Made by a program: the position numbers and the translations under genes. Positions 1 to 32,000 of a DNA stretch of 32,000 nt are shown piece by piece (positions within the stretch are counted from its first letter, which is position 1; the number at the start of each line of letters is the position of its first letter). The notes beneath the pieces were generated by a model, which saw nothing but the letters and a program-made list of their open reading frames with translations, did no database searches and was not told the origin of the DNA. This DNA is from Candidatus Saccharimonadota bacterium. GTDB taxonomy: Bacteria; Patescibacteriota; Microgenomatia; UBA1406; GWC2-37-13. The stretch lies in the NCBI GenBank assembly GCA_001790095.1, contig MGBH01000001.1, forward strand, positions 540,001-572,000, in the 5' to 3' direction.

Positions 1-394
1 CGAAGGTATATTCCTTATCATAACTGACTCTCTCTACTTTAGATGGAATATCAAACTCTTTAAATTTATTTTCAATAAACGAAGCGGTAAGATTGCTTGT
101 CAAGATGCTTGGACTTCCCAAATCTTTATAGTGGTAGGGAAGTGCGCTTGTGTGATCTTCATGACCATGGGTCACTAAAATTGCACGGATTTTATCCGCT
201 TTTCCTTTTAGATAGGTGATGTCTGGAATAACAAAATCAACACCAAGCTCCTTTTCCATAGGAAACCCTATACCGCAATCAACTATCAGTATGTCTTTTA
301 ATATGTCGTTCTCATACAGTTCATAGACATACATATTTTTTGTGACCCCAACCACACCACCTAAAGGTATAAAACGAAGCTTAAATGTTTCCAT
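1..394 (-). CDS. rnj: Ribonuclease J (MBL-fold / beta-CASP RNase), N-terminal part; CDS continues beyond the window edge
   Basis: Hand translation of the reverse strand from ATG (complement of 392-394): METFKLRFIPLGGVVGVTKNMYVYE...DCGIGFP...VIPDITYL...ILVTHGHEDHTSALPY. It has the HxHxDH metallo-beta-lactamase motif and an RNase J-type N-terminus. It is absent from the ORF track because the window truncates it. Confidence 0.75.
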   Translation of the reverse strand, partial: METFKLRFIPLGGVVGVTKNMYVYELYENDILKDILIVDCGIGFPMEKELGVDFVIPDITYLKGKADKIRAILVTHGHEDHTSALPYHYKDLGSPSILTSNLTASFIENKFKEFDIPSKVERVSYDKEYTF

Positions 395-400
395 ATACAT

Positions 401-439
401 AGTTATAAAGTTATAAAGTTGAAAGTTATAAAGTTTTTT
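401..439. repeat. Tandem AGTTATAA repeats (8-8-7-8 nt) in the rnj / DUF59 divergent spacer, with inverted copies at 458-464 and 472-480
   Basis: Direct reading: agttataa agttataa agttgaa agttataa agttttttt. ctttataac at 472-480 is the exact reverse complement of gttataaag. Confidence 0.6.
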
Positions 440-499
440 TGCTTAAACTTTAAGACATTATAACATTATTACTTTATAACAGTTGATATACTATTAGTA

Positions 500-802
500 A
501 TGAAAATCTCTGAGAAAAAAGCATGGAATGCCCTTGAGGAAGTCATGGATCCTGAGATCCATATCTCTCTTATTGATCTTGGCCTTATTTACAAAATTAC
601 GGTACAAAAAGAAAAGATACATGTATTAATGACTCTTACCACGGTTGGCTGTCCGCTTTTTTCTCTCATTGAAAAAGAAGTAAAAGATAAACTTATTTTT
701 CTTGGTTTTAAGCCAGAAAATATAAAACTTGAGCTTACGTTTGATCCGCCATGGACAATGGAGCGGATCACGGAAAAAGGACGGGCCATGATGGGAATAT
801 AG
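500..802 (+). CDS. DUF59 / MIP18-family Fe-S cluster assembly protein (SufT/PaaD-like)
   Basis: 100-aa ORF. MDPEIHISLIDLGLIY ... TLTTVGCPL matches the DUF59 signature, including the conserved Cys. A TATACT hexamer (487-492) lies 7 nt upstream of the ATG. Confidence 0.8.
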   Translation: MKISEKKAWNALEEVMDPEIHISLIDLGLIYKITVQKEKIHVLMTLTTVGCPLFSLIEKEVKDKLIFLGFKPENIKLELTFDPPWTMERITEKGRAMMGI

Positions 803-826
803 TTGTTAATACTGATTTTAACTTTT

Positions 827-1372
827 ATGCATAAAGGTTCATTCTTAAGCGATACGTTTGAAAAAGCCATTGAGGCAGGACAGTCTATGGCTAAAAGCGG
901 CGGAAAACAATTGAAACAGACATTCAACCCTGCCCAGATGATTGGTAATGCAATTGGAATAGCAAAAGAAGGGGGAGGAACCGACGCGGTTAAGGGGGTT
1001 GAAGGCAGGGGAGCTACGGAAGCTAAGGAGAAAAGGAGTAGTACTGCTCTTGATTTTGAAAAACTACAAAAAAGGTACCAAAATCAGGATAAATCTCAAA
1101 CCGACGCTCTTCGAAATAGGCTTTTTCAACTGGTAAAAAGTGGTGAAGAAAAAGTATACTCTGAAAAGAAACAGATGGAAGCACAGGAAAAAAGAGATGC
1201 GGCTTATCTTGAGCAAGAAAAAAGAAGAAAAGAGGCAGAAAAACAACGTCAAGCACAAACCACAACCGAACCGCAAGGAAAAGAAAAACAAAGTGTTCTT
1301 GCACCAAGAAAAAAGAAAAAAGGAGTTCAACCATCTCCAACAGAGATCAAACCTTCAACCGGAAAACAATAA
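827..1372 (+). CDS. Hypothetical highly charged K/E/Q-rich protein
   Basis: Long open frame. The ORF track starts at TTG 803, but the first ATG is at 827 (MHKGSFLSD...). The C-terminal two thirds are low-complexity charged sequence (EQEKRRKEAEKQRQ..., PRKKKKG). No family recognised. Confidence 0.4.
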   Translation: MHKGSFLSDTFEKAIEAGQSMAKSGGKQLKQTFNPAQMIGNAIGIAKEGGGTDAVKGVEGRGATEAKEKRSSTALDFEKLQKRYQNQDKSQTDALRNRLFQLVKSGEEKVYSEKKQMEAQEKRDAAYLEQEKRRKEAEKQRQAQTTTEPQGKEKQSVLAPRKKKKGVQPSPTEIKPSTGKQ

Positions 1373-1373
1373 G

Positions 1374-2420
1374 TTAGTTGTTTATACAAACTCCATTTTC
1401 ATTATCACCACCCAAACGACATATATATGAGCTGTCGCAATAACTAACATATCTTCCTCCATTGGCAGTTAATGGCACATACTTACCGCAACACATTTCG
1501 TTCAACCCACCGCAAATATCGTCAGTAACTTCAAGACATCTTTCTGTAATAAAATCACAATATAATGTTGTGTTCTCACACCTTCGCCAAGCATTTTCAT
1601 CACAACATTGTGTATTCTTTAATCCACAAGGACCAATTGAACTACTATTTACATTACTAGATGTATAACCGGTGGGTTGAACAGTTGGAGTTTCAGTTGG
1701 ATTTATATTTTCATCTGTTGATGAAGAGCTATTATTATTTGATTCTTTTCTTTTTCTGCAACAATACAAATCAAGACCCGCCATCGTTTTGCTACAACCA
1801 AGTGATTGATCTAAATAGTACTCTTCTCCGCAATTAGACAATTTGGTAGGCTGACAATAATCTTCTGAAGACCCTGTATCTTGACACACTTTGCTACTTG
1901 TATCCTCTATGACATCAACACAACATATATTCACATTTCCTAATCCACATTTGGTTTCACTTGCAACAAATCCTTTTCCGCAGGTTATTTCCCACGCTCT
2001 TTGACAATAGTTTCTAGAATTTAAGACGTCTTTACTCATTTCTTTACACACTTTATCATAGTTTTCTTTTATAACTGTATTTTTGCAGCAATAGTATTTG
2101 ATACCTAAATAATTTTTTATTCTTGACACATATACCTGCGTTTTTTCATTGCACCTACCAAGTTGAGGTATCCCTTCATATCCTTGAGCCGTACAGATGT
2201 TTGATAAGGCACTTGCTTTACTGTTTTGAACGACTTTGGATTTTGCGAGTAGATTCATCGCGTAGACCGTTCCACATAAAATCACCCCGATAAGTGCAAA
2301 AATCACAATCAATTTCTTCTTAATTGGCTTTTTTTTATTAACAGGAGTATTTGAAACGTCATTGTTTATCCCTATAACTGCGTCCTTTTGTAAAGGAATA
2401 TTTTGATGATTTTTATCCAT
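1374..2420 (-). CDS. Cysteine-rich, N-terminally membrane-anchored (signal-anchor) surface protein, no recognised family
   Basis: 348-aa ORF. A KKKPIKKK stretch is followed by a hydrophobic helix (LIVIFALIGVILCGTVYAMNLLA). The ectodomain has 28 Cys including five CC doublets, arranged in repeated C..C..C..C..CC modules, with an S/T/N-rich linker (NNNSSSSTDENINPTETPTVQPTGYTSSNVNSSS). Confidence 0.7.
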   Translation of the reverse strand: MDKNHQNIPLQKDAVIGINNDVSNTPVNKKKPIKKKLIVIFALIGVILCGTVYAMNLLAKSKVVQNSKASALSNICTAQGYEGIPQLGRCNEKTQVYVSRIKNYLGIKYYCCKNTVIKENYDKVCKEMSKDVLNSRNYCQRAWEITCGKGFVASETKCGLGNVNICCVDVIEDTSSKVCQDTGSSEDYCQPTKLSNCGEEYYLDQSLGCSKTMAGLDLYCCRKRKESNNNSSSSTDENINPTETPTVQPTGYTSSNVNSSSIGPCGLKNTQCCDENAWRRCENTTLYCDFITERCLEVTDDICGGLNEMCCGKYVPLTANGGRYVSYCDSSYICRLGGDNENGVCINN

Positions 2421-2543
2421 ATTGAGAAATATCTACTAATTTATATTTAGATTAAATATAACGCACGCAATATTCATTTACAATATAGGTTACTTTTTTT
2501 ATCACACGAGCGCTGATTCTTTATAAAGAAATTTAAAAATAAG

Positions 2544-2617
2544 TCGGGGTAGTGAGACTTGAACTCACGACCTCACGGTCCCGAACCGTGTGTTCTAGCC
2601 ATCTGAACTATACCCCG
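2544..2617 (-). tRNA. tRNA-Pro (anticodon CGG), 74 nt, CCA not encoded
   Basis: The reverse complement folds by hand into a cloverleaf:
- Acceptor stem: CGGGGTA / TACCCCG
- D arm: GTTC-AGATGGCTA-GAAC
- Anticodon arm: CACGG-TTCGGGA-CCGTG, giving anticodon CGG
- Variable loop: AGGTC
- T arm: GTGAG-TTCAAGT-CTCAC
- Discriminator: A. Confidence 0.9.
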
Positions 2618-2680
2618 TGATGAACGATGTTTTATTATACCTTATTTGTGTTTATATACCCTATTTTGTACAATTGATCT

Positions 2681-3457
2681 ATGGATTTCTCACTGCTTAC
2701 CTATAATACCCTTTTAAATGATGCAGTATCTGGACTAAAAACAATATGCTCCTCTCAACGTCCTGACTTCATATGTCTGCAGGAAATCGATACTACAACC
2801 AGTACCTTCCAAAAAGTAGAACGATTAGGATACAAGCTTGCAGACTATTCTAACGCCTTCATTAAATACGGTCATATATATGGCGTTGCTACTTTTTACA
2901 ATCCTCATAAATTTGAATTTCGTGCATCAAAAGTTATCCTCTTACCAAAAGGGCTTTTGGAGATGGTTGGTTATCTGCTTAGGATTTTCAAAACGGGCAA
3001 AAAAACACGTACCGTTCTCAAAACTGAGTTCCTATGCAAAAAAATGAAAAATAAGGTCATCATATATAATATCCATCTCTCAGCCCACGGTACCAACCAC
3101 ATACGACTTAAACAAATTCAAACGACCCTTAATGATGTGGGCTTAATAAAGACTAATAAACCAACCATACTTACAGGAGATTTTAACTATCCATACGGTA
3201 GAAAAGGCCTTGAAGGGCTCATGCATAAATATGACTTTAAGGAAGCCACAAACAAAATACTTTTTACGACCGAAGGAGCCATGGCCCACTATACTTTTTT
3301 TGAGAAAATCCTTGGGAGCATCTTCTTTAGAATTATGCGTCATCGACTAAAGCTTGACTATATTTTCTATAAAAATTGTCAATCGATGTATGCAAAAAAG
3401 GTAAATGTGCAGTATTCAGACCACTATCCGGTCTATGCCATGTTTAAACTCATTTAA
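2681..3457 (+). CDS. Endonuclease/exonuclease/phosphatase (EEP) family protein
   Basis: 258-aa ORF with EEP landmarks: LLTYNTL, DFICLQEID, IYNIHLSAHG, TGDFNYP and a C-terminal SDHYPV. A TACAAT hexamer (2669-2674) lies 6 nt before the ATG. Confidence 0.75.
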   Translation: MDFSLLTYNTLLNDAVSGLKTICSSQRPDFICLQEIDTTTSTFQKVERLGYKLADYSNAFIKYGHIYGVATFYNPHKFEFRASKVILLPKGLLEMVGYLLRIFKTGKKTRTVLKTEFLCKKMKNKVIIYNIHLSAHGTNHIRLKQIQTTLNDVGLIKTNKPTILTGDFNYPYGRKGLEGLMHKYDFKEATNKILFTTEGAMAHYTFFEKILGSIFFRIMRHRLKLDYIFYKNCQSMYAKKVNVQYSDHYPVYAMFKLI

Positions 3458-3478
3458 CCCCTGATATACTTAACTTAT

Positions 3479-4873
3479 ATGAAACTCTACAATACTCTTT
3501 CCGGCAAAATTGAAGAATTCAAACCCATGGCTTCGCCTTTTGTGACTTTTTACTCATGCGGACCGACTGTATATGATTATACCCATATTGGACATATTCG
3601 GACCTTTATTTATAATGATCTTCTCAAACGTGTACTACTACATGATGGCTATAAGGTAAATCACGTTATGAATGTAACCGATGTTGGACACTTGAGCGGA
3701 GATGATGATTCAGGTGTTGACAAGATGGAAAAAGGAGCAAAAAAATATAAAAAAACTGTCTGGGAAGTAGCACAGTTTTACACCGATTTTTTTTTGAAGA
3801 CGATCGACGCAGTCAACATACTGCGTCCAACCACCCTTTGTAAAGCAACAGATCACATAGGAGAGATGATCGATATCATAATAAAACTTCAGGAAAAAAA
3901 ATATACCTATGAGACAGGAGAAGCTATATATTTTGACGTCCTCAAATTCCCCACCTACGGTAAGCTTTCACATCAAAAAATGGAAGAAAAATTAAAGGGA
4001 GCTAGAGAAGAAGTCCATATCGACGCTGAAAAAAAACATCCGGCTGATTTTGCACTTTGGTTCAAAAGAGTTGGTAGATTTGCAAACCATACCATGTACT
4101 GGCCAAGCCCTTGGGGTGATGGTTTTCCTGGATGGCATATTGAGTGTTCTGCCATGAGTATGAAATTCTTGGGAAAGACTATCGACATCCATACGGGCGG
4201 TATCGACCATATTCCAGTACATCATGAAAATGAGATTGCTCAGTCAGAATGCGCAAACGGGGTACCGTTTGTCCATTATTGGATGCATTTTTATTTTTTA
4301 TTGGTAGATGGAAAAAAAATGAGCAAATCTTTAGGAAATTTTTTTACGATCGATGACCTTATAAAAAAGAAGGTCGATCCGCTTGCTTTACGTTATCTTT
4401 TTCTTCAATCACATTACCGCCAAACCATGAACTTTACATGGGGCTCAGTTCAAGCAGCAGGCGAAGCATTAAAAAAACTTAAACAAATAGTGGCTCAGTT
4501 AAAGAACGAAGCCTCAGATAATAATAACAATGATCCACGAGCAGATATATTTGAAAAGAGATTCAATGACGCCATCAATCAAGACCTTCAAACACCTCAA
4601 GCAATAGCTATCATGTGGGAAATACTCAAATCCGATCTTGTTGCACAAGAAAAACTCAAGCTTTTATTTTCCTTTGACGAAGTGTTAGGATTAAAGCTGT
4701 CTGATATAAAAAAATTATCATTTCCAAAAGAGATACTGATTCTTGCCGAAAAAAGAAAACAGGCAAAAGCAAATAAAGATTTTGCTGCCTCAGACACGAT
4801 ACGCAAACAGATTGAAGAAAAAGGATATGTGATTGAGGACAGCAAAGATGGATATACGATCAAGCTTCAATAG
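3479..4873 (+). CDS. cysS: Cysteine--tRNA ligase
   Basis: 464-aa ORF with the class I HIGH region (YTHIGHIRT), KMSKS (GKKMSKSLGNF), and the GFPGWHIECS zinc/cysteine site typical of CysRS. Confidence 0.93.
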   Translation: MKLYNTLSGKIEEFKPMASPFVTFYSCGPTVYDYTHIGHIRTFIYNDLLKRVLLHDGYKVNHVMNVTDVGHLSGDDDSGVDKMEKGAKKYKKTVWEVAQFYTDFFLKTIDAVNILRPTTLCKATDHIGEMIDIIIKLQEKKYTYETGEAIYFDVLKFPTYGKLSHQKMEEKLKGAREEVHIDAEKKHPADFALWFKRVGRFANHTMYWPSPWGDGFPGWHIECSAMSMKFLGKTIDIHTGGIDHIPVHHENEIAQSECANGVPFVHYWMHFYFLLVDGKKMSKSLGNFFTIDDLIKKKVDPLALRYLFLQSHYRQTMNFTWGSVQAAGEALKKLKQIVAQLKNEASDNNNNDPRADIFEKRFNDAINQDLQTPQAIAIMWEILKSDLVAQEKLKLLFSFDEVLGLKLSDIKKLSFPKEILILAEKRKQAKANKDFAASDTIRKQIEEKGYVIEDSKDGYTIKLQ

Positions 4874-6049
4874 CTATCGAGCCAACCTTGAGACACCAAG
4901 TGCCAAGACCGCCATAGCTGCGCCATATAAAAAGGTATATGACGGACCAAAACTACTCCAAAGAACTCCCCCAATAAATGAAGCCATAAACTGACATATA
5001 GCCATACCTGTTTGATAGATACCAAAGTAGGTGCCAGACTCTCTCTCAGTTATAAATTCAGATATATATGCTTTGGACACTCCGTCAGTAAATGCAATAT
5101 AAAGACCATAGACAGGAAATAATATCCATATAAATACCGCGTTTTGAATAAAGCTAAACCCGAAGTATACAAAAGCAAAGACAATAAGACCAATAAAATA
5201 TACTCTCCGTGCTCCTATTTTGTCAGCTAGCTGACCTCCGGGTGTTGAAAAAACAGTCTGTACCACGTTGTAAAGTACATAGGCCAAAACAGTCAACGTG
5301 GTAGTAAGACCAAGTTGTTTTGACCGAAGAATAAGAAAAGAATCTGCGCTGTTACCTAGCGCAAAGATCATGCTTACTAGAAAAAATATTTTTAGTGAAG
5401 GGTTTATCTCTCTCCACGAAATTTTTATATTTTTCTTCTTGTCCAGTTCATGTTTTCCTTTATCGGTTCTTTCTTTTACAAAAAATACAAGAAGGAAGAG
5501 TCCTATGACGGCAGGAATAAATGCGACCATAAAAGTCAATCTCATATTTTCCTTAAATACCGAAAGAAGAACCAGTGCTAAAAGAGGGCCTATAACTGCT
5601 CCAAGAGAATCAACTGCACGATGGAACCCAAATATAAAACCCTTATTCTCTTTTGTCGTATTTTGTAAAAGAAGTGAGTCGCGGGCTGATGTGCGCACTC
5701 CTTTTCCCAGTCTGTCAATAAACCGAGCAAATAAAACAAACGGCCAAACGGTTGCTACAGCTGTTAATAATTTTGATAGCGCTCCAAATCCATACCCCAA
5801 CACAACAAAGATTTTTCGCTTATGTATTTTGTCAGACCAATATCCGCTTATGAGCTTCATTGAAGAAGCGGTAGCTTCAGCTATTCCTTCGATAAGTCCA
5901 ACCACACTCACCGGCGCTCCCAGGACTGTCGTGAGGAAAAGGGGGACAATGGGATAGATCATCTCACTTGCGATATCGTTAAACAAACTTACCAAGCTTA
6001 GTACTAAAACAGTTGGAGGAACTGCCTTTTGTTTTTTTCCTTTTACCAT
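4874..6049 (-). CDS. MFS transporter
   Basis: 391-aa ORF, polytopic and hydrophobic throughout. The N-terminal SLFNDIASEMIYPIVPLFL...GLIEG and the GYWSDKIHKRK loop are MFS-type. TGCTATAAT on the minus strand (complement of 6058-6066) lies 8 nt upstream of the ATG. Confidence 0.8.
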   Translation of the reverse strand: MVKGKKQKAVPPTVLVLSLVSLFNDIASEMIYPIVPLFLTTVLGAPVSVVGLIEGIAEATASSMKLISGYWSDKIHKRKIFVVLGYGFGALSKLLTAVATVWPFVLFARFIDRLGKGVRTSARDSLLLQNTTKENKGFIFGFHRAVDSLGAVIGPLLALVLLSVFKENMRLTFMVAFIPAVIGLFLLVFFVKERTDKGKHELDKKKNIKISWREINPSLKIFFLVSMIFALGNSADSFLILRSKQLGLTTTLTVLAYVLYNVVQTVFSTPGGQLADKIGARRVYFIGLIVFAFVYFGFSFIQNAVFIWILFPVYGLYIAFTDGVSKAYISEFITERESGTYFGIYQTGMAICQFMASFIGGVLWSSFGPSYTFLYGAAMAVLALGVSRLAR

Positions 6050-6057
6050 TAAAAGAT

Positions 6058-6066
6058 ATTATAGCA
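6058..6066 (-). promoter_or_regulatory. Extended -10 (TGcTATAAT) placed 8 nt before the MFS ATG
   Basis: The reverse complement of 6050-6066 reads tgctataatatctttta, followed directly by ATG. Confidence 0.45.
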
Positions 6067-6142
6067 GGCCACCATCTTGTATTTTTCATTTTTTTTATAT
6101 ATAATGCGTATGTATTTATAAAAAAATTATTACACGCACGAT

Positions 6143-6514
6143 TTGAAAAAAACGAAAGGACAGATAGAAGACGCCCTTGGTAAAGCTTTTATCCAGTTTT
6201 ATGTGCAAAAACTAGGCACAGGACCTAAAAACGCCAGAGTGTATATCCTTGAAGACATGATCATCGCCCGACTTACGGGAAGATTGCATCCACTCGAGGA
6301 TTTTTTAATTCATGAAAAAAAAGGAATTGAGCTTGTCAAACATATTAGAAAAGCGTTTCAGGAAGCAACAATAAAAGATTTGAATAAGGTTATTAAAAAG
6401 CATATTGAATGTGAAGTAATAAGTTTTCATAGCGATTCAAGTACTAAGACAGGAGAGCGCTTTGAGATATTTATCGTAGATCGAAACTTAAGCGAGTATT
6501 TTAAAAACAGCTGA
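6143..6514 (+). CDS. DUF2294 family protein (TTG start as in the ORF track)
   Basis: 123-aa ORF. KTKGQIEDALGKAFIQFYVQKLGTGPKNARVYILEDMIIARLTG resembles the DUF2294 N-terminal consensus as I recall it. The start codon is uncertain. Confidence 0.6.
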   Translation: MKKTKGQIEDALGKAFIQFYVQKLGTGPKNARVYILEDMIIARLTGRLHPLEDFLIHEKKGIELVKHIRKAFQEATIKDLNKVIKKHIECEVISFHSDSSTKTGERFEIFIVDRNLSEYFKNS

Positions 6515-6652
6515 AGATCGACCGGATGGAGCAAACTCCAGTTAGTCGATATTCACAGATCGGTATTCAGGCAGTCCTAAAATCAGACCCATGACTTCTC
6601 CAGGGGGGTTGTTGAAAAGAACGCCAGATTGAATATTCCACTGAATTCACGT

Positions 6653-6826
6653 ATGGAAAATCAATTTTGGCGACAATTTGCAACTTATTTTTTCATCATA
6701 AACACACTTTGCGTATTTGTACTAATTGACACATTTATTTTTGGAAAACCTCTTTTAAGTCTATTTATTTTTATATTTGTTGTTTTATTCTACATCAATA
6801 AAAAGCTGTTTTCAAAAAAGCAATAG
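6653..6826 (+). CDS. Possible small two-helix membrane protein
   Basis: From ATG 6653: MENQFWRQFATYFFIINTLCVFVLIDTFIFGKPLLSLFIFIFVVLFYINKKLFSKKQ, with two hydrophobic segments. There is no homology support, and AT-rich sequence can produce such ORFs by chance. Confidence 0.3.
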   Translation: MENQFWRQFATYFFIINTLCVFVLIDTFIFGKPLLSLFIFIFVVLFYINKKLFSKKQ

Positions 6827-6845
6827 TTCTTTTTGACCTACTCCT

Positions 6846-6856
6846 TGTGCTATAAT
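6846..6856 (+). promoter_or_regulatory. Extended -10 (TGTGcTATAAT) 8 nt upstream of the hisS ATG
   Basis: tgtgctataat is followed by caatacat and then ATG at 6865. No Shine-Dalgarno sequence fits in this space. Confidence 0.5.
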
Positions 6857-6864
6857 CAATACAT

Positions 6865-8079
6865 ATGTCTATCATAAAACCACAAACATTAAAGGGCTTT
6901 CGTGACTTTTTACCAAAAGAGGCGGCACAGAGACAATGGCTTAGAAATATTATGTCAAAAGTGTGTGAAACGTGGGGATATGAACCTCTTGAAACACCTA
7001 CACTGGAACCCTTGGAATTGTTTGCAGGGCAGATCGGTGAAGATGAAAAATTATTTTTTAAGTTTAAAGATCAAGGGGGACGCGATGTCGCTTTGCGATA
7101 TGATCAAACAGTACCAACCTGTCGCGTAATCGGTCAATATAATAATCAACTAATTTATCCATTCCGCAGATATCAAATACAACCCACATTTAGAGCTGAA
7201 AAACCACAAAAAGGAAGGTATCGTGAATTCACTCAGTTTGACATTGACATCTTCGGAGTTGCTTCACCAAGCGCAGATGCGGAAGTTATAGCAGTAACAT
7301 TAGATATTTACAAAAAATTGGGTTTCAAAAGAGCAGTTGCACTCATTAATAACCGCGACCTCATGAAAGATGTTCCTTATACCGCTATTGCGTCAATTGA
7401 TAAACTCAAAAAAATTGGTGAAGAAGGTGTCATCGGTGAGATGATGAAAAAAGGAATAGAAAAGGGAAAAGCAGTCTCTTATTTGAAATATGTCCAAAAT
7501 ATTCAACCTGATAAAACTATTCAAATAATATTTGATTACCTGGAATCTTCGGGTTTTTCAAAAGATTGGTATAAGTTTGAACCAACCTTAGCGCGCTCTT
7601 TTTCATATTCTCAAGGTCCCATATGGGAAATCGTTATCCCTGAATATGATGAAAATAGTTCGGTTGGTGGAGGTGAACGTTACGATGCTCTCATTGAAAA
7701 AATAAGCAGACAAAAAGTGGCGGGAACTGGTATCGGAATAGGGTTTGACCGAACACTTGAATCGGCTCTAGCATGTGGTCTTGTTCCTGACTTTAAATCT
7801 ATTTCAAATGTATTAGTGACTGTATTTTCTCAAGAACTATGGAATGAATCAATAAAGATTTCAAATAGTATCCGTAGAAATAACATATCGGTTGAACTTT
7901 ATCCTGATGCACAGATCAGACTCGACAAACAACTTAAATATGCCAATAAGAAAGGAATTCGCTATGTAGTGATAGCCGGTCCTGAGGAGATTAAGTTGAA
8001 TGTAGTAAAACTGAAGGACATGAAAACCGGAGAACAGAAAACAGTAAGGTTAGAAAACATAATAAATCTAAAGTTTTAA
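6865..8079 (+). CDS. hisS: Histidine--tRNA ligase
   Basis: 404-aa ORF with LKGFRDFLP, RYDQTVP, FRAEKPQKGRYREFTQFDIDIFG (class II motif 2) and GGGERYD (motif 3 region). Confidence 0.92.
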   Translation: MSIIKPQTLKGFRDFLPKEAAQRQWLRNIMSKVCETWGYEPLETPTLEPLELFAGQIGEDEKLFFKFKDQGGRDVALRYDQTVPTCRVIGQYNNQLIYPFRRYQIQPTFRAEKPQKGRYREFTQFDIDIFGVASPSADAEVIAVTLDIYKKLGFKRAVALINNRDLMKDVPYTAIASIDKLKKIGEEGVIGEMMKKGIEKGKAVSYLKYVQNIQPDKTIQIIFDYLESSGFSKDWYKFEPTLARSFSYSQGPIWEIVIPEYDENSSVGGGERYDALIEKISRQKVAGTGIGIGFDRTLESALACGLVPDFKSISNVLVTVFSQELWNESIKISNSIRRNNISVELYPDAQIRLDKQLKYANKKGIRYVVIAGPEEIKLNVVKLKDMKTGEQKTVRLENIINLKF

Positions 8080-8082
8080 ACT

Positions 8083-8123
8083 CTTATTAATCCGTTAACC
8101 CGTTAATTCATTAATTGAATAAT
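8083..8123. repeat. 8-nt-periodic (N)CGTTAA / TTAAT array in the hisS-prfA spacer
   Basis: Reads ttattaat ccgttaac ccgttaat tcattaat tgaataat. It contains the 15-mer gttaacccgttaatt (8094-8108), which recurs at 11143-11157. Confidence 0.55.
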
Positions 8124-8819
8124 ATGCTCATAAATCCAAACATTGCAATTATTGAGAGCCTTCCCGGAGTCGGGGGAGATGAGTCAAAGATCTGGATGAA
8201 CGATCTACTTATGTCCTACATTAAATACTCCCAAAGACATGGACTAAAAGCCATACCGCTTGATGAAAATATTCTGAAAATATCAGGAGACAATGCCTAT
8301 CAACTATTTAAGCACGAAACAGGCGTACATCGCGTACAACGCATTCCCGATACTGAAAGAAAGGGTCGGATACATACCTCAACTGCAACAATCGTCGTAC
8401 TCCCTCAGATCATCAAATCAGATGTACACATCAATCCATCTGATCTTGAATGGCAGTTTTACCGGTCTGGAGGAAAAGGAGGACAAAATGTAAATAAAGT
8501 CTCAACAGCCGTCAGACTGACCCATAAACCTACAGGTATTATCACAACAGCTAGTCAAGAACGCTACCAAGAAGCAAATCGTAAAATAGCGATGGATCTA
8601 CTTATAAGTAAGCTATACCAACTTGAAGAAGAGAAAAAAAGAGGAATAATGCAGTCATTTGTGAGAAATATCGGAACAGGAGAACGTTCAGACAAGGTAA
8701 GAACTTATAACTTTCCCCAGAACAGGCTGACCGACCACCGCATAAACAAAAGTTTCCACAACCTCGAAGACATCATCTCTCAAGGAAAATGGGATAAGGT
8801 GTTTGAAGCACAAAAATGA
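8124..8819 (+). CDS. prfA: Peptide chain release factor 1 lacking N-terminal domain 1 (about 231 aa)
   Basis: - RF1-type codon-recognition region: [28 protein letters not shown] (PxT tripeptide).
- GGQ motif: [25 protein letters not shown].
- Conserved [15 protein letters not shown].
- The N-terminus ([15 protein letters not shown]) aligns to the start of domain 2 of E. coli RF1.
- The first ATG is at 8124; the ORF track uses TTG 8115.
- hisS ends at 8079, leaving no room for domain 1. Confidence 0.85.
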
Positions 8820-10045
8820 ATAAAAGATCTTCGCTGTTTATTCCTTTTTCCTATAGGGACTTCCGTCTCGCATGGATAGGGTTTTTCATCTCTCAGATTG
8901 GTACTGAGATGATTCTTATTGCGATAAACTGGCAAATCTACGTCATTACAAAATCTCCTCTTTCTCTGGGTATTATAGGTATGGCTCGTTTTTTACCAGT
9001 ATTAATGTTTGCTCTTTTTGCTGGACTTTTTGCTGACCTGGTGAATCGTAAGAAACTTATATTTGTATCTCAGCTCGTATTGATTATAAGCACTTCATAT
9101 CTTGCTTTTTTAACCTTTACTCACCATATAAATCCCTTACTTATCTATCTTTTGGTGGCTATAAACTCAACCGCTTATACATTTACATCTCCTGCCCGTC
9201 AAGCTCTTTTGCCTCATTTAGTACCGCGTAAACATTTTATGCAAGCGGTAAGTCTTAACTCTCTTATGTGGCAGTTGTCAGTCATAATCGGACCCATGAT
9301 TGGAGGATTTATCATTGGCTATTTAGGTATTCCGCTTGTATATACTATTGGAGTCTTTGCCTTCATGTCAGTAAATATAACCATGCTTTTATTAAAACCT
9401 ATTCCTGTTAACACCAACAACACTACGTTTGGTCTTAAGAGTGTGAGAGAAGGTCTTGGGTTTGTCAAAAGATCTCCCCTTATATGGAGTACTATGCTGC
9501 TTGATTTTTTTGCCACTTTTTTTGCCTCATCCATGACTCTTATGCCAATCTTTGCAAAAGATATATTAAATGTGGGACCACAGGGACTAGGCATATTATA
9601 TGCAGCTCCATCTGTTGGAGCCGTCGTTGCGGGGTGTGTATTTTCGTTATTTCATAATGTACAAAGACAGGGGAAGATCCTACTTGTCTCAGTTTTTATA
9701 TACGGCGTAGTGACAATCTTTTTTGGCTTTTCTCGATTGTTTCCTTTTTCTCTTGTGTGTTTAACAATCGCTGGAGCTTGCGATATGATAAGTAGCGTCA
9801 TCCGCAACACCATGAGACAACTTATCACCCCTGATCATCTCCGAGGCAGGATGACCTCAGTCAATATGATTTTTTATCTTGGCGGGCCTCAGCTCGGCGA
9901 GGTTGAGGCTGGTGTAGCTGCCACCCTTTTTGGTACTCCAATGTCTGTCGTACTGGGCGGAATCGGAACTATGGTCATAACAACGATCATGGCATATGTG
10001 GTTCCAACACTTCGTCGTTATGACAATCACAAAGAAATCGCTTGA
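8816..10045 (+). CDS. MFS transporter (EntS / MFS_3-like)
   Basis: 409-aa polytopic [23 protein letters not shown]... is typical of the EntS-like MFS subfamily. The ATGA start/stop overlaps prfA. Confidence 0.8.
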
Positions 10046-10071
10046 AAATTGTACTAGCAATATTTTTACTT

Positions 10072-10082
10072 TGTGCTATAAT
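10072..10082 (+). promoter_or_regulatory. Extended -10 (TGTGcTATAAT) upstream of rpmE
   Basis: Same 11-mer as the one upstream of hisS. It lies 18 nt before ATG 10101. Confidence 0.45.
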
Positions 10083-10100
10083 CAAGTTTTACCTAAAACA

Positions 10101-10400
10101 ATGAAAGCAAAAATCCATCCACAATTTTTTGAAGAAGTACAGGTCGTATGTGCCTGTGGCAATAAATTTATGACTGGTTCAACCGTTAACTCCATTACGG
10201 TTGAAGTGTGCAACAAATGCCACCCTCTTTATACCGGAGAACATCGTTTTGTTGATACAAAAGGAAAAGTTGAAAAGTTCCAAAAGAAACAAAAGCTAGC
10301 CGCAGAAATGCAAAAAAAGCTTTCTTCATCTAAAGTGAAGAAAGAGGAAAAAGCAGAAAAGAAGACTAAGTCGCTGCGTGAATTGCTTCAGGAGTCATAA
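10101..10400 (+). CDS. rpmE: 50S ribosomal protein L31 (Zn-ribbon type A) with Lys-rich C-terminal extension
   Basis: From ATG 10101: MKAKIHPQFFEEVQVVCACGNKF...VCNKCHPLYTG, with a CxC...CxxC zinc motif. The ORF-track start at 9996 overlaps the MFS gene and is not credible. Confidence 0.88.
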   Translation: MKAKIHPQFFEEVQVVCACGNKFMTGSTVNSITVEVCNKCHPLYTGEHRFVDTKGKVEKFQKKQKLAAEMQKKLSSSKVKKEEKAEKKTKSLRELLQES

Positions 10401-10406
10401 ATTCGC

Positions 10407-10435
10407 TTGTACTTATCTTTGCTTTCTGATACAAT
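10407..10435 (+). promoter_or_regulatory. Sigma-70-like promoter of the rplJ-rplL operon
   Basis: TTGTAC, a 17-nt spacer, then TACAAT. Confidence 0.5.
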
Positions 10436-10441
10436 TTACAC

Positions 10442-10549
10442 ATCACCAAGACTTTGGGCTTGTCCCTCGCAGCTTTAGCGAAGGGGGATTGTAAGAATTA
10501 TCAATTCCCAAAATAGACCTTCCGAATCGGAGGGGAAAGTGAAAAAAAT
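10442..10549 (+). promoter_or_regulatory. Structured 5' leader of rplJ (possible L10-leader-type autoregulatory element)
   Basis: Two GC-rich hairpins stand out in an AT-rich context. The first is 10463-10486 (tccctcgc...gcgaagggg). The second is 10518-10534 (ccttccg aat cggaggg), which contains the only GGAGG in the leader. Confidence 0.4.
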
Positions 10550-11095
10550 ATGCTATCTACTGATAAAAAAAACCAACTTGATAAAGTAACTAATTTCTTA
10601 AAAAAAACTCCAAGCTTTAGCCTCCTTAAGTTTGAAAAAACCACTCATGGTGCGCTTGAGACTCTCCGCAAACAACTAAAAAAAAGCGATGCAAAATTAA
10701 TGGTGGTTAAAAACACTATTTTACAAAAGGCAATCAACAAACTTGCCAGTTCAAAAGATACTTCGTACCTTAAGGAAGTGCAGAAAAAAACTAAAACACT
10801 GCGTGAGAACACCGCGGTCTTGGGATTTGGTCAGGACTGGAGTGCTGGCATGAATGTGTTTTATTCTTTTCTAAAGGCTGACAAAACAGTCGGATTTAAG
10901 GTTGGTTGTCTTGATAAAAAAATGTATGAAGAAACCGATCTCATCCGTATCGCACAACTACCTGGAAGAGGCGAGCTTATAGGTAAGATGCTTGGTGGTA
11001 TGCAAAGCCCAACCACACACTTTATTCATGCCTTGAAATTCAACATGCAGAAACTGGTATATGTATTGAATGCAAAAGCAAAACAAACGAATTGA
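10550..11095 (+). CDS. rplJ: 50S ribosomal protein L10
   Basis: 181-aa ORF. The N-terminal pattern ...LRKQLKKSDAKLMVVKNTILQKAI matches the L10 consensus (..ELR..LR..G..L.V.KNTL...A.). It sits directly upstream of rplL. Confidence 0.85.
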   Translation: MLSTDKKNQLDKVTNFLKKTPSFSLLKFEKTTHGALETLRKQLKKSDAKLMVVKNTILQKAINKLASSKDTSYLKEVQKKTKTLRENTAVLGFGQDWSAGMNVFYSFLKADKTVGFKVGCLDKKMYEETDLIRIAQLPGRGELIGKMLGGMQSPTTHFIHALKFNMQKLVYVLNAKAKQTN

Positions 11096-11096
11096 G

Positions 11097-11178
11097 TAAT
11101 TAACGTATTAACGTATTAACGGATTAGATAATTCGTTAATTTGTTAACCCGTTAATTGGGTAATTAGTAATTCTATAT
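11097..11178. repeat. 8-nt-periodic TTAACG / CGTTAA array (imperfect inverted repeat) in the rplJ-rplL spacer
   Basis: attaacgt attaacgt attaacgg, then attagata, then attcgtta atttgtta acccgtta attgggta attagtaa. The left and right halves are partly complementary. Confidence 0.55.
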
Positions 11179-11199
11179 CTTAAGGAGGTGACGTATATA

Positions 11200-11592
11200 A
11201 TGGCAGAAATAAAACTATCAGAAAAACTAGAAAAAATCGCAAAAGAACTTGAAGGATTAACCGTCATTGAGATGGCGGATTTAGCAAAGTACTTAGAGGA
11301 AAAGTTCGGCGTTTCAGCTATGCCCGTTGCAGCAGTAGCCGCACCAGCAGGCGCAGCGGCCTCACCACAAGAGGAAAAAACGACTTTTACCGTCACACTT
11401 ACTGATGCTGGAGCAAATAAACTTGCAGTTATCAAAGCAGTTCGTGAAGTACTACCAACTTTAGGCCTTATGGATGCTAAGAAACTCGTCGAGGGAGCTC
11501 CAAAAGAGTTACTTAAAGACGCAAAGAAAGACGACGCACAATCAGCAAAAACTAAGATTGAAGCAGCGGGTGGCAAAGTAGAGCTTAAATAA
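11200..11592 (+). CDS. rplL: 50S ribosomal protein L7/L12
   Basis: - From ATG 11200: [38 protein letters not shown].
- An Ala-rich hinge follows.
- The C-terminal domain reads [26 protein letters not shown]...AGGKVELK.
- A strong SD, AAGGAGGTG, lies 9 nt upstream. Confidence 0.93.
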
Positions 11593-11607
11593 GAAATCAA
11601 TAAAAAG

Positions 11608-11636
11608 AAACCCCTCCGATTTGGAGGGGTTTTTTG
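11608..11636 (+). terminator. Rho-independent terminator after rplL
   Basis: aaaCCCCTCCgatttGGAGGGGtttttt: a 7-bp GC stem, a 5-nt loop and a T6 tract. Confidence 0.85.
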
Positions 11637-11680
11637 TAGGGTTGATGTAGTAATACACCTTTACTAAGTGCTGCATATTC

Positions 11681-13625
<1,945 letters not shown>

Positions 13626-13649
13626 TGACGTTACTAATTAATTAATATT

Positions 13650-14162
13650 ATGAATCTATCAAAACTGACTCAAGGAAAAAACCCGCCTAGTGAAATCAAT
13701 GTATTGGTTGAAATACCACAGGGAAGTCCTATTAAATATGAAGTAGATAAAGAATCAGGCTACGTCATAGTTGACCGTTTCGCATTTACGACCATGGTAT
13801 ACCCATTTAACTATGGTTTTATACCCTCAACTCATGCTGAAGACGGAGATCCTGTTGATGTTTTGGTTATTTCAACCTACCCCGTACATCCTGGCACCGT
13901 TATACCAGCGCGCCCCATAGGTATGCTTGAGATGGAGGATGAGGCAGGGATCGACACAAAAATACTGGCAGTTCCAACAAAAAAAGTTGATCCTTTTTAT
14001 GCTGACATTGAGGATATTGACGACTTAAATGAAACAGCAAAGAAAAAAATTCAGCATTTTTTTAATCATTATAAAGAACTTGAACCAGGCAAATGGGTAA
14101 AAACTAAGAATTTTTTATCTAAAGAAAAAGCGCTTGAAGCAATAAAAAATGGAATGAAATAA
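13650..14162 (+). CDS. ppa: Inorganic pyrophosphatase (family I)
   Basis: 170-aa [30 protein letters not shown]...DGDPVDVLV and KILAVP match soluble family I PPase. Confidence 0.9.
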
Positions 14163-14166
14163 ACCT

Positions 14167-16743
14167 ATGACAGATACTAGCAAACCAACACCTATTGATC
14201 CAAAAAATGTCACAACTGAGATAACTACTGAGATGAAACGCGCATATCTTGATTATGCGATGTCTGTCATCGTTTCACGTGCCCTTCCTGATGTCAAGGA
14301 TGGTTTAAAACCTGTTCATCGAAGAGTGCTTTACGCTATGCACAAAATGGGTCTTTCATCTGGTGCTCGTTTCTCAAAATCTGCAAAAGTAGTAGGTGAG
14401 GTGTTGGGTAAATATCATCCACACGGCGATTCATCGGTATATGAGGCAATGGCCCGTATGGCACAAGACTTTACCATGCGATACCCTCTGGTTAAAGGTC
14501 AGGGAAATTTTGGTTCAGTCGATGGTGATCCTCCAGCAGCTATGCGTTATACTGAAGTAAAATTAGCCAAAATTGCGGATGAATTGCTTTTTGATATCGA
14601 CAAAGAGACTGTTTCGTGGACCGACAATTTTGATGCAACTCTCAAAGAACCGCTTTACTTGCCGGGCAAACTACCCAATCTTCTTCTTATGGGAGCAGAG
14701 GGAATTGCGGTTGGTATGGCCACTAAAATTCCTCCCCATAATCTGAATGAACTTATCGATGCGATTTGTTTCATGATTGACAAGGCAAAAATAGATACTA
14801 ATAATAATGACAAATCCAATAAAGATACTGATAAACAAACCCCTTCAATAAAAAAACGCCTTATATTTAATGTTACGATAGATGAATTGTTTGAGTATAT
14901 CAAGGGCCCTGATTTTCCAACAGAAGGAATCATATATGGAGCTGCCGATATAAAACAAGCTTATGTGACTGGAAAAGGAAAGGTGCTGATACGGGCTAAG
15001 ATCGAGGAAGAAGATATGGGAAAAGGCAAGATGGCAATGATTGTACGCCAACTTCCTTATCAAGTAAATAAGGCTAATCTTGTTGAAAAAATTGCTCGGC
15101 TCGTCACCGATAAAAAGATTGTAGGCATTTCTGATCTACGAGATGAATCTGACCGTGACGGTATTAGGGTGGTTATCGAACTAAAACGTGATGCATCTTA
15201 TAAAAAAGTGTTAAACAACCTTTTTAAATTTACCGAGCTTCAGACTTCATTTCCTGTAAACATGGTTGCTCTTGTTGATGGCATCCCTCAAACTCTGTCA
15301 CTCAAAACTATCCTTGAACTGTATTTAAAACATCGTGTCAACATGGTCACGAGACGCTCTGAGTTTGAACTTAGAGAAGCAAAAAAACGCGCCCACATCC
15401 TGGAGGGATACCTTATAGCGCTTGATCATATAGATGAAGTCATCGCAGTCATTAAAAAATCTAAAGATGAGACCGAGGCAAAGCTGAAGCTTATGAAAAA
15501 ATTTGGTCTCAGTGAAGCACAGACTCTAGCCATTCTTGAGATGCAACTTCGTCGCCTCACCGGTCTTGAAAGATCAAAGATCCAAGATGAACTTAAAATG
15601 TTAAGAGAAACTATCGCATATCTTGAGTCGCTTCTTAAGGATATTTTCAAAGTTTTGAAAGTCATAAAAGATGAGCTTCTTTATCTAAAAGAGAAATATG
15701 GCGATGAACGAAAAACAAAGGTTATCAAGTCGCGCCCTGGTGAGATTACTGATGAACAACTTATTGAAAACAAAGAAGTAATCGTCGTCCTTACCAAAGA
15801 AGGATATATCAAACAAGTTCCTCGTGAGACATTCCGCGTCCAAAATAGAGGAGGAAAAGGAGTCTCAGGTATTGAGACAAAGGAAACTGACAATGTCTAC
15901 CATATCACAACCGCCATGACTCATGATTTTATTCTGTTTTTTACCAACCAAGGACGTATTTTCCAAAACAGAGTTTGGGATATTCCACAAGGATCCCGCA
16001 TCTCAAAAGGGAAGGCAATCATCAATCTCCTTACTCTACGACCTGAGGAAAAAGTTACCTCTCTTTTGACGTATCAATCGCCAAGCGATGCGCCACAAGC
16101 TGCCATCATCCAAGGAAAAACAACGGCTATCACAAAGAGCTTCATATTTATGGTCACCAAACACGGAACAGTAAAAAAGACACAGTTCCAAGATTTTGCA
16201 AACATTCGCAACAACGGCATTATCGCTATCAAACTTGAGCCAACCGATGAACTCTTGTGGGTAAAAATCACTGATGGCAATATGAACATCCTCCTGACTA
16301 CTAAACACGGAAAAGCCATTATATTCAAGGAAGGTGAAGTAAGACCAACGGGGAGGGCATCCATTGGAGTAAAGGGAATTGAACTCGAAAAAGAAGATGA
16401 GATTACCTCAGCTGATGTATTTGCAAATTCCGAATTCAAGAAAAACATATTTGTAATTGGAAAAAAAGGTGTTGGCAAGAAAACAAACCTATCCCTTTTC
16501 AAAGGCCAACATAGAGGCGGCAAAGGAGTAAAGGTAGCATCAGTTGATGAAAAGATCGGACAGATCGTCTTTGTTCAAATCATAAATCCCGAAGACACAA
16601 CGGTTATTATCACCAGTATGCAGGGACAGGTTGTAAAGATTCCTCTTGGTTCCATCCCTCCACGTTCACGCTCAGCCAAAGGGGTCATTCTTATGCGATT
16701 CTCCCAAAAGGGGGATGAGGTTGTAAGCGCAACTTTAGTTTGA
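14167..16743 (+). CDS. gyrA: DNA gyrase subunit A
   Basis: 858-aa ORF with [30 protein letters not shown], the [19 protein letters not shown], the active-site region AAMRYTE, and C-terminal beta-pinwheel repeats. Confidence 0.95.
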
Positions 16744-16785
16744 TATAATAAGACAAACAAATAGTCCATAGGGTTCAAAATACTT

Positions 16786-17652
16786 ATGATTATTCCTTGC
16801 AAACAAATAGCCGAGGAACTTGAAAAAGTACTTAAAAAAGAAGTATCAATTTTAAAAAAGAAGAAAAAAACCATCAAGCTGGTTATTTTTTTAGTTGGGT
16901 CGTCTCCTGAACAGCTTTCATTTGTCAAGATAAAACAACGCATTGCCCAAAGAATTGGAGTCAAGTTTGAATTCATCAATATCAAGACCACTCCTCCTTT
17001 TGAAAAATTTGTGCGCCTAATCAAGGAAACTTCCCATGATCCAAGCACAACTGGCATCATCATACAGCAACCCCTTCCAGCCCAGCTTTCAACCGACAGT
17101 ATCTATGATTTTATCGAGATTAAAAAAGAGATCGAGGGCCATCGAAGAAAGACCGAGTTTTTTTCACCTCTTGGACTTGCGGTCCTTACTCTTTTTAAAT
17201 ACCTTTATGTCCACCCAAAAGCTGATAAGAAACTTTTTGTTGATATGAAGACTGACATAGGATCACTTAAAAAAGCATTAAAACATAAAAAGATCGTCAT
17301 CATAGGAAGAGGCATTACGGGCGGAAGACCTATCGGCAAGACACTAACCGATGCCAAGATAAACTTTGTCTCAACCAACAGTCAGACTATCAAGCCTGAG
17401 GAATACTACAGGGAAGCAGATGTCATCCTTACTGCAGCCGGTAAAAAAGTCATCACCCCAGATATCATCAAACAAGGAGCCATTCTCATCAATGTTGGAG
17501 TCCGAAAAGAAAAAGGACTCTTAAGGGGCGACTATGATGAAAAAGAAGTTAAAGATGTTGCTTCTTTTTACACAGCCACGCCAGGAGGGATTGGACCTCT
17601 TGATGTATTGTATCTCTACAAAAATCTCATAGATGCTGCTAAAATGAAATGA
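16786..17652 (+). CDS. folD: Bifunctional methylenetetrahydrofolate dehydrogenase / methenyl-THF cyclohydrolase
   Basis: 288-aa ORF. LVIFLVGSSPEQLSFVKIKQR..., GIIIQQPLP, VIIGRGITGGRPI and TPGGIGPL follow the FolD layout. Confidence 0.8.
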   Translation: MIIPCKQIAEELEKVLKKEVSILKKKKKTIKLVIFLVGSSPEQLSFVKIKQRIAQRIGVKFEFINIKTTPPFEKFVRLIKETSHDPSTTGIIIQQPLPAQLSTDSIYDFIEIKKEIEGHRRKTEFFSPLGLAVLTLFKYLYVHPKADKKLFVDMKTDIGSLKKALKHKKIVIIGRGITGGRPIGKTLTDAKINFVSTNSQTIKPEEYYREADVILTAAGKKVITPDIIKQGAILINVGVRKEKGLLRGDYDEKEVKDVASFYTATPGGIGPLDVLYLYKNLIDAAKMK

Positions 17653-18578
17653 AGACCATCATTATCACAGGTCAAACTGCTACAGGAAAAACAGATCTCG
17701 CTCTCTCTCAAGCTATTCAAAATAATGGAGAGATCATCAACTTCGATTCAAGACAGGTCTACAAAAAGCTTGATATCATAACCGGCAAAGATATCAACCT
17801 CTCCGCCTTCATCACAGTCAAACAGTTAAATGGATTTGATATTGGGTACTATCTCATAGGACAAACTAAGCTTTGGCTCTATGATATAGTTGATCCAAAA
17901 CAGTATTTTTCATCATTTGACTTTACAGCTTGTGCTAGGGAAGTTATTGAGATCATCCGTCTGGCTGGAAAAGTACCGATTTTTGTAGGCGGAACCTATC
18001 TTTATCTCTATCATCTTTTATATACAATCGAGACAGAACATATTTCTCCAGATTTTTCGCTGCGACAAAGATTAGAAGATAAAAATCTTACTTATCTGCA
18101 GAAAAAATTAAAAAAAATTGATCAAGTATTATTTGAGCATTTAAATGAAAGCGACAGAAAAAATCCTCAACGTCTTGTTCGTAAAATTGAACTGGCAAGT
18201 TATTATAAGAAAAAAGGGGTCAGAGTCCCGACAGTTATGAAGTATACCTACAATGATTTTTTCAAATCGGCTGATATTGAGTATAGGGGAATTGTCTTTA
18301 AAGACAAAAACCTTCTCAAAAAAACCATTGCAAACCGTGTTGAAAAGCGTTTAAAACAAGGCGCAATTGAGGAAGTGAAAAGCCTTATTCAAAGCAGATA
18401 TAACGAACAAGATCCCGGCCTTAAGACAATAGGCTATCAGCAAATATTTCAGTTCTTAAAGAATAAGTGTTCAAAAGAAGAGGCTATCCAAGATTGGATA
18501 AACAAGGAGATCCAATATACCAAACGCCAGTTGACATTCATGAAAAAAGATCCTAATATGATTTTAGAATATATTTAA
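17649..18578 (+). CDS. miaA: tRNA dimethylallyltransferase
   Basis: 309-aa ORF with the P-loop ITGQTATGKTDLAL, FDSRQVYKKLDIITGK, and a C-terminal YTKRQLTFMKK (MiaA YAKRQ.TW motif). ATGA overlap with folD. Confidence 0.8.
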   Translation: MKTIIITGQTATGKTDLALSQAIQNNGEIINFDSRQVYKKLDIITGKDINLSAFITVKQLNGFDIGYYLIGQTKLWLYDIVDPKQYFSSFDFTACAREVIEIIRLAGKVPIFVGGTYLYLYHLLYTIETEHISPDFSLRQRLEDKNLTYLQKKLKKIDQVLFEHLNESDRKNPQRLVRKIELASYYKKKGVRVPTVMKYTYNDFFKSADIEYRGIVFKDKNLLKKTIANRVEKRLKQGAIEEVKSLIQSRYNEQDPGLKTIGYQQIFQFLKNKCSKEEAIQDWINKEIQYTKRQLTFMKKDPNMILEYI

Positions 18579-18595
18579 TATTTCATTTATTTTGT

Positions 18596-18880
18596 ATGGG
18601 AGAAGGTGAATTACCTGCCGAATTAGCAGCTGCTTTAAAATCAGGAGATACAGGAACGAGTCTTCCTGATAACCTATTTACTAAAGAATTACCTCCTCAA
18701 CCAAAACCAGAAATAAAAACAGAGCCAAAACCAGAACCAAAGCAAGTAGGAGTATCACTTGCAGATTTATTGAAACAAAAAGTTGGAAAAGGGGGAATTG
18801 GCAGATTGAAAGAAATGGGTACGCCGGAAGACGAAGTAGCACCCCCAGTAATAAAAATTCCTCAAACAACAAAACAATAA
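18596..18880 (+). CDS. Hypothetical Pro/Lys/Glu-rich small protein
   Basis: 94-aa ORF of low complexity (PPQPKPEIKTEPKPEPK). There is no homology or RBS support. Confidence 0.3.
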   Translation: MGEGELPAELAAALKSGDTGTSLPDNLFTKELPPQPKPEIKTEPKPEPKQVGVSLADLLKQKVGKGGIGRLKEMGTPEDEVAPPVIKIPQTTKQ

Positions 18881-18898
18881 AGTCGTACGAATGATAGA

Positions 18899-27311: not shown

Positions 27312-28859
27312 ATGAAATCTCACCGCATATCAAATACGAAATTACACGCAAAATATGCAAAATTATGTGAGGAGGAAAAAAATATTCGAGTAGAGATTGT
27401 GCATCTTCGTGAAAAACTTCTTTTTTCAGAATCCCAGTTTTTTTATCGTATTTTCTCTTTTTTTAAATTGCTAGCGGCTGATTTTAAAAATCTTTTTCAA
27501 AAGAAAAAAATTTCCCTTAAGCCAATTAATAAAAATGGGTCCTTAAAAAATGACATAAAGATAACCACTCAAAGCATACGGAGTTTAAAAGCATATAAGG
27601 AGAAGCTTGAGGCAGTGGAAAGATCGCCATTTATTTTATTGGTATGGATCGTAAAAACATGTTCATCTGTCTTATTGTTTATTCCAGCCTTTATAAGTAA
27701 TGCGCTTGTGCGCAAGGAACTTCGAAAAAATAGTACCAAACGAAAAACGATAGATCTTATTAACTTTGGAGTCATCCCGTATCACTTCAGAAAGCTTCGC
27801 CAACAGCATCTTGCTGAAGAACTCGCGAAAAAGGGCGTGAGGATTTTTTATATAGAAAGTCGTTTTATACCGCTTGCGGATGGAAAAGCAAAATACTCCC
27901 TAACAAAAGAAGTAGATAATGTCTATGTCGTAAAGCTTGCTTCATCAAGAGATATTGCGATCTATCATCAACCACCAACCGTCAAGGAAATAAATGAAAT
28001 CATCGGTTCCCTCAAACAATTTATAAACGATATAGGGATCACAAACCCCCTGGCAAAAGTTGACTATCCATTCTGGGCTTATATAACAAACCATCTCAAA
28101 GTACCTGTCATATATGACTGCATGGACGATTATGAAGGCTTTAACATAACAGGCTCACACATCTTAGATCTGGAAAAGGATTTGTTTAAAAAAAGCGATA
28201 TTACTCTTGTTTGCTCAGAGCTACTTTTAAAAAAGGTGAAAAAAAATAGACCGCGTAAAACCATCCTACTTAAAAATGCATGCGAGTACACCCATTTTAA
28301 AAAAGCATACGTAAAAAAAGATACATGCTCGGCCGGGTTATGCTGGATCAGAAAACCGGTCATTGGTTTTTTTGGTGCAGTAGGGGAATGGATCGACACA
28401 AAGCTACTCATCAAAATAGCAACCTCTTTCCCAAGCGCATCAGTGGTACTCATAGGCGAAGTCCAAAACGAGGAGATTCTACGTATCGGTGAGACATATC
28501 CAAATATTTACCTTCTTGGCGAAAAACCATATGCAAAGCTCCCGGAGTACTTGCAAACTTTTGATATATGTGTCATCCCTTTCCTCATCAATAAACATAC
28601 GCGTCTCATTGACCCGGTCAAGATGTATGAATATTTTGCGGCTGGCAAACCTGTCGTCACAACCGCGATTCAGGAGATTGAGACTTACAAAAAACTCTTC
28701 TATTATTCTTCATCTCATGAGGAGTTTATTTTAAATGTGAGATTTGCACTTAAGGAAAAGAATATTAAGCTCAGGAAAAAACGCCAGGATGTTGCTCAAA
28801 AGAATACGTGGGAAAAGCGCTCAGTTATATTGTATAAAGAGTTACTCAAGCTGGCATGA
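27312..28859 (+). CDS. Glycosyltransferase family 1 (GT4/TuaH-like) with N-terminal coiled-coil plus transmembrane extension
   Basis: The C-terminal half carries the GT1 signature (GEKPYAKLPEYLQTFDICVIPF....TRLIDPVKMYEYFAAGKPVVTT). The N-terminal ~130 aa are charged and contain one hydrophobic helix (FILLVWIVKTCSSVLLFIPAFI). The first ATG is at 27312, with TATATT 7 nt upstream. Confidence 0.75.
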   Translation: MKSHRISNTKLHAKYAKLCEEEKNIRVEIVHLREKLLFSESQFFYRIFSFFKLLAADFKNLFQKKKISLKPINKNGSLKNDIKITTQSIRSLKAYKEKLEAVERSPFILLVWIVKTCSSVLLFIPAFISNALVRKELRKNSTKRKTIDLINFGVIPYHFRKLRQQHLAEELAKKGVRIFYIESRFIPLADGKAKYSLTKEVDNVYVVKLASSRDIAIYHQPPTVKEINEIIGSLKQFINDIGITNPLAKVDYPFWAYITNHLKVPVIYDCMDDYEGFNITGSHILDLEKDLFKKSDITLVCSELLLKKVKKNRPRKTILLKNACEYTHFKKAYVKKDTCSAGLCWIRKPVIGFFGAVGEWIDTKLLIKIATSFPSASVVLIGEVQNEEILRIGETYPNIYLLGEKPYAKLPEYLQTFDICVIPFLINKHTRLIDPVKMYEYFAAGKPVVTTAIQEIETYKKLFYYSSSHEEFILNVRFALKEKNIKLRKKRQDVAQKNTWEKRSVILYKELLKLA

Positions 28860-28894
28860 ATTTTATATAATAGTAGGATTGTTATATATGAAAT

Positions 28895-30172
28895 ATGCGT
28901 ATTAAAAAAGTTGCTGTCATCGGGCTTGGTTATGTCGGGCTCCCGACTTATGTAGCTCTTTTGAAAGCAAAAACATATGAGGTCGTTGGATACACACGGT
29001 CGCAAAAAAAAGTAGATGCTATCAATAAGGGCCAATCACCGATCGAAGATGAGGATGTAATATCTTACTTAAAAAGTAATAAAGTTAAAGCAACCAATAA
29101 ACAGCAAGACTTAAAAGGATGTGATGTCTTTATCATCTGTGTACCTACCCCCGTAAAAGACGACTATGTGCCAGATTATGAACCGGTCATATCCGCAACT
29201 CAACTGGTTGCTCCCTATATAAAAAAGGGGTCACATTATGTACTTGAGTCAACAGTCAATCCAGGAACTTGCGAGGAAATAATTCTGCCCATCCTTGAAA
29301 AAGAAACAGGACTCAAAGCTGGATCTGACTTTAATATCGCACATTGTCCCGAACGCATCAACCCAGGAGACCAAAAGTGGAATATCTACAATATCAATCG
29401 TAATATTGGGTCGCTTTCAAAAAGCCAAAATAAAGAAATCGCTTCGTTTTATCGAACCTTTATAACTAAAGGGCAGGTCAACGAAGTTAACTCACTTAAG
29501 GTTGCCGAAGCTACTAAAATAATTGAAAACACCTTCCGGGATATAAACATAGCTTACGTAAATGAGCTTGCCCAGTCATTTGATATCATGGGCATTGACC
29601 TCCATGAGACATTGAAAGCTTCGTCAAACAAACAGTTTGCGTTTATGCCGCACTACCCCGGTTGTGGAGTAGGGGGTCATTGCATAGCGGTTGACCCATA
29701 TTATTTGATCAGGCGCGCGTCACTTGACGGATTTAATCATCAGTTTTTAAAATATGCCCGCGAGATCAATAATGGCATGCCCGGTTATACCATACAAAGA
29801 TTGCTCCTTGGTCTAAATGATGTCGGACTTAGTCTCAAAGGTACCAAAGTTGCGCTTCTGGGCTTAAGTTATAAACCAGATATTGGAGATATCCGTGAAA
29901 GCCCAAGTCTTATTATTGAAAAAGAACTTAAAAAGCTTGGGGCACAGATAATAGTCTATGATCCTTATGTAAAACGTGCAGAAAAAGATTTGGCAAAAGC
30001 TATCAAGAATGCAAAAGCAATAGTAGTTGCAACAGCACATAAGGAAATTAAAATGGGTCTTGAGAGTTTATTAAAAAAATCAAAAGTTAAGGTGGTCATT
30101 GACGGACGAAACTGTTTAGACAAAGAAAAAATAAAAAAAATGGGGATAGTTTATAAAGGAATAGGAAGATAA
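28895..30172 (+). CDS. NDP-sugar dehydrogenase (UDP-GlcNAc / UDP-ManNAc 6-dehydrogenase family, WbpA/WecC-like)
   Basis: 425-aa ORF with the N-terminal Rossmann motif VAVIGLGYVGLP, a catalytic-Cys region (GCGVGGHCIAVDPYY), and a C-terminal UDP-binding domain (LGLSYKPDIGDIRESP). Confidence 0.85.
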   Translation: MRIKKVAVIGLGYVGLPTYVALLKAKTYEVVGYTRSQKKVDAINKGQSPIEDEDVISYLKSNKVKATNKQQDLKGCDVFIICVPTPVKDDYVPDYEPVISATQLVAPYIKKGSHYVLESTVNPGTCEEIILPILEKETGLKAGSDFNIAHCPERINPGDQKWNIYNINRNIGSLSKSQNKEIASFYRTFITKGQVNEVNSLKVAEATKIIENTFRDINIAYVNELAQSFDIMGIDLHETLKASSNKQFAFMPHYPGCGVGGHCIAVDPYYLIRRASLDGFNHQFLKYAREINNGMPGYTIQRLLLGLNDVGLSLKGTKVALLGLSYKPDIGDIRESPSLIIEKELKKLGAQIIVYDPYVKRAEKDLAKAIKNAKAIVVATAHKEIKMGLESLLKKSKVKVVIDGRNCLDKEKIKKMGIVYKGIGR

Positions 30173-30182
30173 AAATAAAAGT

Positions 30183-30260
30183 TGTCCGTCATTCCCGCGA
30201 AAGCGGGAATCCAGACATAAATTACAAATTTTATAGATCCCGATTTTCATCGGGATGACA
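30183..30260. repeat. Pair of head-to-head hairpin repeat units (TGTC..hairpin..spacer..hairpin..GACA)
   Basis: Unit A is gtcATTCCCGCgaaaGCGGGAATcc (30188-30212). Unit B, inverted, is gATCCCGATtttcATCGGGATgaca (30236-30260). Confidence 0.8.
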
Positions 30261-30263
30261 TAA

Positions 30264-31316
30264 ATGAAAAAACTTGGCATCGGAGTCATAGGTTTAGGAA
30301 GAATATTCCTTCGTCATTATGATGACAGTATCAAACAACTGCCAGAGATAGAACTCGTTGCAGTGTGTGATAATAAAAAAAGTGTACTTAATAAATACAG
30401 GGATGAACTATCTAAAGATAAGACACCCCCACCATCATTTTATACCGACTATCAGCATCTTATTGATGATAAACGTGTTGATGTGGTCACGATAGCTACA
30501 CCTAATGGCCTACATAATATCATGGGTATGGCTGTTGCAGTGGCTCAAAAACACTGCATTATGGAAAAACCTATTTCGCAAAATTTTAAAGATGCGCAAA
30601 GACTGGTCAATGCTTTCAAAAAATCAAAAGGCAAACTTTTTCCTGTTCTACAGGTCAGATATAATCCAGCAGTACAAACACTACGAAGCGCCATAAAAAA
30701 AGGGCTACTGGGTAAGATACTTACTGCTTCAGTTATCATCCGATGGACCCGCCCCCAGGAATATTTTGATGAAAGCGACTGGAAAGGTACTCTCAAGATG
30801 GACGGAGGCACGCTTCTCACACAGGCGATCCATTATGTTGACATAATGCAGTATGTGCTTGGACCGGGTAAATCGGTATTTGGCAAACTGGACAGAGTAG
30901 CGCATAAGATCGAAGCAGAAGATATCGCAAACGCCATCATAGATCTCAAAACAGGTACCAGGGTCAATCTTGAGTTCACCGTCTGCACTTATCCGCACAA
31001 TCTTGAATGTTCTCTTACCGTGCTTGGAGAAAAAGGAACGGTTAAAATAGGAGGAACCGCAATGAATAAATGTGAACTTTGGGAAGTGAAAGACACTCCA
31101 ATGCCATATATTCCCGAAGGGTTGATTCCAAACGTATATGCCGGAGGAATGTATGTGGGATCATGTCCCAACCATAAATCAATCTATGAAAATATGATCA
31201 ATAATCTTGTGTACAAAAAAGAGTCGTTTCTTAAAGCCGAAGATGCACTTGAGTCTTTAAGAATTATAGACGGAATCAAAAAATCAAGCGAGATGAAAAA
31301 AGAAGTAATATTATAA
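30264..31316 (+). CDS. Gfo/Idh/MocA family NAD-dependent oxidoreductase (WbpB-like by context)
   Basis: 350-aa ORF with an N-terminal Rossmann fold (LGIGVIGLGRI...) and the EKP motif (CIMEKPISQNFKDAQRLV). It lies between a sugar dehydrogenase and a WbpD-like acetyltransferase. Confidence 0.8.
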   Translation: MKKLGIGVIGLGRIFLRHYDDSIKQLPEIELVAVCDNKKSVLNKYRDELSKDKTPPPSFYTDYQHLIDDKRVDVVTIATPNGLHNIMGMAVAVAQKHCIMEKPISQNFKDAQRLVNAFKKSKGKLFPVLQVRYNPAVQTLRSAIKKGLLGKILTASVIIRWTRPQEYFDESDWKGTLKMDGGTLLTQAIHYVDIMQYVLGPGKSVFGKLDRVAHKIEAEDIANAIIDLKTGTRVNLEFTVCTYPHNLECSLTVLGEKGTVKIGGTAMNKCELWEVKDTPMPYIPEGLIPNVYAGGMYVGSCPNHKSIYENMINNLVYKKESFLKAEDALESLRIIDGIKKSSEMKKEVIL

Positions 31317-31320
31317 TACT

Positions 31321-31382
31321 ATGTCATCCTGAACTTGTTTCAGGATCAATATGGAAGATGCTGAAATAAATTCAGCATGACA
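31321..31382. repeat. Second pair of head-to-head hairpin repeat units
   Basis: Unit C is atgtcATCCTGAActtgtTTCAGGATc (31321-31347). Unit D, inverted, is gATGCTGAAataaaTTCAGCATgaca (31357-31382). Confidence 0.8.
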
Positions 31383-31392
31383 ATATAAATAT

Positions 31393-31899
31393 ATGAAAAA
31401 ATATTATTGCCATGAATCATCGATAGTTGATAAAAACGTAACCATAGGTGACGAAACTAAGATCTGGCATTTCTCCCATGTATCAAGTGGCGCCAAAATC
31501 GGTAAATCCTGCTCCCTTGGTCAGAACGTATTTATTGGTAACAACGTTACAATAGGAGACAATGTAAAGATCCAAAACAATGTATCAGTCTATGAAGGAG
31601 TGACTCTTGAGAACGATGTATTCTGCGGACCATCGTGTGTATTTACCAATGTGAGACAACCCAGAAGTGAGTTCCCGGTACATAAAAAGTATGACAAAAC
31701 ACTCATTAAAAAAGGAGTGACTATAGGAGCCAATGTCACAATAGTTTGCGGAGTGACTATCGGCAAATACGCATTTATCGGAGCCGGCTCTGTCGTCACC
31801 AAAGATGTTCCCGATTATGCCTTAGTCTATGGCAACCCCGCAAGAGTAAAAGGAAAAGTGGATGAGAAAGGAAAGAAAATTAACACTATGTCATCCTGA
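31393..31899 (+). CDS. wbpD: Hexapeptide-repeat (LbH) N-acetyltransferase, WbpD-like (UDP-2-acetamido-3-amino-2,3-dideoxy-glucuronate N-acetyltransferase family)
   Basis: 168-aa [59 protein letters not shown]...[39 protein letters not shown] closely follows the WbpD-type sequence as I recall it. The last 3 codons and the stop lie inside a repeat unit. Confidence 0.8.
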
Positions 31900-31933
31900 A
31901 CAATAAATGTCATCCCGAACTTGTTTCGGGATC
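31885..31933. repeat. Truncated hairpin unit followed by a complete unit, immediately upstream of the GIY-YIG gene
   Basis: actatgtcatcctgaac (31885-31901) is identical to 31318-31334 but lacks the 3' half of the hairpin. It is followed by atgtcATCCCGAActtgtTTCGGGATc (31907-31933). Confidence 0.8.
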
Positions 31934-31938
31934 TATGT

Positions 31939-32000
31939 ATGACTTATTTCGTATACATTTTGACTAACATAACGAATAGCACTCTCTATATTGGAGTTAC
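31939..32000 (+). CDS. GIY-YIG nuclease family protein (UPF0213-like), N-terminal 20 codons only; runs off the window
   Basis: ATG 31939: MTYFVYILTNITNSTLYIGVT. This is the characteristic YVYIL.....LYIGVT (GIY...YIG) start of small GIY-YIG domain proteins. It is too short to appear in the ORF track. Confidence 0.65.
   Translation, partial: MTYFVYILTNITNSTLYIGV

Follow-up and report, generated by a model that had tools for sequence, protein, structure and literature searches.

Can a release factor 1 (RF1) that begins only at its domain 2 be the ordinary terminator of a bacterium, or is such a gene a decaying copy, a rescue factor, one half of a split gene or an artefact? In a typical RF1 the N-terminal domain makes contact with the ribosomal stalk and with RF3, and an ORF for an RF1 without this domain lies in the stretch of 32,000 nucleotides analyzed here (the window, to which coordinates refer). 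The coordinates, motifs and boundaries that a first-pass annotation had given for this ORF were all correct when compared with the ORF, the sequence and the Pfam matches. The locus comprises the following features.

6865 to 8079, + strand: hisS (histidyl-tRNA synthetase), complete, the upstream neighbor (Pfam tRNA-synt_His and HGTP_anticodon, to residue 401 of 404)
8080 to 8123, + strand: hisS-prfA intergenic spacer of 44 nt, with an in-frame TAA at 8112-8114
8124 to 8819 including the stop codon, + strand: prfA orthologue (RF1, 231 amino acids, domains 2, 3 and 4 only; ORF, Pfam, NCBIfam, PDB alignment and AlphaFold2)
8346 to 8354, + strand: codons of PxT (Pro75-Asp76-Thr77), the tripeptide by which RF1 discriminates stop codons (sequence)
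8478 to 8486, + strand: codons of GGQ (Gly119-Gly120-Gln121), the peptidyl-tRNA hydrolysis motif (sequence)
8816 to 10045, + strand: MFS_3 transporter gene, overlapping the prfA stop codon in an ATGA (Pfam)
10101 to 10400, + strand: rpmE (ribosomal protein L31), in conserved synteny with prfA (Pfam)
10550 to 11592, + strand: rplJ (L10) and rplL (L7/L12), stalk proteins, apparently normal (Pfam Ribosomal_L10, Ribosomal_L12_N and Ribosomal_L12)

The RF1 ORF starts at ATG 8124 or at an alternative TTG at 8115, and the N-termini of homologues (MLINPN, MIINPN, MNINSN) favor the ATG. Since only 44 nt lie between the hisS stop at 8079 and the ATG (35 to the TTG), with hisS in another frame and an in-frame TAA placed 9 nt 5' of the ATG, there is no coding room for domain 1 upstream, as had been noted. 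The 3' end is whole, also in line with the earlier reading: the alignment to RF1 extends to the C-terminus and the TGA stop (8817-8819) overlaps the ATG of the MFS_3 gene. A scan of the hisS-prfA spacer for promoters and terminators gave matches no better than chance. The GC content of the window, a stretch of housekeeping genes, is 38.6%. An identical protein is found in the database as 'hypothetical protein A2334_05760' of Candidatus Roizmanbacteria bacterium RIFOXYB2_FULL_38_10, and the same locus is present on NCBI contig MGBF01000001.1 (1.217 Mb, GCA_001790045.1).

Elsewhere in the window, two ORFs of 189 (803-1372, + strand) and 348 amino acids (1374-2420, - strand) gave no Pfam match, and other assemblies of the same genome have gene calls for both. 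A compact S-adenosylmethionine cycle cluster (22180-25606, - strand), in which metK, a gene for a pfkB-family kinase and ahcY share one orientation, adjoins pyruvate kinase and lepA. Rfam and ARAGORN detected a single RNA gene in the window, a tRNA-Pro (CGG) at 2543-2617 on the - strand.

Profile searches located the missing part precisely. Pfam PCRF aligns to the RF1 protein solely over profile positions 102-194 of 194, so that its N-terminal part is absent, as an HMM or structure-based alignment had been expected to confirm; Pfam RF-1 (PF00472, the GGQ domain 3) aligns over positions 3-116 of 116 with E = 1.2e-35. The NCBIfam prfA models align from position 106 or 114 to the end, with 267.5 bits for NF001859 (cut-off 400) and 260.9 bits for TIGR00019 (cut-off 423.25), scores that fall under the equivalog cut-offs because the domain is absent. 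Among the models compared, RF1 (267.5 bits) scored above RF2 (178.9), PrfH (68.5) and ArfB (54.3), and among PDB matches RF1 chains likewise rank over those of RF2. In alignments to solved chains, residue 7 of the protein pairs with residue 87 of T. maritima RF1 and with residue 106 of T. thermophilus RF1. Residue 8 pairs with E. coli RF1 residue 111, from where the alignment continues to the C-terminus; the ORF thus opens at the start of domain 2, which the first-pass annotation had placed at about the same point.

The RF1-type codon-recognition region and the GGQ domain reported from the sequence are both present. The codon-recognition region [17 protein letters not shown] was found, including PDT, and every residue for reading the stop codon is there: PDT, GxxE at the helix tip, Q in RVQR, and both I and T in RIHTS. 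An assignment to RF2 was considered and is not borne out: the tripeptide is PDT, not SPF, and the C-terminal block [15 protein letters not shown] is of RF1 type, not RF2 type. Across 109 truncated homologues there is no variation in the decoding residues (P75 and T77 of PxT included), in GGQ or in the RTYNFPQ block. An AlphaFold2 model built from these 109 homologues (mean pLDDT 86.3) superposes best on open, ribosome-bound RF1 (TMq 0.70-0.73), as compared with about 0.55 for compact, free RF1. The window gene therefore encodes an RF1-type class I release factor without domain 1, its PxT region and GGQ intact.

The domain-2 beta-hairpin of the window RF1 (window 8250-8275, residues ~43-50) is about 10 residues shorter than that of canonical RF1. 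This deletion is common to the Microgenomates-type truncated RF1s and also occurs in some relatives with a reduced domain 1 (P0126, P0129, L006); Parcubacteria-type proteins (L010, L016, P0132) keep the residues. One entry, P0125, carries the deletion yet groups with the other clade.

A specialized rescue or quality-control factor resembling PrfH or ArfB, in place of a general terminator, would be consistent with the hairpin deletion, which amounts to some remodeling of the decoding module, and with PrfH, which also lacks domain 1 naturally (PMC1586002). We consider this reading very unlikely. The protein falls far under the cut-offs of the PrfH (68.5 vs 166.65 bits) and ArfB (54.3 vs 100 bits) models, in agreement with the initial claim that it is distinct from both, and the ArfB model aligns to residues 99-137 only. 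All RF1 decoding residues (PxT, Q/I/T, GxxE) are canonical, and instead of an RtcB-like partner the neighbors are hisS and rpmE. The 29 genes of the window end with TAA (14), TGA (12) and TAG (3), so the standard code applies; since TAG terminates 3 of the 29, RF1 activity is required, and since TGA terminates 12, RF2 activity must exist elsewhere in the genome.

An artefact of annotation or assembly, that is, a wrong start, a frameshift or a chimeric contig, had to be considered as well. The 50% representative library contains chimeric or duplicated RF1 entries: P0121 and P0127 have an internal tandem duplication of ~130-170 RF1 residues, P0133 joins a domain-1 remnant straight to GVHRVQR, and in P0139 an unrelated N-terminus is fused. 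As several representatives are chimeric, lengths in this library are unreliable at face value, and the odd short entries that look like chimeras, fusions or duplications (P0133, P0139, P0152, P0154, P0121 and P0127) were left out of the evidence. Moreover, one apparently truncated RF2 (L162, described below) proved to be a frameshift artefact. For the window gene, however, such an explanation has next to no chance. The in-frame stop codon 9 nt upstream and the different frame of hisS argue against a wrong start, and the exact protein was read, with identical neighbors, on 24 contigs (of 57 index blocks) in assemblies from ENA, JGI, NCBI and Logan, MGBF01000001.1 among them. The order hisS-RF1-MFS-L31 on these 24 independently assembled contigs excludes the misassembly at 8080-8124 that had been named as a possible refutation, and the same truncation is found in two apparently closed genomes of the Candidate Phyla Radiation (CPR), AP024682.1 (562 kb) and AP024680.1 (786 kb), where the truncated gene lies 18-53 nt after rpmE.

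The position of the gene was then compared with that of prfA in other bacteria. In about 30 loci spread over many phyla, rpmE and prfA are adjacent; Planctomycetota, Cyanobacteria and Chloroflexota are among the groups in which the RF1 at this place is full length. The order hisS-L31-RF1 is found in CPR loci with a reduced domain 1 (L005, L006) and with the truncated RF1 of Gottesmanbacteria (L004). Roizmanbacteria have RF1 directly after hisS, then one inserted gene and L31-L10-L12-gyrB, and in the window one MFS gene alone separates prfA from rpmE. As rpmE adjacency is kept across truncated, reduced and full-length forms, the truncated gene occupies the place of prfA, and the window gene is a positional as well as a sequence orthologue of prfA.

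The MFS_3 insertion between prfA and rpmE is specific to the window species; in the sister species, an unrelated ORF of 260-295 amino acids without a Pfam match takes its place (L211/L212, 4733-5620). The rplJ-rplL pair lies outside the usual rplKAJL-rpoBC cluster, with rpmE before it and gyrB, ppa and gyrA directly after it (rplJ to gyrA, window 10550-16743); rplK (L11) and rplA (L1) are absent from the window.

Could the gene nevertheless be a redundant, decaying paralogue, with a full-length prfA elsewhere in the genome doing the real work? The missed equivalog cut-offs and the NCBI names, which go no further than a PCRF domain-containing or release factor-like protein, speak for this possibility, which we regard as highly improbable. 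Compared with the sister species (88% amino-acid identity), RF1 has a pN of 0.068 and a pS of 0.82; pN/pS is given rather than dN/dS because synonymous sites are saturated. Its dN of 0.072 is below those of L12 (0.086), hisS (0.14), L31 (0.20) and L10 (0.28), so that among these five neighboring housekeeping genes RF1 is the best conserved. The catalytic and decoding motifs do not vary among more than 100 homologues, and the gene holds the ancestral rpmE-prfA position. The exact protein occurs in a single genomic context with one RF gene within ±10 kb, and no second RF-like gene was found within ±10 kb of RF1 in any CPR locus. Short length is a property of the whole family: the best 120 relatives of the window protein are all 228-241 amino acids long (74-100% identity), the best 120 matches to a profile of truncated forms from outside the Roizmanbacteria are all 226-253 amino acids long, and not one of these 240 is full length. 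Purifying selection, family-wide short length and the prfA position thus contradict the decay that had been suggested as an alternative at the outset. The gene is neither an artefact nor a decaying copy and is under strong purifying selection. We consider it probable that it is the organism's ordinary prfA, whose product lost domain 1 in the course of evolution.

The survey of orthologues shows that the truncation is not peculiar to the source genome and is widespread in the ultra-small CPR bacteria. Among the genome-collection loci, L002, L003, L004 (Gottesmanbacteria), L010 and L016 have a truncated RF1 whose start is preceded by at most 12 open codons, too few for domain 1, and the 50% representative library adds truncated RF1 from Amesbacteria (P0123) and several further clusters. 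Sources named among the best 120 profile matches are Gottesmanbacteria, Wolfebacteria, Paceibacterota, Parcubacteria and 'Patescibacteria group'. Intermediate forms of domain 1 have 55-66 residues in some Microgenomates (L005, L006, P0126, P0129), 75-86 residues in Saccharibacteria and Paceibacterota (L008, L054, L081), and 93-116 residues in Peregrinibacteria, Peribacteria and Andersenbacteria. Nearly all non-CPR loci sampled have a domain 1 of about 100-115 residues.

Two of the database labels are probably wrong. L006 is labeled 'uncultured Gammaproteobacteria', and its RF1 and hisS-L31-RF1 context are of Microgenomates type; L016 is labeled 'Candidatus Saccharibacteria', and its RF1 and hisS-L31-RF1 context group with Parcubacteria-type CPR.

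In a neighbor-joining tree of this single gene (229 shared columns), truncated proteins form two clades, a Microgenomates-type clade with 74% bootstrap support, in which reduced forms are basal, and a Parcubacteria-type clade with 89%. This topology suggests at least two independent complete losses of domain 1, one in each clade and each beside lineages whose domain 1 is shortened, a hypothesis in view of the single-gene tree and its moderate support. The loss may have been stepwise, via intermediates with a half-length domain 1. CPR ribosomes are known to be trimmed, and loss of domain 1 would fit an overall trimming of the CPR translation apparatus.

The gradual shortening of domain 1 in sister lineages, rather than a fission, also bears on the idea of a split gene, in which a separate domain-1 polypeptide would associate with the 231-amino-acid core. 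Domain 1 is indeed autonomous, helical and flexibly attached, and in ribosome-bound RF1 structures it is often unmodeled (chains 242-260). A domain-1 HMM was built from 63 full-length domain-1 regions and run in all frames against the window with 10 kb on either side and against nine further loci with a truncated gene, in total about 200 kb around truncated genes at 11 loci, where it gave no match (best E = 3). As a control, the same HMM recovered the reduced domain 1 of L005, L006, L008 and L054 with E values of 1e-3 to 1e-10. Nor is there a conserved small flanking ORF: the gaps to hisS or rpmE measure 18-88 nt, and such spacers are too short for an additional ORF beside the truncated genes. 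Judged from these 11 loci, a split gene is extremely improbable, and loss of domain 1 from an ordinary prfA remains the preferred reading.

For this protein we infer, from its sequence, an activity as ordinary UAA/UAG terminator, most likely acting without stalk contact and without RF3-assisted recycling. The unit of domains 2 and 4 (PDT, GxxE tip, Q/I/T of RVQR...RIHTS) would read the stop codon in the 30S A site, and the switch region would allow domain 3 to stretch out and bring GGQ to the peptidyl-transferase center, where it would trigger hydrolysis. Without domain 1, contact with the L11 stalk region and RF3 recycling would be impossible, and the factor would therefore presumably leave the ribosome spontaneously or during recycling by RRF and EF-G. 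According to the summary of Mora et al. (2003) in PMC1586002, codon-specific peptide release proceeds without domain 1, a truncated RF1 works in vivo, and stimulation by RF3 requires domain 1. A reviewer comment in the same source describes E. coli RF1 activity as strongly L11-dependent; given this dependence, the CPR ribosome may be adapted to an RF1 without domain 1.

Independence of RF3 and absence of prfC would be expected for such an organism. RF3 is missing from 72 of 191 genomes (PMC1780047), and weaker-binding class I factors have been proposed to compensate in bacteria without it (Margus et al., 2007; PMC1780047). The RF3-less Mycoplasma locus (L060) has a full-length RF1 with 114 codons upstream. 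Bacillus, which is also RF3-less, retains a full-length prfA, and since both keep domain 1, loss of RF3 alone fails to explain the deletion. The constraint was presumably relaxed by some property of CPR ribosomes or growth rates.

No RF2 gene was found in the window or in its ±10 kb extension. When metagenomes were scanned with the RF2 pattern SPFD...RRHTSF...GGQNVN, none of the 120 RF2 loci listed was from CPR and none was genuinely truncated. One candidate for a truncated RF2, L162 2181-3195, was rejected, being a Lactobacillales-like prfB with a frameshift, upstream of ftsE and ftsX. The frameshift separates the domain-1 ORF (2181-2525) from the remainder (2455-3195) and is probably an assembly error, not a programmed +1 site. 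Local tests showed that the lineage signal in RF sequences sits in domain 3, and in simulations a CPR RF2 entered the best 120 matches only when its domain 3 was at least about 90% identical to that of RF1. In a Eubacteriales MAG (L055 4451-6271), prfB is directly followed by prfA and the GGQ domains are far more alike than is usual for RF1 and RF2; a query with its RF1 puts its own RF2 at the top of 114 RF2s, which is consistent with gene conversion between the paralogues.

Tentatively, and as a possibility that goes well beyond the reading of the window gene itself, we propose that much of CPR terminates translation with class I release factors devoid of the domain that docks on stalk and RF3, a domain that would have been lost at least twice independently by stepwise shortening. 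If so, CPR ribosomes would run a termination cycle free of RF3 and of L11 contact, RF2 may be trimmed too, with the GTPase-associated center altered to match, and CPR would be a natural experiment on the purpose of domain 1 and on release factor recycling without RF3.

Full-text searches of the literature returned no description of a natural housekeeping RF1 without domain 1 in CPR, with incomplete coverage that makes a prior description possible, and nothing on RF3 in CPR. Every non-CPR lineage sampled, RF3-less Mycoplasma included, had a full-length RF1 with domain 1. The natural form appears to be new, its closest precedents being the engineered truncations (Mora et al., 2003, as summarized in PMC1586002) and the functionally distinct PrfH. 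Purifying selection and apparently more than one loss imply that domain 1 is dispensable in vivo in some cellular contexts, which adds a further translation-factor case to the trimming of CPR ribosomes. These proteins offer ready-made minimal RF1s for biochemistry and cryo-EM, and with them the weaker-binding idea of Margus et al. (2007; PMC1780047) becomes directly testable. NCBI labels truncated RF1 as 'PCRF domain-containing protein' or 'peptide chain release factor-like protein', and CPR genomes can therefore seem to lack prfA in marker-gene and completeness analyses.

Compared with known systems, the window protein has domains 2, 3 and 4 in common with canonical RF1 (prfA; TIGR00019 / NF001859; E. 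coli, T. thermophilus, T. maritima), together with PxT, GGQ, the GxxE helix tip and the switch region, at 40-50% identity over the common part. The rpmE-prfA position is matched and ribosome-bound RF1 is its best structural match. In contrast to canonical RF1, it has no helical N-terminal domain 1 (~105-110 residues), is short by about 10 residues in the domain-2 hairpin and stays under the equivalog cut-offs. The engineered truncated E. coli RF1 and RF2 of Mora et al. (2003), as far as they are summarized in PMC1586002, likewise consist of domains 2-4 only and kept codon-specific release but lost stimulation by RF3; those constructs were made in the laboratory and reportedly caused slow growth, whereas the truncation in the window is natural, selected and lineage-wide.

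PrfH, or RFH (TIGR03072), is a natural homologue of class I release factors that, like the window protein, has GGQ and no domain 1 (PMC1586002). Its decoding motifs are divergent and it always occurs with an upstream RtcB-like gene, whereas the motifs of the window RF1 are canonical and its upstream gene is hisS. ArfB and ICT1-type proteins have the GGQ domain 3 in common with it; they lack domains 2 and 4 and place a basic C-terminal tail in the empty mRNA channel, whereas the window protein has a complete codon-reading module. Its closest full relatives, at 45-54% identity, are the CPR RF1s with a reduced domain 1 (L005 from Microgenomates, L008 and L054 from Saccharibacteria, L081 from Paceibacterota), which share the hisS-rpmE-prfA neighborhood. 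Of domain 1 they still have 55-86 residues, equivalent to the helical C-terminal half ('DPD..MA..E'), whereas nothing of it is left in the window protein.

Follow-up and report, generated by a model that had tools for sequence, protein, structure and literature searches.

Five perfect 8-bp hairpins (A, B, C, D and F) and one truncated copy (E) lie between positions 30187 and 31933 of the window, the 32,000-nucleotide stretch of DNA analysed here. Judged by their sequence, they are Ssn-related motifs (SRMs), that is, CGTC-tagged REPs, a known and widespread family of which they form a new example in Candidatus Roizmanbacteria. The units are very probably recognition sites of Ssn-family enzymes, small GIY-YIG endonucleases of single-stranded DNA, and an SRM(+)-ssn-SRM(-) cassette has been inserted in the operon that houses them. 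The identification itself is routine. CGTC-tagged REPs were described in 2013 (Di Nocera, BMC Genomics, PMC3733652) and later named NTS or Ssn-related motifs (Chenal, Nat Commun 2025, PMC11893778), a paper that also gives the biochemistry of Ssn, the GIY-YIG protein that partners them; the statement in an earlier note on this DNA that such elements have no mechanistic description is thus outdated. Our literature searches on the peptide strings encoded by the units (VIPAKAGIQ and others) found no papers, and those on GIY-YIG proteins with intergenic hairpins returned organelle papers only. The units, the ssn gene and the operon genes are arranged as follows.

28895-30172, plus strand: NDP-sugar dehydrogenase gene (Pfam and NCBIfam matches)
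30187-30214 (stem-loop 30191-30210), plus strand: unit A, CGTC-ATTCCCGC-gaaa-GCGGGAAT-CCAG, NTS-type Ssn-related motif of the CGTC-1 type, in the dehydrogenase/oxidoreductase spacer
30236-30260 (stem-loop 30237-30256), minus strand: unit B, TGTC-ATCCCGAT-gaaa-ATCGGGAT-C as read on that strand, perfect 8-bp hairpin, head to head with A
30264-31316, plus strand: GFO/IDH/MocA oxidoreductase gene (Pfam and NCBIfam matches)
31322-31347 (stem-loop 31326-31346), plus strand: unit C, TGTC-ATCCTGAA-cttgt-TTCAGGAT-C, 8-bp stem with a 5-nt loop
31357-31382 (stem-loop 31358-31378), minus strand: unit D, TGTC-ATGCTGAA-tttat-TTCAGCAT-C as read on that strand, head to head with C
31393-31899, plus strand: hexapeptide acetyltransferase gene (Pfam and NCBIfam matches)
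31889-31901, plus strand: unit E, TGTCATCCTGAAC, truncated 5' half of a C-type unit, direct repeat with F
31908-31933 (stem-loop 31912-31932), plus strand: unit F, TGTC-ATCCCGAA-cttgt-TTCGGGAT-C, left (5') flank of ssn
31939-32000 and 220 nt beyond the window, plus strand: ssn, encoding a 93-aa single-domain GIY-YIG nuclease
just beyond the window, 3' of ssn: three further full units, D-type (minus strand), C-type (plus strand) and D-type (minus strand)

The overall architecture of the units is uniform. Every full unit consists of an outer YGTC tag and an 8-bp stem that begins with AT and closes a loop, 4 nt long in A and B and 5 nt long in C, D and F, and the hairpin scans agree with the earlier reading of six related units within 1.75 kb that share these features. 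The tag is CGTC in A, TGTC in B, C, D, E and F, and TGTC, CGTC and TGTC in the three units past the window, while a C lies directly 3' of the stem in all eight full units (five in the window and three beyond). Units A and B, and likewise C and D, face each other head to head with their tags outward, as does the C+D-type pair downstream of ssn. As such, both spacers are bounded by (C/T)GTC...GACA, close to the TGTC...GACA first reported for them. Folded as DNA, unit A reaches -9.0 kcal/mol (z -4.3) and the C+D spacer -15.1 kcal/mol (z -5.4), the latter being a heterodimer that could also form a single long hairpin. The peptides CHPELVSGS, VIPNLFRD, VIPAKAGIQ and MLK*IQHD that had been read from the units are correct translations. 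In the roughly 42 kb read of the 1.217-Mb genome, all copies (8 full and 1 truncated) fall within 2.8 kb; one metagenome contig that departs from the locus right past a D-type unit (n=1) hints at a further copy elsewhere.

Several scans indicate that the units are one family that is confined, within the window, to this locus. Perfect 8-bp hairpins with loops of 3-7 nt number 13 in the whole 32 kb, five of them being the units described here, all within 1.75 kb, and a window-wide scan for a GTC tag followed by a hairpin gave no further convincing copy. A covariance model trained only on ssn flanks from other organisms' metagenomes recovers all five full units in the correct orientation, with F as the top match (48 bits, E=1e-10), followed by D (43.1 bits), C (40.8 bits), B on the minus strand (28.1 bits, E=2e-5) and A (18.1 bits), the E-values spanning 1e-10 to 0.01; the next match in the rest of the window reaches 11 bits (E ~0.6). 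The rplJ-leader hairpin at about 10461-10489, which had been proposed as a possible further copy, scores 6.7 bits in this model and was rejected as a member. At the gathering threshold, Rfam matches tRNA alone in the whole window and leaves the units unmatched.

The stems covary, as the note had deduced from a handful of paired changes. Units C and F differ solely by such a change, T>C on one arm and A>G on the other; the variable stem pair is kept Watson-Crick in 134 of 135 copies from many phyla, and across 63 distinct ssn-flanking units the number of cells with changes on both sides is 82, where shuffles give 22 +/- 3.5. The 3' C is present in 127 of the 135 copies across phyla. The further claim that selection acts on structure rather than sequence proved too strong, given that the C/F 24-mer recurs exactly in at least 120 genome stretches from at least 10 phyla and that, for the published Ssn, a palindrome change that preserves the hairpin abolishes activity (PMC11893778).

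The ssn gene abuts these hairpins on either side. Its ATG lies 6 nt after the 3' C of unit F, with the F stem-loop 7 or 14 nt upstream, depending on the count, and a D-type unit directly follows its stop codon. The protein matches PF01541 (E=4e-19) over residues 3-77 of 93 aa and has no second domain. It aligns without gaps to the 94-aa SsnA of N. gonorrhoeae (BLASTP, E=4e-29, 46% identity over 89 aa), well below the E<1e-10 used as the limit for homology to SsnA, with Y6, Y17 and E64 in register between the two, and a tblastn search against the N. gonorrhoeae ssnA locus gives E=4e-19. The gonococcal reference was taken from an N. gonorrhoeae record of chromosome size that is catalogued as a plasmid. 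Its gene there has nine exact NTS copies around it, and this setting, together with the length and residues of the protein, suggests that it is the orthologue of the characterised meningococcal SsnA. NCBIfam holds no specific model for the Ssn protein, the nearest solved structures are UPF0213 proteins (E=9e-7), and this exact protein was found at this locus only. Some gene callers place the ssn start inside unit F, giving LFRDLCM..., and homologues show read-throughs, N-terminal ...CHPDQIFVIPNLFRD... and C-terminal ...DAETSSA; as the note says, unit-derived peptides do appear as spurious N-terminal extensions of GIY-YIG proteins.

Unit A links the locus to the published motif. It agrees with the NTS consensus CGTCATTCCCGCGMAVGCGGGAATCYRG at 28 of 28 positions, as the sole unit in the window to do so, and is likewise identical (28/28) to an NTS copy beside gonococcal ssnA. 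It also matches the published SRM search pattern HGTCWYN(0-2)YYVSBRHN(0-5)WNVSBRGN(0-2)RNCYNB, which serves as a heuristic for searches and does not define the motif biochemically, whereas B, C, D and F do not, because of their AT-rich inner stems, whose bases GAA/GAT violate the S/B positions. Position and conservation suggest that Ssn would nonetheless recognise B, C, D and F.

The pairing of hairpin and nuclease gene extends well beyond this locus, as seen in 80 metagenomic ssn relatives (independent loci) whose flanks were scanned to 120 nt, and the GIY-YIG link drawn in the note is borne out by it. A hairpin occurs within 120 nt upstream of ssn in 57 of 72 evaluable relatives (79%), downstream in 54 of 73 (74%) and on both sides in 41 of 65. 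The association is one of orientation as well as position: upstream units are plus in 57 cases and minus in 11, and downstream units minus in 55 and plus in 10, so that tags point outward. The 3' C is found in 130 of 133 ssn-flanking units of the relatives, and the D-type unit is the commonest immediately 3' of ssn. Unit density is about 6.5 per kb near ssn (an estimate from counts) versus a measured 0.17 per kb farther off. In a test that takes no pairing for granted, a hairpin with 7/8 bp or more came next at 60% of the YGTCAT sites near ssn and at 7% of the distant ones. Gene-less copies are also abundant; since only 4 of the 120 listed genome stretches with the C/F 24-mer also hold ssn, most copies are remote from any nuclease gene. 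The 24-mer is present in 36 stretches of viral contigs as well, and ssn was not found near it in any of these 36.

Comparison with orthologous operons reveals that the hairpins and the gene are additions to a pre-existing gene cluster. By synteny with compact orthologous operons, the three operon genes together with the DegT aminotransferase gene after ssn form a WbpA/B/D/E-like set. Units occupy all spacers from the sugar dehydrogenase gene on, including the ssn/aminotransferase spacer beyond the window, which holds three; the glycosyltransferase/dehydrogenase spacer has no unit, and the assertion that every spacer is occupied holds only downstream of it. In related Patescibacteria whose WbpE is 72-79% identical, the orthologous spacers measure -4 to 16 nt and contain neither hairpins nor ssn. 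Other relatives have a solo SRM at the same junctions, some have an unrelated small TIR-flanked gene there, and the closest relative (80%) carries ssn and one D-type unit in front of wbpE. Since the orthologous operons have overlapping genes without hairpins and without ssn, the units and the ssn cassette are insertions. Unit C starts 6 nt past the oxidoreductase stop codon, and unit E supplies the last codons of the acetyltransferase gene (M-S-S) and its TGA stop, while insertion-free acetyltransferase orthologues stop 4-5 residues sooner and overlap the next gene.

The evidence for mobility is one of presence and absence only. Strains that are 99.7% identical differ by a 229-bp segment with two SRMs head to head inside and an 18-bp direct repeat at its ends; the edges of this indel are 39 and 70 nt beyond the tags, not where simple cleavage at the tags would place them. 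In 25 of 59 relatives, ssn has direct repeats 10 nt or longer on its two sides, most of them the repeated hairpins themselves. The 12-nt repeat GTCATCCTGAAC shared by unit E and the downstream C-type unit was considered as a target-site duplication and rejected, similar repeats being common in relatives.

Published work on homologues in the Ssn family, CDD model cd10448, suggests how such a cassette could work. Ssn binds its hairpin only as single-stranded DNA and cuts just upstream of the motif on the tagged strand; it does not bind RNA, and mutagenesis identifies the GTC and the 3' C as critical for binding and cutting, the 3' C being the most critical for binding (PMC11893778). The locus comprises an SRM(+)-ssn-SRM(-) cassette with outward tags and, in spacers next to it, gene-less head-to-head SRM pairs; all are insertions in a surface-sugar (WbpA/B/D/E-like) operon of Candidatus Roizmanbacteria that was compact in its ancestral state. 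By analogy with the homologues, each unit would fold into its 8-bp hairpin whenever replication, repair or DNA uptake exposes the DNA as a single strand, and would be bound by Ssn, with the stem sequence and the adjacent 3' C governing the binding. Ssn, which probably acts on these units much as its homologues do with theirs, would then cleave the same strand shortly upstream of the YGTC tag, by a few nucleotides. With the two units of a pair facing outward, cleavage would take place at the outer edges of the pair and on opposite strands.

The locus shares much with the Ssn/SRM system of Chenal (PMC11893778), namely a single-domain GIY-YIG protein of about 94 aa with Y6/Y17/E64, tagged hairpins on both sides of the gene with tags outward, a CGTC/TGTC tag, AT-initiated palindrome and 3' C, a unit A equal to the NTS consensus, and clustering of units around cell-surface genes. 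It differs in that the host belongs to the Patescibacteria (CPR), four of the five full units have AT-rich inner stems and do not fit the SRM pattern, a single ssn gene has several stem types around it, and the cassette sits inside an operon, where it supplies a gene's stop codon; the Ssn protein here is known from sequence alone. Similarly close are the CGTC REPs of families CGTC-1 and CGTC-2, which include Neisseria dRS3 and Rickettsia RPE-6 and are defined by a loop of 4-5 nt on a stem of 8-9 bp whose first two pairs are A-T and T-A (PMC3733652). The present units share with them the tag, stem and loop, a short 3' tail (CCA in A), partial overlap with coding sequence, and head-to-head dimers that are heterodimeric in the 5-nt-loop type. 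In contrast, the tail is C alone rather than CCA in B, C, D and F, and a partner gene adjoins the units where PMC3733652 found no dedicated enzyme. CGTC REPs number tens to thousands per genome; the roughly 42 kb read here contain nine copies, one of them truncated. GIY-YIG homing endonucleases such as I-TevI and I-BmoI resemble Ssn in their catalytic domain and as small invasive insertions between host genes, but have a separate DNA-binding domain and act on long asymmetric sites in double-stranded DNA, with no dispersed hairpin repeats.

A further resemblance, to REP/REPIN-RAYT systems and the TnpA of IS200/IS605 (Y1 HUH), raises the question of whether the units are classical REPs or REPINs mobilised by a RAYT transposase of that type, beside which the GIY-YIG gene would lie by coincidence. 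Those systems also use short hairpins recognised in single-stranded DNA with a directional tetranucleotide tag beside the stem, inverted dimers, and one small enzyme gene flanked by its own hairpins with many gene-less copies, and the present units are intergenic and clustered as REPs are, with head-to-head dimers foldable, like REPINs, as one long hairpin. This explanation is hardly credible, however. RAYT-associated REPs are tagged GTAG rather than CGTC/TGTC, CGTC REPs were never found flanking RAYT genes (PMC3733652), the association with ssn is positional and oriented in the 80 independent loci, and Pfam calls of the window and its flanks contain no Y1 transposase domain; with the wrong tag and no such domain, the RAYT reading was rejected. 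The chemistry also differs, an HUH tyrosine transesterase against a GIY-YIG hydrolytic nuclease, as does the geometry, same-strand cutting against predicted opposite-strand cuts at paired units, and any transposition of the present units is conjectural. It is also highly improbable that the hairpins arose in situ and independently of the nuclease gene, as ordinary RNA elements specific to the genes of this operon, be they intrinsic terminators, attenuators or stem-loops that stabilise mRNA. Lying in spacers of a co-directional operon, they would be transcribed; enterobacterial REP-type hairpins stabilise upstream mRNA (background in PMC3733652), and two units give terminator-like matches. Both matches are antisense, however, and the total count is 4 versus 3.6 in shuffles; on the operon sense strand no unit has a terminator match, a GC-rich stem with a T-run or any T-run after it, and the intrinsic-terminator reading, the alternative set by the note, was rejected. 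Both unit orientations occur, the C/F 24-mer recurs across many phyla, orthologous operons work without any spacer, Rfam leaves the units unmatched, and the published Ssn shows no binding of RNA. A secondary RNA-level effect of the units on operon expression may nevertheless exist.

Other alternatives accept Ssn as the partner and concern what the units do. One holds that the functional partners of this nuclease are limited to the two units beside its gene, F and the first D-type unit downstream, and that A, B, C, D and E are decaying relics or sites of another Ssn paralogue whose gene lies elsewhere in the genome. Units A and B do have 4-nt loops and GC-rich or distinct stems, the ssn-flanking units having 5-nt loops; E is plainly truncated, and cross-specificity among Ssn homologues is only partial (PMC11893778). 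Ssn proteins grouped by the loop type of their flanking units are slightly closer within the 4-nt class (62% identity) and the 5-nt class (58%) than between classes (55%), but this co-clustering is weak and was rejected as a link between protein and loop type. All five full units retain the tag, the 3' C and a perfect hairpin, so that no decay is visible, and C and D are of the same types as the units directly beside ssn, which makes the proposal an improbable one. Somewhat unlikely, though deserving of more weight, is a domesticated, non-mobile role in the control of recombination or transformation, in which Ssn would cut incoming or exposed single-stranded DNA at SRMs bracketing surface genes and so limit operon replacement, the repeats having spread by ordinary recombination. 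In N. meningitidis, DNA flanked by NTS transforms less well when SsnA is present, and surface-protein genes are where NTS copies cluster (PMC11893778); here, each gene of a surface-polysaccharide pathway is bracketed by units, this ssn copy occupies a single locus, and that locus is fixed and invariant in all sampled populations. Against such a role, the relatives' junctions that are empty or hold a solo unit or a TIR-flanked gene look opportunistic rather than a conserved regulatory design, and the identical 24-mer in distant phyla implies horizontal movement.

Recognition of the units by Ssn, the reading we favour, could also be extended to their spread. Ssn may be the missing mobilising enzyme of the CGTC REPs, with SRM-ssn-SRM as the autonomous element and head-to-head pairs as non-autonomous ones, recently active in Patescibacteria and exchanged between phyla; we regard this as possible, if on balance doubtful. 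Insertion would occur at gene junctions of compact operons, unlike that of IS200/IS605, with gene ends rebuilt, as where a hairpin arm provides the stop codon. Outward-facing cuts on opposite strands would be part of the process, the 12-18-bp direct repeats at some insertions would belong to it, and Ssn cleavage would thereby drive the spread of the units.

For annotation, the units explain the spurious N- and C-terminal extensions on annotated GIY-YIG proteins. For surveys of the family, the AT-rich variants, which are the prevailing ones in Patescibacteria and in several further phyla, escape the published SRM pattern, and such surveys therefore under-count them. The locus is a clean natural experiment, in that orthologous operons are empty or contain a solo hairpin, a hairpin pair or the full ssn cassette, and near-identical strains that differ by one hairpin-pair segment bear on the choice between mobilisation and a recombination guard. 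The putative Ssn protein would bring a new specificity to the set of tools proposed for cutting single-stranded DNA and, if it is true that Ssn mobilises its repeats, these elements would represent a new class of bacterial mini-transposon.

The units punctuate a co-directional operon of sugar-nucleotide genes, a WbpA/B/D/E-like set running from NDP-sugar dehydrogenase through GFO/IDH/MocA oxidoreductase and hexapeptide acetyltransferase to DegT aminotransferase (WbpE), with ssn inserted ahead of the last. Direct reading of 29900–32000, together with hairpin scans, recovered five perfect 8-bp stem-loops and a truncated copy; the feature perceived in the earlier note is thus real, and the peptide strings quoted there are true translations of the units.

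Hairpin units in the sugar-nucleotide operon
30191–30210, + strand: unit A, stem-loop, perfect 8-bp stem (sequence reading and hairpin scan)
30237–30256, inverted: unit B, stem-loop, perfect 8-bp stem (hairpin scan)
31326–31346, + strand: unit C, stem-loop, perfect 8-bp stem (hairpin scan)
31358–31378, inverted: unit D, stem-loop, perfect 8-bp stem (hairpin scan)
31889–31901: unit E, truncated copy
31912–31932, + strand: unit F, stem-loop, perfect 8-bp stem (hairpin scan)

A CGTC or TGTC tag abuts the 5′ side of the AT-initiated stem in all full units, and a C abuts its 3′ side. A with B and C with D form head-to-head pairs, and the five units are 5 of the 13 perfect 8-bp hairpins that the scan found across the 32-kb window. 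The 4-nt-loop units of the window (30187–30236) and of two relatives (L207:5956–6000 and L213:4006–4049) have in common a conserved 3′ extension of ~20 nt, CCAG(G/A)C(T/A)TAA(A)T..CAA, with a TATAAT-like box inside; the copied unit of this type is longer than the hairpin in this lineage.

The hairpins are an instance of a repeat family already described and biochemically characterised, and what is new is a member in a candidate-phyla-radiation genome. CGTC-tagged REPs were defined by Di Nocera et al. 2013 (PMC3733652) as having a CGTC/TGTC tag, an AT-initiated 8–9 bp stem, a 4- or 5-nt loop and a short CCA tail; head-to-head dimers predominate, Neisseria dRS3 and Rickettsia RPE-6 belong to the family, and no dedicated transposase was found. 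The same repeats (NTS, generalised to Ssn-related motifs, SRM) flank ssnA, whose product, a single-domain GIY-YIG protein of 94 aa, binds the hairpin solely as single-stranded DNA and solely in the tagged orientation; its cleavage site lies a few nucleotides 5′ of the motif; the 3′ C is critical to binding and the three nucleotides preceding the stem to cutting (Chenal et al. 2025, PMC11893778). Unit A fits both the NTS consensus and the SRM search pattern without mismatch (0.035 expected per shuffled window). The SRM pattern misses the other four full units of the window (B, C, D and F) owing to their AT-rich inner stems; all features biochemically shown to be important in the published work are present in them. 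At the gonococcal SsnA locus of NZ_CP119140.1, nine exact NTS copies lie within 1 kb and 16 CGTC-tagged hairpins within ~1.6 kb, and one NTS copy beside the SsnA gene is identical to unit A. This 2.17 Mb record, filed as a plasmid in PLSDB, is evidently an N. gonorrhoeae chromosome.

Translation of the inserted gene, which begins at 31939, gives 93 aa with GIY-YIG as the sole domain. The protein is 46% identical to gonococcal SsnA over 89 residues, gap-free (E=4e-29), with Y6, Y17 and E64 in register. Directly 3′ of the stop codon of the gene lie three further units, an inverted D-type, a forward C-type and another inverted D-type. Some gene callers place the ssn start inside unit F, which bears out the "spurious extension" of GIY-YIG proteins mentioned in the earlier note; homologues carry hairpin read-throughs at the N-terminus (CHPDQIFVIPNLFRD) and at the C-terminus (DAETSSA/DPETSSG). 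The ssn locus was without variation within the sampled Roizmanbacteria population.

Among 80 metagenomic relatives of the Ssn protein, surveyed for a GTC-tagged 8-bp hairpin within 120 nt, one was present upstream of ssn at 57/72 loci, downstream at 54/73 and on both sides at 41/65, so the proposed association with GIY-YIG genes holds. Units are mostly forward upstream (57:11) and inverted downstream (55:10), so that the tags face outward, and C follows the stem in 130 of 133 ssn-flanking units. From the counts we estimate ~6.5 hairpins per kb near ssn, versus 0.17 per kb at distances beyond 500 nt. Since ssn-flanking units were chosen for pairing, the percentage paired is circular; when pairing was not presupposed, 60% of YGTCAT hexamers near ssn preceded a hairpin with 7/8 bp or more paired, versus 7% of distant ones.

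Compensatory stem changes, seen earlier within the operon, extend across the relatives. The 112 units contain 34 distinct stem arms, and each stem position from 3 to 8 uses two or three Watson-Crick pair types. Across 63 distinct units with a 5-nt loop, 82 cells show a change on both sides, versus 22 ± 3.5 in shuffles; slid controls collapse. A covariance model trained exclusively on foreign ssn-flanking units finds all five full units of the window (F, D, C, B and A) and, correctly oriented, all 8 full units of the extended locus; no other sequence in either rises above noise. The hairpin at 10461–10489, upstream of the L10 ribosomal protein gene and previously suggested as a possible further copy, is rejected at 6.7 bits (E about 10): it has a TGTC-like start and an imperfect stem not beginning with AT. 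It gave no Rfam call at the gathering threshold and is probably a leader element. Elsewhere in the window, the release-factor ORF at 8115–8819 (PCRF and RF-1 domains, ~231–234 aa) is short against class-I release factors, which may reflect a truncated call or a frameshift in prfB.

Orthologous operons, located via relatives of the aminotransferase, indicate that the units of the window are insertions.

Orthologous operons, with WbpE identity
L211, 80% (closest): ssn, then one D-type unit, then the aminotransferase
P0136 contig, 79%: genes overlapping or at most 16 nt apart, no space for hairpins
L213, 79%: solo unit directly 3′ of the oxidoreductase stop codon
L208/L209/L210, 77%: likewise compact, ssn absent, wbp junctions without hairpin
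L207, 76%: solo NTS-like unit between acetyltransferase and aminotransferase
L214, 72%: acetyltransferase and aminotransferase genes overlap

The acetyltransferase of the window ends in ...N-T-M-S-S-stop (31885–31899), with codons and TGA supplied from truncated unit E, and is 4–5 residues longer than in empty operons; orthologues without insertions overlap the ATG of the next gene, and repeat insertion has therefore rebuilt the gene end. Two strains that are 99.7% identical differ by a 229-bp segment (L210:1438–1702 versus L208:1685) with an exact 18-bp direct repeat, TGTACTTCATTTGACTAT, at its edges; inside it lies a head-to-head SRM pair, and the loop of one of the two units measures 37 nt. 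The fetched loci contain the segment nowhere else, and the difference is either a recent insertion or a precise excision.

The same junctions in L207 (5040–5402) and L213 (4581–4925) contain a small gene of another kind, whose product is a 23S_rRNA_IVP / four-helix-bundle protein (PF05635, 114–120 aa). Short terminal inverted repeats of its own flank each copy (ATTAGTCATTCG... for L207, AAATTCTAAATC/GATTTAGAATTT for L213), and the gene looks like a second mini-cassette family targeting gene junctions of the wbp-like operon. Just downstream of the aminotransferase, L211:1315–3448 carries an NYN-domain gene and an AbiEi/AbiEii toxin-antitoxin pair where the genome of the window has a methyltransferase; the flank of the sugar operon is a variable region.

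The exact C/F 24-mer, searched with its compensatory Y/R pair unconstrained, is present in at least 120 genome stretches. Hosts among the matches listed include Patescibacteria, Bacteroidota, Sphingomonadales, Treponema, Melainabacteria, Ignavibacteria, Firmicutes, Elusimicrobia, Dependentiae and Rickettsiaceae. In the 135 copies listed, the variable pair is T-A in 105, C-G in 29 and mixed in 1; 120 copies have T or C at position −1, and 127 have C at +1. An ssn gene accompanies the 24-mer in only 4 of the 120 listed stretches (hairpin within 60 nt of the gene in 3 of these 4), and most copies are therefore dispersed. Exact C/F-type 24-mers are also found in 36 viral-contig stretches (L216–L251, IMG/VR), in whose fetched DNA there is no ssn homologue. 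A metagenome contig (L258:3375–3534) tracks the locus to the third downstream D-type hairpin before running into unrelated sequence; either a related genome has a further D-type copy at another site, or the contig is a chimera assembled across the repeat.

On the best-supported reading, the units would act as Ssn recognition hairpins on single-stranded DNA. The present data show the anatomy of the units, the homology of the protein to SsnA, the oriented association with ssn, the covariation of the stems and the status of the units as insertions, and binding of single-stranded DNA only, with cleavage upstream of the tag, is taken by analogy from published homologues. We infer that the Ssn of the window cuts these units, AT-rich types included, and that such cleavage underlies the spread of the repeats. 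The empty, solo, paired and cassette states of orthologous operons are comparative evidence suggesting that repeats and cassette move. Mobility calls for caution: the boundaries of the 229-bp indel lie well beyond the tags, most of the direct repeats near ssn are the hairpins themselves, repeated, and in the Roizmanbacteria sampled the exact Ssn protein was found at no other locus and no second copy of its gene was seen.

A host-serving role, in which recombination is limited at the surface-sugar locus as proposed for Neisseria, is a live alternative, and an RNA-level side effect of the units on the operon is possible. The terminator scan argues against a role in transcription termination, having called no sense-strand terminators among the units, and the ordinary intrinsic terminators weighed in the earlier note can be set aside. 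Nor are they RAYT-type REPs, because the GTAG tag is absent and there is no Y1 transposase gene nearby. For the Ssn-related motifs as a family, AT-rich variants are missed by the published search pattern, yet they dominate the ssn flanks of this lineage.

Follow-up and report, generated by a model that had tools for sequence, protein, structure and literature searches.

A putative Ssn-family GIY-YIG nuclease gene enclosed by tagged hairpin repeats in a polysaccharide operon of Candidatus Roizmanbacteria

Genes and hairpin units of the locus

The end of the window (the whole stretch of 32,000 nucleotides that was analysed) carries, in its last 2 kb, a co-oriented sugar operon of wbpA-, wbpB/wlbA- and wbpD/wlbB-like genes, behind which a small GIY-YIG ORF, here called ssn, begins. 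The locus was followed beyond the window on an extension, L003, taken from contig MGBF01000001.1 (1.217 Mb; GCA_001790045.1, a Candidatus Roizmanbacteria MAG of the CPR). Window and extension together cover 41.9 kb of a 1.2 Mb genome, and the counts of hairpin units and ssn genes given for this genome refer to these 41.9 kb. The genes are as follows.

28895-30172, + strand: wbpA-like nucleotide-sugar dehydrogenase (TIGR03026, E 3.4e-114), first gene of the colonised operon segment
30264-31316, + strand: wbpB/wlbA-like Gfo/Idh/MocA oxidoreductase (top PDB matches 3q2k, E 2e-58, and 3q2i, E 3e-53)
31393-31899, + strand: wbpD/wlbB-like N-acetyltransferase (top PDB match 3mqg, E 3e-60)
31939-32000, + strand: start of ssn, the GIY-YIG ORF (ATG at 31939, opening MTYFVYILTNITNSTLYIGV), clipped by the window end
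L003 10547-10828 (window 31939-32220), + strand: full ssn ORF of 93 aa on the contig extension
L003 10932-12053: DegT/WbpE-type aminotransferase (WbpE 3nyu, E 4e-90), the gene after ssn

We take 3mqg to be WlbB, and 3q2k and 3q2i to be WlbA. The aminotransferase had been predicted downstream of the nuclease by an earlier, sequence-only reading of the window, and it was found there once the contig was extended. The same reading had described the GIY-YIG ORF as starting 5 nt after a hairpin, behind one truncated and one complete unit, and had assigned both upstream spacers to the same hairpin family; these features can be read directly from the sequence, with two inverted units in each spacer.

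30187-30214, + strand: hairpin unit of NTS / CGTC-1 type, CGTCATTCCCGCGAAAGCGGGAATCCAG, with an 8-bp stem and a 4-nt loop; left half of dimer 1
30236-30260, - strand: hairpin unit TGTCATCCCGATGAAAATCGGGATC (- strand sequence); right half of dimer 1
31322-31347, + strand: CC-type unit TGTCATCCTGAACTTGTTTCAGGATC with an 8-bp stem and a 5-nt loop; left half of dimer 2
31357-31382, - strand: GC-type unit TGTCATGCTGAATTTATTTCAGCATC (- strand sequence); right half of dimer 2
31889-31901, + strand: truncated CC-type unit TGTCATCCTGAAC, without counterpart in the sister species
31908-31933, + strand: complete CC-type unit TGTCATCCCGAACTTGTTTCGGGATC, left flank of ssn, followed by TATGT and then by the ATG at 31939
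L003 10829-10854, - strand: GC-type unit GATGCTGAAATAAATTCAGCATGACA, directly after the TAA of ssn; right half of dimer 3
L003 10860-10923: extra dimer (dimer 4), beyond the window and directly after dimer 3

All units follow a common plan of GTC, AT, N6, loop, N6', AT and C. Under a strict definition (GTC, a perfect 8-bp stem starting with AT, a loop of 4-5 nt and then C), eight units were found in the 41.9 kb, where 300 dinucleotide shuffles yielded none, and the clustering of these hairpins is therefore not due to chance. The eight units are confined to about 2.1 kb and, within the 41.9 kb, occur only beside ssn. They form four convergent dimers, of which dimers 1 and 2 make up the wbpA/wbpB and wbpB/wbpD spacers, with two inverted units each, and dimer 3 encloses ssn. 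The gene lies exactly between a + unit, which ends 5 nt before the ATG when the closing C is counted in the unit, and a - unit. Dimers 2, 3 and 4 each consist of a CC-type unit on the left (GTCATCC[T/C]GAA...) and a GC-type unit on the right (GTCATGCTGAA...). The truncated unit has become part of a gene, as the last codons and the TGA stop of wbpD come from it.

Dimer 1 folds at -18.1 kcal/mol (z -6.3), and an alternative fold of dimer 2 is one long REPIN-like hairpin (-15.1 kcal/mol, z -5.8). A reading of the units as terminators was dropped after a terminator/promoter scan, which showed no enrichment and no + strand terminator at the units. In addition, the 32 kb window holds one other GTCAT hairpin, at 542-562, which has a 7-bp stem without the trailing C and looks like a chance occurrence.

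Family of the nuclease and distribution of its repeats

The nuclease matches the Pfam GIY-YIG domain (PF01541) over residues 3-77 of 93 (E 3.7e-19) and consists of this single domain; no NCBIfam model matches it, and a PDB search returned distant UPF0213 structures only (1zg2, E 9e-7). A closer relative is the 94-aa SsnA ortholog of Neisseria gonorrhoeae, the sequence of which was taken from an N. gonorrhoeae chromosome filed as a plasmid in PLSDB: 41 of 89 residues are identical (46%) in a gap-free alignment (E 4e-29; tblastn E 4e-19). The residues Y6, Y17 and E64, which are needed for cleavage according to mutation experiments (Chenal et al., 2025; PMC11893778), stand at the same numbering as in SsnA, and an alignment of 29 homologs, the gonococcal protein among them, shows no variation at Y17 and E64 and a conservation of 90% or more at Y6. 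Against the gonococcal ortholog, the nuclease falls within the published homology cut-off for the family (E < 1e-10 over >75% of the length), and its 46% identity lies below the stricter one (at least 60% identity to SsnA of N. meningitidis; PMC11893778).

[quoted passage not shown] (2025; PMC11893778). Members of this family (CDD cd10448) are proteins of about 94 aa with a single GIY-YIG domain, and those characterised are the SsnA proteins of N. meningitidis, N. elongata, N. wadsworthii and Wolbachia pipientis. They bind their hairpins, called NTS in Neisseria (CGTCATTCCCGCGMAVGCGGGAATCYRG) and SRM in general, only as single-stranded DNA (ssDNA) and cleave the DNA a few nucleotides upstream of them. 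Binding is reported to depend above all on the C that follows the palindrome; for cutting, the three bases that precede it are critical. The characterised homologs do not bind RNA. An SRM was found within 5 kb of 71% of ssn homologs and on both sides of 42%. In Neisseria, Ssn trims or restricts repeat-bearing ssDNA during transformation (PMC11893778).

The repeats of our locus can be related to two published repeat families. The unit at 30187-30214 agrees with the NTS consensus at 28 of 28 positions and also with the SRM string, and it is the sole such match in the 41.9 kb, for which Markov simulations give a mean of 0.065. The published SRM search string fails on the other seven of the eight units, which have AT-richer stems (six with a 5-nt loop, one with a 4-nt loop). 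Furthermore, all eight units have the features of the CGTC-tagged REPs, namely a (C/T)GTC tag, an AT-initiated stem, a loop of 4 or 5 nt, a short tail and an arrangement in inverted dimers. These REPs (CGTC-1 and CGTC-2), which include dRS3 of Neisseria and RPE-4 and RPE-6 of Rickettsia, were described with a tag that is sometimes TGTC, AT-initiated 8-bp stems and 4- or 5-nt loops, mostly as inverted dimers and often as heterodimers; no dedicated enzyme was reported for them, and CPR genomes were not covered (Di Nocera et al., 2013; PMC3733652). On these grounds, we put the probability at roughly 0.85 that the small GIY-YIG ORF encodes an Ssn-family nuclease and that the TGTCAT hairpins are its cognate repeats, i.e., members of the SRM/NTS and CGTC-tagged REP groups. 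The link between Ssn nucleases and hairpins has thus been in print since 2025, and what is added here is a new example in Candidatus Roizmanbacteria (CPR).

Searches in other genomes revealed that both partners are widely distributed. Among the matches listed, a degenerate form of the local 25-mer, with the GTCAT tag and the trailing C, was present at more than 120 loci from many phyla, including Sphingomonadales, Bacteroidota, Treponema, Melainabacteria and several CPR groups. Adjacent units at these listed loci were convergent (+/-) in 58 cases, -/+ in 19 and tandem in 7, and GC/CC heterodimers accounted for 39 of the 58 convergent pairs. An ssn-like gene was found in 6 of 120 hairpin-bearing 8-kb loci among the matches listed, a low proportion that is expected if the units outnumber the genes. 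Viewed from the gene, units lie no farther than about 100 nt away in about 11 of 16 independent ssn loci, and the bracket of a + unit upstream and a - unit downstream recurs in six ssn loci (the present one, L125 of the sister species, L132, L217, L218 and L223). Of the best homologs, those with a named source come mostly from CPR genomes. Among viral contigs, a single-protein query found no Ssn relative and an alignment query found 11 relatives among 2.9 million; with so few relatives there, a phage origin of ssn was dropped. Four of these 11 viral loci have no unit within 2.5 kb.

Protein and repeat also vary together. Across 16 loci, the protein subtype tracks the hairpin subtype with one exception: 4-nt-loop ATTCCCGC units flank proteins that share 64% or more identity with gonococcal SsnA, and 5-nt-loop ...CTGAA units flank those closer to the Roizmanbacteria Ssn. 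In addition, the right-hand unit is translated as the C-terminal DPETSSG or DAETSSA of many Ssn homologs, indicating that the 3' end of ssn and the unit are physically coupled. These observations explain a class of small ORFs annotated as "hypothetical", as well as odd C-terminal tails that arise by read-through into hairpin units. They also show that the Ssn/hairpin pairing, characterised so far only in Proteobacteria, is present and widespread in CPR/Patescibacteria, and that a common 5-nt-loop variant of the repeat escapes the published SRM search motif.

History of the locus and its possible mobility

The nuclease gene had been thought to interrupt a wbp operon, and comparison with relatives of the operon bears this out. 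A WbpD-based metagenome scan yielded 80 loci, which are more distant WbpD relatives (58-71% identical); ssn or canonical units were present at the junction in none of the 80, and in about 23 of them wbpE directly follows wbpD. As judged from this comparison, the block of ssn and hairpins is a lineage-specific insertion into a wbpA-B-D-E operon, because none of the 80 relatives carries ssn or the units. A sister species (locus L125) has ssn at exactly the same junction, with one dimer per spacer. The two Ssn proteins are 79% identical by BLASTP and 76% in a global alignment, and the wbp proteins are 81-85% identical; synonymous sites are saturated between the two species, and ssn has a dN/dS of 0.12. 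Saturated dS and a dN/dS of about 0.12 at an orthologous site indicate an old, selected gene, and the sequence comparison accordingly identifies ssn as a long resident of this site that is vertically inherited under purifying selection. Within the species itself, ssn occupies one position, in the same arrangement, in all 24 contigs read.

The hairpin units combine conservation with turnover. Against the saturated synonymous background, tags and stems are conserved between the two species and only the loops differ, and the left-flank unit of ssn (31908-31933) is identical at 26 of 26 positions. Relative to L125, the present locus has gained 68 nt (GTGAAC and a complete dimer) directly behind the resident right-hand unit, and 19 nt of a partial unit have been inserted 5' of the left one. 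A 1-nt deletion has removed the ancestral TAA, so that wbpD reads into the partial unit. In addition, spacer 1 holds a different dimer, of NTS-type, which differs in type from the units flanking the local ssn. The alignment of the two loci thus shows that hairpin dimers were gained or exchanged between the species. No clear target-site duplication was seen at the junctions compared with L125, and there is no second ssn copy within the 41.9 kb.

Most probably, and as expected from SsnA of Neisseria and Wolbachia, the nuclease would bind its flanking and nearby units in folded, single-stranded form only. Recognition would depend on the GTCAT tag, on the 8-bp stem beginning with AT and on the C that closes the unit, and cleavage, with Mg2+ and the residues Y6, Y17 and E64, would fall on the same strand, a few nucleotides to the 5' side of the tag. 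The ssDNA could come from the lagging-strand template, from transforming DNA or from transcription bubbles. Two roles may be considered. One is an upkeep and slow spread of dimers in the manner of RAYT/REPIN systems (RAYT, REP-associated tyrosine transposase), and support for it comes from the architecture, from dimers having been gained and exchanged, and from the two novel junctions, each of which lies no more than 6 nt 5' of a tag. The second would be the restriction or trimming of repeat-bearing ssDNA, incoming or exposed, by analogy with Neisseria transformation. The sequence-only reading had proposed that the nuclease recognises or propagates the hairpins; recognition is supported by homology to a family that binds such hairpins, and propagation is unproven.

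Could the hairpins have nothing to do with the nuclease? They might be RNA or DNA structures of the operon that are selected by the host, such as mRNA stabilisers, attenuators or terminators, with the nuclease gene as an unrelated passenger. All units do occur between the genes of a single co-oriented operon and form stable folds, they are conserved between the sister species, and REPs are known to act on mRNA stability (PMC3733652). However, the units are not followed by a T-tract on the coding strand, and there is no enrichment of terminator-like sites; the same operon lacks such hairpins in 80 relatives, the characterised Ssn homologs do not bind RNA (PMC11893778), the 25-mer with its asymmetric GTCAT tag and trailing C is conserved across many phyla, and units bracket ssn genes in unrelated contexts, which makes this explanation highly improbable. 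Even smaller, and close to negligible, is the probability of a free-standing homing endonuclease of the I-TevI/Seg kind that would have cut the empty wbpD/wbpE junction and been copied in by repair, an alternative that had been raised together with the REP/RAYT comparison. It would account for the GIY-YIG fold and for a small gene inserted between two conserved ones, but a nuclease domain at residues 3-77 of a 93-aa protein leaves no DNA-binding domain, the gene lies in a chromosomal operon rather than in an intron, and its relatives number 11 among the 2.9 million viral contigs. Moreover, the contexts of the homologs vary while the same hairpins recur, so that the conserved partner, and the recognised site, is the repeat itself rather than a host target.

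Mobility is somewhat less improbable than these two. In its strongest form, unit-ssn-unit would be a minimal insertion sequence with a GIY-YIG transposase, autonomous and active today, and the gene-less dimers would be MITE-like derivatives that it now mobilises. The architecture with tagged inverted ends, the empty dimers with the same two end types, the lineage-specific insertion into a conserved operon and the dimer gain and dimer-type replacement between sister species all agree with this, as do two junctions, that of the extra dimer and that of the truncated unit, which lie within 6 nt 5' of a GTCAT tag and hence probably near the position cut by SsnA homologs. Solitary ssn homologs between unrelated housekeeping genes in different CPR genomes point in the same direction. 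Nevertheless, each of these other CPR genes sits in one fixed context (trmD; Ham1/serS; PIN-MazE/integrase), and P0083 and P0086 likewise have one gene context each (24 and 8 contigs, respectively). The local gene, with its orthologous site in a species of saturated dS, its purifying selection, its one position in 24 of 24 contigs, its single copy in 41.9 kb and its junctions without a clear target-site duplication, also speaks against a transposon, and none of the 120 best homologs lay on a contig as long as the 1.2 Mb contig of this genome. To our knowledge, GIY-YIG nucleases hydrolyse DNA, and we know of no strand transfer by them, which we count against a transposase as well. An autonomous transposon at work is thus quite improbable. 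Of the marks of an active insertion sequence, no near-identical copy, no polymorphic position and no clear target-site duplication were seen (in 41.9 kb, in 24 contigs and against L125, respectively), and the data argue against one that is active at present.

A weaker form of mobility, still unlikely in our estimate but less so than the transposon, is a real mobile system in which a hydrolytic GIY-YIG ssDNA nuclease, with no covalent intermediate, would seed REPIN-like copying of dimers beside existing units. This could happen, for instance, if the nuclease nicked exposed ssDNA on the 5' side of the tag and recruited either host repair or template switching. The gained dimer lies 6 nt from a resident unit, and the partial-unit duplication lies 6 nt from another; these two events and the exchange of dimer type at an orthologous spacer are compatible with such a system and do not prove it. 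If true, its chemistry of transposition or homing would be unlike that of any known class of prokaryotic transposases. Returning to the Ssn-family reading, the gene behaves as a long-resident, selected gene and not as a recently moving element, given its presence at the same site in the diverged L125, its low dN/dS and its constant position in the contigs of the species. With one gene in one dimer, the locus is a minimal one for asking whether Ssn makes repeats or only cuts them, and the gene-less dimers alongside, together with the sister species, make it a good test case.

Comparison with known systems

A literature search found no further work on Ssn mobility or on CGTC repeats paired with GIY-YIG nucleases. 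The known systems closest to the locus are those named above. With the Ssn/NTS system it shares a protein of about 94 aa that is made up of one GIY-YIG domain and carries Y6, Y17 and E64, tagged hairpins on two sides, and a clustering of the repeats near particular genes. It differs in its CPR host, a group that does not appear in the text of PMC11893778, the survey of which was made on RefSeq reference genomes, and in its ssn-flanking units, whose loop measures 5 nt and whose stem is richer in AT (A[T/C][C/G]C[T/C]GAA); these units are missed by the published SRM string. Furthermore, the gene lies here inside a polysaccharide operon and the units are few in 41.9 kb, compared with hundreds in the known case. 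The CGTC-tagged REPs have in common with our units the (C/T)GTC tag, the 8-bp AT stem, the 4- or 5-nt loop and the inverted (hetero)dimers, as well as the tail CCA in the NTS-type unit, whereas here the repeats bracket a nuclease gene. The homing endonucleases related to I-TevI combine a nuclease, a linker and a DNA-binding domain in an intron or phage setting, and the present nuclease has no second domain.

RAYTs belong to the HUH-Y1 enzymes of the IS200/IS605 family, act through a covalent intermediate and are associated with GTAG-tagged REPs. The RAYT/REPIN systems thus differ from the present locus in enzyme, a HUH tyrosine enzyme with a covalent intermediate there and an unrelated hydrolytic GIY-YIG fold here, and in tag (GTAG versus CGTC/TGTC), and the locus is not a member of a RAYT family. 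By analogy, however, the two appear alike in having a single-copy, vertically inherited nuclease gene between tagged hairpins, which its product would recognise as ssDNA, and gene-less inverted dimers in spacers. The REP/RAYT-like relation suggested from the window alone agrees with the literature, since such repeats usually flank ssn genes, and NTS-ssnA-NTS was likened to an insertion sequence and compared with RAYT/REP in the paper itself (PMC11893778). In this comparison, the unit-ssn-unit block is closer to a domesticated RAYT and its REPINs than to an active insertion sequence.

Boundaries of the ssn gene

Some gene callers place the start of ssn, the GIY-YIG nuclease gene between the wbpD-like and wbpE-like genes, at a TTG within the left hairpin, which yields a 99-aa version (P0001). 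Alignment to homologs and to the characterised Neisseria protein SsnA supports the ATG at 31939 as the start, giving 93 aa. At the other end of the gene, many annotated ssn homologs carry C-terminal tails (DPETSSG, DAETSSA, EINSG) that are the translated right-hand hairpin unit (GATCCTGAAACAAGTTCAGGATGAC or GATGCTGAAACAAGTTCAGCATGAC), and thus the gene 3' end reads through or overlaps the unit; the homologs listed for such tails in the alignment A1 are P0013, P0036, P0037, P0050, P0066 and P0092.

Contig extension L003 10529-10546 (window 31921-31938): TTG-started 5' extension of ssn

Hairpins and small genes in the wbp operon

The dimer in the wbpA-wbpB spacer is of the NTS / CGTC-1 type and has 4-nt loops, in contrast to the 5-nt loops of the units flanking the local ssn, and it also differs in type from the dimer in the same spacer of the sister species (L125). 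Cross-recognition, or another Ssn encoded at a different place in the genome, could account for this off-type dimer, which might also be a relic. Read on the - strand, the right unit of dimer 4 runs into a T8 tract, which gives it the score of an intrinsic-terminator-like site, although no - strand genes converge there.

Of the 80 relatives that lack ssn, five (L136, L143, L154, L157 and L163) have a different small gene in the wbpD-wbpE gap, annotated as "four helix bundle protein", which matches TIGR02436 (E about 1e-33), a family also known from 23S rRNA intervening sequences. The same gap in another relative, L202, holds a 132-aa ORF without a match in NCBIfam. Small inserted genes seem to be tolerated at this junction in several lineages.

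Window 30187-30260: NTS / CGTC-1 type dimer, 4-nt loop, wbpA-wbpB spacer
L003 10899-10919, - strand: intrinsic-terminator-like site, right unit of dimer 4 plus T8
L154 3492-4065: wbpD-wbpE gap with four helix bundle protein gene (example locus)

Homologs and hairpin arrays in other organisms

On a groundwater Patescibacteria contig (L234), the neighbours of an ssn homolog are a toxin-antitoxin pair (PIN/MazE) and a tyrosine integrase, and this region may be a mobile island. The gonococcal ssnA region contains 16 NTS units within 3.3 kb, through which spurious ORFs run, giving SFPRRRESR, VIPAQAGIQ and DSRFRGNDE; its source is a Neisseria gonorrhoeae chromosome of 2.17 Mb that PLSDB lists as a "plasmid".

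A 3.8 kb contig assigned by binning to a Nanoarchaeota (DPANN archaeon) MAG also carries the 25-nt unit of the local hairpins; the repeat may genuinely occur in an archaeon, or the contig may have been mis-binned.

L234 2501-5084: ssn homolog, PIN/MazE pair, tyrosine integrase
L213 (NZ_CP119140.1) 1880775-1884041: gonococcal ssnA region
L030 (JAHIPG010000372.1) 2672-2696: 25-nt unit, Nanoarchaeota-binned contig
L050 1489-1677: five-unit array, Ignavibacterium MAG
L057 58-217: four-unit array, Treponema MAG

In the Ignavibacterium and Treponema arrays, unit orientation alternates strictly at a spacing of about 40 nt, an arrangement resembling that of BIME clusters.
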